DNA from: Lysobacterales bacterium
GTDB taxonomy: Bacteria > Pseudomonadota > Gammaproteobacteria > Xanthomonadales > SZUA-5
DNA: 64,000 bases
Assembly: GCA_022844165.1 (NCBI GenBank)
Contig: JALHMH010000002.1
Location: 160,001 to 224,000, forward strand
Direction of reading: 5' to 3'
The position numbers and the translations under genes were made by a program. Below the pieces are notes generated by a model. The model was given only the letters and a program-made list of their open reading frames with translations, ran no database searches and was not told the origin of the DNA. Positions 1-64,000 of the stretch are shown one piece after another; the first letter of the stretch is position 1; each line of letters starts with the position of its first letter.

Positions 1-28
1 CCAGAGCCAAAAACGACAGCGATCTCAT
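1..28 (-). CDS. N-terminus of a probably exported protein running off the left edge (partial)
   Basis: Minus-strand ATG at 28 preceded by GGAG; reads MRSLSFLAL..., like a signal-peptide start. Confidence 0.5.
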
Positions 29-118
29 TTCTGTCTCCACGCGACGCGAGTGAGCCTCGATCATCGCACCACGTCGATGCAGCGCCAAGCGCACGAGGCT
101 TTACACAGTGTGCGCGCC

Positions 119-150
119 AAAAAAGAAAACCCGGCACCTGGCCGGGTTCT
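119..150 (-). terminator. Rho-independent terminator of the OmpA gene
   Basis: 8-bp stem AACCCGGC/GCCGGGTT followed by a T-rich run on the minus strand, about 25 nt after the stop. Confidence 0.8.
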
Positions 151-174
151 CTCCACGTCCCGAAACAGCAACGA

Positions 175-1167
175 TTACTGCACGTTCAGATCCGTGCGGC
201 GATTGCGCGCACGGCCTTCGGCGGTGTCGTTGGTGTCGATCGGACGCGATTCGCCGTAGCCGTTGACCGCCGAAATCTTGGCGTCAGAGACGCCTTTGCC
301 GGTCAGATACTCGGCGACCACTTTGGCGCGGCATTCGGACAGACGCTGGTTGTAGGCGTCGGTTCCGACCGAATCGGTGTGACCGGCCACTTCCACGCGA
401 ATCGCGTTGCCGTTCAGTACGCGCACCGCTTCGTCAAGGATCGCGATCGCGTCGGAACGCAACGTGCACTTGTCGAAGTCGAAGTTCACGCCGTTCAGCG
501 TGATCGATACCGGCAGCTGTGCCGGCGGTTCTTCCGGCGGCGGCGGCGGGGGCGGCGGCGGTGGCGGCGGTGGCGGGGCCGGCGGCGGCGGAGGATCGGC
601 TGCGATACCGCCGAAGTAATGCGAGAAGCCGACCGTCAACGTGGTATCCCAGAACTCAAGATTGTCGTCGAGATCGGTGTACTTCTTGGCGATTTCCAAT
701 CGTACGGCGCCACTGTCGGTCACGTCCCATTCGATACCGGCAATCGGACCGATCGACGTGCCGCTTTCATCGATATCGAAACGACTGTTGCCGGCGAAGT
801 CGCCTTCGGCGTCGGCATAACCTGCGGCAATGCCGAGGTACGGATGTACCGCCGTCTCGGTATCGAACAGATAGCGCAGCGCCACCGAGATGGTGGTTTG
901 CTTCCAGTTGTAGAAGTCGAATTCGTTGACATCGTCCTCGAATTCGTTATGCGCCACTTCGCCTTCGATGGTCCAGTTGTCCTTGAACACATATCCAGCG
1001 CCGAGCGCCACGGCCAGGCCATCTTCCGAATTGCGTTCGCCGTCCGGCTTACCGAAGCCGACTTTTGGCGATACGTACCACTGTCCTGCCTCTCGCGGCG
1101 CCGCGGAGGCGCTGAGTGGAAGGGCAACGGCTACCGCGAGTGCGGTCACAAGTAGCGTCTTCTTCAT
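175..1167 (-). CDS. OmpA-family outer membrane protein (beta-barrel + poly-Pro linker + OmpA C-terminal domain)
   Basis: Signal peptide MKKTLLVTALAVAVALPLSASA after an AAGGAG RBS; NFDFDK, GHTDSVG..YNQRLSECRA and GRARNRR motifs. Confidence 0.93.
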   Translation of the reverse strand: MKKTLLVTALAVAVALPLSASAAPREAGQWYVSPKVGFGKPDGERNSEDGLAVALGAGYVFKDNWTIEGEVAHNEFEDDVNEFDFYNWKQTTISVALRYLFDTETAVHPYLGIAAGYADAEGDFAGNSRFDIDESGTSIGPIAGIEWDVTDSGAVRLEIAKKYTDLDDNLEFWDTTLTVGFSHYFGGIAADPPPPPAPPPPPPPPPPPPPPEEPPAQLPVSITLNGVNFDFDKCTLRSDAIAILDEAVRVLNGNAIRVEVAGHTDSVGTDAYNQRLSECRAKVVAEYLTGKGVSDAKISAVNGYGESRPIDTNDTAEGRARNRRTDLNVQ

Positions 1168-1401
1168 GCTGTAGCTCCTTTGAGTTATCTCGATGCACTT
1201 TCGGCGCATACGGGAGTCATCCCACATGGCGCCACATCAAGGGCGAGAGGATTATGCCCCATTAGTATGAATCGTTAGTGGCTGATGAACACAGGCATTG
1301 TCCGACGGATTGCAAAAACACGTGAATGCGGCGGTTCTGCCAACAGGCACAGGCCGCAAAGAACCGATAAACTCCGGTGAGACTGGGAGTGAAGGCCCAA
1401 C

Positions 1402-1869
1402 ATGTACTGTACCCATACCGATCACGCGCATGACCACCGCTCAATGATGACGCGCGTGGAACTGGCCTGCGCCGAACGTGGTCTCAGATTCACCGATCTG
1501 CGTCGGCGCGTCTTTGAGCTGATTGTCGACAGCCAGAAGCCGGTAAAGGCCTACGATCTGCTCGAGCATGTGCGACGCCATGGGACCGGCCCGGCCGCGC
1601 CACCGACGGTTTATCGGGCACTGGATTTTCTGGTCACGCACGGGTTTGTGCATAAGCTCGAAGCGCTCAATGCCTTTGTGCCGTGCCCTCACCCGGATGC
1701 CGGGCATGGGGCAGGCCAGTTTCTCATTTGCGAGCGTTGCCATTCGGTGGTCGAGTTCGATGCCGATGTATTGGCCGATCGGATCGTGCTCCAGGCGCAA
1801 GCGCAGGGCTTTGCGGTGCGTCGCCATGTCGTTGAGGTCTACGGATTATGCGCAGCTTGCCGATCTTAG
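1402..1869 (+). CDS. zur: Fur-family regulator, Zur-like
   Basis: His-rich N-terminus, KAYDLL, APPTVYRALDFL, CERC and CAAC zinc motifs. Confidence 0.85.
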   Translation: MYCTHTDHAHDHRSMMTRVELACAERGLRFTDLRRRVFELIVDSQKPVKAYDLLEHVRRHGTGPAAPPTVYRALDFLVTHGFVHKLEALNAFVPCPHPDAGHGAGQFLICERCHSVVEFDADVLADRIVLQAQAQGFAVRRHVVEVYGLCAACRS

Positions 1870-3125
1870 CCCTGGCAATGTGTAGCGCTCTTTTTGCGCA
1901 AACGCCGCAACCGGATACGGTCGAATCGGCAACGCCGGCCGCCCAGACGACTCCAGCAACCGTAATAGATCCAGCGCCAGCGGCGCCGATCGATCCGGAG
2001 AGTCCATCTTCGGCTGTGCCGCTGCCGCCGGTCTGGGGCGCTATCGAGCTGTTGGGTTCAAGCATCGAGCCCGGCCAGCGGCAACGATTGTCATGGAGCA
2101 GCGGCTCGACTTTCACTGGCGAGCCGATGGCGACGCCGGTCAATGTCCTGCACGGCACCAATCCGGGAAAGGTGCTGTGTTTGACCGGTGGGGTGCATGG
2201 CGATGAGTTGAACGGCGTCGAGGTGATACGCCGCGTGGCGGCGATGCTCGATCCGACGGAACTCAACGGCACACTGATCGCGGTGCCGATCGTGAATATG
2301 GCCGGCTTTGCTCGCGGCTCGCGGTATTTGCCCGATCGCCGCGATCTCAATCGGTTCTTCCCTGGAAATCCGAATGGCAGCAGCGCATCGCGCATCGCCT
2401 TTGATTTTTACCAGCAAATCGTGCGACGGTGCGATGCACTGGTCGACTTTCACACCGGCTCCTTCGAGCGTAGCAACTTGCCACAAGTGCGCGGCGACAT
2501 GCGCATTCCGGCCGTCGTCGATCTGACGCGTCTGTTTGGCGCAACAGCCGTGCTGCATACGCCCGGTGCGACCGGCATGTTGCGCCGCGCCGCAACCGAT
2601 CACGGCATTCCCGCAGTGACCTTCGAATTGGGCGCGCCGATCCGACTTGAGCCGGTGGAAATCGAGCATGGCGTCACTGCGATCGAAACTCTGATGAACA
2701 ACCTCGGCATGACCGCCAGCGTCCGCATGTGGCGCGAGCCGCAGCCCATCTTCTACGAGTCGCGCTGGGTGCGGGCCATTGCCTCCGGGATGCTGTTTGC
2801 CGATGTCCGACTCGGCGACCGCGTGCGCGCCGGGCAGCGACTCGGTCGGATCGTCAATCCGGTCAACGACCGCAGCATTGAGCTCAGTTCGCCGGTGCGC
2901 GGACGCGTACTCGGAATGGCACTGAATCAGGTGGTGCTGCCGGGATTTGCGGCCTTTCACATCGGCGAAGAAGCTTCCGAAGCCGAACTGATTCGCGACG
3001 CGAGGGTCGAGCCTGAACCGGCGAGCGAAGAGCTTGAACGCATGGACGAAGGCTCTGAGGGCGTCGGCGATAGTGTCGAAGGATCGACCGAGCAAGTGGA
3101 TGCGGCGGGCGATCCTGGGGGATAA
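1848..3125 (+). CDS. Secreted succinylglutamate desuccinylase/aspartoacylase-family (M14-like) zinc hydrolase
   Basis: Signal peptide; HGDELNG, DLNRFFPG, DFHTG and FELG motifs. Confidence 0.85.
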   Translation: MRSLPILALAMCSALFAQTPQPDTVESATPAAQTTPATVIDPAPAAPIDPESPSSAVPLPPVWGAIELLGSSIEPGQRQRLSWSSGSTFTGEPMATPVNVLHGTNPGKVLCLTGGVHGDELNGVEVIRRVAAMLDPTELNGTLIAVPIVNMAGFARGSRYLPDRRDLNRFFPGNPNGSSASRIAFDFYQQIVRRCDALVDFHTGSFERSNLPQVRGDMRIPAVVDLTRLFGATAVLHTPGATGMLRRAATDHGIPAVTFELGAPIRLEPVEIEHGVTAIETLMNNLGMTASVRMWREPQPIFYESRWVRAIASGMLFADVRLGDRVRAGQRLGRIVNPVNDRSIELSSPVRGRVLGMALNQVVLPGFAAFHIGEEASEAELIRDARVEPEPASEELERMDEGSEGVGDSVEGSTEQVDAAGDPGG

Positions 3126-3225
3126 CCTGTCGTTTCGCGAAGGCCGCAGTCGCCAAATCGTTGTGCGCAAGTCGTGCTCCGGTGCGCAGCCGCGCTCGTC
3201 GACAGACAATCCGTTGTGTGCGTCG

Positions 3226-3241
3226 CTGTATACGATTTCAG
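3226..3241 (+). promoter_or_regulatory. Candidate LacI-family operator upstream of the MFS-GH13 operon
   Basis: CTGTATACGATTTCAG, a CG-centred pseudo-palindrome, 14/16 identical to the reverse complement of 18976-18991. Confidence 0.65.
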
Positions 3242-3319
3242 TGTCAGCCGCGTGACGCAGAAGTGCCGCGCAATAGCGGATGCTTGCGCCACTTTCGTGC
3301 ACGCTCGGGAGGCGGCGAA

Positions 3320-4702
3320 ATGAGAGACAAACCGATGCTGTCGTTTTGGCAGATCTGGAACATGTCGTTCGGATTCCTCGGCATCCAGTTCGGCTTTGCG
3401 TTGCAAGGCGGTTTTATGTCGCGCATTTTCCAGACGCTGGGCGCGGAGAAGGACGCGCTGCCTTTGCTTTGGATCGCCGCGCCGCTGACGGGTCTCCTGG
3501 TACAACCGATCATCGGTTACCTGTCGGATCGCACATGGCATCCGATCCTGGGTCGTCGACGGCCGTACTTTTTGATCGGCGCGATCCTGAGCTCTGCGGC
3601 GCTTCTGGTGATGCCGCACAGTCCAGCCCTATGGATGGCGGCCGGGCTGTTATGGGTCCTGGATGCTTCGATCAACATCAGCATGGAGCCATTCCGCGCG
3701 TTGGTCGCGGATAAGTTGCCGGAGAAGCAGCGCTCCTATGGTTTTGTGGTGCAAACCCTGATCATCGGTATCGGGACCTGGGTGGCCAGCAGCTTGCCGT
3801 GGTTGGTGACCTCCTTCGGTGTTTCGAACGAAGCCGGTCCGGGCGTCGTCCCAGATTCGGTCAAAGTGGCATTTGCGATCGGCGCAGGCGTGTTTTTATT
3901 CAGCATCCTGCTCACCATTTTGACCACAAGAGAGGATCCGCCAGAAGACCTGCAGCGCTTCGAAGAGGAAAAGCGCGGTGGTCGGCTGTGGGTCGACATC
4001 CTCAGCAATATTCGCCAGATGCCGGTGCAGATGGTCAATCTCGGTATCGTCCAGTTTTTCTCCTGGCTGGCATTTTTCAGTATGTGGAGCATGGCGACCC
4101 CGGGACTGACCGAACACGTTTTCCAGGCGCCCGCCCCGAATCCTGCGGGCTTCGATATGAACGTTGCTGCGCAAGCACAGGCCTTCACCGCAGCCAACCA
4201 GGCCTTCCAGAACGCAGCGGATCTGGTCGGTTCTTACATGGGCTATTACGGGTTGTCGTCGATGCTGGTGGCGCTGTTGTTGAGCTTTTATGCAGCGCAT
4301 TTTGTGCTGAATCGGCGCCTTATGCACTTCGTCTCCCTGATGCTGGGCGGCGTTGGCTTTTTGTCCATGGCCTTCGTGCCTGCGCCGAACTGGTTGATCG
4401 CCAGTTTCGCACTGGTGGGCGTTGCCTGGGCGAGCATTCTTTCGATGCCTTATGCGTTGCTTGCCAGCGCCATCGACCCGAAAAAAATGGGCGTGTACAT
4501 GGGCATCTTCAATATGTTTATTGTGATCCCGCAGATCGTTGCAGCCACGCTACTTGGCCCAGTGATTCGTGAGTTGTTCGACAATCACGCGATCTATGCG
4601 CTGATGTTGAGTGGTGCGAGTCTGATCATCGGTGCCTTGTGTCTGGTGCGCGTTGAAGAGCCACGAATCCTGGCGCCGAATTCGTTCGCTGCCAGTCACT
4701 GA
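3320..4702 (+). CDS. MFS sugar transporter (maltose/sucrose-transporter-like)
   Basis: Start MRDKPMLSFWQIWNMSFGFLGIQFG after GGAGG; GRRRPYF motif; many hydrophobic helices. Confidence 0.9.
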   Translation: MRDKPMLSFWQIWNMSFGFLGIQFGFALQGGFMSRIFQTLGAEKDALPLLWIAAPLTGLLVQPIIGYLSDRTWHPILGRRRPYFLIGAILSSAALLVMPHSPALWMAAGLLWVLDASINISMEPFRALVADKLPEKQRSYGFVVQTLIIGIGTWVASSLPWLVTSFGVSNEAGPGVVPDSVKVAFAIGAGVFLFSILLTILTTREDPPEDLQRFEEEKRGGRLWVDILSNIRQMPVQMVNLGIVQFFSWLAFFSMWSMATPGLTEHVFQAPAPNPAGFDMNVAAQAQAFTAANQAFQNAADLVGSYMGYYGLSSMLVALLLSFYAAHFVLNRRLMHFVSLMLGGVGFLSMAFVPAPNWLIASFALVGVAWASILSMPYALLASAIDPKKMGVYMGIFNMFIVIPQIVAATLLGPVIRELFDNHAIYALMLSGASLIIGALCLVRVEEPRILAPNSFAASH

Positions 4703-4740
4703 TCGCACATGGAGTCAGGCATTTCGCGAAGGACGCTGGC

Positions 4741-6432
4741 ATGATGATTGTGCATAACCGTTGGATCAAACTCTGCGCCCTGGCCGCATTCGTGCTGGCG
4801 GGGCTCGGCGCCTGTGCGCCGACGCCACAGACCCTCGTTGAACCATCGTCGATGCGCGAGATCGTCGGCACCAACGAGCCGTTCGCCAGCGAGAACGTCT
4901 ACTTCGTTTTGACCGACCGGTTCGTCAATGGCGATCACCGCAACGATCAGCGCGATCAGGGTGGTCCGAATCGCACGTTCGATCGACCCACACCCGGTGC
5001 GCCGCCCGGCAAGACCGATAACATTGGCTATCTGGGCGGCGATTTCAAAGGGCTGCTCGATAACGCCGACTACATCGCCGAGATGGGCTTTACGGCCGTC
5101 TGGTTGACGCCGGTCGTCGATAATCCTGATGAGGCCTTTACTGGTGGCGATCCTGCGCGTTGGGACACCAGCATGTCGGACCGTGGCAAAACCGGTTATC
5201 ACGGCTATTGGGGCGTCAACTTCTACAAGCTCGATGAACATTTGCCGAGTGCCGGCCTGGGCTTCGCCGAACTCACCGCCGGGCTCAAACAAAAGGGCCT
5301 GAAGACGGTGCTGGACGTGGTCGCCAACCATGGCTCACCGTCGTTCACGATGCCGGTCGATCAAGCGAAATATGGCGAGCTGTATGACAAAGACAATCGA
5401 CTGATCGCGGATCACCAGAACCTGCCGCCAGAGGAATTGCGGCCCGATGCCAACCCTTTGCATCGCTTCTATCGAGCCGAAAGAGATCTAGTGCAGCTGT
5501 CGAACCTGGACGACCGTCGGCCCGAGGTGATGGAGTACCTGGTGGGCGCCTATACGCAGTGGCTGGACCAGGGCGCAGACGCGTTGCGGCTGGACACCAT
5601 CGGCCATATGCCGCACACGTTCTGGGCGGAGTTTGCGCGGCGCATGCGTGCCCATCGGCCGGGCATCTTCTTGTTCGGCGAACGCTTTGCGTATGAGCCT
5701 GAAAAGATCGCTGAGCACACGTTGGTCGAAAACGGCGCTTTGAGTGTGCTCGATTTCCCGCTGAAAAAAGCCATGGGCGAGGTGTTCGAGAACCCGGACA
5801 GCGACTATCGCCAGATCGAGGTGGCGCTGTTTCTGAAAGGCGGCCCGTATCGCAACGTGTACGAGTTGACGACGTTCTACGATAACCACGATATGCCGCG
5901 CTTGAATGCCAGCGACGAAGGCTTTATCGATGCCAATCACCTGCTGTTTACAGTGCGCGGAATCCCGGTCGTCTACTACGGATCGGAGTCCGGATTCATG
6001 CGTGGTACGCAAGAGCATCAAGGCAACCGCAACTACTTCGGCAGCGAAGGCATCGCGGGCGCCCGGCAAAGTCTGGTCCGCGAGAAGCTGATGCGCATTG
6101 CCAAAGTGCGGCGCGATACGCCGGCTTTGCAGCGCGGCGTGCAGGTGAACATCGAATTCAACGGGCACCGCGCGGCGTTTTATCGCGTGTACCAGCAAAA
6201 TGGTGTCGCGCAAACCGCGCTGGTATTGCTGAACAAGGGCAACGCGCCAGAGCGCTTTGCGATCGGTGCGATGGCGCAAAAGGGACGCTGGAGAAGCGCG
6301 ATTGATGGTCGCGAGCGACAGATCGATGGCCCGGTGGAACTCACGGTCGGCCCACATGATGTTGAGGTGTTGCTACGGAATGCACCGATCACATCGCCTG
6401 CTTTGCTCGAAGCGCTGGAAGGCGATGGGTAA
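4741..6432 (+). CDS. GH13 alpha-amylase/CGTase-like lipoprotein
   Basis: Lipobox-like LGAC; TDRF, GGDFKG, YHGYW, catalytic RLDT / FGE / DNHD. Confidence 0.9.
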   Translation: MMIVHNRWIKLCALAAFVLAGLGACAPTPQTLVEPSSMREIVGTNEPFASENVYFVLTDRFVNGDHRNDQRDQGGPNRTFDRPTPGAPPGKTDNIGYLGGDFKGLLDNADYIAEMGFTAVWLTPVVDNPDEAFTGGDPARWDTSMSDRGKTGYHGYWGVNFYKLDEHLPSAGLGFAELTAGLKQKGLKTVLDVVANHGSPSFTMPVDQAKYGELYDKDNRLIADHQNLPPEELRPDANPLHRFYRAERDLVQLSNLDDRRPEVMEYLVGAYTQWLDQGADALRLDTIGHMPHTFWAEFARRMRAHRPGIFLFGERFAYEPEKIAEHTLVENGALSVLDFPLKKAMGEVFENPDSDYRQIEVALFLKGGPYRNVYELTTFYDNHDMPRLNASDEGFIDANHLLFTVRGIPVVYYGSESGFMRGTQEHQGNRNYFGSEGIAGARQSLVREKLMRIAKVRRDTPALQRGVQVNIEFNGHRAAFYRVYQQNGVAQTALVLLNKGNAPERFAIGAMAQKGRWRSAIDGRERQIDGPVELTVGPHDVEVLLRNAPITSPALLEALEGDG

Positions 6433-6447
6433 TTTGATACCACCCAC

Positions 6448-7089
6448 CTACCGCCCCGGCTGGTTGCCCCACAGCACTTTGTGCAGCTGCATCTGAAAAC
6501 GCACTGGCAGGCGATCGGCGACGATCCAGTCGGCCAGCTGTGCAGCAGCGAGGGTCTCGGTGACCGGCGAGAACAGCACGGTGCAGCGTTCCGCCAGTGC
6601 GCGCGAACGGACCATGCTGACGGACCAATCGTAATCGGCACGGTCGGCGATCACGAATTTGAGCTGATCGCCGGGCGCGAGCAACGCGATGTTTTCCAGA
6701 TGGTTCCGCGCCACTTCGCCGGAGCCCGGACACTTGATGTCGACAACTTTGCTGACGCGCGGATCGACGGCTGATACGTCGAGCGCGCCCGAGGTTTCCA
6801 GAGACACCGCATAACCTCGATCGCATAAGGCCGCCAGCAGCGGTATACAAGCGCGCTGCGCGAGCGGTTCGCCGCCGGTGACGCAGACGTGGCGCACGCC
6901 GAATGCATCCACGCGCGCTACGACATCATCCAAATCGATTTTTTCGCCGCCGGTGAAGGAGTAGTTCGTGTCGCACCAAACGCAGCGCAGCGGGCAGCCG
7001 GTGAGGCGTATGAACACCGTCGGCCAGCCGATGGCATTCGCCTCTCCCTGGATCGACAGGAAAATTTCGGTCAGGCGCAGAGTGGTCAT
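6448..7089 (-). CDS. queE: 7-carboxy-7-deazaguanine synthase QueE
   Basis: EIFLSIQGE, radical-SAM CPLRCVWCD, TGGEP, QLHKVLW; usual position after cpoB. Confidence 0.95.
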   Translation of the reverse strand: MTTLRLTEIFLSIQGEANAIGWPTVFIRLTGCPLRCVWCDTNYSFTGGEKIDLDDVVARVDAFGVRHVCVTGGEPLAQRACIPLLAALCDRGYAVSLETSGALDVSAVDPRVSKVVDIKCPGSGEVARNHLENIALLAPGDQLKFVIADRADYDWSVSMVRSRALAERCTVLFSPVTETLAAAQLADWIVADRLPVRFQMQLHKVLWGNQPGR

Positions 7090-7200
7090 TCGAATGGCGG
7101 TACCAAGCGACCGGTGAGTCCCGCCAATCGGCAGCCGGGGCGACGGCATGAAGGCGATGCGCGGCGCAAAACCATGCGCATCGCCGTTGCACGGCAGAAA

Positions 7201-8076
7201 CTACTGACCATCAAGTCGCAACGCGCGCAAACGTCCCTGTGCCAACCGCGCCACCGGCGTATCCGGATAACGATCGATGACTTCGTTCAAGGTGCGCGCG
7301 GCGCGCGTTGGATCGCCCAATTCGTATTGGCAATAACCGACTTTGAGCAAAGCATCCGGTGCCTTGCGACTGTCCGGGAACCGACTCAGCAGCGTTTGGA
7401 AAGTCTCCAGGGCGATTTCGTAGTTCTGCGTGACGTAATAGGATTCGCCGAGCCAGTAGGTCGCGTTGCCGGCGAATTCGCCATTCGGGAACTGTTGCAC
7501 AAAACCGGAAAACAGCTCCGAGGATTCGGCATAGCGTCCCTGCTTTAACGCTTCGAACGCAGCCTCGTAGGCGATCTTTTCGTCGGCACTGGCGATGGGG
7601 CCGGCGACGCCGCCGCCGACTGTCTCAGCGCCCGCAGGCGGGATTCGGGTGATTTGCGTTTCCGGCGCCGAGAGCACTGGCTCATCGTTGCCCAGCTGAT
7701 TTGGCGCTGGTGTTTCGATGGGTGCGCTCGCGACGGGTCTGGAAGGCACCGTCACACCGCCACCTTCGATCCGCTGCAACCGGGAATCGAGGTCGAGATA
7801 CTGGTTCTTCAATTGCTTTTGCAGGTTCTGGATTTCGAAAGCCTGACTCTCGACCAAACCGCGCAAATTCTGAACCTCAGCTTGAAGCTCTTGATTGCGC
7901 ATCGTTAGTTCGGCCATTGAGCCGCCCTGACTGTTGCCCTGCGCCATTCGCTCCAGCTGTTCGACGCGTTCGGCGAGGCTCAATCGGCCTTGGGAAAATG
8001 CGGATCCCGAAAACAATACGGCGGCCAACAGGGCCGCCGTCAGGGATCGATGCTTGATGCTGCGTGCGTCGATCAT
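7201..8076 (-). CDS. cpoB: Tol-Pal system protein CpoB/YbgF
   Basis: Signal peptide, coiled coil, TPRs (YWLGESYY, PDALLKVG); follows pal. Confidence 0.93.
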   Translation of the reverse strand: MIDARSIKHRSLTAALLAAVLFSGSAFSQGRLSLAERVEQLERMAQGNSQGGSMAELTMRNQELQAEVQNLRGLVESQAFEIQNLQKQLKNQYLDLDSRLQRIEGGGVTVPSRPVASAPIETPAPNQLGNDEPVLSAPETQITRIPPAGAETVGGGVAGPIASADEKIAYEAAFEALKQGRYAESSELFSGFVQQFPNGEFAGNATYWLGESYYVTQNYEIALETFQTLLSRFPDSRKAPDALLKVGYCQYELGDPTRAARTLNEVIDRYPDTPVARLAQGRLRALRLDGQ

Positions 8077-8173
8077 CACATTCCTCGTTCAATCCTGGCA
8101 TGACGCCGTTGAACTGTCATTTTAGAGCCGATGCGGCGCCTTGGCGCCACATCGGCAAATCGCGTTCAGCGAA

Positions 8174-8692
8174 CTACTGCTTGGCGGTGTAGACGATTTC
8201 CGCGCGACGATTCTTGGCAAAGCAGCTCTCATCCGACTCCATGCAAGTCGGGCGCTCTTCGCCGTAGGAGATCACAGACACTTGCTCGCTGCGGCCACCG
8301 TTGGCCAGGAGCAGATCGCGCACCGAGTTGCCGCGGCGCTCGCCCAGGCCCAGGTTGTATTCCGGCGTGCCGCGCTCATCGGCGTGGCCTTCCAGCGAAA
8401 TACGCGCGCCGGGGTTCGAAGCCAGCCACTTGCCATGGCATTGCAGCATTTCCATCGCTTCGGATTTCAGTGTCGATTGGTCGTAATCGAAATACGCAAC
8501 GCGCGAGACCAGGCAGGCTTTGGTGTCGAGCAGCGTCGGATCGGTCCAGCTTTCAGCGGCAGGAGCTTGAGTCGACGACTGGGACGACGGCGCATCGCTG
8601 GTGGTTGTCACCGGTTCGACAACTTTCTTGGCGCACGCGCCCAAACCAACAGCAGCGATTGCGATCACGAGCAAACGGACAGGGGTGTTCAT
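8174..8692 (-). CDS. pal: Peptidoglycan-associated lipoprotein Pal
   Basis: Lipobox LGAC; YFDYD, GHADERGTPEYNLGLGERR, SYGEERP. Confidence 0.96.
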   Translation of the reverse strand: MNTPVRLLVIAIAAVGLGACAKKVVEPVTTTSDAPSSQSSTQAPAAESWTDPTLLDTKACLVSRVAYFDYDQSTLKSEAMEMLQCHGKWLASNPGARISLEGHADERGTPEYNLGLGERRGNSVRDLLLANGGRSEQVSVISYGEERPTCMESDESCFAKNRRAEIVYTAKQ

Positions 8693-8764
8693 TGAGTTAT
8701 TCCTTCCTATGGATTGAAGCAGGGCAAGCAAACAGGTTCGGCGCGGCAATTTAATCAGTTGGTG

Positions 8765-10063
8765 TTAACGCTGCCTGAAGGGGCCCCAAGCCGGTTCACG
8801 AATATTGCCATCGGCGATGGCAAGCCGTGAGCGCACCGAGCCATCGGTGGCGGCGGAATACAACACTCCGCGATTCCCCTCGCGTGCAGCGTACAGCACC
8901 ATACTGGCGTTCGGCGCGAAGCTGGGAGACTCATCCAATGGCCCTGGCGAGATCAATCTGACCGTCCCCGAGCCCCCACGCTGGCGATCCAAAACCGCGA
9001 TACGATACACATTTCTATTGCCCTGCACCATGGCCAGAAGCCCGCCGTCATAGCTGATATCGACGCCGGCGTTGTAATCACCGATGGATGTCACGCGCGT
9101 GGGTGAACCGCCATTGGCTGGCATCGAATAGATTTGCGGCTTGCCGGCACGGTCGGAGGTGAACAGCAGGCTCTCGCCGCCGGGCGTCCATGCGGATTCG
9201 GTATCGATGGAAAAGTGTCGAGTCAGTTGCGTCAGGCTCTTGCTCGCGAGATTGAGTGTGTAAATCTCCGGGTTGCCGCTGCGCGACAAAGTGACCGCCA
9301 GGGAGCTTCCATCTGGCGAAAACGCCGGTGCCCCATTAATGCCTTTGAATGCAGTCATCACCTGGCGCTGGGTTGAGGCCAGATCGTGGATGAAAATTGC
9401 CGGCCCTTCTTTGCGCTCGAAGCTGACATACGCCAGTTTTTTGCCGTCCGGCGACCATGCCGGCGACAAATACGGATCGTTGTCCTTGGTGATCCACTGC
9501 GCGTTGAAGCCATCGTAGTCGGCCACCCACACCGCGTATTCGAACTCACCGTTGCTTTGGCGCTTGTTGGTAATGTAAGCGATGCGGGTGGAGAAGGCGC
9601 CGCGTTTTCGGGTGATTTTTTCGTAGACCATATCGCTGATCTGGTGCGCGACGCCACGAAAGCCGCCGGGCCGGACCGGCAAGGAGAACGCGAGTTCCGA
9701 GGACTTTTTCACCAGATTGTGCAGCTCGAATTCGACGCGGTAACCGGCCTCGGCCTGCTGGATGCGGCCGATGACGATGTAGTCTTGTTTGTAAACGCCC
9801 CAGCGCTCAAAGTTGATCTCGTTGCCACGCGCGGGCATTTGCGGCAAGTCCTTGCGTGCCATCGAGCGGAACTGCCCTGTGCGGTCAAGGTCGGTCGCAA
9901 TGACCTGAGCCACGTCGGTGCCGTCCGGCATCGCTGCGGCTTCCCAGGCGAAAGGTACGATGGCGATCGGGATTGCCGACTCCCTGCCTTTCGTGATGTC
10001 GATTTCCATCTGCGCGTGAGCGATGGTTGAGAGCAACAGACACAGCAAGCAGTAGATGCGCAT
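8765..10063 (-). CDS. tolB: TolB
   Basis: Start MRIYCLL; PIAIVPF, AHQISD, PD40 repeats (SPAWSPDG, APAFSPDG), EPAWGP. Confidence 0.95.
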   Translation of the reverse strand: MRIYCLLCLLLSTIAHAQMEIDITKGRESAIPIAIVPFAWEAAAMPDGTDVAQVIATDLDRTGQFRSMARKDLPQMPARGNEINFERWGVYKQDYIVIGRIQQAEAGYRVEFELHNLVKKSSELAFSLPVRPGGFRGVAHQISDMVYEKITRKRGAFSTRIAYITNKRQSNGEFEYAVWVADYDGFNAQWITKDNDPYLSPAWSPDGKKLAYVSFERKEGPAIFIHDLASTQRQVMTAFKGINGAPAFSPDGSSLAVTLSRSGNPEIYTLNLASKSLTQLTRHFSIDTESAWTPGGESLLFTSDRAGKPQIYSMPANGGSPTRVTSIGDYNAGVDISYDGGLLAMVQGNRNVYRIAVLDRQRGGSGTVRLISPGPLDESPSFAPNASMVLYAAREGNRGVLYSAATDGSVRSRLAIADGNIREPAWGPFRQR

Positions 10064-10068
10064 AAGGC

Positions 10069-10938
10069 CTATCCGTCGTATCGGAAATTGAAAGTGAGAG
10101 ATGACTGAAAGACGTCTTCGAAACCGGCGTACGGCAAGGGGCTTGCGCGTTCGACGGCTTCGACGATGGACTGTTGGATGAGTGGATCGTTGACGCATGG
10201 CGAAGCGATCGTCACGCTGATCACGTCGCCGCCCGGGATCTGGCGCACCCGCAAGGTGCAGCGGATGCCGGGCGGCGTGTTCAAGGGCCGGCGCCAGTTT
10301 TGTTCGACGACCTGCTGGATCATGCCGGCGTATTGGTTCAGCAGGTTCGATTCGACATCCTCACCGCGCGGTGGTGCTGCAGCAGGTTCCGCGGTCGGCG
10401 CCGGTTCCGACGCCTGATTGAGAATGTCGCGCGCCCGCGCTGCATCAAGCTGCTGCAAACGCTGCTCTTCGACCTTCTGTTGCTGCGACAACTGCTCGCG
10501 CTCTTTGCGGATACGCTCCAGCTGCTCCATGCGCTCGATTTCGCGCTGCTGTTCGGCGCGAAGGCGCTCCTGTTGTTCCGCCAATCGCTGCCGTTCGCGT
10601 TCCAGACTCAGCGCGTTTTCATCCGGCACCGTCGGCAACACTGGACGCTGGTCGGTCACCGGCTCGGGTTCCGGAGCGGCTTGTTGTTGCGGCGGCGGTG
10701 GAGGCGGTACGGGCTTAGGCTCCGGTTTTGGCGCGGGTGCCGGCTGCGCTCTGGGCGGCGGTGAGGGCAGCGTGCGGGTCAGGCTCATGTCGATCAGCAC
10801 GGCGTCCATCGGTGCGCCTGCGATCACCGGCTTCTCTGGTGGATTGAGTACCAGCCCGATGAACAACAACGAGACGGCGGCAAGATGCACGCCGATCGCA
10901 TACATCAACGCTCGCGTCTGATCGGCGCGAGTCTCCAT
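10069..10938 (-). CDS. tolA: TolA
   Basis: N-terminal TM helix with His, Pro-rich and coiled-coil middle, TonB_2-type C-terminal domain; between tolR and tolB. Confidence 0.9.
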   Translation of the reverse strand: METRADQTRALMYAIGVHLAAVSLLFIGLVLNPPEKPVIAGAPMDAVLIDMSLTRTLPSPPPRAQPAPAPKPEPKPVPPPPPPQQQAAPEPEPVTDQRPVLPTVPDENALSLERERQRLAEQQERLRAEQQREIERMEQLERIRKEREQLSQQQKVEEQRLQQLDAARARDILNQASEPAPTAEPAAAPPRGEDVESNLLNQYAGMIQQVVEQNWRRPLNTPPGIRCTLRVRQIPGGDVISVTIASPCVNDPLIQQSIVEAVERASPLPYAGFEDVFQSSLTFNFRYDG

Positions 10939-10941
10939 CGC

Positions 10942-11364
10942 CTACTTGCGCTCCTGCGGCAGCGGATCGGCCATCAGTCCAACGCGCGGCACCTGCGCTT
11001 GTTGTAGCGCCACGATGGCCTCGTACACCCGACCATAGTCGACACCGCGATCGCCGCCGACCAGCACTGGAACCTTCGGATTATTGTTGACGATGGCGCG
11101 CACGGTCTCGACCAAAGCGGTGGGGTCCGTCGGCTCGCGCTCGCCACCGATCGTGATGAACATCGCACCCTCGCGATCGACGCTGACGACGATGGGATCG
11201 TCGTCGGTCTCGAGCGGATTGGCATTCGCTTGCGGCAGATCCAACTCGACGCCTAAGTTCATCAGCGGCGCCGTCACCATAAAAATGATGAGCAGCACCA
11301 GCATCACGTCGATATACGGAACGACGTTGATCTCAGAGACGGGTTTGCGGCGTTTGCGTTTCAT
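10942..11364 (-). CDS. tolR: TolR
   Basis: EINVVPYIDVMLVLLIIFMVTAP. Confidence 0.96.
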   Translation of the reverse strand: MKRKRRKPVSEINVVPYIDVMLVLLIIFMVTAPLMNLGVELDLPQANANPLETDDDPIVVSVDREGAMFITIGGEREPTDPTALVETVRAIVNNNPKVPVLVGGDRGVDYGRVYEAIVALQQAQVPRVGLMADPLPQERK

Positions 11365-11451
11365 CTAATGACGCGCCTTATCGTTCTCATTTGTTGGCGA
11401 AGTTCGAACGTCTATTGGTTGCCCGGTCGACCGTCGCGACGGATTGCCGCC

Positions 11452-12135
11452 TCAATGTTCATCCACATGCGCTTGACGTTGCAGGATGCTGCTAAATTCC
11501 TCCTGAAAGGTGTCGTAACGAAGTTCGATTCGTTCAACGGCATTCGAGAAGCGGTTATAGAAAATGACAGCCGGGATGGCGGCGAAAAGACCCATGGCGG
11601 TGGCGATCAGCGCTTCCGAGATGCCCGGCGCGACCATCGCGATTGTCGCTTCTTTGACATTCGCCAGGCCGTGGAAAGCCACCATGATTCCCCAGACCGT
11701 GCCGAACAGGCCCACGTAAGGGCTGATCGAGCCGACGGTAGCGAGATTGCCCAGGTTCTCTTCGAGCCGATCGACCTCGCGGCTCAAGGCCACGCGCATC
11801 GCGCGTTGGCTGCCCTCGATCAATGTGCGGCCATCGATCTGGCGGCGCTGGCGCAGGCGCGCGAATTCGCGGAAGCCAGCTTCGAAAACGCCTTCCAATC
11901 CTTCGCTGGTCTTGCCGCGGTTGCTGACTTCGCGATATAGCTGTGCCAGATCGGCGCCGGACCAGAAACGCTCTTCGAATTCGGCGGCGGTTTTTTGCGC
12001 GTTGGCAATGATCTTCTTCTTGCGGAAGATGATCCACCACGACCACACCGATGCGCCAGCCAGCAGCAGCATGACCACTTGTACGGGAATGCTGGCCTTG
12101 AGGATCAGTTCCAGCAGATTCAAATCGCCGCTCAT
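11452..12135 (-). CDS. tolQ: TolQ
   Basis: Start MSGDLNLL overlapping the ybgC stop; SPYVGLFGTVWGIM, APGISEALIATAMGLFAAIPA. Confidence 0.96.
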   Translation of the reverse strand: MSGDLNLLELILKASIPVQVVMLLLAGASVWSWWIIFRKKKIIANAQKTAAEFEERFWSGADLAQLYREVSNRGKTSEGLEGVFEAGFREFARLRQRRQIDGRTLIEGSQRAMRVALSREVDRLEENLGNLATVGSISPYVGLFGTVWGIMVAFHGLANVKEATIAMVAPGISEALIATAMGLFAAIPAVIFYNRFSNAVERIELRYDTFQEEFSSILQRQAHVDEH

Positions 12136-12539
12136 AACTTTGCCATCTCCAGATAAATCTCTTGCGGAATCGGTATCGGCCTGAAACGCTCCGCATCCAG
12201 GCATGCGATCTGCGCTTCGCCGCTGCACAACAAGGTGCCATCGCGTTGATCGAGCACACGCTGCGACACAGTGAAACTGGCGCGGCGCAGGATCAGATTC
12301 TCGACGGTGGTATCGAGCGAGTCGTCAAGCCGCGCCGGCTTCTGAAACTTCAACTGCATGGCATACACCGCAAACACCACACCGGATTTTTGCAGTGCGC
12401 TCTGGTTGAATCCCAGGCGCCGCAGCCATTCGCTGCGCGCGCGCTCCAGAAAGCGCACGTAGTTGGCGTGGTAAACGATGCCGCCGCCATCGGTGTCTTC
12501 CCAATACACTCGCACGGGCCAGATGAACGGAGCGCTCAT
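12132..12539 (-). CDS. ybgC: Tol-Pal-associated acyl-CoA thioesterase YbgC
   Basis: [18 protein letters not shown]. Confidence 0.95.
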
Positions 12540-13582
12540 GCGTCTTGCTCGCTGGAAAACAAATCCGGCAACGGGTCGGGCTTCTTCGGCGCCTTAAGGC
12601 CGAGATGCTGATAGGCCTTGTTGGTGACCACGCGACCTCGAGCCGTTCGCATCAAATAGCCCTGCTGGATCAAAAACGGTTCGACCACATCTTCGATGGT
12701 GCCACGTTCTTCGCTCAATGCGGCTGCCATGCTGTCGACACCCACCGGACCGCCATCGAAGTGTTCGATCATCAAGCTCAACAGACGTCGATCGAGCGCG
12801 TCGAAGCCGGCTGGATCGACTTTCAGCATGTCCATCGCCGCCGATGCTGCCGCCAGATCGATCACGCCCTGACCTTTGATTTCGGCGAAGTCGCGTGCGC
12901 GCCGCAACAGCCGGTTGGCGATGCGCGGTGTGCCGCGCGAGCGCCTTGCGATTTCCACAGCGCCCAGATGTTCGCACGGAATGGCCAGAATGTTCGCCGA
13001 GCGGCTCACGATATGCGTTAACTCTTCCACCGTGTAGAACTCCAGGCGTTGCACGATGCCAAATCGATCGCGCAGTGGCGCCGTGAGCAGGCCGGCGCGG
13101 GTCGTCGCGCCGATCAGGGTAAATGGCGGCAGATCGAGTTTGATCGAACGCGCTGCCGGACCATCGCCGATCATGATGTCGATCTGGAAGTCTTCCATGG
13201 CCGGATACAGCACTTCTTCCACAACCGGCGACAGTCGATGGATTTCATCGACGAACAACACGTCTTTGGGCTGCAGATTCGTCAGCAGTGCTGCGAGATC
13301 ACCTGGGCGCTCCAGGACTGGCCCGGAGGTCTGACGCAGATTGACGCCCAGCTCGTTGGCGATGACATTCGATAGCGTCGTCTTGCCCAGGCCAGGCGGG
13401 CCGAAGATCAGCACATGATCGAGCGCTTCGCTGCGTCGCCGCGCCGCCTCAATGTAGATGTGCATCTGCTCCTTGACCGAAACCTGACCTAAGTATTCCG
13501 CCAGACGCCGTGGACGAATGCTCGCCTCCAGCGCTTTGTCGTCGCTGGACTCGGCCGGGGAGATCAGGCGGTTTTCGGGCAT
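12536..13582 (-). CDS. ruvB: Holliday junction branch-migration helicase RuvB
   Basis: [33 protein letters not shown]. Confidence 0.98.
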
Positions 13583-13726
13583 TGGATTCCTGGTTGGCGT
13601 GGAGAGTGGTTAGTCGCTACAAAGCGGCGCGATTCTGAACGAGTGCGACATCCGATCCAACCTTTGCTTGCTGCGCTGTTACGACACGATTAGGCTGCGC
13701 GTCACTTTATTCAGATTTCATTCGCA

Positions 13727-14644
13727 ATGAGCCGAGTGACGTTGATAGGCGCGCCAACCGATGTTGGCGCAGCGGATCGTGGTGCCTCGATGGGTCCGGA
13801 AGCCCTGCGTGTGGCGGGCTTACGCGAGGCGCTCATCGCGCGCGGCTTGGATGTTGACGATCGCGGCAATCTTTTTGGGCCGATCAATCCGATGCAACCG
13901 CCGAGCGATGGTTATCGGCACCTGTACGAAGTGGTCGCATGGAATCAGGCGGTGTTCCAGGCCGTTGGCCAAACGCTGACCGAGGGTGGGTTGCCGGTAT
14001 TGATGGGCGGCGATCATTGTCTGGCGATCGGTTCGATCGGCGCCGTCGCAGCCCACTGCAAACGCGTCGGCAAGAAGTTGCGCGTGATCTGGCTCGATGC
14101 CCATGCCGACTTCAATACCAGCGAAATCACGCCCAGCGGTAATGTGCATGGTATGCCGGTCGCGTGCTTGTTCGGAATCGGTCCAGAAGCGCTGGTCAAT
14201 CTTGCCGGATTCGCGCCTATGCTGGCCCGCGATCAAATTCACCAGATCGGTATCCGTTCGGTCGACCCCGGGGAACGCAAGCTGGTACACGAGCAGCATG
14301 TGTCGATTTTCGACATGCGCCACATCGATGAAGTTGGGATGCGTGCCGTGATGCACGATGCACTGTCCGAACTCGATGACAACACCCATCTGCATGTCAG
14401 TTTCGATGTCGACTTTCTCGACCCGGAAATCGCGCCCGGTGTTGGCACGACGGTACCCGGTGGACCGAATTATCGGGAAGCGCAGCTGGTCATGGAGATG
14501 ATCGCCGATACTGGGCGCCTGGGTTCTCTGGATATCGTCGAGCTGAACCCCGCTTTCGACGATCACAACCGCACCGCCAAACTTGCGGTCGATCTGGTCG
14601 AAAGCCTGTTCGGCAAGTCCACATTGATGCGCGTTCGGCGCTGA
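13727..14644 (+). CDS. rocF: Arginase
   Basis: GGDH, DAHADFN, SGNVHGMP, SFDVDFLDP. Confidence 0.93.
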   Translation: MSRVTLIGAPTDVGAADRGASMGPEALRVAGLREALIARGLDVDDRGNLFGPINPMQPPSDGYRHLYEVVAWNQAVFQAVGQTLTEGGLPVLMGGDHCLAIGSIGAVAAHCKRVGKKLRVIWLDAHADFNTSEITPSGNVHGMPVACLFGIGPEALVNLAGFAPMLARDQIHQIGIRSVDPGERKLVHEQHVSIFDMRHIDEVGMRAVMHDALSELDDNTHLHVSFDVDFLDPEIAPGVGTTVPGGPNYREAQLVMEMIADTGRLGSLDIVELNPAFDDHNRTAKLAVDLVESLFGKSTLMRVRR

Positions 14645-14713
14645 CGTTTCGGGGCAATAACTCGGCGCACTCACGCTATAGTCTTGAGACCCTTTTCAGA
14701 GCGAGCGTCAAAC

Positions 14714-15628
14714 ATGAGCACCCCCGATTTCATCTGGTTCAACGGCAAGATGATCCCTTGGGCCGATGCCACTGTGCACGTGATGACGCATGCGATGCAC
14801 TACGGATCGAGTGTGTTCGAGGGCATACGCGCCTACAAAACACCGAAGGGCCCGGCGATCTTCCGCTATCGCGAACATATGAAGCGTCTGTACGCGTCTG
14901 CGGGCATCTACGATTTGGACATCAAATTCGATCTCGATACGCTGATGGCTGCGGGCAAAGAAGTTCTGCGGGTCAACAAGTTGATGGATGGCGCCTATCT
15001 GCGCCCGTTGGCGTGGCGCGGGGCAGGCGGCTTCGGCATCGGCGCCGATAATCCCATCGAGACGATGATCGCGGCGTGGGTCTGGGGCCCGTACCTGGGC
15101 GACCAGGCCGTGAAAGATGGCATCGATGCGTGTATCTCCAGTTGGCGCCGCGTCGCGCCAGCGACGCTCCCGGCGACCGCAAAGGCAGGCGGAAATTATC
15201 TGTCGAGCATTCTCGTGTCGCGTGAGGCTAAACGCCTGGGATTCCAGGAAGGCATCGCCTTGACGGTCGATGGTTATCTGGCGGAAGGCGCGGGTGAGAA
15301 CATCTTCTTGATCGTTGGCAAGACCATCTATACGCCGCCAATGGCCGCGTCGATTCTGCATGGCATTACCCGCGACACGGCCATGCGCATTGCGCAAGAG
15401 CAAGGTTACGAAATCCGCGAACAAAACCTGCCGCGCGAGATGATCTATTTGTGCGATGAGGTGTTCATGACCGGCACGGCCGCCGAAATCACGCCGATTC
15501 GCAGTGTCGATGGCAAGAAGGTCGGTAGCGGCCAGCCGGGGCCGGTGACACGCGCGATCCAGAAGCAGTTTTTTGGTCTTTTCGATGGCAGCGTCGAAGA
15601 CAAGAACGGCTGGCTCGATTACGTTTGA
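14714..15628 (+). CDS. ilvE: Branched-chain amino acid aminotransferase
   Basis: HYGSSVFEGIR, AKAGGNY, EGAGENIF, GITRD, TGTAAEITP. Confidence 0.95.
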   Translation: MSTPDFIWFNGKMIPWADATVHVMTHAMHYGSSVFEGIRAYKTPKGPAIFRYREHMKRLYASAGIYDLDIKFDLDTLMAAGKEVLRVNKLMDGAYLRPLAWRGAGGFGIGADNPIETMIAAWVWGPYLGDQAVKDGIDACISSWRRVAPATLPATAKAGGNYLSSILVSREAKRLGFQEGIALTVDGYLAEGAGENIFLIVGKTIYTPPMAASILHGITRDTAMRIAQEQGYEIREQNLPREMIYLCDEVFMTGTAAEITPIRSVDGKKVGSGQPGPVTRAIQKQFFGLFDGSVEDKNGWLDYV

Positions 15629-15750
15629 GCTGGCATAACCCGTTCCGAACGAAGGCCAAGGCCGGCCTTTGTTTGCGGCACGAGTGAACCCGCTCTGAGT
15701 TCCCCTCCCTCCCCCGAGATCGGCCTGACCGAAGCGCAACTCAAAAATCC

Positions 15751-16038
15751 ATGGCACTGCCTGCTTCCACGTTGCACCACATCGCGCAGCTATCGCGTCT
15801 GAAAATCGAGCCACAGCATGAGGCTGCGATGGCGGCTGAAATGGGCGCCGTACTGCAATTGTTCGAGCAGTTGGCGAAGGCGCCGGTCGACATGCTGGAG
15901 CCTTTGTCGCACCCCGGCGATCCAGCACTGCGGCTGCGCGCAGACGTCGTAACGGAAGTGGATCAACGAGCGAACTTCGAGCGCGTGGCGCCGTCGATGA
16001 TGGGCGGTTATTACCTGGTCCCGAAGGTGATCGAATGA
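15751..16038 (+). CDS. gatC: Asp/Glu-tRNA amidotransferase subunit C
   Basis: [21 protein letters not shown]; precedes gatA. Confidence 0.92.
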
Positions 16039-17477
16039 GTCTTGCTGCGCTGCTCGCAGGACTCGACAGTGGCGCGATGTCTGCGCGCGGAGCGACCGAA
16101 GATGCCTTGTCGCGAGCAAGCCGCGCGGCAGGTCTGAATGCGCTGATCACGCTGACCGCGGACGCAGCGCGCGCTGCCGCCGAGCGTGCCGACGCTGCTC
16201 GCGCGATGGGCGCACCAGGTGAGCTGCTTGGTGTTCCCTATGCGCACAAGGATCTTTTTTGCACGCTGGATGTGACGACGACTGCCGGCTCAAGAATGCT
16301 GGCGAAATTTGTCCCGCCCTATAGTGCGACGATTCACGAGAAGCTCGATGCCAGCGGTGCCGTGCTGATCGGCAAAGCGAACATGGATGAGTTCGCGATG
16401 GGCTCGTCGAACGAGCATTCCTACTTCGGTGCGGCCCGCAATCCCTGGGATCCTGATCGGGTTCCCGGCGGGTCGTCCGGCGGTTCGGCTGCCTTGGTTG
16501 CAGCGCGGATCGTGCCGTTTGCGACCGCCTCCGACACCGGCGGATCGATTCGGCAACCGGCGGCACTGTGTGGCGTGACGGGCATCAAACCCACTTACGG
16601 CCGGGTGTCGCGCTACGGCATGATCGCTTACGCGTCCAGTCTCGATCAGGCTGGGGTGATTGCCACCAGCGCCCACGATGCCGCGTTGGCACTCAGCGTG
16701 ATCGCCGGTTTCGATCCGCGCGATCCTACGAGTGTCGATGCGCCGCCCATCGATGTGTCTGACGCACTGTCGATGTCGCTCGCCGGTTTGCGCATCGGCA
16801 GGCCTCGGCAGTGGTGCGGCGAGGGAATCGACTCGGGCGTCGCAAACGCTGTGGACGCGGCATTGGCGATCTACGCCGAGCACGGTGCGCGCATTGTGGA
16901 TATCGACCTGCCCTCCAGCGAGCATGCGATAGCAGCCTATTACGTGATCGCACCAGCAGAGGCGTCGAGCAATCTGGCGCGCTTTGATGGCGTACGCTAT
17001 GGGCACCGTTGCGCCCACCCTAAGGATCTCGCCGATCTTTACACGCGTTCGCGCGAGGAGGGCTTTGGGCACGAAGTGCAAAAGCGCATCCTGACTGGCA
17101 CCTATGTGTTGAGCGCAGGTTATTACGAGGCCTACTATCACCGCGCACTGAAAGTCCGTCGTTTGATCGCAAACGACTTTGCGCGTGCGTTCAATGAGGT
17201 CGATCTGATAGCCGGTCCGACCAGTCCGTGCGTGGCGTTCAAGTTGGGCGAAAAACTGGCAGATCCTGTGGCGATGTATCTGGCCGATGTGAACACTGTG
17301 AGCGTCAATCTGGCTGGATTGCCGGCGCTGTCGATTCCCTGCGGATTCTCCGATGGTTTGCCGGTTGGGCTGCAACTGTGCGCACCCTGGTGGCAGGAGT
17401 CCCGCCTGATCGGCGCCGCGCACGCGTATCAGCGTGTGACCGATTGGCATCGCGCATTGCCGCCGGGCATCGCGTAA
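16035..17477 (+). CDS. gatA: Asp/Glu-tRNA amidotransferase subunit A
   Basis: Amidase signature [20 protein letters not shown]; [13 protein letters not shown]. Confidence 0.96.
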
Positions 17478-17527
17478 ACCCGCCAGTCGAAAGCGCCACC
17501 CACCACCAATGACTAACCACCAACCCA

Positions 17528-18949
17528 ATGCTCGCAACGATCGGCCTTGAAGTTCATGTGCAACTGAACACCGCCGCCAAGATCTTCTCTGGCGCCGCGA
17601 CCGCGTATGGCGCTGAGCCAAACGCGCAGGCCTGCGCGATCGATCTGGGCATGCCTGGCACTTTGCCGGTCATGAACGCGGCGGCGGTTCGTTTGGCGGT
17701 ACGCCTGGGGTTGGCGCTCGGATCGACCATTGCACCGCGCAGCATTTTTGCGCGCAAGAACTACTTTTACCCGGATTTGCCCAAGGGCTATCAGATCAGC
17801 CAGTTCGAAGCCCCGATTCTGATCGGGGGTGGTATCGACATCCGTGTTGGGCAAACGAACAAGCGCATCGAATTAACACGAGCGCATTTGGAAGAAGACG
17901 CGGGCAAGAGCGTGCACGATGCTTTCCATCGCGAGAGCGGTATTGATCTGAATCGTGCCGGTACACCACTACTGGAGGTCGTCAGCGAGCCGGTCATCGA
18001 GAGCGCCGCCGAAGCGGTGGCCTATCTGAAGGCGCTGCACACGCTCGTGCGATGGTTGGGTGTGTCCGACGGCAATATGCAGGAGGGTTCGTTCCGTTGC
18101 GATGCCAACGTGTCCGTGCGCAAACCGGGCGAAGCGCTCGGAACCCGCGCCGAAATCAAGAACGTCAACTCATTCCGCTTTGTTGAAAAGGCCATCGACT
18201 ACGAAATCGAGCGGCAAATCCGGATCATCGAATCCGGTGGCAAGGTGGTTCAGGAAACGCGCTTATATGATGCGCAGCGCGACGAAACGCGCAGCATGCG
18301 CGGCAAAGAATCGGCGCACGACTATCGCTATTTCCCCGATCCCGATCTGCCGCCGCTGATTCTGGATTCGGCGTTGATCGAGACCGAGCGCAGTCGCTTG
18401 CCGGAACTGCCGAACGCCCGCCGCGAGCGTTACCAAGAAGATCTGGGCTTGTCTGAGTACGACTCAGCGCAGCTGACGCAAGACCGAGCCTTGTCCGACG
18501 CATTCGAATCGGTCATCGCCGCGAGTGCTGCGCCGGCGAAACTGTGCGCGAACTGGGTGTTGTCCGACTGGCAGGGTGCGCTGAATGCAGCAAACCTGAC
18601 GATCGATCAGTCGCCGTTGTCCGCGGAGCGTTTAGGCGGGCTGGTGACGCGTGTGCACGATGGCAGCCTGTCGAGCAAGATGGCCAAACAAGTCTTCGAA
18701 GCGATGTTTGCTTCCGATGACAGTGCCGATGCGGCGATTGCACGACTGGGTCTGAAACAAGTCAACGACATTGATGCGCTCGCGGCGCATGTCGAGGCGG
18801 TGCTCACCGAGAACACGACGCAGGTTGCGCAATTCCAAGCCGGCAACCAGAAATTGCTGGCGTTCTTCGTGGGCCAGGTGATGAAGCGCACCCAAGGCCA
18901 GGCGAATCCGGCCCAGGTGACGGCGCTGCTGCGCGACCGCCTGGGTTGA
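17528..18949 (+). CDS. gatB: Asp/Glu-tRNA amidotransferase subunit B
   Basis: [43 protein letters not shown]. Confidence 0.97.
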
Positions 18950-18975
18950 CCCCGTGCAGCACGCAAGCTGGTAGA

Positions 18976-18991
18976 GTGCAATCGTATACAG
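18976..18991 (-). promoter_or_regulatory. Candidate autoregulatory LacI operator
   Basis: GTGCAATCGTATACAG (reverse complement CTGTATACGATTGCAC) about 30 nt before the lacI-family start; matches 3226-3241. Confidence 0.65.
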
Positions 18992-19020
18992 TGCCGTTCG
19001 CGGCCAGCGGATAGATGCAC

Positions 19021-20049
19021 ATGAAGGGCAAGCCGACCTCATTCGATATCGCATACAAAGCCGGCGTGTCGCAGGCCACGGTGTCGCGTGCGCTGCGCGG
19101 CTCGCCGCTCGTCAGCATTGAGACCCGGCGGCGCATTCAGGCCATCGCCAAAGAGATCAACTACAAGGTCGACAAAAACGCATCGGCCTTGCGTCGGCAG
19201 CACTCCGAGACGATCGCCCTGCTGTTGTTTGAAGATCCCACCAGCGACGACTCGCTGATCAACCCGTTTTTTCTGTCGATGCTCGGTTCAATCACCCGCG
19301 CCAGCGCTCGACGCGGTTACGATCTGCTGGTCTCGTTCCAGCAGTTCTCCGACGATTGGCACGCGGATTTCCAGGACAGCCACAAGGCCGACGGCATCAT
19401 CATGCTCGGTTACGGCGACTACACCGAGGCCCTGCCGAAACTACAGCGTCTGGTCGAACAAGGAACGCACTGTGTCCGCTGGGGCGCCATCGTCGATGGT
19501 CAGCCGGACGTCTCCATTGGCTGCGACAACGTGCAGGGCGGTTATGCGATTACGCAGCATTTGATCGAAATGGGTCGACGCAAGATCGCCTTCGTCGGCG
19601 ATGTTTCGCCGAGTTGCCCGGAGTTCGCAGCGCGTTATCGCGGACACTGTCAGGCGCTCGAAGACGCAGGGATCGTTGTGTGCGCCGATTGGCAAGTCGA
19701 GGCCCGCGATTCCACGGAGCCGGTGGGTGCCGAAGCCGCGCGGGAATTGATGCATCGCGATGCGCCGATCGACGCCATTTTTGCGGCCAGCGACTTACTC
19801 GCCATTGGTGCCATGCGCGCGCTGAACGATCGCGGCGTGCGTGTGCCGGAGGATATTGCGGTGGTTGGTTTCGACGATGTGCCGATGTCTGCATTCGCCT
19901 CGCCGCCGCTTACCACAGTTGCACAGGACAGCAAGCGCGCCGGCGAGTTGCTCGTCGACACGCTCCTGCAGCAAATTCAAGGGCAGCCCACCGCTAGCCA
20001 GATGCTGCCGGCGCGCGTGGTTGTGCGTCGCTCGTGTGGCAGCCGCTGA
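19021..20049 (+). CDS. LacI-family regulator (probably maltodextrin utilisation)
   Basis: HTH TSFDIAYKAGVSQATVSRAL; VVGFDD, PPLTTV. Alternative start at 19015. Confidence 0.92.
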   Translation: MKGKPTSFDIAYKAGVSQATVSRALRGSPLVSIETRRRIQAIAKEINYKVDKNASALRRQHSETIALLLFEDPTSDDSLINPFFLSMLGSITRASARRGYDLLVSFQQFSDDWHADFQDSHKADGIIMLGYGDYTEALPKLQRLVEQGTHCVRWGAIVDGQPDVSIGCDNVQGGYAITQHLIEMGRRKIAFVGDVSPSCPEFAARYRGHCQALEDAGIVVCADWQVEARDSTEPVGAEAARELMHRDAPIDAIFAASDLLAIGAMRALNDRGVRVPEDIAVVGFDDVPMSAFASPPLTTVAQDSKRAGELLVDTLLQQIQGQPTASQMLPARVVVRRSCGSR

Positions 20050-20120
20050 TCTAGTGTGGTGTCACAAAAGTAAGGTGAACAATTTCCGCGCCTTTCGGCC
20101 CGAATGCTGCGTTGCTTTTA

Positions 20121-20186
20121 GCCCGTCGGCGCAGCCGCCGGTCGTTCGGTCGATCGCGCGGCATGCCGCGCAAGCCGATCGTCCTC
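20121..20186. repeat. Two-hairpin intergenic repeat, copy 1
   Basis: GCCCGTCGGCGCAGCCGCCGGTCGTTC + palindromic second stem + TCCTC; homologous to 20217-20288 and 38346-38415. Confidence 0.8.
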
Positions 20187-20216
20187 ACGGTCGCCATAGA
20201 AGAGCTATGTCGTCCG

Positions 20217-20288
20217 GCCCGGCGGCGCAGCCGCCGGTCGTTCAAGTCGGCTCGCGGCATGCCGCGAAAGCCACCGACTTTCATCCTC
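20217..20288. repeat. Two-hairpin intergenic repeat, copy 2
   Basis: GCCCGGCGGCGCAGCCGCCGGTCGTTC + AAGTCGG..CGCGGCATGCCGCG..CCGACTT + TCCTC. Confidence 0.8.
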
Positions 20289-20371
20289 GTCGCGCCTTGC
20301 CTGACGCCGAAATCCATCGGAAACATTGTTCAACTTAATGACGGAACACCACACTAGCGGCCGCCACCGGG

Positions 20372-21865
20372 TCAGGTCATGAAGCCCAGATTCGGGCCCG
20401 AAATGGCCATCATCGGTCCGGTCATGAACTGCAGATTCGGGAAGATGTCGGCCCGATCGATATCCGACAATCCGTACCACGTGGCTAGCGTGGCCGCATA
20501 TTGATCCGCCGAGATCGTCGGGATGATCTGCCCGCCCCAGCCCGTATCGTCGGGGTTGTTATTGGCCTGTAAGTTGGGCATCCGGCCGAAGATGCGCCGA
20601 CCGTTGACGGCGTTGCCCCACACCAGGTGGTGGCCGCCCCAGCCATGATCGGTGCCGTCGCCGTTGTTGGTCAGCGTGCGGCCGAACTCGGAGGCTGTGA
20701 ACGTGGTCACGCTGCTGCCCAGCGCGAAGGTCGGGCTGTTCAGTACGTCGTAGAACGCCTGCACCGACTGCGACAAATCGCGCAATAAACCTGGGTGATC
20801 GGCCAATTGATTGTCGTGCGTATCGAAGCCGCCGATCGCCGCAAAGAACAATTGCCGCTGCATGTTTAATTGACTGGCGCCGCGCGCACGGATGACGCGC
20901 GCGATCATCAACAGCTGCTGCGCGAGTCGCGGTAGCTCTGGCGGATTGGTGGCGCTCCAGGTCAAGCCATTGCGCGTCCAAAACGGCTGGAACACTGCAT
21001 CGTTCGAGGGGTAGTTGGCGATCGCAGCGGCGACCTGTGCCGATGTGGCGATCGTCGCCTGAGTTTTGTTCACGTAGGCGCGCTCGAACGCATGGCCATA
21101 GGTCTGCGTTTGGAGCGCCTGGAACGTCAGGCAGCGGCGCCGATTCCAACCCTCCGGGCCATTGCAGTTGGCGCCGTTCGTGTTGATCGGCCAGATCTGT
21201 TCGACGCCATCGCTGCTCATGAAGTACGGCGATACTGACACGCCCGCCTGGAACACGTTTTCGCCGTCCAGGGAGACATTCATCGACAAGACTTGATTCG
21301 GATTGGTCGACGCGAAGATGTCCGCGAGACGGCCGCCCCAGCCGGTTCGAGCGCTGCTATCGGCGCGCGGCGTTTGCCACAGTACCGATTGATCCGAATG
21401 CGAAAACAACTGCGCGGGCAGCAGTGTTCCGGCTTGCTGATACAGCGTCTTGTTGGTCGGGCGAACGAGTGGGCCGGCGTTGGCGACAATGGCCATTCGC
21501 CCCGCCTCAAACATATCGCGCGCACCCGTCATGACCGGATGCAGACCATATTGACCGCCGTTACTTGGACCTGACGTTGGATTGATCGCCAGTAGCTGAT
21601 TTTGCGGCACCGCCAATGAGCCGCGGGTGGCCAGATAGGTCGCATGCCCGGCGTCGCGCGGCACAACCATGTTGAAACAGTCGTTACCGCCGTACAGATA
21701 AATGCAGACCAGCGCGCGATAGTCGTCGCCTTCGAGCCGACGAATACCGCCTGTGGTGGCGGCCTGCGCCAGTTCCATCTTGGCGAACATCGAAGTGAAG
21801 GCGGCACTGCCAGCAGCGGCGCACAGCGTCTTGTGCAGGAATTCGCGGCGACGAAGGATGCTCAT
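20372..21865 (-). CDS. DUF1501-family Tat-exported protein
   Basis: Twin-arginine RRREFL; DYRALVCIYLYGGND, LFSHSDQ, GGFDTH, SEFGRT, GTDHGWG. Confidence 0.9.
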   Translation of the reverse strand: MSILRRREFLHKTLCAAAGSAAFTSMFAKMELAQAATTGGIRRLEGDDYRALVCIYLYGGNDCFNMVVPRDAGHATYLATRGSLAVPQNQLLAINPTSGPSNGGQYGLHPVMTGARDMFEAGRMAIVANAGPLVRPTNKTLYQQAGTLLPAQLFSHSDQSVLWQTPRADSSARTGWGGRLADIFASTNPNQVLSMNVSLDGENVFQAGVSVSPYFMSSDGVEQIWPINTNGANCNGPEGWNRRRCLTFQALQTQTYGHAFERAYVNKTQATIATSAQVAAAIANYPSNDAVFQPFWTRNGLTWSATNPPELPRLAQQLLMIARVIRARGASQLNMQRQLFFAAIGGFDTHDNQLADHPGLLRDLSQSVQAFYDVLNSPTFALGSSVTTFTASEFGRTLTNNGDGTDHGWGGHHLVWGNAVNGRRIFGRMPNLQANNNPDDTGWGGQIIPTISADQYAATLATWYGLSDIDRADIFPNLQFMTGPMMAISGPNLGFMT

Positions 21866-21867
21866 GG

Positions 21868-23667
21868 TTACTTCTCCACCACATATTCAGGCGAGGTCAG
21901 GGTCAGCCACAGCGCATCCTGTACGCGGAAGCGCTGCCAGCCTGAACCCGAGTTGTTGTTGGTGATGTCGTTGATATGCGTGATCAGCAAATTGCGCATC
22001 GTGTTCGACATGCGGCCGTTCAAGAACAGCAGATTGTAGCGTTCGACCAATTCGGCCGGCTGGGTGGCCAATGCAAGATCGCGGTTGAGGTTGACCTGGA
22101 CTGGATCCCAGGTGCCAAGGTCGGGATTGCCCCACCAGGCCCAGTACACTTTGCCGCCGATCTCGTTGCTCAGGCGCGTGATGTAAGTGTCGGTGGTGAT
22201 TTGAAACTCCGGCGAGAACAAACCCAGCGTGGCAACTTCACCCGGCAGCTGATAATTCGGCAAGAAGAAATTGAATACAGTGGGTGAACGCTGTATCGCC
22301 TGGGCACCATATTGTTCGGCCCAGCCTTCTCGAATTCGGCCATCGATCGAACGCGCATCCAGCGCACGCCAAAGTTGCGTCACGCGGAGCAGCGGCTCGC
22401 GCAATTTGCCGCCATTGGTCGGCGCGGGAGAGCGGGCCTCGGTATCCATCAGAATGGCGCGAACCACCGCCCGCAGATCGCCGCGCACGCCGCTGCCATT
22501 GTTCGCAAAAACCGCGGCAACTCGGCCCACGTAGGCGGGCGACGGGTTGCTGGTGGTGAATCGCTGAATCAACAGTCGCGACAAGAACGGGCCGACGTTG
22601 GGGTGATTGAAGACATTGTTCAGCGCCGCCGTGAGATTGTTGCGCGCCGTGCCGCCGGCTGGCAAAACGCCGTTGGGAAGGGTCACGCCAGCGTAGTTCA
22701 ACAGTTGTTTGCTGCCTGCGCTCTCGTGGTAAATGTCGCCGAACGCGGTGCCTTCTCCCCACGGTTTCAACGCGGTGCGCCAACCTGGATGGCTGCGCCA
22801 GTCCTGGGTATCGGGGCCGGACGGGCAATATTCCCAATGCCACCAGTTGAAGCTCGGCGAACTTTCCGGTGCCACCGGTGGTGAGCAGGTCGAGTAGCTC
22901 CAGCCGGTGAAAACTTTGGCGAAACCGGCGATGACCGTTTGATCGTAAGAAGGCACCGTTTGAATGCCGGCTTGCCCTGCATTGCCATCCACGGGTGTGC
23001 CGTTCGGATTCAATTGCACCAGGCCAATCGAAAACAGCTGCATGATTTCGCGCGCGTAGTTCTCGTCGGGCCGGATGTTTTGCGCGGCGTCGGTCTTGCG
23101 GTTCTTGAACATCGACAGGTAGTGCCCCATCGATGGGTGCAATGTGATGTTTTCCAGAAGCGCACGGTAATTGCCAAAGGCGCCGCTGGCGAGGCCGTCA
23201 TAAAAATGGGCCATCGTGGTCGGATTGCCTTCGAGCGACCCGTTCTGATCGGAAATCACCAGGATCTGCGACAACGCGAAAGCCATACGCTGGCGTAGTT
23301 GATCGTTACCAGTGAGCACGTTGCGCCACCAGATTTCCTGGCGTTTGTCCTGCCACACTTCAATCGGTTGGCCGGCAGCTACGGCTTGTGCGATCAGTTG
23401 ATCAAGAAACGGCAACTGTTGCGACGTCGTGGCGGCGAACTGCTCGTTCAGCCACGCGTTGTAACCCATGCGATAGAGGCGATCGATCTCGGTCAGCGTC
23501 GGACCAAACGTTGCCTGGGTCAAAAAGCGCGAAGCCTGCGCTTTCGTATACGGGCCTTCTGCCGCCTCATCGTGACCCGTGGCAAAAATCGCATCCTGGG
23601 CGTCGGCGCCTGGGGATATCGACAAGCCGCAGATCAACATCAGGCCAACCACAAAACCGTTTCTCAT
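21868..23667 (-). CDS. DUF1800-family exported protein
   Basis: Signal peptide; ASRFLTQATFG, DQLRQRMAFALSQI, PDENYAREIMQLFSIG, FNHPNVGPF, GKLREP. Confidence 0.9.
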   Translation of the reverse strand: MRNGFVVGLMLICGLSISPGADAQDAIFATGHDEAAEGPYTKAQASRFLTQATFGPTLTEIDRLYRMGYNAWLNEQFAATTSQQLPFLDQLIAQAVAAGQPIEVWQDKRQEIWWRNVLTGNDQLRQRMAFALSQILVISDQNGSLEGNPTTMAHFYDGLASGAFGNYRALLENITLHPSMGHYLSMFKNRKTDAAQNIRPDENYAREIMQLFSIGLVQLNPNGTPVDGNAGQAGIQTVPSYDQTVIAGFAKVFTGWSYSTCSPPVAPESSPSFNWWHWEYCPSGPDTQDWRSHPGWRTALKPWGEGTAFGDIYHESAGSKQLLNYAGVTLPNGVLPAGGTARNNLTAALNNVFNHPNVGPFLSRLLIQRFTTSNPSPAYVGRVAAVFANNGSGVRGDLRAVVRAILMDTEARSPAPTNGGKLREPLLRVTQLWRALDARSIDGRIREGWAEQYGAQAIQRSPTVFNFFLPNYQLPGEVATLGLFSPEFQITTDTYITRLSNEIGGKVYWAWWGNPDLGTWDPVQVNLNRDLALATQPAELVERYNLLFLNGRMSNTMRNLLITHINDITNNNSGSGWQRFRVQDALWLTLTSPEYVVEK

Positions 23668-23826
23668 GACCAGTTGCCTCTTTTTGCGGTTTCTTAACTC
23701 TTAAGCCAGTGTAGCGCTGCAATGGGTCGCCGTGTGTGACGGCTGTTGTTTTTCGACGACAAACGGCTTGATCTTCACGCCGGTCGGTCTAGGCTTGCCC
23801 AACTCTGAAAATCAGGGACGCGAACC

Positions 23827-24378
23827 ATGAGACGGTCGATCAGTGTTCTTGTGCTGTTGCTGGCCGCGAGCGATAGCTTCGGATTCTCGCTGGGTTCACC
23901 GATCTGCGAAGTCAACTCGTTGCCGCTCACAGAAATGAGCCCGACATTGGCCAGCCCGCCGCCGAGCGGGTGGACGTTGGAAACCGAGCGTGCTTACTTC
24001 TCGCCAGGCGCATCGCTGCGCGTGCGCGTACGGCATCCCAGCCCGCTCAAGCAGGCGCGGGGGATTTTGCTTTGGGCCAAACGATCGCAGTTCTTGGGCG
24101 GCGGCCGTTTCGAACTGCCAGCAAGCGGAGCGTTTCAGTATATTCCCGCCCCCGCAGCGTGTGGCGAATGGGCGATATCGCATGTCAACGCCACGCCGAA
24201 GTCGCTTGACGACTTGCAGTTCGACTGGATCCCTGACACCACAGCGCCGGTGATCCTCCGGGCCTTCATCATCGAAGAGTGTTTTCAACCCAGCGGCGGA
24301 TGCCGCGACCAGCAAGCGCTCACGCCCATCGTAGTCTTGGAGGAAGGCGTGCTGGTGAACGGGTTCGAGGCCGAATAA
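23827..24378 (+). CDS. Secreted Reeler-domain-like protein with C-terminal NGFE motif
   Basis: Signal peptide; G.P.C, F.PG..L.V.V, RGILLWAK, G.F, C...ISH....K, F.W, V.LRA pattern. Confidence 0.7.
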   Translation: MRRSISVLVLLLAASDSFGFSLGSPICEVNSLPLTEMSPTLASPPPSGWTLETERAYFSPGASLRVRVRHPSPLKQARGILLWAKRSQFLGGGRFELPASGAFQYIPAPAACGEWAISHVNATPKSLDDLQFDWIPDTTAPVILRAFIIEECFQPSGGCRDQQALTPIVVLEEGVLVNGFEAE

Positions 24379-24477
24379 CACGCTTTTCACAACACCACCC
24401 CAACTTCCGGCGGACGCGACGAATCGCGACTTTGTCTATAACATTCCCATCTTCGCAAGGCCTGCAGGAGGCAATCG

Positions 24478-26481
24478 ATGAAAGCTAAGTTTCTAACAAC
24501 GCTGGTGCTATTGGCAGGATCGGCCGCCGTATCGGCCAAGCCGATTCCGATCGATGCACTCGCTGCGATGCCCAAGATCCAGTCGGTATCGATGAGCGCC
24601 GACGGCAAACATCTGATTGCGCTGCTCGGCAAGGAGGGCGCCGACGAATTCGATACCACGCTGGCGACCTGGGATATGGCGAATCTGGACAAGGCGCCCG
24701 TCACAACGGCATCTGGCGATCGTATGAAGTTCGTCAACGCCATCGCCCTCAAAGCGGGGCACTTTCTGGTGATCGGCCGACAAGAGTGGACTGGCGAACT
24801 GGGTGGCTGCGGCGAAGGCAAAACAACGGGTTCGACCAAGACCTTCGTCACCAAGATCTACATGGCGGACGTCAAACACAGCGAGTTCGAAGAGGCTTTC
24901 GCCGCCAAGAGCCGCGAATTCGGTATGAGCGAACGCACCAAACGTTGCCTCGAATTGGCCGGCAGCGCGCGCCTGGTTGAGCCGCTGCCGCTCGATCCGG
25001 AGCACGTGATCATCGCGCAGCTCGATATGGCGAGTTTTCGCGACACCTACTTTCGCTACAACGTGCGCACCAAGGAAACCGAATTGCTGTTCAAGGCCAC
25101 CGGGCGTTCCGCTCCCGGCTTGTTCGATCCGCGCACCGGCGATGTTCTGACCCGAACGATGTTGGAGCCGATCGCAGGCGGCGGCTTTGAGCAGCAGGTG
25201 CTCATCCTCGATCCCAAGACGAAGACCTTCGAGAAGCACGACAAACTGACGACCAAACTCAAGGATCGTTATGCGGTGAATATCGTTGGCCGCGATGAGG
25301 AGAGCGGAAAGTTCTACGTGCTGACCGATCTTTTTGCCGATCACGTGCAGGCGTTGCTCTACGATCCGGTGGCAAAAGCCTTCGACAAAGACCCGCTGGT
25401 CGCGCACCCGCAGTTTTCGATCGGCCGCACCGTGCTCGGCTCTCGCGAAAGCGACTTCAACAAGGTGATCGGCTTTGCGGTGAACGAACTTTCGCCGAAA
25501 GTGACCTGGGTGGAACCACGTTTGCAGAGCATCCAGGCCGGTCTGGAAAAAGCCTATCCCGGCCAGGACGTGACGATCCTCAGCTACACCGATGCGCGCG
25601 ACAAAGTGCTGTTCAGCACCGAAAGTAACCGACATCCGCCGGCGTATCACTTGCTGACGGACGGCAAAAACGTCAAAACCCTGGGTGTCGAGCGTTCGGG
25701 TATCGACGCCGATAGCATCGGCGAACAACGTTGGGTGACGTATACGGCACGCGACGGCAAGAAGATCCCGGCCATTCTCGATCTGCCGGCCGGATGGAAA
25801 AAAGGCGATGGAGCGCTGCCGACGGTTATCCATCCTCATGGCGGTCCTTGGGCCCGCGACTTCGGCGGTTGGGACGGCTCGGGCTGGGTGCCATTTTTGA
25901 CATCGCGCGGATATGCCGTATTGCGGCCGCAGTACCGTGGTTCGGCGGGCCTGGGCCGCGACTTGTGGCTGGCCGGCGATGCCGAATGGGGCCAGAAAAT
26001 GCAAGACGACAAAGACGATGGTGCCGCGTGGCTCGTCAAAGAAGGCATCGCCGACGAAAAGCGGATGGTGATCTTCGGCTATTCGTATGGCGGTTTTGCC
26101 GCGGCGGCGGCGACGGTTCGTCCGAACAGTCCTTACAAATGTGCGATTGCCGGCGCCCCTGTGACCGATCTTGCGCGCCTGAGCAACAACTGGAGCGAGA
26201 ATCGCGTGCAACGCCTGCTGCAGGGCCGCACGGTCACGGGGATGGACCCGATGAGGAATGTCGACAAGGCAAATATTCCGGTGCTGTTGTACGTGGGCGA
26301 TCGCGATGTGCGCACGCCGGCGTTCCACGCCCGCGATTTTTACCAAGGCGTCAAGGATAAAGTGGAGGCGCGTTTTGAGCTGGTTCCAGACATGGCGCAT
26401 AGCCTGCCCTGGTATCCGCGCCACCATCGCAAAACACTGGCGCTGATCGAAGATTTCCTCAACGGTCCGTGTAGCGCATGA
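24478..26481 (+). CDS. Secreted S9 (prolyl oligopeptidase family) peptidase
   Basis: Signal peptide; HGGPW, QYRGS, nucleophile GYSYGG, GDRD, MAHS. Confidence 0.92.
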   Translation: MKAKFLTTLVLLAGSAAVSAKPIPIDALAAMPKIQSVSMSADGKHLIALLGKEGADEFDTTLATWDMANLDKAPVTTASGDRMKFVNAIALKAGHFLVIGRQEWTGELGGCGEGKTTGSTKTFVTKIYMADVKHSEFEEAFAAKSREFGMSERTKRCLELAGSARLVEPLPLDPEHVIIAQLDMASFRDTYFRYNVRTKETELLFKATGRSAPGLFDPRTGDVLTRTMLEPIAGGGFEQQVLILDPKTKTFEKHDKLTTKLKDRYAVNIVGRDEESGKFYVLTDLFADHVQALLYDPVAKAFDKDPLVAHPQFSIGRTVLGSRESDFNKVIGFAVNELSPKVTWVEPRLQSIQAGLEKAYPGQDVTILSYTDARDKVLFSTESNRHPPAYHLLTDGKNVKTLGVERSGIDADSIGEQRWVTYTARDGKKIPAILDLPAGWKKGDGALPTVIHPHGGPWARDFGGWDGSGWVPFLTSRGYAVLRPQYRGSAGLGRDLWLAGDAEWGQKMQDDKDDGAAWLVKEGIADEKRMVIFGYSYGGFAAAAATVRPNSPYKCAIAGAPVTDLARLSNNWSENRVQRLLQGRTVTGMDPMRNVDKANIPVLLYVGDRDVRTPAFHARDFYQGVKDKVEARFELVPDMAHSLPWYPRHHRKTLALIEDFLNGPCSA

Positions 26482-26485
26482 GGTC

Positions 26486-26520
26486 ACCATCGGGCCGCGC
26501 GAGCTGCGCGGCCCGATGGT
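26486..26520. terminator. Strong hairpin between convergent genes (probable terminator or 3' stabiliser)
   Basis: Perfect 15-bp stem ACCATCGGGCCGCGC/GCGCGGCCCGATGGT with a 5-nt loop; weak U-tract. Confidence 0.6.
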
Positions 26521-26615
26521 CTTGTAGCAGGATTCTCTGCGACTTGCGGCGCGCTGTCGCAGGTTCGTCGTTAGCCGACGCTCCGGCGCCGATGATCAGT
26601 TGCCGCAATCCCGGC

Positions 26616-27563
26616 TCAGGCTTCGACGACGATGCGAAGCTCTTTGGGTAACGCAAACACCATGTTTTCTTCGACGCCATCGAGCTCCTTGACGCTGCTG
26701 GCGCCAAGTTCGCGTAAGCGCGCGATGACTTCAAGAACCAGCTGCTCAGGGGCCGATGCGCCAGCGGTCAGGCCCACACACGTTGCGCCGACCAGCCAAC
26801 CGGCGGCGATGTCTGCTGCACCATCGATCAGCAGCGCGGGTACGCCGCAGCGTTCGGCCAATTCGCGCAGACGATTGCTGTTGGAACTTTCCGGCGAACC
26901 CACGACGAGCACACGATCGCAGCGCTCCGCGAGCACACGAACGGCATCCTGGCGATTCTGAGTGGCATAACAGATATCGTCGTGACGCGGACCTTCGATC
27001 GCTGGAAACTTGCGTTGCAGCGCGGCAATGATGTCTCGGGTCTCGTCCACCGACAGTGTGGTCTGGGTGGTGAATGCCAGCGCCTGCGGTTGGCTGACGC
27101 TGAGACCGTCGACGTCGCTGAGCGTTTCCACCAGGTAAATCTGCCCAAGTGCTTCGCGCTGCCATTGCCCCAGTGTACCTTCGACTTCTGGATGGCCCGC
27201 ATGCCCGATCAGCACCATATCGCGCCCGGCCCGGCAGTGGCGCGAGACTTCCATATGGACTTTGGTGACCAGCGGGCAGGTGGCGTCGAATACGCGGAAA
27301 CCCCGAGCGTTCGCTTCAGCGCGTACCGCCTGGGACACCCCGTGGGCGCTGAAGATCAGCGTTGCGCCCGCGGGTACCTCACCCAGATCTTCGATAAACA
27401 CCGCGCCGCGGGCGCGAAGCGTTTCGACGACGAAGCGGTTGTGAACCACTTCATGGCGCACATAAATCGGCGCCCCAAAGAGATCGAGTGCGCGGTCGAC
27501 GATATCGATCGCGCGATCGACGCCGGCACAGAATCCGCGGGGGTTGGCGAGCAGGACTTTCAT
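26616..27563 (-). CDS. ispH: 4-hydroxy-3-methylbut-2-enyl diphosphate reductase
   Basis: [36 protein letters not shown]. Confidence 0.97.
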
Positions 27564-28066
27564 GGTTTGCCATTCTGCCTCTCGGTCCTGGCTTCCTTGC
27601 TGAATATCTCATAGCAAATCAGCCAGACGATGCCCACCGTGACACAGGAATCGGCGACATTGAAGACCGGCCAATGGTGCGTCTGGTAGTAAACATCGAC
27701 AAAATCGATGACATAACCGAGGCTCGCGCGGTCGATCAAATTGCCGATCGCGCCGCCGATCAGCAGCGAGAGCGGCAAACACAAGATCCAGTTCGACCTG
27801 GGTGTGCGCCGCAGCCACTCCATAAGGCCTAGCGTGACCGCGCTGGCGACGATCAAGAAAAACCACTTCTGCCACCCAGGCTGATGACTCAAGAAACTGA
27901 ATGCACCGCCGTAGTTGTGGATCAGCGTCCAGTTCAGGCCCGGCAACACCGGCACGGGCTGCGCATAGATCAAGTGCTCGACCGCAATCGCCTTGGTCCA
28001 TTGATCGAGCGCGATCATGACGGCCGACAGCCAAAGCCAGGCGTAGGAAGCGAGACGCGCAGTCAT
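27560..28066 (-). CDS. lspA: Lipoprotein signal peptidase II
   Basis: [32 protein letters not shown]. Confidence 0.96.
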
Positions 28067-28112
28067 CGGCCAAACTGCCGATGTGCGACCTGCCTGAGCG
28101 CCAGGATCCGCG

Positions 28113-30917
28113 TCAAAACCACGCTCGCACCTCGCCCTCTCCGACCACGTTCTCGACGCACCGGCCGCAAATTTCCGGATGATCCGGATGCGTACCGACG
28201 TCATCGACGTGATGCCAGCAGCGCACACACTTGGCTGCGACGCTGACGCGCGGTGCAACAGCGACGGAAATGCCTTCGCGTTCGACAACGGTCGCACCGG
28301 CCGGCGCGGTTTCCGTGGTGATGGTGGCACGCGATACGATCAACAGGAACTTGAGCTCATTCGCCATCGGTCGCAGCGCGTCCGCTTGTAGCGCGGACAG
28401 GTGTACGTCGACCTCTGCATCGAGCCCTGATCCGATCGCCTTGTCGCGACGCAGCGGTTCCAGGGCAAGTTGCGTGGCCTCGCGGATCTGCATCAGCAGG
28501 GCCATCGTCGCAGCGTTCAAACCGAAGTCGGAAGGCACGGGCGCCAACTGCTCATACCAGGTGTGGAACAGCGGCGACGGATGTTCGCGCGCCGGCATGT
28601 ACGACCAGATTTCATCGGCCGTGAACGACAAGATCGGCGCAATCCAGCGGGTCAGCGCTTCAAGCACATGCCACATCGCCGTTTGGCCGGAGCGCCGCGC
28701 CAGCGAGTCGCGCTGAAGCGTGTACATCCGATCTTTGAGCACATCCAGATAAAAAGCGCCCAGTTCGATGGCGCAGAACGCGTGCACATCCTGATAGATC
28801 TGATGGAACTGATAGCTGTCGTAGGCGGCGATGACCTTTTGCTGCAGCGCGTGCGCTTGACCGATCAAATAGCGGTCGAGCGGCAGCATTTGATCCAAGG
28901 CCACCGCGTTCTGCGGCTCAAAGCCGTTCAAGTTCGCGAGCAGATAGCGGCAGGTATTGCGAATGCGCCGATACGATTCAGAGACGCGCTTGAGAATCTC
29001 GTCCGAGACGCTCATCTCGGCGCGATAGTCGGTGGCCGCGACCCACAGCCGCAGCACATCGGCGCCGAGGGACTTCATAACTTGCTGCGGCGCGACGACA
29101 TTGCCGGCGCTCTTGCTCATCTTCTTGCCTTGCGCATCGACCGTAAAACCGTGCGTCAGCACCTGGCGATACGGTGCGGCGCCGTACATCGCCACGCCGG
29201 TGAGCAACGCCGAATGGAACCAGCCACGATGTTGATCGGAGCCTTCGAGATAAATGTCCACGGGCAGTTCGCCCAAGTTGTCGCGGCTGCAGACCACGGC
29301 CGAATGCGACACACCAGACTCGAACCAGACATCCAGCGTATCGGTCACTTTTTCGTAGCGATCGACATCTGCGCCGAGCCAATCATTGGCGTCGAGATCG
29401 AACCACGCGTCGATACCGCCCTGTTCGATTTTGTCGGCCACGGCGAGCATCCACTCGCCGGTGCGCGGATGCGGCAACTGCCGCTCGCGATCGACGAACA
29501 GAGGAATCGGCACGCCCCAGGTGCGCTGGCGCGAGATACACCAGTCGGGACGGTTTTCGATCATGCCGTAGATGCGTTCGCGGCCCCAATCGGGAATCCA
29601 GCGCACGGTGTCGATCGCACTGAGCGCGTCTTTGCGCAAACTTGCCGCATCCATACTGATGAACCACTGCGGCGTGGCACGGAAAATAGTCGGCGTTTTA
29701 TGCCGCCAGCAGTGCGCAACGCTGTGATCAAATTCGGTGCTGCTGAGCAACGCGCCACGTTCTTGCAGCAGCGCGATGATGTGCGGATTGGCGTCCTTGA
29801 TTCGCTGGCCACCGAACAGCGGCAGATCGGCCGCATAGCGCGAATCACCGCCCACGGGGTTCAGCACTTCACTGCTGTAGCGCTTCACCGCGTGGAAGTC
29901 CTCCACGCCATAGGCCGGCGCGCAGTGCACCAGGCCCGTACCGTCCGCCGCGCTGACGTGATCGGACAGGATCAGCAAGGAAACACGATCGTAAAACGGA
30001 TGCTGCACGTCGCAGCGCTCGAGCCGAGCGCCGGTCGTGGTCGCAACGATCTCGCCGCTCATCCCGAAGCGCAGCAAGCAGGATTCGACCAGCGACTCGG
30101 CGAGCAGCAGATGACCACGTGCGGTTTTGACCAGCGCATAGACAAGCTCGGCGCCAACCGCGACCGCCTGGTTGGCGGGTAAGGTCCAGGGCGTGGTCGT
30201 CCAGATCGCGAGGCTTGCATCGTCGATGGAACCCTCGAGGCCAAAGGCGCCGGCCAATTTTTTGCCGTCGATGAACTTGAATGCGACGTCGATCGCTGGA
30301 TCGCGTTTGTTGCCGTACTCGATCTCCGCCTCGGCCAATGCGCTCTGGCAATCGAAACACCAGTGTACCGGCTTGAAGCCGCGCACCACATGGCCGCGGT
30401 CGACGATTCTGGCCAGACTGCGCACGATGCCGGCCTCGTAGGCGTAGTCCATGGTTCGATAGGGGTTTTCCCACTCGCCCAACACACCCAGACGTTTGAA
30501 GTCTTCGCGCTGACGATCGATCTGCTCAGCGGCATATCGTCGGCACTCGGCGCGAAAGGCACGCGCATCGAGTTTTTGGCCGACCTTACCGTGCTTTTTT
30601 TCCACCGCCACTTCAATGGGCAAACCGTGGCAATCCCATCCCGGTACGTAGGGCGCGCGAAAACCAGCGAGCAGCCGGCTCTTGACGACGATGTCCTTCA
30701 AAATCTTGTTGACCGCATGGCCGATATGAATGTCGCCATTCGCATACGGTGGTCCGTCGTGCAGAACGAACATTGGCCGATCCGCTGCGTGTTTCTGGAT
30801 CGCGTGATAACGATCGCTCGCCGCCCATTCCGCCAGGCGGTTCGGTTCGCGCTGCGGCAAGTCCGCCTTCATCGGAAAGTCGGTGACCGGCAGCGAGATG
30901 GTGTTCTTGTAGTCCAT
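28113..30917 (-). CDS. ileS: Isoleucyl-tRNA synthetase
   Basis: [25 protein letters not shown]-terminal CVRCW..CGRC. Confidence 0.98.
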
Positions 30918-30929
30918 GCGTCTTCTTCG

Positions 30930-30956
30930 GTGGGCCGCGCCTTTGGGGCGCGACGC
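30930..30956 (+). repeat. REP-like palindrome
   Basis: GTGGGCCGCGC-CTTTGGG-GCGCGACGC; same family as 37449-37472 and 37517-37540. Confidence 0.55.
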
Positions 30957-30986
30957 TAAGGGAGGTTTCGTGTCGCGATGCGCAAG

Positions 30987-31904
30987 CTACGGCGCGAGCG
31001 CCAGCAGCCGTCGTGCCTCGGCCGCATCAAGCCGAATTTGCTCGACCAACGCGTCGAGCGACGCAAAATGCCATTCGTCCCGTTGCTTGGCAACGAATTG
31101 CACCGATAACCGCTGACCGTACAGATCGCCCGTGAAATCCAGCAAATGCACTTCCAGCAGCAGTTCTTTGCCGCCAACCGCCGGTCGATAACCCAGCGAC
31201 GCGACAGCCGGAGCGTCGCGCAGGCCTGGGCCACTGACGCGCACGGCAAAGATTCCGGAAAAGCCTGGCGAGTCCTGCGGCCAGCGGATATTGGCGGTTG
31301 GGAACCCGAGTTGTCGACCTAGTTGTTGGCCGCGCACGACGCGACCCTCGTAAGCGTAGGGACGGCCCAGCAACCGCGCGGCGTGTCCAAAGTCGCCGGC
31401 GATCAATGCTTGACGCACGGCGGTTGCGCTGATGACCTGTTGGTCTTGCAGGACCGGAGCGACGACCGACACCTCGAATCCATAGCGCGCGCCGAGCGCG
31501 ATCAGGGTGTCGACATCGCCCTCGCGACGGTGGCCGAAGCGGAAGTTGGGGCCAACAAACAACGCTTTGGCGCTGAGGCGATCATGCAGCGCCACCCGCA
31601 CAAAATTCTCCGGCGACATCGCCGCGAGTGTCTGGTCGAATCGCAGTGCCAGTACGCGCTCGATACCGGCACGACGCAGCAGGCGATAGCGGGTGGCCAT
31701 CGGGGTCAGCCGCAACGTTGGTTCGCGTTTAAAGTAGTGCCTCGGCAAAGGTTCAAACGTCAATGCCGTCGCGACGCCAGCGACATCGGAGCGCGCGACG
31801 CATCGTTGCAACAAGGCCTGGTGTCCAAGGTGCAGCCCATCGAAAGCGCCGATGGCAACGACGGAGGGCGATAAGGCAGGAGACGACAAATTTCGTATGA
31901 GCAT
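30987..31904 (-). CDS. ribF: Bifunctional riboflavin kinase/FAD synthetase
   Basis: GAFDGLHLGHQ, FRFG, GRQLGFPTAN, EVHLLDF. Confidence 0.96.
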   Translation of the reverse strand: MLIRNLSSPALSPSVVAIGAFDGLHLGHQALLQRCVARSDVAGVATALTFEPLPRHYFKREPTLRLTPMATRYRLLRRAGIERVLALRFDQTLAAMSPENFVRVALHDRLSAKALFVGPNFRFGHRREGDVDTLIALGARYGFEVSVVAPVLQDQQVISATAVRQALIAGDFGHAARLLGRPYAYEGRVVRGQQLGRQLGFPTANIRWPQDSPGFSGIFAVRVSGPGLRDAPAVASLGYRPAVGGKELLLEVHLLDFTGDLYGQRLSVQFVAKQRDEWHFASLDALVEQIRLDAAEARRLLALAP

Positions 31905-32066
31905 GAGTGCGGATCAACGCGGTGGCCGGCAGATTCCAAACGACAAAGCCGACCGATCGGACGGCGAAGTATAGGAAACCTCGCGCCAGCCGCTTGTCGA
32001 CGCTCTGTGCACCCGTGTCGTCGGCACGGCGTATTCTTCGCCTATCAAAGCCGAGGAGGGCTCACG

Positions 32067-32957
32067 ATGGACCAACCGCGCCGCGTCGAACATCAGATGA
32101 CGGACAAGGGATATGTGCCGGTATACACCAGCGCGATCGTCGAGCAACCATGGTCCAGCTATAGCAGCGTCGAACACCAGACCTGGGCGACACTATTTAC
32201 GCGACAAATGGCACTGCTGCCCGGCCGCGCCTGCGACGAGTTCTTCGATGGGATGCGCGATTTGGGCATGAGCGAACGTGCCATCCCGAAGTTCAGTGAC
32301 ATCAACCAGATCCTGTTGGCGAAGACCGGCTGGACCATCATCGGCGTCGAAGGACTGTTGCCAGAAGTCGACTTCTTCACTCACCTGGCGAACCGGCGTT
32401 TTCCAGTCACCTGGTGGATCCGCAAACCGGAGCAAATCGACTACATCAGTGAGCCCGATCTTTTCCACGATTTGTTCGGGCATGTGCCATTGCTGATGTT
32501 GCCGATCTTCGCCGACTACATGCAGGCCTACGGCGAAGGTGGCTTGAAAGCGGCGCGGTACGGGAACGAACCGCTGACCGAATTGACGCGGCTTTATTGG
32601 TACACGGTCGAGTTCGGTTTGTTGAACACCGCAAACGGGCTGCGCATCTATGGTTCGGGCATCGTGTCGAGCAAGAGCGAGAGTTTGTACAGTCTGGAAA
32701 GCGCGGCACCCAATCGCATTGGATTCGATCTGAAACGGGTCATGTGCACGCGTTACCGCATCGATACCTTCCAAAAGACGTACTTCGTCATCGACAGCTT
32801 CGAGCAACTATTCCGCGCGACGGTGGACCCTGACTTCGGGCCGATTTATTACGAGCTGAAGGGTTCACCGGCCTTTGCGGCTGGAGAGGTGCGCGACAAC
32901 GATCGAGTGTTCCAGCGTGGCAGTGGCGAGGGTTGGTTGCAGGATGGAGACGTCTGA
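32067..32957 (+). CDS. phhA: Phenylalanine 4-monooxygenase
   Basis: GAGGAGG RBS; EPDLFHDLFGHVP, YWYTVEFGL, IYGSGIVSS. Confidence 0.95.
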   Translation: MDQPRRVEHQMTDKGYVPVYTSAIVEQPWSSYSSVEHQTWATLFTRQMALLPGRACDEFFDGMRDLGMSERAIPKFSDINQILLAKTGWTIIGVEGLLPEVDFFTHLANRRFPVTWWIRKPEQIDYISEPDLFHDLFGHVPLLMLPIFADYMQAYGEGGLKAARYGNEPLTELTRLYWYTVEFGLLNTANGLRIYGSGIVSSKSESLYSLESAAPNRIGFDLKRVMCTRYRIDTFQKTYFVIDSFEQLFRATVDPDFGPIYYELKGSPAFAAGEVRDNDRVFQRGSGEGWLQDGDV

Positions 32958-33163
32958 ACCGCAATTTGCGAGGCTGGCGCCAGATTCCGCCTCCGTCTGG
33001 GACGCTAGGCGCACAATCTGGCACAACAACAAAGCGCCAGAGTTTCGCTACACTTCGCGCAGCAACGATCATGGCTGACTGCTAATCGAACCCTCCCCGA
33101 ACATCGGCGAGGGGGCAACATCCAAATCGAGATACTTTCACAACAACGCTTGGAGAAACGCAT

Positions 33164-33301
33164 ATGAAGACGCTTGCGCGCATTTCCTGGTTGCTTCTGG
33201 TCCTCATCGCCGCCGTCAGTTTGTCCGCCTGTAACACGGTGCAGGGCATGGGCAAGGACATCAAGAAAGCCGGCGAAAAAATTGAAGAGACGGCGGACTA
33301 G
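33164..33301 (+). CDS. Entericidin A/B-family lipoprotein (45 aa, not in the ORF track)
   Basis: GGAG RBS; MKTLARISWLLLVLIAAVSLSACNTVQGMGKDIKKAGEKIEETAD; lipobox LSAC and CNT..G.GKD signature. Confidence 0.9.
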   Translation: MKTLARISWLLLVLIAAVSLSACNTVQGMGKDIKKAGEKIEETAD

Positions 33302-33359
33302 ATTCAAGTACGGTGTCTGGCGAAGCCAACAATGCTCGGCGGTCTGAGGCGAAGCCTCG

Positions 33360-34304
33360 CTAATCTCTGGGCATCGCATCGGACGATGCGGCGCGGTGAA
33401 GGCGATCGCGGATCGCCAACCACTCGGGGTCGTCCGGTGGCGTTTCAATCAGGATGCGCGAGCGACCCATTCCATCGAGCGTGCGCAGGCTGGCGTAGAG
33501 TGCTTTCGCGTAAGCCGTAGCGTCGCGCGGCAACGCGATGCCAGTCGCACCTTCTGGCAAAGGTTCCAGCGCCAATACGGCAGCGTCGCCGCCCAGCTGC
33601 TCGCGGGGCACCAGAAACGTAGCTGTGTACGGTGCGTAGTGCGAGGCCAGCCGCCCGCTGGACCGCGGACCTTCATCGTCACGCCGAGGCACCAGCACCG
33701 GTCCGATCACGGCTTCCAGCTGCGCTTTGGTGATCGCGCCGGGTCGCAGCAGTCGCGGTTGAGTGCCGCTCAAATCGACGATCGTCGATTCCAAGCCCAC
33801 TTCACTGTCGCCGCCATCCAGAATCACTGCGATACCGGCAGGAAATTCCTCGCGCACATGCGCCGCGTTCGTCGGGCTGATGTGCCCGAACCGATTCGCC
33901 GATGGCGCCGCCAAACCGCCGCCGAAAGCGCCTAGCACGCTCTGGGCGACGGGGTGCCGTGGTACGCGCAAACCAATCGTGTCCTGGCCGCCCGTGACCA
34001 CGGGGTCGACGTTTGGCGCGCGTTTCAATACCAGCGTCATTGGTCCAGGCCAACACGCGGCGGCCAGGGCGTGAGCCGCCGGCGGAATATCGATTGCCCA
34101 ATCATGCAACATCAAGGCGGATGCCAGATGGACAATGACTGGATGATCGACCGGGCGACCTTTGAGCGCAAAAATTCGCCGCACAGCTTCCGGATTGCGG
34201 GCATCGGCGGCAAGGCCGTACACCGTTTCGGTGGGCATAGCGACCAGCTCGCCACGATGCAGCGCATTCACCGCAGCACGCTGTTCGGCGTTGAGTTGCT
34301 CCAT
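33360..34304 (-). CDS. sua5: L-threonylcarbamoyladenylate synthase (Sua5 type)
   Basis: PTETVYGL, KGRP..HP, APSAN, ESTIVD, SHYAP linker and Sua5 C-terminal domain. Confidence 0.93.
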   Translation of the reverse strand: MEQLNAEQRAAVNALHRGELVAMPTETVYGLAADARNPEAVRRIFALKGRPVDHPVIVHLASALMLHDWAIDIPPAAHALAAACWPGPMTLVLKRAPNVDPVVTGGQDTIGLRVPRHPVAQSVLGAFGGGLAAPSANRFGHISPTNAAHVREEFPAGIAVILDGGDSEVGLESTIVDLSGTQPRLLRPGAITKAQLEAVIGPVLVPRRDDEGPRSSGRLASHYAPYTATFLVPREQLGGDAAVLALEPLPEGATGIALPRDATAYAKALYASLRTLDGMGRSRILIETPPDDPEWLAIRDRLHRAASSDAMPRD

Positions 34305-34537
34305 CGCAGCTGGCCTTGAGTGAAAGTGATCGGAACAACAAAGAGAATAAACCGCGCACGCCAAGCTGTCTCTTGGACGGCTGCGACGGCGGATGTGCCT
34401 TAGCGATTCGCCAGTACCGCGCGCCGTGCGATTCAAACAGAATCAAGGTCAACCCAGGGAGATCCGAAGGCATTCTGCGCCAAGTCCGGCGCGGAACTGA
34501 CCAAGGCGACCAGCGACGTGCCGGGTGGATTGCCCGG

Positions 34538-35394
34538 CTACTGCCCGCCCGGCACCGATGGCCGAAACAGCAGTTCGACTTCAATCGCATCGAAGCGATA
34601 AATCTTGCCGCAGAACTCGCAAGTGATCTCGGCGCCGCCCGATTCGCGCGCGGTGGCGATGGCTTCGTCGTGACCCAGCCGGCGCAGTACATCGCCGACT
34701 TTTTCGCGCGAACAGCGGCAGCGGATGTGCAGCGGCAACGGCGTGCGATCGAAGCGCTCTTCTTGATGGAACAAACGATGCAGCAGTTGCTCGCTTGAGA
34801 TCGAAAGCAGCTCTTTCGGGTCGACGGTCGACACGAGGTGCTCGCAGCGGTTCCAGCCGTCGCTGTCGACGGCGCCGATGCCACCCAGAATCGGCAGCTT
34901 CTGGATCAGGAGCCCCGCGGTGCTCAAATCGTCGGCGCAGAGCAGCAGGCGTGTCGGTAGCTGCTCGGAGCGCAGAAAGTAGTTCTCGAAGCACTCAGCG
35001 AGGGTTGCGCCCTGCAGTTCAACAATGCCTTGATACCGCTCGCCTTGAAAGGGCTCCAGCGTGACCACCATCACCGCGCCGCGGGTGGCGGCCTCGAACT
35101 CTTGCGGCGCCGCATCCTCGACGACCCGCGCAATGCCCCGGCAGTCGCCGTTGCTGCTGCACTCGGCGTACAACAGCGCCAGCTCTGCGCCGCCCTGCAA
35201 TTGCACCGAAAGTCGGCCCTGAAATTTGAGACCTGTGATCAACAGCGCGGCAGCGCATAGAGCCTCACCCAGCCAGCCGCGAACGCTCGGTGGATAGGGC
35301 TGGTGGCTGACGATTTCCCTGAAACCATCGGTCAAACGCACCGCCGCGCCGCGCACGTTCAAGCGCGGCAGCGCGAAGGCGTGCAGCAGATCGC

Positions 35395-35398
<4 letters not shown>
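34538..35398 (-). CDS. hslO: Hsp33 redox chaperone
   Basis: YQGIV, YFLRSEQLPT, CRCS...CEFC zinc motif. Confidence 0.95.
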
Positions 35399-37212
<1,814 letters not shown>

Positions 37213-37433
37213 GGGTTTTTCTGGCGGCACAATTGCGCGCGCCGCTCCGGGCAAAAAAGGCCGCGGAGTATAGGCACAGCGATTTGGAGCAAATGCGTGC
37301 GCTGATGTGACGGGACAGGCGGGGTTTAGGCGTCGCGCACGTCGCAGCGGGTACGTGGACGTCCGCTTTGCCGAGTGAGGGCCACCATCGCGCATGTCCG
37401 TTCTCCCGCCGGCTGGACCGTCCTGAGGTCCAA

Positions 37434-37554
37434 TGGGAACAGCTCGAAGCGTCGCGCTATGGCGCAACCCACGCGCGGCTCAGCATCGCCCGACGTCACC
37501 CGAGCGGTTGGTCATTGTGGGTCGCGCTACAGCGCGACGCTGTTTGCTGTTCCC
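37434..37554. repeat. Inverted REP-like doublet forming a long hairpin
   Basis: 37449-37472 (reverse complement GTGGGTTGCGCCATAGCGCGACGC) and 37517-37540 (GTGGGTCGCGCTACAGCGCGACGC); flanks TGGGAACAGC/GCTGTTCCCA also pair. Confidence 0.7.
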
Positions 37555-37609
37555 AGTGGTTTGCCGAACGCTGGCGGGGGATTCGCGGGTGTTCCGCAGC
37601 CGGCGCCAG

Positions 37610-38254
37610 TCAACCCGGCCCATCCGAACGCGGCGCAGCACGCGACATCAGCGCCAGCGGATGACCGTCGAGGTCTTTGAAAAACGCCATCCACTCTTCG
37701 ATGCCATCGGCATGTTTATGGATCATGTGCGGCGCGCTTGCGAACTCGACACCGCGAGATTGCAGAACTCGGTGGGCGGAGTGAATGTCCGGAACCGCGA
37801 AGTACAGGATCGAATGCGCTTCGCCGCCATCGCCCTCTGACAGAAAAAGACGCACACCGTTGCAATCGAAAAATGCCAGTTTGCCGAACGAAAAAAGATG
37901 CGGCAATCCCAGCACATCCCCATACCAGCGCCGCGCTGCCGCGGCATCTTTCACCGTTCGGGCAATCTGCCCGATGGCGCCGAGTTTGAGATCCATTTCG
38001 ATACTCTCCTTGACCGGGCCGAGTGCGCTGGCTCTCGCAACGCCAGTCCATTGCCTGAGTTCCATCCGGCTTTTCAGGCCGAGTTTATGCAGCGCATTGC
38101 CCACGTGATACTTCACCGCATCGATACCCACACCCTGTCTGCTTGCGATCTGTGGGTTGCTCAATCCATGCCGCACTGCTTCGACGACCTTCCATTCGGA
38201 CGGCGTCAACTGATCCTGAAACGGTGGTCGCCCTCGCAAGTGTGTGCGTTTCAT
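37610..38254 (-). CDS. LuxR-type HTH fused to a VOC/glyoxalase domain
   Basis: LTPSEWKV..GLSNPQIA..VKYHVGNALHKLG; then IGQIARTV..WYGDVLGL..MAFFKDLDGHPLALM. Confidence 0.85.
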   Translation of the reverse strand: MKRTHLRGRPPFQDQLTPSEWKVVEAVRHGLSNPQIASRQGVGIDAVKYHVGNALHKLGLKSRMELRQWTGVARASALGPVKESIEMDLKLGAIGQIARTVKDAAAARRWYGDVLGLPHLFSFGKLAFFDCNGVRLFLSEGDGGEAHSILYFAVPDIHSAHRVLQSRGVEFASAPHMIHKHADGIEEWMAFFKDLDGHPLALMSRAAPRSDGPG

Positions 38255-38345
38255 AGGCAGACATTAACGATGCTTCGCCTCAGACCGACGAGTATTGCTG
38301 GCTTCGTTCGACAGCGTACTCGCCACAACCCCGCGCTTCGCATTT

Positions 38346-38415
38346 CCGGCCCGGCGGCAAAGCCGCCGGTCGTTCGGATCGGCATACGCCTATCGGCGTG
38401 TAAGCGCCGGTCCTC
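38346..38415. repeat. Two-hairpin intergenic repeat, copy 3
   Basis: CCGGCCCGGCGGCAAAGCCGCCGGTCGTTC + GGATCGGC-ATACGCC-loop-GGCGTGT-AAGC-GCCGGTCC + TC. Confidence 0.75.
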
Positions 38416-38780
38416 GCCCCCCTTGCTAAAGGGGGCTTCAACAACCCAAGCCGCTTCATAGAAAAATTGACTCATTTGTCAAGATCAGTCTCCGTCAAGA
38501 ACATTAGCCCAACTCACGGCGATTTTCCCTACCCGGTCCGGCGCCGGGCAGGCAACGCATACCCATGCCATCACCCAAGGTGTTGAGCGCTTCCCAGGCG
38601 GTTGCGTCATACTCGCCGCTGCACCCGTCACAGGCACTGGCCGATCGCCGTTGGCGAAGCGCCCATGCCCAACTCGCTGAGCCGGGGCGCGCGGAGAACC
38701 ATGCGCTGGTGTCCGTCGCTTGCAAAGTGGGCGTTGGAAAGCCAGTGTCTCGGAAAATTTCTTATGGCCAACCCGCAAGA

Positions 38781-40010
38781 ATGATCACCATCGCAATTCC
38801 CGCGCGCATGAAGGCGACGCGACTGCCCAACAAACCGCTGCTCGACATTATCGGTCGACCGCTGATCGCCCATGTTATTGACTGCGCACGTCGATTCGAA
38901 GCCGCTGAAATCGTCGTCGCTACGGACGATCTGCGAATCGCCGAGGTCGCCGAGCGCGAAGGTGTGGTCGCCATCCTCACGCGCGAGGATCATCCAACCG
39001 GCAGCGACCGGCTCGCCGAAGTGGCAGATCGCCTGGAGTGGCCGGATACGCAGATCGTCGTGAATCTGCAGGGCGATGAGCCGCTGATGCCGCAGAGTTG
39101 TTTGCGCGCCGTCGTCGATGCACTACGGGGGGACGCTGGGGCGGCCGCCGCAACGCTGGCGATGCGGATCGACAACATCGCCGAAGCGCTCGATCCGAAT
39201 GCCGTCAAAGTGGTGAGCGATCACCAAGGCCGCGCGCTGTACTTCTCGCGCGCGCCGATCCCGTGGCCACGAGACGCCTGGCACACAGCGCAGCGCGAGT
39301 TGCCCGCGGGCGCGCCGATGCGTCGCCATCTGGGTTTGTATGCATACCGCGCCGGCACGCTGCGGCGCTTCGCCGCACTGCCACCTGCGCCGCTGGAGAC
39401 GATCGAGTCGCTGGAACAACTGCGCCTGCTGCATCACGGCTACAAGATCGCCGTACGCGATACGCCGGAGGCGATTCCACCCGGTGTCGATACCCCTGAA
39501 GATCTGGCACGCGTGCGCGCCCACTTTATCGGCGAACAACAGCAGCAAGTCCAACACCGCTGGTTGTTCATGTGTCTGGGCAACATCTGCCGCTCGCCGC
39601 TGGCCGCCGCCTATGCGCGCAAATGCGCAGCCGAGCACGGACTGCGCGTACACATCGAGTCGGCCGGAACCTTGAGCTCGCACGCTGGCGAGCGCGCCGA
39701 TGGCGGCGCGCGCGAGTTGGCGGCCATCGAAGGCGTCGATGTCTCCCAGCACCGCGCCCGGCAAGTTAAAGTCGAAGACTTCGAGCGCTTCGATCAGATT
39801 CTCGCGATGGATGAGCGCAACCTGGCCGACCTGAGCAAGCTCTGCCCACCGCAATACCTGCACAAAGTGCGACTGCTGCTCGACTATGCCCCACATATTG
39901 GTCGCCGCACTGTGCCTGATCCGTACGGTCAGACCCTGAGTGGTTTCCAGAGGTCCTACGAGTTGATTGTCGCTGGCGTTGATGGACTGGTAATGTCGGC
40001 AATGAAATAG
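38781..40010 (+). CDS. kdsB: CMP-Kdo synthetase KdsB fused to a low-molecular-weight protein phosphatase
   Basis: IPAR..TRLPNKPL, NLQGDEP, LYFSRAPIP, ESLEQLR, GVDTPEDL; then in frame CLGNICRS and DPY. Confidence 0.92.
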   Translation: MITIAIPARMKATRLPNKPLLDIIGRPLIAHVIDCARRFEAAEIVVATDDLRIAEVAEREGVVAILTREDHPTGSDRLAEVADRLEWPDTQIVVNLQGDEPLMPQSCLRAVVDALRGDAGAAAATLAMRIDNIAEALDPNAVKVVSDHQGRALYFSRAPIPWPRDAWHTAQRELPAGAPMRRHLGLYAYRAGTLRRFAALPPAPLETIESLEQLRLLHHGYKIAVRDTPEAIPPGVDTPEDLARVRAHFIGEQQQQVQHRWLFMCLGNICRSPLAAAYARKCAAEHGLRVHIESAGTLSSHAGERADGGARELAAIEGVDVSQHRARQVKVEDFERFDQILAMDERNLADLSKLCPPQYLHKVRLLLDYAPHIGRRTVPDPYGQTLSGFQRSYELIVAGVDGLVMSAMK

Positions 40011-40170
40011 GCGAAGGCTTGACCGTCAACTTTTCGGCCCAGGTGTGCCCGAAAACGATGGATCGAGACCTGGCTTGTTCAACCCGCGGCGGCGGCCTGA
40101 CACGGCGTTGGGCGTCGGAAGCCGGGATCGGCGGGTGCCAGGATTTTTGCATGATTGGACAGGATGACAA

Positions 40171-40575
40171 ATGGGCAGCACTATCTGGCTTCTTTCAGAG
40201 AGCAAGTTGGAGGAAGGCGACTCGTGGGACCATTCTGCGATGTACGAAACACTGGATCAGCTTGATCAGCTATGCGCGTCGCTCGGCGTGCCTTCCATTT
40301 CATCGTTCGTGGGCATTCCCGACAAGGATGGAAATCTGACGTGGAAGGCAGTTCGAAAAAAGACGCGTTGGTTTGATGCGAGTGCGGCGGTCCAGACGTT
40401 CGAAACGCTACGCTCGCACATCTTCAAGAATCCCGAAGCGGTTTCAGTCCCGAGGAAGAATTTTGGGAACACCAATTTCAGAGAACTCCTACTTGAGGAA
40501 CTCGAAGATTGTCTGAATAAAGTGACTAAGTTTGCGGAAGAAGGCGATCCGTTTCATGTAAGTTTTGTCTCATAA
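40171..40575 (+). CDS. Hypothetical protein (134 aa, AT-richer than flanks)
   Basis: AGGA RBS; globular-looking acidic sequence; no family recognised. Confidence 0.75.
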   Translation: MGSTIWLLSESKLEEGDSWDHSAMYETLDQLDQLCASLGVPSISSFVGIPDKDGNLTWKAVRKKTRWFDASAAVQTFETLRSHIFKNPEAVSVPRKNFGNTNFRELLLEELEDCLNKVTKFAEEGDPFHVSFVS

Positions 40576-40731
40576 CTTTTCTATCCTCGCGTCCGCACGA
40601 CCGCTCTCCATGCGGCCCCCGCTTCGCAACCCACGCCATTGCACCACCCTCCGAAATAGTGCGCTGGCGGGCAATCCAGGGTGGGAATGCACACGGAAAC
40701 CCGGAAGAGCAGGGCAACGGAAAGTCTGGAA

Positions 40732-41730
40732 ATGCCTGAAGAATCAACCACAACCGCGCCAAATCAACCTTGGCGTCTTTGCGTGGCCCCCATGATGGAG
40801 TGGACGGATCGGCACTGCCGTTATTTCCATCGGCTGCTGGCGCCGCGGGCGCGGTTGTATAGCGAGATGGTGGTGGCGCAGGCGGCAATTTTTGGGGATC
40901 GACGGCGGCTGCTGGGATTCGATACGGCCGAACACCCGGTCGCGCTGCAGTTGGGCGGATCGGATCCGGCGCTGCTGGCTCAGGCGGCGCGCATTGGCGC
41001 GGAGTTTGGGTACGACGAGATCAATTTGAATTGCGGTTGCCCAAGCGATCGTGTGCAAGCGGGGCGCTTTGGCGCATGCCTGATGACCGAGCCGATGCTG
41101 GTGGCGGATTGCGTGGCGGCGATGCGCGCGGTGGTGGCGCTGCCGGTGACGGTCAAATGTCGGCTCGGCGTGGATGATTTCGATGACGAGCCGTTTTTTC
41201 GCGCATTCGTCGACACCGTTGCAAGCGCTGGCTGCAAAGTGTTTGTCGTGCACGCACGCAAGGCCTGGCTAAAGGGGCTGTCGCCCAAGGAGAACCGGGA
41301 AATTCCGCCGCTCGATTACGCCCGGGTCTTTGCGCTGAAGCGCGATCGACCCGAGCTGACGGTGGTCTTGAATGGTGGGCTGATGGATCAGGCGGCGATT
41401 GACGCGGTGTTGGCGCAGGTCGATGGGGTAATGCTCGGGCGGCTTGCCTATCACGATCCGTACGCACTGGCGCGAATCCATGGCGAGTTGTTCGACACTC
41501 CGGTGCCGTCCCGTGAGGCCGTGCTGGCCGCGTTGCGGCCGTACATTGATGCGCACCTTGGCGGTGGCGGCGAACTCAAACACATCGCGCGGCATATTCT
41601 GGGTTTGTACCAAGGTCAGCCTGGCGCCCGACAGTTTCGCCGCGAGTTGTCGAGCGCGCGGCCGGGTAGCGGTTTGCGTGGCTGGGATCGAGCGCTCGCC
41701 GCGGTCGAGCACTGGCGGGCGGCGGCATGA
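40732..41730 (+). CDS. dusA: tRNA-dihydrouridine synthase A
   Basis: [48 protein letters not shown]. Start position uncertain. Confidence 0.96.
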
Positions 41731-42164
41731 TTGGGCTGATCCAGCGTGTCAGTCGCGCCGATGTGGTGGTCGAAGGCGAGACGATTGGGGCCGTCAATCG
41801 CGGTGTTCTGGCGCTGATCGCAGTGGAGCGCGGCGACACGCCGGCGCTGGCGGAACGTCTGGTCGAACGGATCTTGAGCTACCGGATCTTCGAGGACGAG
41901 GCGGGCAAGATGAATCGCTCGCTGCTCGACATCGGCGGCGAACTGCTGATGGTCTCGCAATTCACCCTGGCGGCCGATACCAACAGCGGCACGCGCGCCA
42001 GTTTCACCCCCGCCGCGCCACCCGAATTGGGGCGCGCGTTGTTCGATCACGCCGTCATGGCGGCCGGGCGTCGTGTGCCCGTGGCCACCGGGCGTTTTGG
42101 CGCGCATATGCAGGTGTCGCTATGCAATGACGGGCCGGTCACGTTTTGGTTGACAGCGCGATAG
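41727..42164 (+). CDS. dtd: D-aminoacyl-tRNA deacylase
   Basis: QRVS, SQFTL, NDGPVT. Confidence 0.96.
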
Positions 42165-42323
42165 TGTCATTTCGATTCTCTTGTCGGCGCCGCTGCTACG
42201 AATTAGGCCTTTCCTGGCGACTTCGTGAAATATCCCGGTGAACGCAGCAATCTATGGCGCACGCGCAGCAACGCGCGTTATCTTTCGCCCTCGCATCACA
42301 CACCGTCGGGGGAGATCCGCGCA

Positions 42324-44315
42324 ATGAGCTATTTCATCACTGGTGCAACGGGCTTCATCGGCCGTTTCCTGATCAGCAATCTGCTGAGGCGCAAGGGCAC
42401 GATTTATGTGCTGGTGCGGCGCGGATCCAAGGAGAAGTTCGAAGCGCTCAAAGATCGCTACCCGGAAGCCGGCGATCGACTGCAGGCAGTCACCGGCGAT
42501 TTGACCAAACCGTTGCTCGGTTTGAACGCCGAGGCGCAGGCTGCGCTCAAGGGCAAGATCAAGCATCTATTCCATCTGGCAGCGGTTTACGATCTGGCGG
42601 CGAGCGCTGAATCGCAGCAAGCGGCGAACATTGATGGCACCCGCAACGCAGTGCAGCTGGGCGAAGCCCTCCGTGTGGGGTGTTTCCACCATGTCAGCTC
42701 GATCGCAGCGGCCGGCCTTTACGGCGGCGTGTTCCGCGAAGATATGTTTGACGAAGCTGAAGGCCTGGATCACCCGTATTTCCGCACCAAGCACGATTCC
42801 GAAGGCATCGTGCGCAAAGAATGCAAGCGTCCCTGGCGCGTCTATCGCCCGGCGATTGTGGTGGGTCATTCCAAAACCGGCGAGATCGACAAGATCGACG
42901 GACCGTACTACTTCTTCACGCTGCTGAAAAAATTGCGCGAGACCCTGCCGCCGTGGATGCCGGTGCTGGGTTTCGAGGGCGGGCGCATCAACATCGTCCC
43001 GGTCGACTTTATCTGCGATGCGATGGATCACATTGCGCACGAGAAGGGATTGGATGGCCAGTGCTTCCACCTGACCGACCCGGCGCCGCGGCGTGTCGGT
43101 GAGGTGCTGAATCTGTTCGCAAATGCCGGGCACGCGCCAGAAATGACGATGCGTATCGACGCGCGCATGTTCCAGATCATTCCGAGTTCGATCCGCAACA
43201 TGGTCGGCGCACTGCCACCCGTACGGCGCATTACGCAGCATTTGTTCAAGTCATTGAACATTCCGCCCGACATGATGAAGTTCTTCAACTACCCGACGCG
43301 GTTCGATTGCCGCGAAACCGAGCGGGTGTTGCGCGGAACGGGCATCAAAGTGCCGGATCTCGCTGGCTACGCATGGCGACTTTGGGACTACTGGGAACGC
43401 CATCTTGATCCGGATCTATTTATCGATCGCACCCTGTCGAGCAAGGTCAAAGGCAGAGTGGTGCTGATCACCGGCGGTTCGAGTGGCATTGGTTTGGCCA
43501 GCGCACACAAACTCGCGGCCGCAGGCGCCAAAACGCTGATCTGTGCGCGTGGCGTGGAGGACCTGGAAAAAGCCAAAGCCGAGATCGAAGCCGCAACACC
43601 GGGCGCCGAGGTATTCGTCTATCAAGCCGATTTGGCAGACCTCGCCTCGGCGGATGCGCTGGTTGCCAAAGTGCTCGCTGAGCACGGACACGTCGACATT
43701 CTGGTGAACAATGCCGGCCGTTCGATTCGTCGTTCGATCGCGCTGTCCTACGATCGGTTCCACGACTTCGAGCGCACCATGCAGCTCAACTACTTCGGCT
43801 CGCTGCGCTTGATCATGGGTTTCTTGCCGAGCATGAGCGAGCGTAAGAAAGGCCACATCATCAATATCAGCTCGATCGGCGTACTCTCCAATGCGCCGCG
43901 CTTCTCGGCGTATGTCGCGAGCAAAGCCGCACTCGACGCGTTCAGCCGCTGCGCCGCGAGCGAGTTCTCGGATCGCAATATCCACTTTACGATCATCAAT
44001 ATGCCGCTGGTGCGCACGCCGATGATCGGGCCGACGAAGATGTACGACAACGTGCCGACATTGACGCCGGAAGACGCGGCCGACCTGATCGTGCGCGCGG
44101 TCATCGAGCGCCCGCAACGCATCGCCACACGCGTTGGCATCTTCGCGGAAATCTTGCACCTGCTGGCGCCGAAGGTTTATCAGGTGGTGCTCAACACCGC
44201 GTTCCAGCTATTCCCGGATTCCGCGGCTGCGAAGGGCGTCAAGCCTGGTCAGGAAGCGCCGCCGTCCAGCGAACAGGTGGCATTCGCTTCGATGATGCGC
44301 GGGATTCACTGGTAG
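42324..44315 (+). CDS. Two-domain SDR oxidoreductase (fatty acyl-CoA reductase-like)
   Basis: Two Rossmann motifs (TGATGFIG, TGGSSGIG), YFRTK, NNAGRSIRR..DRFHDFERTMQLNYFG, YVASK. Confidence 0.88.
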   Translation: MSYFITGATGFIGRFLISNLLRRKGTIYVLVRRGSKEKFEALKDRYPEAGDRLQAVTGDLTKPLLGLNAEAQAALKGKIKHLFHLAAVYDLAASAESQQAANIDGTRNAVQLGEALRVGCFHHVSSIAAAGLYGGVFREDMFDEAEGLDHPYFRTKHDSEGIVRKECKRPWRVYRPAIVVGHSKTGEIDKIDGPYYFFTLLKKLRETLPPWMPVLGFEGGRINIVPVDFICDAMDHIAHEKGLDGQCFHLTDPAPRRVGEVLNLFANAGHAPEMTMRIDARMFQIIPSSIRNMVGALPPVRRITQHLFKSLNIPPDMMKFFNYPTRFDCRETERVLRGTGIKVPDLAGYAWRLWDYWERHLDPDLFIDRTLSSKVKGRVVLITGGSSGIGLASAHKLAAAGAKTLICARGVEDLEKAKAEIEAATPGAEVFVYQADLADLASADALVAKVLAEHGHVDILVNNAGRSIRRSIALSYDRFHDFERTMQLNYFGSLRLIMGFLPSMSERKKGHIINISSIGVLSNAPRFSAYVASKAALDAFSRCAASEFSDRNIHFTIINMPLVRTPMIGPTKMYDNVPTLTPEDAADLIVRAVIERPQRIATRVGIFAEILHLLAPKVYQVVLNTAFQLFPDSAAAKGVKPGQEAPPSSEQVAFASMMRGIHW

Positions 44316-44570
44316 CTGTATTGAGGCTGCCGGGCGGTCGTGAATCGACCGCCCACGCGCTTCGGTCGGCTTGGTTTTCATCTAGCAAGAAGGGTTACCA
44401 ATGCGACCGGCGCTCTTGTTCTCGCGGATCGGATTGGTCTATTCCTTTTGCATGCTTGCGGTGAGTTTGTATTTCTCCTATTCGTGGAACGAGCAAGGCA
44501 TTGATCTGGCGCACGAGCGGCTTTGGTGCACGCACACTGGCCTTGCTTAGGTCGCAATGCTCAAGTCTTA

Positions 44571-44646
44571 GAAAGGAGGTGCCCGCCAGCCGACCGGTCG
44601 GGGAGGACGATCGGTTTTGGGAGGAGCTTGGCTGGCGGGCATTGAA
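44571..44646 (-). ncRNA. Candidate C-rich sRNA, sX9-like
   Basis: 12-bp closing stem TGCCCGCCAGCC/GGCTGGCGGGCA with CTCCTCCC, CCTCCCC and CCTCCTT motifs. Family name is from recollection of Xanthomonas sX9 and is unverified. Confidence 0.6.
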
Positions 44647-44667
44647 ACGAAGCGCCGTCCTTGGCGC

Positions 44668-44692
44668 GATCGGCGGCTTTGCGCCGCCGATC
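44668..44692 (-). terminator. Hairpin downstream of the phasin gene
   Basis: 10-bp stem GATCGGCGGC/GCCGCCGATC; no clear U-tract. Confidence 0.45.
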
Positions 44693-44727
44693 AGGAGGCG
44701 CATGCGCCCCCGCAATTCTTCTAGAAC

Positions 44728-45369
44728 TTACTCAGCGGCCGGGGTCGCCACAACCGCGGGTGTCGCGGGTTTGGCTTTCTTGGCGACCGGCTTCTTTGCG
44801 GCAACTGGCCTGGCGGCCGGCTTCGGCTCAACTTTGGCGGCTGTCGGCTTCGCAGCTGCAGGTTTGGCAGCGACCTTGACGGCTGGCTTGGCAGCGGGCT
44901 TGGCAACGGCGGCTTTTGCGGGTGCCTTGCGCGTGCTGGCATCCAGCGAACGCACGGCCTTGCTCAACTCGTCGACGCGTTTGGCCAATTGTTCGATCTC
45001 ATCGCGCCCCGGGATGCCCAGTGTGCCAAGTGCCTTGGACACACGATTTTCGAAAACTTGCTCGAGGCGATCGATGGTGTCGGTGGCGCGTTCGCGCACC
45101 TGGCTCACCGTGTTCTCCACAATGCCGCGCATCTCATCGAGCTTGACGCCCGTCAACTTACGCGTCGCGCGTTCCAAAGCTGTGCCCTCTTTGACGAGCG
45201 TCTCGTACAACTTGCCGCTCTGTTCTTGTGCTTTCGCAAAAGCGCCTAAACCGGCGAGCCAAATCTGCTCTGCCTGTTCCATGATCGCTTTGGCCGTATG
45301 TTTGACCGATTTCTTTTCGGCTTCCGGCGCTGCTTTTGCCTTGGCCTTGGAACCCTTCGACGTCTTCAT
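44728..45369 (-). CDS. Phasin-family (PhaF-like) granule-associated protein
   Basis: QIWLAGLGAF, LVKEG, LEQVFENRV..LGIP; C-terminal AAKP-rich tail. Confidence 0.88.
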   Translation of the reverse strand: MKTSKGSKAKAKAAPEAEKKSVKHTAKAIMEQAEQIWLAGLGAFAKAQEQSGKLYETLVKEGTALERATRKLTGVKLDEMRGIVENTVSQVRERATDTIDRLEQVFENRVSKALGTLGIPGRDEIEQLAKRVDELSKAVRSLDASTRKAPAKAAVAKPAAKPAVKVAAKPAAAKPTAAKVEPKPAARPVAAKKPVAKKAKPATPAVVATPAAE

Positions 45370-45513
45370 AAAAACCCTCTGCTGAAAATGCAGCCTCGAC
45401 CCGAGCCGAACTGGAGTGCCGACCCGCAGGATGAGCGCGCATCTTCGTGATGCAGGGTAGAGTGAGCACACTAGCCGCTGGCTTGCGAACTCAGCGGCGA
45501 GGCGCGTTGCGAC

Positions 45514-46782
45514 CTAAGACGACACGCGAACGCGTTTTGTACTGCGCAACTGCTCACGCTCCATGACGCGATCCAGCTCGTTGAGCGAGCGGTTGAGGCG
45601 CGAGAGCACACTGGTCGCCGGCGGCTTGGTGCCGGAGAGCCCGTCCCAAATGGTGCGGCCGAGATCGTCGAGGACTTCGTCGCGCAACCTCAGGCCGTGG
45701 CGTTTGAGCACTCTGCTGAACGCCTCACGATGGGCGCGAATGTCCGCAAGCGTGTGGCTGTATGCGTGTTCGCACAACTGCCGGCGCGAACCGAACGAAA
45801 ACACGTTGGTAAAGAACATCTCGGCGTCGTGCGCATCGGGTTCGAAGCGCACCAGATCCGATTGATCGTAGCTCTTGTCGTACTTGCCGAAGCCGACGCG
45901 CATTCGCGAATACAGCATCGCGCGAATGGTCTGGCTAAGAACGCGGGGAAGTCCGCCGCGCACCAGACTCTCCGGCGCTTTTTCGCCTTTTTCCTCAAGC
46001 TTGGAAGCGTCGAACGGCACCAGTGGATTCAGCGCCAGCAAAAGGTCGATGTCTTCATCGAGCGCGACCGACGCGTGCAGCGTGCGCTGCAACGCACCGT
46101 CGACGAAGTACTTGCCATCGATCTCAACGGGCGGATAAAACCCAGGTAGCGCGGAGCTCGCTTGCACGGCGCGACTGATCGGAACATTGTTTTCGTCCGC
46201 CGCGCCGAATCGCACCGTTCGCCCGCTGTCCAGCTCGACGGCGATCACGTACAGCGGGCGGTCCAGTTTTCGGAAATCGTTGGTGCGCCCGTGGCCGGTG
46301 AAGATGCGGCGCAAATAGCGTTCAATGCCCTCGTTGTCGAAGATGCCCGTCGGCAGCGCCTCGCCGATGCGACCCAGACCTTCGCTCCAGCGTTGCGACG
46401 CAGGCCGAAACAGCGTGTCCAGAAGCCAATCGCCGAAGATGCCCGGTACAGCGCCCAGGCGTTTGGCGAATTCGAAAAATGCCGGGCGTAGAAAAAGCTC
46501 CGGGCGAAAGGAGTTCTCTGCCAGCTCGTCAGTGACGAACATGCGGCACATTTCGGCGGTATCGATGCGATTGGCCAGTCCCGCGGCGAGAAAAGCCCCT
46601 GAGCTAACGCCGACGTACACATCCAGGCGCGTCAGATCGAGCCCTTCGATCGCCTCATCGAGCGCACGGAGTGCGCCCATTTCATAGATGCCACCCACCG
46701 GGCCACCGCCCGCTACCGCGAGACCAATACGATGCGGCTGGCGCAGCGAACGGGGTCGACGGGCCTCTTGCAGATGCAGCAC
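45514..46782 (-). CDS. Patatin-like phospholipase
   Basis: AGGGPVG, GVSSG, ASSALPG, DGA. Confidence 0.9.
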   Translation of the reverse strand: MLHLQEARRPRSLRQPHRIGLAVAGGGPVGGIYEMGALRALDEAIEGLDLTRLDVYVGVSSGAFLAAGLANRIDTAEMCRMFVTDELAENSFRPELFLRPAFFEFAKRLGAVPGIFGDWLLDTLFRPASQRWSEGLGRIGEALPTGIFDNEGIERYLRRIFTGHGRTNDFRKLDRPLYVIAVELDSGRTVRFGAADENNVPISRAVQASSALPGFYPPVEIDGKYFVDGALQRTLHASVALDEDIDLLLALNPLVPFDASKLEEKGEKAPESLVRGGLPRVLSQTIRAMLYSRMRVGFGKYDKSYDQSDLVRFEPDAHDAEMFFTNVFSFGSRRQLCEHAYSHTLADIRAHREAFSRVLKRHGLRLRDEVLDDLGRTIWDGLSGTKPPATSVLSRLNRSLNELDRVMEREQLRSTKRVRVSS

Positions 46783-46937
46783 GGACGGAACCTCAGGCTT
46801 GGATGGAGGGGCCGGAGTCTAAAGCCGGGCGACCAAGTTTTGGCTCGATCCGCGCTTCTTTACGATGCCGTCTCAGATTTCGGCAACGTCTTAGGACGTT
46901 GGCTTGCGGCAGGCCAGCACCGCGGCCTAATATGGCG

Positions 46938-46953
46938 GTATAGACGTCTATAC
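46938..46953. promoter_or_regulatory. Perfect 16-bp palindrome, candidate operator
   Basis: GTATAGACGTCTATAC ending 10 nt before the LysR ATG. Confidence 0.55.
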
Positions 46954-46963
46954 GGACTAATCC

Positions 46964-47953
46964 ATGACCCTGACACAACTTCGCTATCTGGTTGCGGTCG
47001 TTGATGCTGGCAACAACATCACTCAGGCGGCGACCAAGGTGCACGCCACGCAACCGGGTTTAAGCAAACAGCTCAAGCAGCTTGAGCAGTGGTTGGGATT
47101 TGAGCTCTTTGCGCGTCGCGGCAAGGCGCTCGACGGCTTGACCGAACCCGGCGCGCGCGTTGTCGAGCAGGCGCGTGCGCTGCTCGATCGTGCGGATGCG
47201 ATTCGCGATATTCGTGCCAGTTTTTCGGTCGATCAGGGCGGTGCGTTGCGGATCGCAACTACGCACACGCAGGCGCGATACGTGCTGCCAAAAGCCATCG
47301 TCGCGTTGAAGCGCTCCTGGCCGCTCCTGAATGTGCAACTGACACCGCAAGACGACGATGTCGCCATCGCCGCGCTACAGAGTGGCGCTGCGGATGTGGC
47401 GATCGTCTCGGCGCCGCATGCGCCGGCTGACTTGCTCGCTTTGCCGCTGTATCGGTGGAGCCGCCAGGCCCTGTTGACGGCGCAGCATCCGTTGGCCGAT
47501 GCGCAAATGACATTGGCGGATCTGGCACGATTTCCGCAAGTCAGTTACGCCTCCGCGCTGGGTCCTGCAGGATCGTTGCGTGTTGCGATGGAAAACGAGG
47601 GACTGCAACTGATCATTGGTATGGCGGCGAGCGACGGCGATTTGATCAAGACTTATGTTCGTGCGGGGCTTGGTGTTGGCATCATCGCGCCAATGGCGTT
47701 GACCGATGGCGACGGCGATCTGATCGCACGTTCTCTGACTGGCGTTTTGCCGGCGATGACGACATGGTTGGTGTTGCGTCCACAACAGACGCTCACGCGT
47801 GCGCTGGCCGCTCTGCTCGAACACCTGGCGCCCCATGTCGACGCCTGGGCAACGAAACAGCGATTGTTGGGCGATTCCAGCGTCGAATTGCTGAAGGGCG
47901 ACGTGCCGCACTGGCCATTGGCGCCAAAGGCACACGTTGCAGACCCCGCATAG
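46964..47953 (+). CDS. LysR-family regulator, CysB/Cbl-like
   Basis: MTLTQLRY, TQPGLSKQL, IATTHTQARYVLP, IKTYVRAGLGVGI. Confidence 0.88.
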   Translation: MTLTQLRYLVAVVDAGNNITQAATKVHATQPGLSKQLKQLEQWLGFELFARRGKALDGLTEPGARVVEQARALLDRADAIRDIRASFSVDQGGALRIATTHTQARYVLPKAIVALKRSWPLLNVQLTPQDDDVAIAALQSGAADVAIVSAPHAPADLLALPLYRWSRQALLTAQHPLADAQMTLADLARFPQVSYASALGPAGSLRVAMENEGLQLIIGMAASDGDLIKTYVRAGLGVGIIAPMALTDGDGDLIARSLTGVLPAMTTWLVLRPQQTLTRALAALLEHLAPHVDAWATKQRLLGDSSVELLKGDVPHWPLAPKAHVADPA

Positions 47954-47988
47954 CGGTACACTGCGCCATTGCCCACGGAGAACTGGCC

Positions 47989-49032
47989 ATGACCGATACT
48001 GTTCCGCCGATGGATACTGGCGACAAAATACCCGTCCCGCCCCAGCGCTCCTGGCGCTGGCGTCTGGTGGGTGTAGCAATCGGTTCGATCACGCTGCTGG
48101 TCGCAGGTTTGATGTTCTGGTGGTCGACGGAACCCGATCCGTTCAAGGTCCAGGCGAATGCTGATGCGTATGCCAAACAGCGTGGCGAACGCGTTGTTCC
48201 CGGTTATGTCAGCGTCGCAACGGCAATCCGTATTGCCAACACTTTGCTGGACAAACGCGGCGGCTATTTGTCGAACGATTTGCTGCCGCCCGGCGTGCTG
48301 ATGGACAACATCCCCGAATGGGAATTCGGCGTGCTGCAGCAGCTGCGCGATTTTTCCCTGGCATTGCGCAACGACTTCTCGCGCTCGCAAAGCCAGTCGC
48401 AGGACGACATCGATCTACGCGAAGCGCAGCCGCGATTTGCGTTTTCCAACGACCGCTGGATCTTGCCGTCGACCGAAAGCCAGTATCGGCAGGCGATCGG
48501 TCATCTGGACGGTTATTTGGCGCGTCTGGCCGACAGCGACGAGTACAACGCGCAGTTCTACGTGCGCGCGGACAATCTGGTGTCGTGGCTGACACTCGTG
48601 GAAAAACAGCTCGGTTCGCTCTCGCAACGGTTATCCGCCAGCGTGGGTCAGGTGCGAATCAACACCGATCTGGCCAATGAAGAAGCGGCGGCGCAATCCA
48701 CCCGGGCACCTGCGATCGTGGTGACCCGAACGCCCTGGCTGGAGATCGACAACGTGTTTTACGAGGCGCGGGGAACAAGTTGGGCGCTGCTGCATTTGCT
48801 CAAAGCCATCGAGCGCGATTTTCGGCCGGTGTTGGAAGACAAGAACGCCGTGATCAGCGTCAAGCAGATTATTCGCGAACTGGAAGAAGCCCAGGCCCCG
48901 GTGATGAGCCCGATGATTTTGAACGGCGGTGGTTACGGTTTTTTCGCCAATCACAGTCTGGTGATGGCCAACTATCTGTCGCGCGCAAACGCGGCCATTA
49001 TCGACTTGCGAAAGCTTCTGGAACGCGGGTAA
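47989..49032 (+). CDS. DUF2333-family membrane-anchored protein
   Basis: GGAG RBS; TM helix; KRGGYLSND, DNIPEWEFG, FSRSQSQS, IDNVFYEARG, ANHSLVMANY. Confidence 0.85.
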   Translation: MTDTVPPMDTGDKIPVPPQRSWRWRLVGVAIGSITLLVAGLMFWWSTEPDPFKVQANADAYAKQRGERVVPGYVSVATAIRIANTLLDKRGGYLSNDLLPPGVLMDNIPEWEFGVLQQLRDFSLALRNDFSRSQSQSQDDIDLREAQPRFAFSNDRWILPSTESQYRQAIGHLDGYLARLADSDEYNAQFYVRADNLVSWLTLVEKQLGSLSQRLSASVGQVRINTDLANEEAAAQSTRAPAIVVTRTPWLEIDNVFYEARGTSWALLHLLKAIERDFRPVLEDKNAVISVKQIIRELEEAQAPVMSPMILNGGGYGFFANHSLVMANYLSRANAAIIDLRKLLERG

Positions 49033-49344
49033 GCAGCCGCAGGCTGCGGTGCGAGATGCAAGCGAGCCAGTCTACTCCCTCTCGCCTTGCCGAAATCGAT
49101 CAGACATTTCTTTCGTTTACATCGGGACGCCACACTATCTGGCTGTTTAGAGGCAGCCTGCTGGCGATCAGGGATGGTTCCCTCATGGATCGAGCACGCA
49201 AGCGGTTGATCCATTGGAGAGCGAGTCCGGACATGCGCCGGACTCGCGACTTGAGAAACGCACAGGAACGTCCCAGGTCAACACTCACAACTCTCCGACT
49301 TGGCCTCAACTGCGAACCTGGCGAGCTGTTTTCGCGAAAATCTG

Positions 49345-50070
49345 TCAGCGGATCAACCAGCCAGCTGGATCAAAACTGTCTCGAACCCATGGGCCGCCTC
49401 GAACAAAGTCCCAAGGGATAGACGGGAAGAATGGCCCAGAAGGAGATACCGGCCAAGGATTGCGTGGGCGGTTAGGCGGAACTGTGCATTCAATGCAATT
49501 ACACTGACAGGACGCAACCCCGCAGAGGATCGCAGTAACATGCGCGCCGCAAGGGCAGGTCATCCGGCATCCCAAGAAACAATCTTGTCTTTGAAGAAAG
49601 CAATTGGCAGTAATAAGGACGCCAATGATAATCGGAGCAGCATGCTTATCCGTCGGCTGAACGTAGTCGTTTCCTGCCGCTTTAACAAATTCGACGATAT
49701 CCAGTTGCCCGCTCTTGCCGTTGGAAGCGACCCAGGATATGACCCCAGATCGCCCCGTCGTTTCGACAGTCATACCATCGGTCATCTCAAAACTAGATCG
49801 ATAGGGTTCGCCATGATACTTGAGCTGACTGCAGTCACTGTCACATGCCGGCGTGCTGTTGCTCAACGATTCCGACGACATCCAGGCAGAATGGCGAGTT
49901 CCGGTATCGCTCAAAACTCGCTGGGCCAATTCAATCTCATGCGGAGAATAGCGCGACTTCAAAGCGGCCAGCGAATCATCCATATTTACTTTGCACAAAT
50001 CCATTTGAGGAGTCTGAGCAAAGACCGAGCAAGCAAAAAAGCCTGCGAACAGGAACAATAACTTTTTCAT
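49345..50070 (-). CDS. Secreted protein with a 10-Cys C-terminal domain and Pro/Trp-rich tail
   Basis: AAGGA RBS; signal peptide MKKLLFLFAGFFACSVFA; CFLQRQDCFLGCRMTCPCGAHVTAILCGVASCQCNCIEC. Confidence 0.8.
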   Translation of the reverse strand: MKKLLFLFAGFFACSVFAQTPQMDLCKVNMDDSLAALKSRYSPHEIELAQRVLSDTGTRHSAWMSSESLSNSTPACDSDCSQLKYHGEPYRSSFEMTDGMTVETTGRSGVISWVASNGKSGQLDIVEFVKAAGNDYVQPTDKHAAPIIIGVLITANCFLQRQDCFLGCRMTCPCGAHVTAILCGVASCQCNCIECTVPPNRPRNPWPVSPSGPFFPSIPWDFVRGGPWVRDSFDPAGWLIR

Positions 50071-50111
50071 CGAGAATGTCCTTAGGAAGGCAAAAAAATA
50101 TCGGCAATGCG

Positions 50112-50207
50112 TTAGCTCTGCCGGGAATATGAGCAGAGTTCTGAAAGCTCCAATTTGGCCGTATCCAAGACGAACATTGCTGCGACCATCAGTTTCGATA
50201 GTTTCAT
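50112..50207 (-). CDS. Possible 31-aa ORF or truncated secreted-protein remnant
   Basis: AAGGA RBS; MKLSKLMVAAMFVLDTAKLELSELCSYSRQS. Confidence 0.35.
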   Translation of the reverse strand: MKLSKLMVAAMFVLDTAKLELSELCSYSRQS

Positions 50208-50286
50208 CGTTGATTCCTTAACTCTTACGTTTAGGGGTTGTCTCTTTCGAGACAGCAGCGCGGCGTTGCGCCGCGCTTACTCCTTA

Positions 50287-50314
50287 ATCGTAATTTGAGA
50301 GCAACTTCGATCAC
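50287..50314 (-). promoter_or_regulatory. Candidate ECF-dependent promoter, copy B
   Basis: GTGATCGA-agttgctct-CAAATTACGAT; 22/28 identical to copy A. Confidence 0.65.
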
Positions 50315-50327
50315 TGCCGCTTCGTTA

Positions 50328-50753
50328 TTACTCCTCTTGCTGCGGTCGGCACGAAATGGTGACTGTGCGGCTGCGCGTGCCGGCAGCTGCCGACGTTACC
50401 CGGCCAGTGAGTGTTCCCGAGCTTCCGTAAGAACAAATGGCCGTCTGCCTGGGCGTTGATCCATAAGCCGAAAGAAGCACGTTTGGCGACGAGGACCATC
50501 CATAAACATAGTCTTTGGATTGAGGATAAACCTCACAACTCCTGGTCGTTGGTGTGCCGCTGCACAACACGAAGACTGGCGGTATGTTGTCGCGAGGATG
50601 GCATTTGCAGGGATTGTCTCGGCTCGTCTTTACGGCGTGGAATCCTGGATCACATGGCAGGACCGGGCAGATATCGACATCGTCACCAGCGCTCGCCGTC
50701 ATAGACAGCGGCAACATGGCGAGAAGGACGCACAGGTTTCGAAGTGTTCTCAT
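50328..50753 (-). CDS. Small secreted protein with 8 Cys in the mature part
   Basis: GGAG RBS; signal peptide MRTLRNLCVLLAMLPLSMTASA; no family recognised. Confidence 0.82.
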   Translation of the reverse strand: MRTLRNLCVLLAMLPLSMTASAGDDVDICPVLPCDPGFHAVKTSRDNPCKCHPRDNIPPVFVLCSGTPTTRSCEVYPQSKDYVYGWSSSPNVLLSAYGSTPRQTAICSYGSSGTLTGRVTSAAAGTRSRTVTISCRPQQEE

Positions 50754-50783
50754 CTGTTGTTCTCCGTTGTTGGTTCTGGGTAC

Positions 50784-50811
50784 ATCGTAATTTGGCGACA
50801 AAATCGATCAC
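50784..50811 (-). promoter_or_regulatory. Candidate ECF-dependent promoter, copy A (overlaps the kinase stop codon)
   Basis: GTGATCGA-ttttgtcgc-CAAATTACGAT, ending 30 nt before the ATG at 50753. Confidence 0.65.
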
Positions 50812-53297
50812 GCTTCTGGTGCATTCGCCAACTCTCGGACCAGTTGTGTTGCCAGGTCACCAATTCGGCCACAGGCAATGCTGATGTCCGGATCGGACGG
50901 TGCGGCGCAGATGCCGGTGTGCAAAATGCGCTCGACGGTGCGGCGCTGGGCCGTCAAATTCGACCAGGCCTCTACCTTATGCCATTCCGAAGATTCGGGG
51001 ACACCCATCACCAGGAGCGCCGCGTGGTGCTCGCTTCGCGCCAGATGCAGGCTGGCCAGTAACGTTCGGGCGTAAACGGTCATTGGACGGTGTGGCCCCA
51101 AGGCTTGTACCGATCTATCCACGACGTCCTTGGCGGCGGCAATGGCTTCAACCGACTTCGCATCGATTCTCGAGAGCACGACGACCAGATTGAACTGAAG
51201 TCGGATCGTACTGATGTGGTTGGGCCCCAGCACCGCGCGGTATCTCTCAAGCGCCTCGGAGTAGTGGTGCCGAGCGTTCTCCAACCGCCCTGCGCGAATC
51301 AACGTGCCGGCGAAAGCGGAGCGAGCATCTGCGGCCACAACGCTCGAATTGCCATAGACACCTTCGAGGCGGGTCACCAGCTCATCGAACTCCGTCAGTG
51401 CACTTTCTGCGTTGCCCGACTGCGCTTCCGCCATCAGCAACCGGGTTCGCACACGAAGTTCTTTCGGATGATCTTCTGGCAGGCCGGTAAGCCACTGCGC
51501 CAGTTCGCGGAAGGCAACGGAAGACTCGTCAGGTCGCCCCGAAGTCCGGAGATTTTCTGCGTGGAAAAATCGAGCCTCGAATGCAAGGTCGTCGTTTTGG
51601 CTGCGATCGCCAAGGTCACGAATCAGGGCCTTGAGCAGTTCATCGGCGCGTTCAGAAAGACCAACGTCCATTTCGACACGCGCGGCCACCAGGCGCGATT
51701 CGATGCTCGGCGAAAACTCGAGTGCCTGCATTCGGGCGACCATCGATTGAGCGAGTTCGATATCGCCCGAACGCGCGTGCGCAATCGCACTTGTACGTAG
51801 CAGCCGAAGCTCGACTTCTGGCGAGAGCGCGGTTGCGGGCAGGGCAAGTGCGGGACCAGCCAGCGCCAGTGCCTGACTGTCCGCGGCCAGACCCGCCTCG
51901 ACCGACGCAATGATCTCCGCGAGTTCGGCAAACAGCAGCGGCTGCGTGTCTTTCAGCGCTATCACGCGGGGCGTGGCCGCATCGAGGATCGAGCGCGCGG
52001 TCACCCGGTCGCCGGTGCTTCGTGCCGGATCGGCGCCCAAAAAAGACTCGCGCAGGATCGACACCACTTCGCGGGCGCGGTCGCGCTCCAGCAGCGCGGT
52101 ATTGCGCTCGCGTTCGAGCGCGCCTGCCTGGAACCAAAGCGCGGTCACACCCACCACCAGCAGCACGCCGGCAACAGCCGTGAGCGCTACCGGCAGCCGA
52201 TGCCGGCGGACGAACAAGGCCGCACGATAGCCAACGCCGGTGCGCCGCGCCTGGATCGGGCGTTGCTGCAAGTACCGCTGCAAATCCGCCTCGAGCGCGG
52301 CGGCATTGGCAAACCGTTGCGTCGGCGTCTTGTGCAAACACATGCCAACGATCGCATCGAGATCGCCACGCAGTTGCGCGGCGAACGGCAGGCGCGAGAC
52401 ATCGCTGACCGGCGCCGGGGCGACATGCAAAATCAGCTTCTCGATCTCGGCTGCGCGCAATCCCTGGAAATCGAACGGCGCACGGCCAGCGAGCAGTTCG
52501 TAAGCCAGCACGCCCAAACCATAAACATCGCTGGCAACGCCCACGGCCTGCCCCAACCATTGTTCGGGGGCACTCACGCTCGGCGTCAGGAACCGCTCCG
52601 CGGTGCCGGTGGCGGCCGAATCGGTCAGCGATTTGGCGATGCCAAAATCCAGCAGCTTGGGTGTGCCGTCGGCTGTCACCAGCACATTCGAGGGCTTGAT
52701 ATCGCGATGGATCACCAGTCGATCGTGCGCATGCGCGACGGCATCGACGATGGCTGCCAGCAACTCGACGCGCGCGCGCAAACCCAGACGGTGGCGTTCG
52801 CAGTACTGCAACAGCGGTTCGCCATCGATCGCCTCCAAGACCACGTAGGGCGAGCCATCCGGCAGGCTCGAGGCGTCGATGAAGCGGCAGATGCCGGGAT
52901 GATCGAGTGCCGCCAGATGCCGACGTTCGGCGAGAAAACGCGACAGGAATACGCCCGACACGCGGTCGCGCCGGATGAGCTTGATCGCCACCTGCGTGCG
53001 CAACCCGTCGATATCGCGCTCGGCCAGGTACACCGTGCCCATGCCACCCTCGCCGAGGCGGCGCACGACGCGATAAGCTCCAATGTCGGTCGGATCGCCG
53101 ATCAATGCACCGAGCGCCGCCGGTGCCGCAGCATCGAGCGGGCTCGGCTGTGCATCGCGCCCGAGCAGACCGCGCACGCGTGCGGCGAGCGCCGGTTCGG
53201 TGGTTTCGATGGCCATCAGAGCGCTGGTTTGTTCTTCAGTCGGCAAGTCCACGACGTCGATGAAAATCGCCAGCGCACGTTGCTCGAAGGTGCTCAT
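50808..53297 (-). CDS. Membrane Ser/Thr protein kinase with TPR-like C-terminus (PknS-like)
   Basis: LGEGGMGTVY, VAIK, HRDIKPSN, DFGIAK, APE, SDVYGLG; TM helix; LGPNH/LGPH TPR-type repeats. Confidence 0.93.
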   Translation of the reverse strand: MSTFEQRALAIFIDVVDLPTEEQTSALMAIETTEPALAARVRGLLGRDAQPSPLDAAAPAALGALIGDPTDIGAYRVVRRLGEGGMGTVYLAERDIDGLRTQVAIKLIRRDRVSGVFLSRFLAERRHLAALDHPGICRFIDASSLPDGSPYVVLEAIDGEPLLQYCERHRLGLRARVELLAAIVDAVAHAHDRLVIHRDIKPSNVLVTADGTPKLLDFGIAKSLTDSAATGTAERFLTPSVSAPEQWLGQAVGVASDVYGLGVLAYELLAGRAPFDFQGLRAAEIEKLILHVAPAPVSDVSRLPFAAQLRGDLDAIVGMCLHKTPTQRFANAAALEADLQRYLQQRPIQARRTGVGYRAALFVRRHRLPVALTAVAGVLLVVGVTALWFQAGALERERNTALLERDRAREVVSILRESFLGADPARSTGDRVTARSILDAATPRVIALKDTQPLLFAELAEIIASVEAGLAADSQALALAGPALALPATALSPEVELRLLRTSAIAHARSGDIELAQSMVARMQALEFSPSIESRLVAARVEMDVGLSERADELLKALIRDLGDRSQNDDLAFEARFFHAENLRTSGRPDESSVAFRELAQWLTGLPEDHPKELRVRTRLLMAEAQSGNAESALTEFDELVTRLEGVYGNSSVVAADARSAFAGTLIRAGRLENARHHYSEALERYRAVLGPNHISTIRLQFNLVVVLSRIDAKSVEAIAAAKDVVDRSVQALGPHRPMTVYARTLLASLHLARSEHHAALLVMGVPESSEWHKVEAWSNLTAQRRTVERILHTGICAAPSDPDISIACGRIGDLATQLVRELANAPEA

Positions 53298-53857
53298 GCG
53301 GCCAGATATTCACCCAGCCACGCACGCGCAAAACGCCACTGCCGCCCCACGGTGGCGACCGACGACATCATCGCCTGCGCAACCTCTTCGACCGCCATGC
53401 CGGCAAAAACCCGCATCTCGACCACTTGCACGCAGCGCCGATCCACCTCGGCCAACGCGGTCAGCGCCTGATCCAGTTCCAGCCAATCGATGCCGTTGGT
53501 CAGCGCCATCGCTTCTTCGGCTGCGCCCGTCAACTCCACTTTAATCACATCGCCGCCGCGCTTTTCGCTTTTGCGCTCGCGCAAATGATCGATCAGGATG
53601 TAACGGATCACGGTCGCCGCGATCGCAAAAAAATGCTGCCGATCCTGCCAATCCACCTTCTGCTGGCGATGCAGGCGCTCGTACGCCTCATTGACCAGTT
53701 CCGTCGCCTGTAAGGTCACCGGGCCGGTAAAGCGCTGCAACTGCACACGCGCCAACGATTGCAGGGTTGGATACACCGCACGAATCAACGCCGGCTCCAC
53801 CGAGCGATCGCCGGCTTTCCAAATCGCCAACAAGCTGGTGACATCGACTTCGGTCAT
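53294..53857 (-). CDS. ECF sigma factor, EcfK/ECF43 type
   Basis: VTSLL..W..GD, TLQATELVNEAY, WQDRQHFFAIAA, KRGG, LDQAL, W.FARAWL; ATGA overlap with the kinase. Confidence 0.92.
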   Translation of the reverse strand: MTEVDVTSLLAIWKAGDRSVEPALIRAVYPTLQSLARVQLQRFTGPVTLQATELVNEAYERLHRQQKVDWQDRQHFFAIAATVIRYILIDHLRERKSEKRGGDVIKVELTGAAEEAMALTNGIDWLELDQALTALAEVDRRCVQVVEMRVFAGMAVEEVAQAMMSSVATVGRQWRFARAWLGEYLAA

Positions 53858-54201
53858 GATTGCTCCAGGCAAACGCCACATGCTCACCGGCAGACGGCCA
53901 AAGATACTGCCTGACGCTACGAACGCCCCAGGTCAGACGCCAGCATGAGCGCGAAGTTCACAATTCCCAGTACGTTCGACCGCGGCAAATCGTTGCAAAT
54001 CGAGCTGTTGCGAGCACAAGGATGACATTGCCCCTCAGGATTTGGCATTGCTTTCCGAACGCCAGCTTATCTCCGGCGATGTATGACAATCTGTCGATGC
54101 ACTTACCAAAAGCTTAAGTTTGGGTTAATTTCTCACCCCGAATCGATCTGGTCGCCGACGTGGCCCGGTTCCTGAACAACAATCTTTTGGGAGTTATGAC
54201 T

Positions 54202-57156
54202 ATGTTCGTAAGAAATTGCCTGGCGGCCAGCATCACGCTGACGCTTGCCGGCGTTGTGGCGCAACCGACGCCGTTATTTGCGCAAAATGGCGAAGAGGCT
54301 GAGACCCTCGAAACCGTTGAGGTACTGGGTTCGCGCATTCGTCGCGCAGAACAGGAGACCTGGCAGCCCGTTACCAGTATCGATCGCGCGGATCTGGAGC
54401 GCACCGGTCTGACTTCCGTTGCCGACGTGTTGCGCGAGATCAGTGCCAACGGTCCGTCGCTCAGCTTGCAAACCAACAACGGCAACACCTCGGGCAATTC
54501 CAGTGTCAACCTGCGCAACTGCGCATCGAACCGTACGTTGGTTTTGGTCAACGGCAAACGTTGGGTCAGCAATAACGGCTTGGCCGGTACGGTGGACCTG
54601 GGTTCCATTCCGCTGGCGGCGGTTGACCGTATCGATATCCTGAAAGATGGCGCCTCGGCCCTGTATGGCTCCGACGCGCTGTGCGGCGTGATCAACCTGC
54701 AAACGCGCACCGGCTTCGAGGGCATGGTCGTCGATGCGTATTACGGCCAATATGACGAGAGCGACGGCGACCGCGAAGCGATCTCGGTGACGATGGGTGG
54801 TAGCAGCGCCGACGACAAGTTTTCTGGCATGTTGACCGCCAGCTTCGTCGACCAAAAACCGGTGTTTGCGGGCGATCGCGAGATTTCGGCCGTCCCGTTG
54901 TTCGGTTTTCCGGCCAACACCTCGTCGCCGGGTCGCGCCAGCCCCGTCGGCCCATTCGGTAACTTCACGCTGAGTGGTCGCAACTTCACGCTCGATCCGT
55001 CCCGCCCTGGCTGCCGACCGAATCAAGTCTGTGCACCGGGCACGCAGAGCGATTTCCGCAACTTCAACTTCATCACCGATGGCTACAACTTTGCGCCGGA
55101 GAATTACCTGCTCCAGCCGCAAAAGACCTACAGCGTCTTTGCCACTGGCGACTATGCGATCAGTGATTCGATCCGCGCCAAGGCCGAAGTGTTCTACACC
55201 AATCGCAATGGCGATGCGCAACTGGCAGCCCAACCGCTGAGCCCGCTGACGATCTCGGCGCAGAGCATTTACAACCCGTTTGGCGCCAATATCACGGGCG
55301 CCGCTTTCCGCCCAATCAACTTCCCGCGCATTTTCGGGCAAGACCAGGATACGTGGCGCTTCACCACGGGTCTGGAGGGCAGTTTCGAGTTCGGCGACCG
55401 TTATTTCTACTGGGATGTGGGCTACAACTACGCCGATAACAAACAGGTCCAGGTCAAGGACGGCTTTTACTTCACCACGCGGGTCAACAATGCTACCGGC
55501 CCGTCGTTTATCGATACCCAGGGAATTCCCCGCTGCGGAACCCCGACGGCTGTGATTGCCGGTTGCGTGCCGATGAACGTCATGGGCGGTGCCGCCGGTT
55601 TCACACAGGCGATGTTCGACAATGTGGCCGTGTCGCCGCGCAACTTGCAGCAGTCGTCGATGACCTCGATCACTGCGAACTTGTCGGGTGAAGTTATCGA
55701 CCTGCCAGCCGGCCCGTTGGCTTTCGCCTTCGGTTTGGAACGCCGCAAAGAAGAAGGATCGGACAATCCGGATCCGCTGACCAACGCCGGTTTGGTGCTG
55801 GGCGACAACCCAGTCACGCCAACACGCGGTGCATTCGACGTCAACGAAGCCTATTTGGAATTGAGCGCGCCGCTGCTGAGCGATGCGCCGCTGGCCAAAT
55901 CGCTGGAAGTCTCGTTGGCCGCACGGTACTCGGATTTCTCATCCTTCGGTTCGACAACGACGCCGAAGTTCAGCGTGCGCTGGCAGGTCATCGATGAGTT
56001 GCTGATTCGTGGATCGTGGGGCGAAGGCTTCCGCGCGCCGTCAGTTGCCGAGTTGTTCCAAGGCAATGCGACCGGTCGTCCGGCGTTCCAGGATTTGTGT
56101 TCGTCGTCGAATCCGTTGTTCGTCGCCAATGCCAGCACGCGTCAACGTTGTGCCGAAACCGGTGTCCCGGCGGGTTTCGTATCGCGGCTCAGCCAGACCT
56201 TCCTGACCACCGGCGGCAACTCGGACCTGCAACCGGAAGAGTCGGTTTCCAAGACGTTAGGCGTCGTTTATTCGCCGGAATGGATGGAAGGTTTGGATCT
56301 GTATGCTGACTGGTACAGCATCGAGATCGAAAATTCGATCGGCGGGTTCGGCGCTAACGCGATCCTCACTGGCTGCTACTCGCAGCTCAATGACGCGCGT
56401 TGTGCGCTGATCACGCGAGATCGCACGGGCGCCGTCAACGGTAACCCAGGCGAAATCTCGAATATCGACTCGCGCAATCTGAACTTCCTGGGCGGATTGG
56501 AAACGGATGGTTTGGACTTCGGTGGTTCCTATCGCTTCGAAATTGGCGATTGGGGCACACTGACGACGCGATTCGATAACACGTACGTCAACTACTTTGG
56601 CGATATCGATAAGCCGGAGCGTGGTGAGCTGAATCGCGACGGCGATATCTCGGGGGGCAATCTGGTGGGCACGCTGCCCGCCGGTTCGTCCGCCGGTGCG
56701 CCGCGGCACCGCCTGCGGTCGAACCTGAGCCTGGTCTGGTCGATCGAAGATTTCACCGTATCGACCACACTGGAATATCGTAGCCGCATCAATGAGTCCT
56801 GCAACAATGTGGTCAATACGGCCAACGCACTCGGTGCTGTGGACGCAAACTTCCGTGCGCTGCGGGATCTTTGCAGCGACCCGGACCGCGTGATTGATTT
56901 GTACTCGTTTGTGCCGGGCACGAGCACGGTGCGCGCGACACCTGGTCCTTCGCCACGGAACTCGCTCGGCGGCACCACGTATACGCACCTGCAAGGCTCT
57001 TGGAAATCGCCGTGGGACGCGACGGTCACGCTGGGCGTGCGCAACCTTTTTGAGAAGGATCCGCCGTTTTCGTCCGACGCTTTCGCAAACTCGTACGATG
57101 CCCAGTACCTGATTCCCGGTCGGTTCTTCTACATGAACTATATCCAGCGCTTCTAA
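54202..57156 (+). CDS. TonB-dependent receptor
   Basis: Signal peptide, ETVEVLGSRI, RTLVLVNGKR, ILKDGASALYGSDA, GEGFRAPS, terminal Phe. Confidence 0.95.
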   Translation: MFVRNCLAASITLTLAGVVAQPTPLFAQNGEEAETLETVEVLGSRIRRAEQETWQPVTSIDRADLERTGLTSVADVLREISANGPSLSLQTNNGNTSGNSSVNLRNCASNRTLVLVNGKRWVSNNGLAGTVDLGSIPLAAVDRIDILKDGASALYGSDALCGVINLQTRTGFEGMVVDAYYGQYDESDGDREAISVTMGGSSADDKFSGMLTASFVDQKPVFAGDREISAVPLFGFPANTSSPGRASPVGPFGNFTLSGRNFTLDPSRPGCRPNQVCAPGTQSDFRNFNFITDGYNFAPENYLLQPQKTYSVFATGDYAISDSIRAKAEVFYTNRNGDAQLAAQPLSPLTISAQSIYNPFGANITGAAFRPINFPRIFGQDQDTWRFTTGLEGSFEFGDRYFYWDVGYNYADNKQVQVKDGFYFTTRVNNATGPSFIDTQGIPRCGTPTAVIAGCVPMNVMGGAAGFTQAMFDNVAVSPRNLQQSSMTSITANLSGEVIDLPAGPLAFAFGLERRKEEGSDNPDPLTNAGLVLGDNPVTPTRGAFDVNEAYLELSAPLLSDAPLAKSLEVSLAARYSDFSSFGSTTTPKFSVRWQVIDELLIRGSWGEGFRAPSVAELFQGNATGRPAFQDLCSSSNPLFVANASTRQRCAETGVPAGFVSRLSQTFLTTGGNSDLQPEESVSKTLGVVYSPEWMEGLDLYADWYSIEIENSIGGFGANAILTGCYSQLNDARCALITRDRTGAVNGNPGEISNIDSRNLNFLGGLETDGLDFGGSYRFEIGDWGTLTTRFDNTYVNYFGDIDKPERGELNRDGDISGGNLVGTLPAGSSAGAPRHRLRSNLSLVWSIEDFTVSTTLEYRSRINESCNNVVNTANALGAVDANFRALRDLCSDPDRVIDLYSFVPGTSTVRATPGPSPRNSLGGTTYTHLQGSWKSPWDATVTLGVRNLFEKDPPFSSDAFANSYDAQYLIPGRFFYMNYIQRF

Positions 57157-57180
57157 GCTGAATTGTCCGGCGGATTTTTA

Positions 57181-57210
57181 GGCGGCCTCGGCAACGAGGC
57201 CGCTTTTTTT
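57181..57210 (+). terminator. Rho-independent terminator
   Basis: GCGGCCTCG-GCAA-CGAGGCCGC followed by T7. Confidence 0.9.
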
Positions 57211-57396
57211 GGTGCGCCCCGGGGCCCATGTCGTCGAAGCCTGGTTCTTGCACGGAGAGCTTTGACGTCGATCCGACGGGCATCGGCGTTATTCCCGGGG
57301 TGATCCTCACCCGTGCCATGGTGCTGCCGGCGACCCGATCCGTGAACTTGGCGGCGATGCCGGGTAGTCTCGGCACTCTCGCGCTGCGTTCGACCT

Positions 57397-60300
57397 TTGC
57401 CATTGACCGTGCCGTTCGTCCACCTGCGGTTGCACACCGAGTACTCGATGAGCGACTCGACGTTGCGCATCGAAAATCTCGTGCCGAGCGCAGCGGCGGC
57501 GCGCATGCCGGCGCTGGCCATCACCGATGACGTTAATCTGTTCGCGTTGCTCAAGTTTTCGCAGGCCTGCGAGAAGGCGGGTGTGCAACCATTGGCCGGC
57601 AGCGATGTCTGGGTTCAGGACGGTGCCGAAGCGTATCGGCTGACGTTGCTGGTCACCAATCGGGTTGGTTACAAACACCTTTGCCAGTTGCTGTCGCGCG
57701 GCTATTCCCAAGGTCGCCAGTTGGATCGCGTCGTGCTAAAGAGCGAATGGCTGACGGAGCGTAACGCCGGACTGATTGCGTTGTCGGGTGGTGTCGATGG
57801 CGAATTGGCGCACCTTGTTGCCGCCGGGCAGCACGATACCGCCGTGCTAAAGCTGAAACGCTGGATGCGCTTATTCCCGGATGCGTTTTATGTCGATCTG
57901 TCGCGTTGCCAGCGTGGCGACGAGCATCAGATTACCGCCAATCTGGCGCGATTGGCGAGCGAAGCGGGATGCCCGTCAGTTGCGACCAACGACGTGCGCT
58001 TTCTAAAGCGCGAAGACTTTCAGGCGCACGAAGCGCGCGTGGCAATTGCCCAGGGCTGGACGTTGTCCGATTCACGTCGACCCAAACGCTACAGCCCTGA
58101 GCAGTACTTGAAGAGCCCTGATGAAATGGCGTTGTTGTTTGCCGATATGCCAGAAGCGCTCAGCAACACCGTCGATCTGGCGCGACGCTGCACGTTCTCG
58201 CTGCAGACCGGCACGTACTACTTGCCAGATGTTCCCACCCGCGCGGGAGAAACCGCCTCCGAGCGATTGCTACGCGAATCCAGGGAGGGCCTGGCAAAGC
58301 GCCTCGAGAAACTGCGCGCGGCCAAAGTGCTGGCGGGGGAGGAGGCTGGATATCACGAACGCCTCGAACGCGAGGCAGGCGTGATCGCGGCCATGGGCTT
58401 CCCCGGATATTTTTTGATCGTGGCCGACTTCATCGGCTGGGCCAAACAACATGGTATCCCGGTCGGTCCGGGACGCGGCTCTGGAGCGGGTTCGCTGGTC
58501 GCATATGCGCTGGGTATCACCGATCTGGATCCACTGCGATATGAGCTGCTGTTCGAACGCTTCTTAAATCCCGAGCGTGTCTCGATGCCGGACTTCGACA
58601 TCGACTTCTGCATGGAGCGGCGCGATGAAGTGATCCGCTATGTGCGTGGCGCCTACGGAGCGGACAAGGTTGCGCAGATCATCACCTACGGCACGATGGC
58701 GGCAAAAGCCTGTGTGCGCGACGCCGGGCGCGTGCTTGGATTGCCGTTTCCCGCGGTCGACTCTATCGCCAAGCTGATTCCGATGCGGCCATTGGATATC
58801 ACGCTCGAAGATGCACTGGGTTTGTCGGAAAAGTCGCAGAAGGAACCGGAGCGGGTTTCGCCCGATCTGAAAGCGCGATTCGCCAATGAAGACGATGAAG
58901 CGCGCACCGTACTGGATCTGGCGCTGGAACTCGAAGGGCTGGTGCGCAATGCCGGCAAACACGCCGGTGGTCTGGTGATTGCGCCGACCGCTCTGACCGA
59001 CTTTACGGCGTTGTACGTCGAAGCCAAGGCCGATGCGGCTAACGATTTGCCGGTCACGCAATTCGACAAGGACGATGTCGAGTCGATCGGTCTTGTGAAG
59101 TTCGACTTTCTCGGCCTGCGAACGTTGACGATCCTCAACTGGGCGATGGCGGCGATCAACACGAGGCGCGCCGCCGAAGGTTTGGAGCCGCTCGACATCG
59201 ACTGGCTGCCACTCGGTGATCGGGCGACCTACGAGCTGTTTTCGCGCGGCGATACCGTGGCCGTGTTCCAGTTCGAATCGGGTGGCATGCAGCGCTTGCT
59301 GAAAGACGCCAAGCCCGATCGTTTCGAAGATTTGATCGCGCTGGTATCGCTGTATCGACCAGGGCCAATGGAGTTGATTCCGAGCTTCTGCGCACGCAAA
59401 CATGGCCGCGAGGAAATCGCCTATCCCGACCCGCGCGTCGAGCCGATCCTGAAAGAGACCTACGGCATTATGGTCTATCAGGAACAGGTGATGCAGATGG
59501 CGCAAATCGTCGGCGGATACTCGCTCGGCGGCGCCGATTTGTTGCGCCGTGCGATGGGCAAGAAAAAGCCCGAGGAAATGGTCAAACATCGCGGCATCTT
59601 CCGCAGCGGTGCTGAGAAAAACGGTGTTGCCGAGGCCAAGGCCGACGCCATCTTTGATCTGATGGAGAAGTTCGCCGGCTACGGCTTTAACAAGTCGCAC
59701 GCCGCCGCCTATGCGCTGGTGGCCTATCAGACTGCCTATCTGAAGACGCACTATCCAGCCGAGTTTTTGGCTGCGACGTTGTCATCCGATATGGATCGCA
59801 CCGAGGCGGTCGTTGAGTTCCTGAACGATGCGCGCGTACGTGGCATCAAAGTGCTGACCCCCTGCGTCAACCACTCGGTATTTCACTTCAAGGCACTGGG
59901 CAAGACCGTTCGTTATGGCCTGGGGGCGATCAAGGGCGTTGGCGTTCCCGCCAGTGAGGCGATCGTGCGCGAGCGCGAGCGCGGCGGACCCTTTCGCGAT
60001 TTGCAGGATTTTTGTTTGCGCGTCGACATGAGCAAGCTCAACCGGCGCGTCCTCGAAGCGCTGATTGCCGCTGGCGCTCTCGATGCACTCGGCCCGCATC
60101 GTGGCGCACTGCTGGCCGGGCTACCCGACGCGACCAAGGCCGCCGAACAGCGCACGCGCGATGGCGCGGCTGGTCAGGTCGACCTTTTTGGCATCGGCAG
60201 CGCCGTTCCATCTGCGCCGATCATCTTGCCGGACGTGCCGCCGCAACCGATGCTGGATTTGCTTGAGGGCGAAAAGCAGACGTTGGGCTGGTATGTGTCG

Positions 60301-60918
60301 GGGCATCCGCTGGATGTGATCGCGCCATGGTTACCGGAGATCACGAGCGGTAGCTTGATGGAGGTCGCCGCACGCGCGCCGAGAGACAAAAAGGGCCGAT
60401 TCGGCGAAGTTGCGGCCACGATTGCCGGCATGGTCGGCCCGATGCGGCGCAAGGGCGATAGCGCATTCGTACAGCTGCAAGATCGATCCGGCAAACTGGA
60501 AACGCGCTTCTCGGGCGAAGCCTATGCCGAGTACGGCGGATTGATCGATGCGGCCGACATCCTGGTGCTCGAAGGCCAGATTGCATGGGACGAATTTCTG
60601 AATGCGCCGATTTTGCGCGTCCGCCGCGCGCAGAATCTAACCGATGCCACGGCGAGCGCAGCACGTTCGCTCAAGGTGCGCCTGACTGATCCGGCTGCGA
60701 ACATTGTCGAGCGTTTGAAGACGGTGCTTCGCGCCAGTCGCGGCGGCACACGCGTGCGCATCGACTTCAAGCGTGGCAATAGCGAAATGAGTTTCGATTT
60801 GGGCGACGACTGGCGCGTGCGCGCGACACCGGCGCTGCTCGACGCCTTGCGCGGCTTGCCGAGTTGCGAGGCCAACATATTGTTTGCGCGGCAGATGGCC
60901 GAGAGCCTGGCGGCCTGA
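57397..60918 (+). CDS. dnaE: DNA polymerase III alpha subunit
   Basis: FVHLRLHTEYS, GRGSGAGS, PDFDIDF, KFDFLGL, GFNKSHAAAY. Start is TTG/GTG within 57397-57409. Confidence 0.97.
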   Translation: MPLTVPFVHLRLHTEYSMSDSTLRIENLVPSAAAARMPALAITDDVNLFALLKFSQACEKAGVQPLAGSDVWVQDGAEAYRLTLLVTNRVGYKHLCQLLSRGYSQGRQLDRVVLKSEWLTERNAGLIALSGGVDGELAHLVAAGQHDTAVLKLKRWMRLFPDAFYVDLSRCQRGDEHQITANLARLASEAGCPSVATNDVRFLKREDFQAHEARVAIAQGWTLSDSRRPKRYSPEQYLKSPDEMALLFADMPEALSNTVDLARRCTFSLQTGTYYLPDVPTRAGETASERLLRESREGLAKRLEKLRAAKVLAGEEAGYHERLEREAGVIAAMGFPGYFLIVADFIGWAKQHGIPVGPGRGSGAGSLVAYALGITDLDPLRYELLFERFLNPERVSMPDFDIDFCMERRDEVIRYVRGAYGADKVAQIITYGTMAAKACVRDAGRVLGLPFPAVDSIAKLIPMRPLDITLEDALGLSEKSQKEPERVSPDLKARFANEDDEARTVLDLALELEGLVRNAGKHAGGLVIAPTALTDFTALYVEAKADAANDLPVTQFDKDDVESIGLVKFDFLGLRTLTILNWAMAAINTRRAAEGLEPLDIDWLPLGDRATYELFSRGDTVAVFQFESGGMQRLLKDAKPDRFEDLIALVSLYRPGPMELIPSFCARKHGREEIAYPDPRVEPILKETYGIMVYQEQVMQMAQIVGGYSLGGADLLRRAMGKKKPEEMVKHRGIFRSGAEKNGVAEAKADAIFDLMEKFAGYGFNKSHAAAYALVAYQTAYLKTHYPAEFLAATLSSDMDRTEAVVEFLNDARVRGIKVLTPCVNHSVFHFKALGKTVRYGLGAIKGVGVPASEAIVRERERGGPFRDLQDFCLRVDMSKLNRRVLEALIAAGALDALGPHRGALLAGLPDATKAAEQRTRDGAAGQVDLFGIGSAVPSAPIILPDVPPQPMLDLLEGEKQTLGWYVSGHPLDVIAPWLPEITSGSLMEVAARAPRDKKGRFGEVAATIAGMVGPMRRKGDSAFVQLQDRSGKLETRFSGEAYAEYGGLIDAADILVLEGQIAWDEFLNAPILRVRRAQNLTDATASAARSLKVRLTDPAANIVERLKTVLRASRGGTRVRIDFKRGNSEMSFDLGDDWRVRATPALLDALRGLPSCEANILFARQMAESLAA

Positions 60919-61061
60919 CATCGCGCTGGCGGACGTTTCTTTGACCGCAGCTAAGTATCCTCTGCAATCACTTGCGCGACAGCGCGATCGCCCTGGGTAT
61001 GCAAGCATCTGCGCTACGTTCCTGTCGCCTCCCACTGCACTCAAGCCCATTTAGGACCACT

Positions 61062-63812
61062 ATGACCCAGCGTATCGCCGCTCTTGCCGTTGCCCTGGCG
61101 TTGAGCACCGTCGTTCAAGGCACTGAGCTCGACATCCCCTTCGATACTTTCGAGCTGGACAATGGACTGAATGTTGTCGTGCACCAGGACAGCAAGGCGC
61201 CAGTGGTGGCGGTATCGATTTGGTACCACGTGGGATCAAAGGATGAAAAAGCAGACCGGACGGGTTTTGCCCACTTGTTCGAGCACCTGATGTTTCAAGG
61301 CTCGGAAAACTACAACGACGAGTACTTCAAACCGTTCGAACGGGTCGGCGCAACGGACATGAACGGGACGACGTCGTTGGATCGCACCAACTATTTTCAA
61401 ACGGTGCCAAAGACAGCGCTCGATATGGCGCTATGGATGGAATCGGACCGTATGGGTCATCTGCTCGGCGTGATCGATCAGGCGCGTCTGGACGAACAAC
61501 GAGGGGTCGTCAAGAACGAAAAGCGCCAGGGCGAGAATGCGCCGTATGGGCGGGTCTTTGAGGCAATCCTGCGCGCCAGTTTCCCAGAGGGACATCCCTA
61601 TCGTTGGAGCTCGATCGGCTCCATTGAACACTTGGAGGCCGCCTCACTCGACGATGTCAAGGCGTGGTTCAAGCGGTATTACGGCGCGGCGAATGCAACA
61701 TTGGTGCTGGCCGGCGATGTAACGCTTGACGAAGCCCGGGAAAAGGTACAACGATATTTTGGCCACATCGATGCCGGTCCGCCCTTGACGCGCCTTGAGG
61801 CCTGGGTGGCGCCGCGAGTGGAAGCCACGCGCGAGGTGATGTACGACCGCGTTGCTCAAGCGCGTGTGCACATGACCTATAACGTCGCGCAACTCGGCGA
61901 AGCGGACGCCGATTACCTCGAAATTGCGGCGCAAGTGCTCGGGCAAGGCAAGACGTCGCGTCTTTACCAACGGCTGGTCCAGACCGACCGCATTGCCGAT
62001 AGCGTTGTTGCTTATCCGATCAGCTTCGAGTTGGCCGGGTTGTTTGTCATTGAAGCGGACGTCAAGGCCGGCGTGTCGATGGCGACGGTGGAACAGGCCA
62101 TCGACGATGAGTTGCAGAAGCTGCTACGAGAAGGCCCGACCGAAGACGAACTCGCCGCAGCGCGCACAGAACTGCGCAGCAACTTTGTGCGCGGAATCCA
62201 ACGGGTCGGCGGATTCGCTGGCAAAGCCGGCGTGCTCGCCGAGTGCGCCGTTTATCAGGGCGACCCCGGTTGCTTTAGGACCTCGCTCACGCGCCAACTC
62301 GAAGCCACCGCCGAGGACGTGAGCGGTGCCGCGCGGCGCTGGTTGAGTCAGGGCCGACACACGCTCGAGGTGCGTCCGCAACCCAAATACCAGAGCGCCA
62401 CCAGCGCCGTAGACCGCAGCGCCGGTGTGCCCGACGTCAGCGACTTTCCCGAAGTCGATTTTCCGACACTCGAACGCGGCACCTTGAAAAACGGCTTGCC
62501 CGTGGTGCTCGCCGCCCGTGGCGGTGTGCCACTGGTCAATGTGGAACTGCTGTTCGAAGGCGGTTCGGCCGCGGACGTTGGTCGCCACCTGGGAACGGCG
62601 AGTTTTACCTTCAGCATGCTCGATGAAGGCGCAGGAAAGCGCGATGCTTTGCAAATCGCCAGCGCACTCAAAGCGATCGGCGCCGACCTGTCCGCGGGCG
62701 CCAGCCTTGATTTTGGCAACGCAGGGGTGTCCAGTCTGACCGAACAAATCGACCCGGCTCTGGCGATTTTAGCCGATGTGGTTCGCCGACCGACGTTCGC
62801 GGCGAGCGAGATCGAGCGTGTTCGCCAACAGTGGCTCGCCGGGATCAAGCAAGAAAAAACTGAACCCAATGCGCTTGGCTTTCGACTGATGCCGCGCCTG
62901 CTGTATGGCGATACGCATCCCTATTCAGCGCCATTTACCGGTTCGGGAACAGAGGCGAGTATCGCGGCGCTGAAGCGCGAAGATCTGGTTGCTTATCACA
63001 GCGCGGCAATTCGCCCCGATAACGCCAAGATACTGGTGTCCGGCGACATCCGCATGGCGCAATTGCTGCCGCTTCTGGAAAAGCACTTTGGCGCTTGGCG
63101 GGCGCCGAGCGCGCCCAAAGCGCAGGTGACGCGACCACAAGTGCCTCTGCCGACATCGCCGCGCGTGTACTTGCTCGACCGCCCGGAGGCGCCGCAAACG
63201 GTGATCATGGCCGGGCACCTTGCGCCCAGCACGCTTGTCGACAACCTCACCAATATTGGCACGATGAACTCGATTCTCGGTGGTGGTTTTACCTCGCGCA
63301 TCAACATGAACCTGCGCGAAGAAAAACATTGGAGTTACGGCGCCGGTATCAGCCTGCCGAACGCGCTGGGCCAACGACCGTGGATCGTTGTAGCGCCAGT
63401 GCAAACGGACAAGACCGCCGAGGCGATTGTGGAAATCCGCAACGAAATCGTCGCCTATCTCGATGGCGAACCGGCCACAGCCGATGAGCTCGACAAGATC
63501 AAAGCGCGCGATGTGCGCTCATTGCCTGGTGCATTCGAAACGGTCGGCGCCGTGCAGAGCGCCCTGCGCTCGATCGTGCAGTACGGCCGGCCGGACGACT
63601 ATGTGCGCCAGAGCAAGGCGCGCATTGAGGCGCAGACGCTGCAAAGTGTGCGAGCTGCCGCAAAACAAGTGATCCAGCCGCAGGCGTTGGCGTGGGTTGT
63701 TGTCGGTGATCTGAAAAAAATCGAGGCCAACGTCCGTGCCCTGAATCTGGGCCCGGTGACGGTGGTCGACGACGACGGCATGCCGCGAGGAAACGGCCCA
63801 GCGCAAGAATGA
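61062..63812 (+). CDS. Secreted M16 (pitrilysin/insulinase family) zinc peptidase
   Basis: Signal peptide, inverted zinc motif HLFEH, two fused halves, LREEKHWSYG. Confidence 0.93.
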   Translation: MTQRIAALAVALALSTVVQGTELDIPFDTFELDNGLNVVVHQDSKAPVVAVSIWYHVGSKDEKADRTGFAHLFEHLMFQGSENYNDEYFKPFERVGATDMNGTTSLDRTNYFQTVPKTALDMALWMESDRMGHLLGVIDQARLDEQRGVVKNEKRQGENAPYGRVFEAILRASFPEGHPYRWSSIGSIEHLEAASLDDVKAWFKRYYGAANATLVLAGDVTLDEAREKVQRYFGHIDAGPPLTRLEAWVAPRVEATREVMYDRVAQARVHMTYNVAQLGEADADYLEIAAQVLGQGKTSRLYQRLVQTDRIADSVVAYPISFELAGLFVIEADVKAGVSMATVEQAIDDELQKLLREGPTEDELAAARTELRSNFVRGIQRVGGFAGKAGVLAECAVYQGDPGCFRTSLTRQLEATAEDVSGAARRWLSQGRHTLEVRPQPKYQSATSAVDRSAGVPDVSDFPEVDFPTLERGTLKNGLPVVLAARGGVPLVNVELLFEGGSAADVGRHLGTASFTFSMLDEGAGKRDALQIASALKAIGADLSAGASLDFGNAGVSSLTEQIDPALAILADVVRRPTFAASEIERVRQQWLAGIKQEKTEPNALGFRLMPRLLYGDTHPYSAPFTGSGTEASIAALKREDLVAYHSAAIRPDNAKILVSGDIRMAQLLPLLEKHFGAWRAPSAPKAQVTRPQVPLPTSPRVYLLDRPEAPQTVIMAGHLAPSTLVDNLTNIGTMNSILGGGFTSRINMNLREEKHWSYGAGISLPNALGQRPWIVVAPVQTDKTAEAIVEIRNEIVAYLDGEPATADELDKIKARDVRSLPGAFETVGAVQSALRSIVQYGRPDDYVRQSKARIEAQTLQSVRAAAKQVIQPQALAWVVVGDLKKIEANVRALNLGPVTVVDDDGMPRGNGPAQE

Positions 63813-63964
63813 CGCCGATACCTACGGCGGGTCATCTTGGGCCGAACAACCTTCGTCTTCACCTTACTTAGCGAAGGTCGATATCGAACCGAGCGACTTT
63901 TTCGCACGTTTGCGGTTAACATCCGCGCCCATTTTGGCCACCTGTACCGGCCAGCGGATCGTTC

Positions 63965-64000
63965 ATGAGCAAGAACTTACTGATCGTCGAGTCGCCCGCA
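63965..64000 (+). CDS. topA: DNA topoisomerase I, N-terminus (partial)
   Basis: MSKNLLIVESPA is the canonical TOPRIM start of TopA. Confidence 0.85.
   Translation, partial: MSKNLLIVESPA

Follow-up and report, generated by a model that had tools for sequence, protein, structure and literature searches.

A conserved Cys-rich protein gene and a duplicated promoter-like dyad beside an ECF43-type sigma factor/receptor kinase pair in a Lysobacterales genome

The window analysed here is a 64,000-nt stretch of contig JALHMH010000002.1 (positions 160,001 to 224,000; assembly GCA_022844165.1) from a Lysobacterales bacterium. It carries the genes of a sigma factor and a receptor kinase, followed by those of two Cys-rich proteins, P3 and P4, and by two copies of a promoter-like dyad (Table 1). 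The sigma factor and kinase ORFs (53294..53887 and 50808..53297) share a 4-nt overlap (ATGA); the first possible start of the sigma gene is GTG 53887, and ATG 53857 is the likely one. The upstream neighbour of the pair is a divergently oriented TonB-dependent receptor gene, and a domain search of the flanking ORFs found no anti-sigma-like domain. GC content is 0.48-0.54 over 49400-50800, against 0.59-0.69 in the flanks and 0.605 for the genome. P4 has the lowest GC3 in the region (0.533), followed by P3 (0.592), compared with 0.68-0.76 in the six other whole genes measured. The original prediction had described the sigma/kinase pair with its ATGA overlap, P3 and P4, the lack of an adjoining anti-sigma gene, AT-richer downstream DNA, a duplicated promoter-like motif and a Thr in the sigma-factor segment TLQATELV, and all of these were recovered.

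Table 1. Features of the sigma factor/kinase locus, in window coordinates.
Feature	Position	Strand	Basis
ECF43-type sigma factor gene	53294..53857	-	187 aa from ATG 53857; PF07638, TIGR02999
PknS-like receptor Ser/Thr kinase, 829 aa	50808..53297	-	Pfam domains, match to 9eed
Promoter-like dyad copy 1	50782..50811	-	Repeat D9, matrix score 29.6
P3, 141-aa predicted secreted or periplasmic protein	50328..50753	-	ORF, family profile, fold model
Promoter-like dyad copy 2	50285..50314	-	Repeat D9, matrix score 20.3
Two adjacent GC-rich hairpins	50240..50281	-	Folding vs shuffles
31-codon open frame (putative gene)	50112..50207	-	Follows dyad copy 2, ahead of P4; ribosome-binding word AAGGA
P4, 241-aa signal-peptide protein	49345..50070	-	ORF; Cys-rich block
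Dispersed repeat element	49089..49268	.	P4/DUF2333 gene junction; many copies by blastn

The sigma factor matches PF07638 (6.4e-46) and TIGR02999 (185 bits; cut-off 126). Numbered from ATG 53857, the Thr of TLQATELV is T52, and all 25 sigma factors compared from related cassettes retain the Thr of this QATE word; T52 and T110, the latter in the linker, are candidate phospho-acceptors. From its N-terminus the kinase comprises an extension, a Hanks kinase domain (Pkinase, residues 75-336), a single hydrophobic membrane span (~368-390) and, as its C-terminal part, a TPR domain of ~430 aa (TPR_12 at 657-723), which is predicted to be periplasmic and has two invariant Cys near its end. The catalytic motifs GEGGMG82, AIK104-106, HRDIKPSN197, DFG217 and APE243 are all intact. 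Among solved structures the best match was PknS(1-364) (entry 9eed, 6e-46), which spans query residues 6-343 and covers the N-terminal extension. The sigma/kinase pair itself is nothing unusual: of 24 sigma genes of this type in the genome, 19 have an accompanying kinase.

P3, read from ATG 50753, contains nine Cys and a signal-like N-terminal segment, and has no match in Pfam or NCBIfam. Across 107 family members six of the Cys are invariant (C29, C49, C64, C73, C107 and C135). The fold model, a nine-strand beta-sandwich with a pLDDT of 87.8, places an N-terminal Cys-bearing segment before an Ig/PKD-like sandwich. The family profile matches at least 35 of the 399 genomes of the order. Of the best 30 P3 loci, 25 have the C-terminal end of a co-oriented kinase immediately upstream; one locus is convergent, and three of the four misses fall at contig starts. 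Starting from the kinase, the 56 closest homologues of its periplasmic domain in the order (E <= 2.4e-16) include 39 with a P3 match just downstream, and in a set picked by sigma factor alone P3 followed 35 of 59 assessable ECF-kinase pairs, the other 24 having no recognisable P3; these linkage counts are lower bounds because 4 to 9 candidates were scored per genome, and they are not independent across kin. P3 looks like the core third gene of the cassette and a member of an unannotated ~150-aa Ig/PKD-like family with six invariant Cys, which looks new. Several of the 24 pairs listed without P3 have other secreted Cys proteins or an apparently divergent P3.

P4 also starts with a signal-like segment and has no Pfam or NCBIfam match. 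It contains 14 Cys, ten of them in residues 157-195, and family conservation is concentrated in this C-terminal block and a Pro/Trp-rich tail; the structure model (pLDDT 48.7) is too low in confidence to use. Three homologues were found among the 399 genomes searched. All three have a downstream gene of CPBP type that encodes 326-337 aa (PF02517 at 1e-17 and 1e-15; NCBIfam CPBP models at 6e-13). The window P4 lacks such a partner, and a search of the genome found no gene of this type. The dispersed repeat, located where P4 meets the conserved DUF2333 gene, gave 57 blastn matches within this genome and occurs dozens of times in a sister species (78-91% identity); it may mark the edge of a variable block. 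Homologues of the sigma/kinase pair, of both Cys-rich proteins and of the TonB receptor are all absent from the sister-species DNA examined beside DUF2333 and dnaE. The AT-rich DNA around P4 was probably acquired.

The dyad reads TGATCGA-N16-CG(A/C)GTA, its TGA often being the kinase stop codon. The window copies form a 28-nt direct repeat (D9; 50784-50811 and 50287-50314) with 79% identity. In copy 1, TGATCGA (50810-50804) contains the kinase stop and is separated by a 16-nt spacer from CGATGT (50787-50782), 29 nt ahead of the P3 start codon. Copy 2 begins 14 nt past the P3 stop codon, with TGATCGA at 50313-50307, the same spacer length and CGATTA; both -10-like words differ from the consensus CGAGTA. 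A matrix of 21 sites, all from other genomes (training scores 19.5-38.9), ranked the two copies 1 and 5 among 9,360,348 genome positions, copy 2 scoring near the bottom of the training range; rank 4 belongs to a paralogous cassette on contig C9. The genome has 5 sites scoring at least 20 (9.36 million positions), and the 80 ECF loci have 50 (1.80 million positions), an enrichment of ~50-fold. The dyad is also enriched in kinase-P3 spacers, occurring in 11 of 25 where shuffled sets reached at most 4-6. It precedes P3 in 20 of 35 ECF-kinase-P3 loci, 14 of these 20 on contigs outside training, and is missing there (score < 15) in 15; all nine Tahibacter-type loci are without it ahead of P3. In three loci a dyad also precedes the sigma gene, as expected for an autoregulated ECF promoter; the window's own sigma gene has none ahead. 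With its -35/-10 geometry, the dyad is promoter-like and conserved, and its placement before P3 and P4 would fit co-regulation of both. The conserved, duplicated dyad looks new.

Just past copy 2, the two hairpins fold at -27.2 kcal/mol (z = -4.9, with 0 of 200 shuffles as stable). They have no U tract and no canonical terminator is listed there, and they belong either to the 3' end of the P3 mRNA or to the 5' leader of a P4 mRNA. The 31-codon frame bears a weak likeness to the signal peptides of small 6-Cys peptides, 13 to 866 of 1000 shuffles reaching the score, depending on the partner. In the ECF-chosen set, such a 6-Cys family stands behind the second dyad copy at 5 of the 8 loci that have one, and glutaredoxin-domain proteins alongside 6-Cys peptides, an HlyD exporter and other secreted proteins occupy this position elsewhere. 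In other genomes most second copies lie ahead of genes for small secreted peptides rich in Cys or for export, an arrangement that looks new.

Reading these sequence features together, we hypothesize, with a probability of about 0.55, that the locus is a four-part cassette on a known switch, in which the dyad drives P3 and P4 as an exported Cys-rich output. The membrane kinase would sense a signal through its periplasmic TPR domain and, by homology with EcfK/PknS and EcfP/PknT, would phosphorylate T52 of the sigma factor, and possibly T110 as well, the phosphate supplying the negative charge that sigma-2.2 requires for RNA polymerase binding. The active sigma factor would then transcribe from the dyad as a clade-specific promoter; the motif's conservation, position and orientation suggest that copy 1 drives P3, and copy 2 the 31-codon frame and P4. 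P3 would be the cassette's conserved disulfide-bonded Ig/PKD-like envelope protein, and P4 a lineage-specific cargo, apparently derived from a P4-CPBP protease pair and moved behind the second promoter in the probably acquired DNA. The output would be exported Cys-rich protein, not a secretion machine. The locus offers a testable guess at what a common, poorly understood sigma/kinase pair controls, namely a conserved small P3 and a rare P4.

P3 may instead belong to the input side, as a periplasmic partner of the kinase TPR domain (ligand carrier, co-receptor or inhibitor) whose own promoter provides feedback, with the true outputs lying only after the second dyad. This possibility, which we hold tentatively and below the four-part cassette, is consistent with a P3 that keeps its place immediately behind the kinase in many genera, ahead of genes that vary, with the shared predicted compartment, with the protein-binding nature of TPRs and with the modelled Ig/PKD-like binding fold. 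It also fits the PknS report, in which the periplasmic domain is said to restrain autophosphorylation (PMC13147305). Related kinase pairs with no recognisable P3 speak against an input role, as does a promoter-like site of P3's own in place of simple translational coupling to the kinase. The original prediction treated P3 and P4 as two unrecognised Cys-rich, signal-peptide outputs; they do remain without a Pfam or NCBIfam match, but P3 is a conserved cassette gene rather than a free output. An effector role for both, antimicrobial, anti-predator or signalling, in a compact sense-and-secrete system appears unlikely to us: the strict conservation of P3 beside the kinase is unlike that of a variable effector, P4 is here without its CPBP partner, and neither protein matches a toxin, lysin or bacteriocin family. 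It draws on the signal-like N-termini and many Cys of both proteins, on their shared position behind a dyad, on the 6-Cys peptides, HlyD exporter and ATP-grasp-like gene that dyads precede elsewhere, and on the adjacency of P4 relatives to CPBP proteases, a family that includes bacteriocin immunity and processing proteins.

The adjacency of P4 could also be accidental, the dyad being another regulator's site or an RNA-level or termination element, P3 being expressed by read-through from the kinase, and P4 being horizontally acquired under its own control. None of the three P4 homologues lies beside an ECF-kinase pair, and no dyad occurs in the 15-kb regions around two of them. The low GC3 of P4, its contact with the dispersed repeat, the lack of these genes in the sister-species DNA examined, the P3 start only 55 nt beyond the kinase stop and the strong hairpins after copy 2 point the same way. 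Against a non-promoter stand the fixed spacer, an orientation that always faces the downstream gene, the concentration of dyads in ECF loci and their occurrence before three sigma genes. A chance copy 2 of its genome rank, so close behind P3 and facing P4, is estimated at ~1e-4 per 260-nt spacer, and we consider accident improbable. The homologue survey proposed for genes downstream of ECF-kinase pairs came out divided: P3 recurs there, but none of the three P4 homologues does, so the linkage anticipated for P4 failed. 'Sense and secrete' is a fair reading of the locus because second dyad copies in other genomes mostly precede secreted or export genes.

Among the closest known systems is EcfK/PknS of Xanthomonas citri, in which, in the available part of the report, an ECF43 sigma factor is activated by a Hanks-type receptor kinase (PMC13147305). 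The resemblance to it that had been proposed holds up in the match of the kinase to PknS and in the QATE word and its Thr, shared at the level of the word (PMC13147305). Both loci have the order sigma factor then kinase, the kinases are of similar length (829 aa in the window, 833 aa in PknS) and share an N-terminal extension, kinase domain, single membrane span and periplasmic TPRs, with moderate identity, and a Ser/Thr-or-acidic linker position corresponds to T110 here (PMC13147305). No gene for the type VI secretion sheath protein TssC was found in this 99.97%-complete genome, and the output therefore differs; the accessible text on EcfK/PknS mentions neither a conserved third gene like P3 nor a dyad overlapping the kinase stop (PMC13147305). 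EcfP/PknT of Vibrio parahaemolyticus, another ECF43 system, serves the polymyxin response (PMC8999054, available part). EcfP is described there as intrinsically inactive, without the acidic DAED word, and is phosphorylated on a sigma-2.2 Thr by the neighbouring kinase (PMC8999054, PMC13147305, in the parts available). The window pair likewise combines the lack of an acidic DAED with a sigma-2.2 Thr, a neighbouring kinase and no anti-sigma factor; EcfP has STTA without an acidic residue, whereas the window protein keeps Glu after the Thr, like EcfK, and the regulons are unrelated as far as these sources describe them (PMC8999054, PMC13147305).

Beyond the switch, P3 resembles PKD and Ig domains. 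A Foldseek search with its model gave no match at E <= 0.001; the best target-normalised TM-score was 0.74, to 6aem_A (PKD1 domain of Vibrio anguillarum Epp), and the P3 profile also picks up the repeats in giant PKD proteins of the K319L-like kind. Pfam models for PKD and Ig domains all stayed below threshold on P3 and the eight relatives scanned, and the family differs in being stand-alone and ~150 aa long, with six invariant Cys and, in addition, a Cys segment at the N-terminus. The three other P4-family genes pair with genes for Rce1-like, CAAX-type CPBP intramembrane proteases, whereas the window P4 stands behind an ECF-linked dyad instead.

The sigma factor–kinase cassette occupies the minus strand of the window and carries, downstream of an ECF43-type sigma gene and a PknS-like kinase gene, two genes for signal-peptide, Cys-rich proteins, designated here P3 and P4. 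The original prediction had described an ECF gene, a kinase gene, two such proteins, and a duplicated promoter-like motif, and all of these were recovered at the positions collected in the table. The predicted ATGA overlap of the ECF and TPR kinase genes is also present, and no anti-sigma domain was found in the neighbours of the pair (the TonB receptor and P3), as had been anticipated. The cassette is flanked on one side by a divergent TonB-dependent receptor gene and dnaE, and on the other by a convergent DUF2333 gene, a LysR gene, and a patatin gene. The downstream genes do lie in AT-richer DNA: the GC content of the P3–P4 stretch is 0.48–0.54 versus about 0.6–0.69 in the flanks, and the GC3 values of P4 (0.533) and P3 (0.592) lie below the 0.68–0.76 of the other genes (genome GC 0.605). 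A scan for sigma-70 promoters and terminators returned no site in the minus-strand intergenic spacers, and its totals did not rise above those of shuffled sequences. The dispersed repeat beyond P4 gave 57 blastn matches in this genome, and the sister species (G001) has dozens of copies that are 78–91% identical; it resembles REP or MITE elements.

Features of the sigma factor–kinase cassette and their coordinates in the window
Feature	Position	Strand	Details
Sigma factor gene	53294-53857	minus	ATG at 53857; first possible start is GTG at 53887
Kinase gene	50808-53297	minus	829 aa; 4-nt overlap with the sigma gene
Dyad copy 1	50811-50784	minus	TGA is the kinase stop codon
P3 gene	50328-50753	minus	141 aa, 9 Cys, signal-like N-terminus
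Dyad copy 2	50314-50287	minus	begins 14 nt past the P3 stop
P4 gene	49345-50070	minus	241 aa, 14 Cys, signal-like N-terminus
Dispersed repeat	49089-49268		between P4 and the DUF2333 gene; ~130-180 nt

The sigma factor and the kinase form a pair of an already known kind. The sigma factor matches Pfam Sigma70_ECF PF07638 (6.4e-46, 157 bits) and NCBIfam TIGR02999 (185 bits versus a cut-off of 126), profiles that we take to correspond to the ECF43 group. Its sigma-2.2 region reads LQATELV, with T52, and lacks the acidic DxxD/DAED word; the Thr singled out in the original prediction is this residue, and its equivalent is kept in all 25 aligned sigma factors of related cassettes. A further threonine, T110, occupies a linker position at which most relatives have Asp. 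According to the portions of the literature consulted, ECF43 proteins lack the acidic word in sigma-2.2 and carry a conserved Thr instead (consensus QTTA, QATE in EcfK; PMC13147305, PMC8999054), EcfK is a member of this group, which is marked by a Hanks kinase encoded next to the sigma factor, and PknS phosphorylates EcfK on T51 within the QATE word and on linker residues including T106 (PMC13147305). By homology, the window sigma factor is very probably switched on by kinase-driven Thr phosphorylation.

The kinase contains a Hanks domain (Pkinase match at residues 75-336, 1.2e-40) with a complete set of catalytic motifs (GEGGMG82, AIK104-106, HRDIKPSN197, DFG217, APE243), a single hydrophobic span at about 368-390 (hydrophobic window 366-394), and a TPR_12 match at residues 657-723 (1e-14). 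Because there is one such span, the ~430 C-terminal residues should face the periplasm. Two Cys near the C-terminus, at positions 400 and 412 of the segment comprising residues 398-829 (window 50811-52106), are invariant in 25 relatives, which suggests a disulfide and fits an oxidising compartment.

Pairs of this type are numerous. The PknS/EcfK paper counts 343 ECF43 representatives in Xanthomonadales (PMC13147305), and this genome alone has 24 PF07638-type sigma genes at 96 bits or more, among 31 listed matches. A Hanks-type kinase domain is encoded just downstream of 19 of the 24, out of 43 kinase-domain matches in the genome. A P3-family gene is present at only two of these sigma/kinase pairs, one in the window (contig C2) and one on contig C9. 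The C9 paralogue (~47231-50819, locus L052) encodes a sigma factor 54% and a kinase 35% identical to those of the window; it has the motif at the kinase stop codon and is followed by a second kinase gene.

Judged by its position in genomes of the same order, P3 is the conserved third gene of the cassette. Single-protein searches of the sister species found neither P3 nor P4, and the weak P3 matches from further genera of that order lie without exception directly 3' of kinase C-termini. A 7-row P3 profile run on 399 genomes of the order matched 35 of them, at 57 places, and at 25 of the 30 best loci the periplasmic domain of a kinase is encoded immediately upstream in the same orientation. The other five comprise one convergent kinase and four loci without a kinase, three of which start 15-403 nt from a contig start. 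When the search was run from the kinase side, a co-oriented P3 match was found within 2 kb downstream at 40 of the top 74 of 150 places listed, and at 39 of 56 of the closest kinase homologues (E ≤ 2.4e-16). All 25 kinase–P3 pairs are co-oriented, and the sigma gene directly precedes the kinase in 24 of them; these pairs come from 22 stretches (20 loci, the C9 paralogue, and the window) selected for both genes and so describe order, not frequency.

Frequency was assessed on loci selected through the sigma factor only, 80 in number with 92 sigma genes, titled Lysobacterales, its members, or Proteobacteria/Pseudomonadota MAGs, with Aquimonas, Tahibacter, Ahniella, Dokdonella, and Pseudomarimonas among the genera. 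A kinase lies downstream of 69/92 sigma genes, and among the 59 assessable sigma–kinase pairs a P3 match is present in 35 and absent in 24, several of the latter encoding other secreted Cys proteins or a divergent-looking P3. All P3 linkage counts are lower bounds, with 4-9 candidates scored per genome, and related genomes are not independent. One locus (L065, G139:C82:700-17200) holds three tandem sigma–kinase–P3 cassettes on one strand within 16.5 kb.

P3 itself has no Pfam or NCBIfam match. An HMMER scan of 1.84 billion representatives with the P3 profile yielded 549 proteins at E ≤ 0.001, 181 of them at E ≤ 1e-10. The 150 matches listed fall into two groups: 115 small proteins (73-206 aa), each matched over one single stretch, and 35 multi-repeat proteins (616-6,281 aa), in which the best match mostly falls within profile positions 79-143; four of these giants consist of K319L-like PKD repeats. 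An alignment of 107 small members shows six invariant cysteines (C29, C49, C64, C73, C107, and C135). AlphaFold2 modeled P3 as a 9-strand β-sandwich (pLDDT 87.8, pTM 0.74), and Foldseek returned generic Ig-like folds only, with no match at E ≤ 0.001 and a best target-normalised TM-score of 0.74 to a PKD1 domain. In this model P3 has the Ig-like β-sandwich fold of PKD domain proteins; no PKD-type Pfam model scored above threshold for P3 or the eight relatives scanned, for which the sole Pfam hint was Ig_2 (E = 0.094). A word-seeded protein search with P3 returned nothing, and with the 107-row profile it returned eight matches, all unnamed or annotated as "hypothetical protein". On the basis of Cys conservation, fold, and the unnamed status of its members, P3 represents a family of disulfide-rich, Ig/PKD-like envelope proteins that had not been annotated.

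The duplicated promoter-like motif reported in the original prediction corresponds to the direct repeat D9, which on the minus strand reads GTGATCGA, 16 nt, CGAT. In a blind dyad count, TGATCGA-N16-17-CGAGT was found in 11 of 25 kinase–P3 spacers versus a shuffled maximum of 4-6; the aligned instances share TGATCGA, a T-rich spacer start, and CGAGTA, with CGCGTA variants also seen. A matrix built from 21 sites of other genomes, with the window excluded, ranked copy 1 first (score 29.6) and copy 2 fifth (20.3) in a scan of the whole genome. The intervening ranks were taken by a site on contig C6 that lacks a convincing downstream gene (23.0), a site on contig C54 (21.9), and the C9 paralogous cassette, at its kinase stop (20.6). 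Sites scoring at least 20 numbered 5 in 9.36 million genome positions versus 50 in the 80 sigma-chosen loci, which span 1.80 million positions. In the latter set, the motif (score ≥ 15) precedes P3 in 20 of 35 sigma–kinase–P3 loci, 14 of these 20 being on contigs outside the matrix training, and in 14 loci the kinase gene ends with the TGA of the motif. It is absent at this score before P3 in nine Tahibacter-type loci (L103, L104, L105, L107, L110, L111, L116, L118, and L119). At L100, L102, and L109, three loci whose titles name Aquimonas, Pseudomarimonas, and Pseudoxanthomonas, the motif also occurs ~90 nt before the sigma gene, at about position 6340. The gene after the kinase at these three loci encodes another secreted Cys protein of ~250 aa, not P3.

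Its geometry and orientation, its enrichment, and the autoregulatory position seen at some loci lead us to regard the dyad as the likely promoter for this subclade of sigma factors, with a probability of roughly 65%. Transcription of P3 from copy 1 is also favoured, slightly less strongly, and for transcription of P4 from copy 2 we regard the odds as even. A classic ECF-looking word, GAAC-N16-CGTC (53958-53935, minus strand), is located ~80 nt upstream of the sigma gene ATG; it was rejected as a shared sigma-gene promoter, a looser pattern being absent upstream of 24 related sigma genes with the exception of one weak match.

The genes behind second dyad copies indicate what this promoter may control. 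After P3 in other genomes, the second copy precedes genes for six-Cys precursors, each ~65 aa long and with a signal peptide, identified by profile at five of eight second-copy loci of the sigma-chosen set (L091, L092, L094, L133, and L144). The 6-Cys peptide gene is often followed by one for a membrane-anchored glutaredoxin-domain protein (PF00462); another second-copy gene encodes an HlyD-family secretion protein (PF13437, 1.8e-17), and others encode other secreted proteins. An ATP-grasp-like gene stands behind a second copy in two genera, and its weak MvdD pre-ATP-grasp match (E = 0.0012, below threshold) hints at peptide-modifying cargo. These ATP-grasp-like genes (L098 ~6319; L059/L093) encode ~385-392 aa and are divergently transcribed, with the motif facing them. 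The C54 site is unlinked to any sigma/kinase cassette. This site (~13080-13361; L080 ~6604-7362) precedes a ~63-aa six-Cys precursor and then a membrane-anchored glutaredoxin-domain protein. In the window, a 31-codon frame between dyad copy 2 and P4 was considered as a decayed 6-Cys peptide gene, but the likeness was not significant, its score being matched by 13 to 866 of 1000 shuffles, depending on the partner.

P4 has a different distribution. It has no Pfam or NCBIfam match, a word-seeded protein search returned only P4 itself, its best score in the protein atlas was an uninformative 0.76, and its model, based on an alignment of only four sequences, reached a pLDDT of 48.7, which is unusable for fold comparison. 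Only 4 of the 399 genomes matched the P4 profile, the present one being among them. The three relatives (L077 in G050, L078 in G066, and L079 in G312) share a C-terminal 10-Cys block with a Pro/Trp tail, and each is followed immediately by a gene for a CPBP/Rce1-like membrane protease of 326-337 aa; the P4 relative and the CPBP gene make up a small, rare two-gene cassette. In the window, unlike in the relatives, P4 is followed by a 313-nt spacer with the repeat element and then by the convergent DUF2333 gene, and tblastn with the G050 CPBP protein found nothing in this genome. Neither ECF, kinase, or P3 homologues nor motifs scoring at least 15 were found in the three P4-relative regions (two of 15 kb and one 3.7-kb contig). 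The sister-species DNA adjoining DUF2333 (6.9 kb, up to the contig end) and the 10 kb before dnaE yielded no homologue of P4, P3, the sigma factor, the kinase, or the TonB receptor. Because P4 is rare, has CPBP-paired relatives without ECF linkage, adjoins a repeat, and is absent from the sister-species DNA compared, it has the appearance of a cargo gene that was acquired and came to lie behind the second dyad.

The original prediction read the locus as a compact sense-and-secrete system whose output is disulfide-rich exported proteins, with homologues of both downstream genes expected beside related ECF–kinase pairs. This reading is supported in part. An exported Cys-rich regulon is predicted, and the survey of related pairs upheld the linkage for P3; for P4, the same expectation failed in the regions of all three relatives. 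P3 is a candidate for either of two roles, an output of the sigma factor or a periplasmic partner of the TPR sensor. The second role can be extended to an autoinduction circuit, in which the TPR domain and P3 as co-receptor would sense the Cys-rich exports that the sigma factor drives. The sensed product would be P4 here and, in relatives, the 6-Cys peptides with their dedicated glutaredoxin or HlyD exporter. We consider this circuit improbable; if true, the Hanks kinase/ECF sigma pair would serve Gram-negative bacteria as a switch for quorum or kin sensing and for the release of bacteriocins, a new kind of circuit.

To our knowledge, the output is known for only two kinase-activated ECF43 systems, and the signal for none. 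The elements that appear new here, as derived from genome comparison, are the conserved P3 family, the promoter word embedded in a stop codon, and the predicted exported Cys-rich regulon. Together, the third gene, the clade-specific promoter word, and the genes behind it amount to a concrete predicted regulon, and P3 to a candidate periplasmic partner for one large ECF43 subclade; P3 and the small 6-Cys peptides are also two previously unannotated protein families. The genome of the window was assembled from a metagenome. The same cassette is carried by cultured strains, Dokdonella immobilis (L150) and Pseudomarimonas arenosa (L098), so the regulon prediction is directly testable. A conserved third gene or promoter word was not found in the excerpts of the ECF43 cassette literature consulted; the original EcfP and EcfK regulon papers may describe them.

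The closest known system is EcfK/PknS, one of the two pairs named in the original prediction. It differs in its output: no match to TssC (PF05943) was found in this 99.97%-complete genome, so the type VI secretion controlled by EcfK is not applicable to the window pair, and the expectation of an output other than a secretion machine holds as far as type VI is concerned. PknS is described as a receptor kinase of 833 aa that combines an N-terminal extension with one membrane span and TPRs in the periplasm, the signal of its periplasmic domain still to be found (PMC13147305). The best solved relative of the window kinase is PknS(1-364) (entry 9eed, 6e-46), aligned over query residues 6-343 and chain residues 10-363. 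Generic PknB-type matches start only at residue 72-75; because the alignment with PknS begins at residue 6, the N-terminal extension is common to both kinases. The window kinase therefore resembles PknS in its N-terminal extension, Hanks domain, single membrane span, and putatively periplasmic TPR domain, and the two sigma factors share the QATE word, with T52 here in the place of T51 of EcfK.
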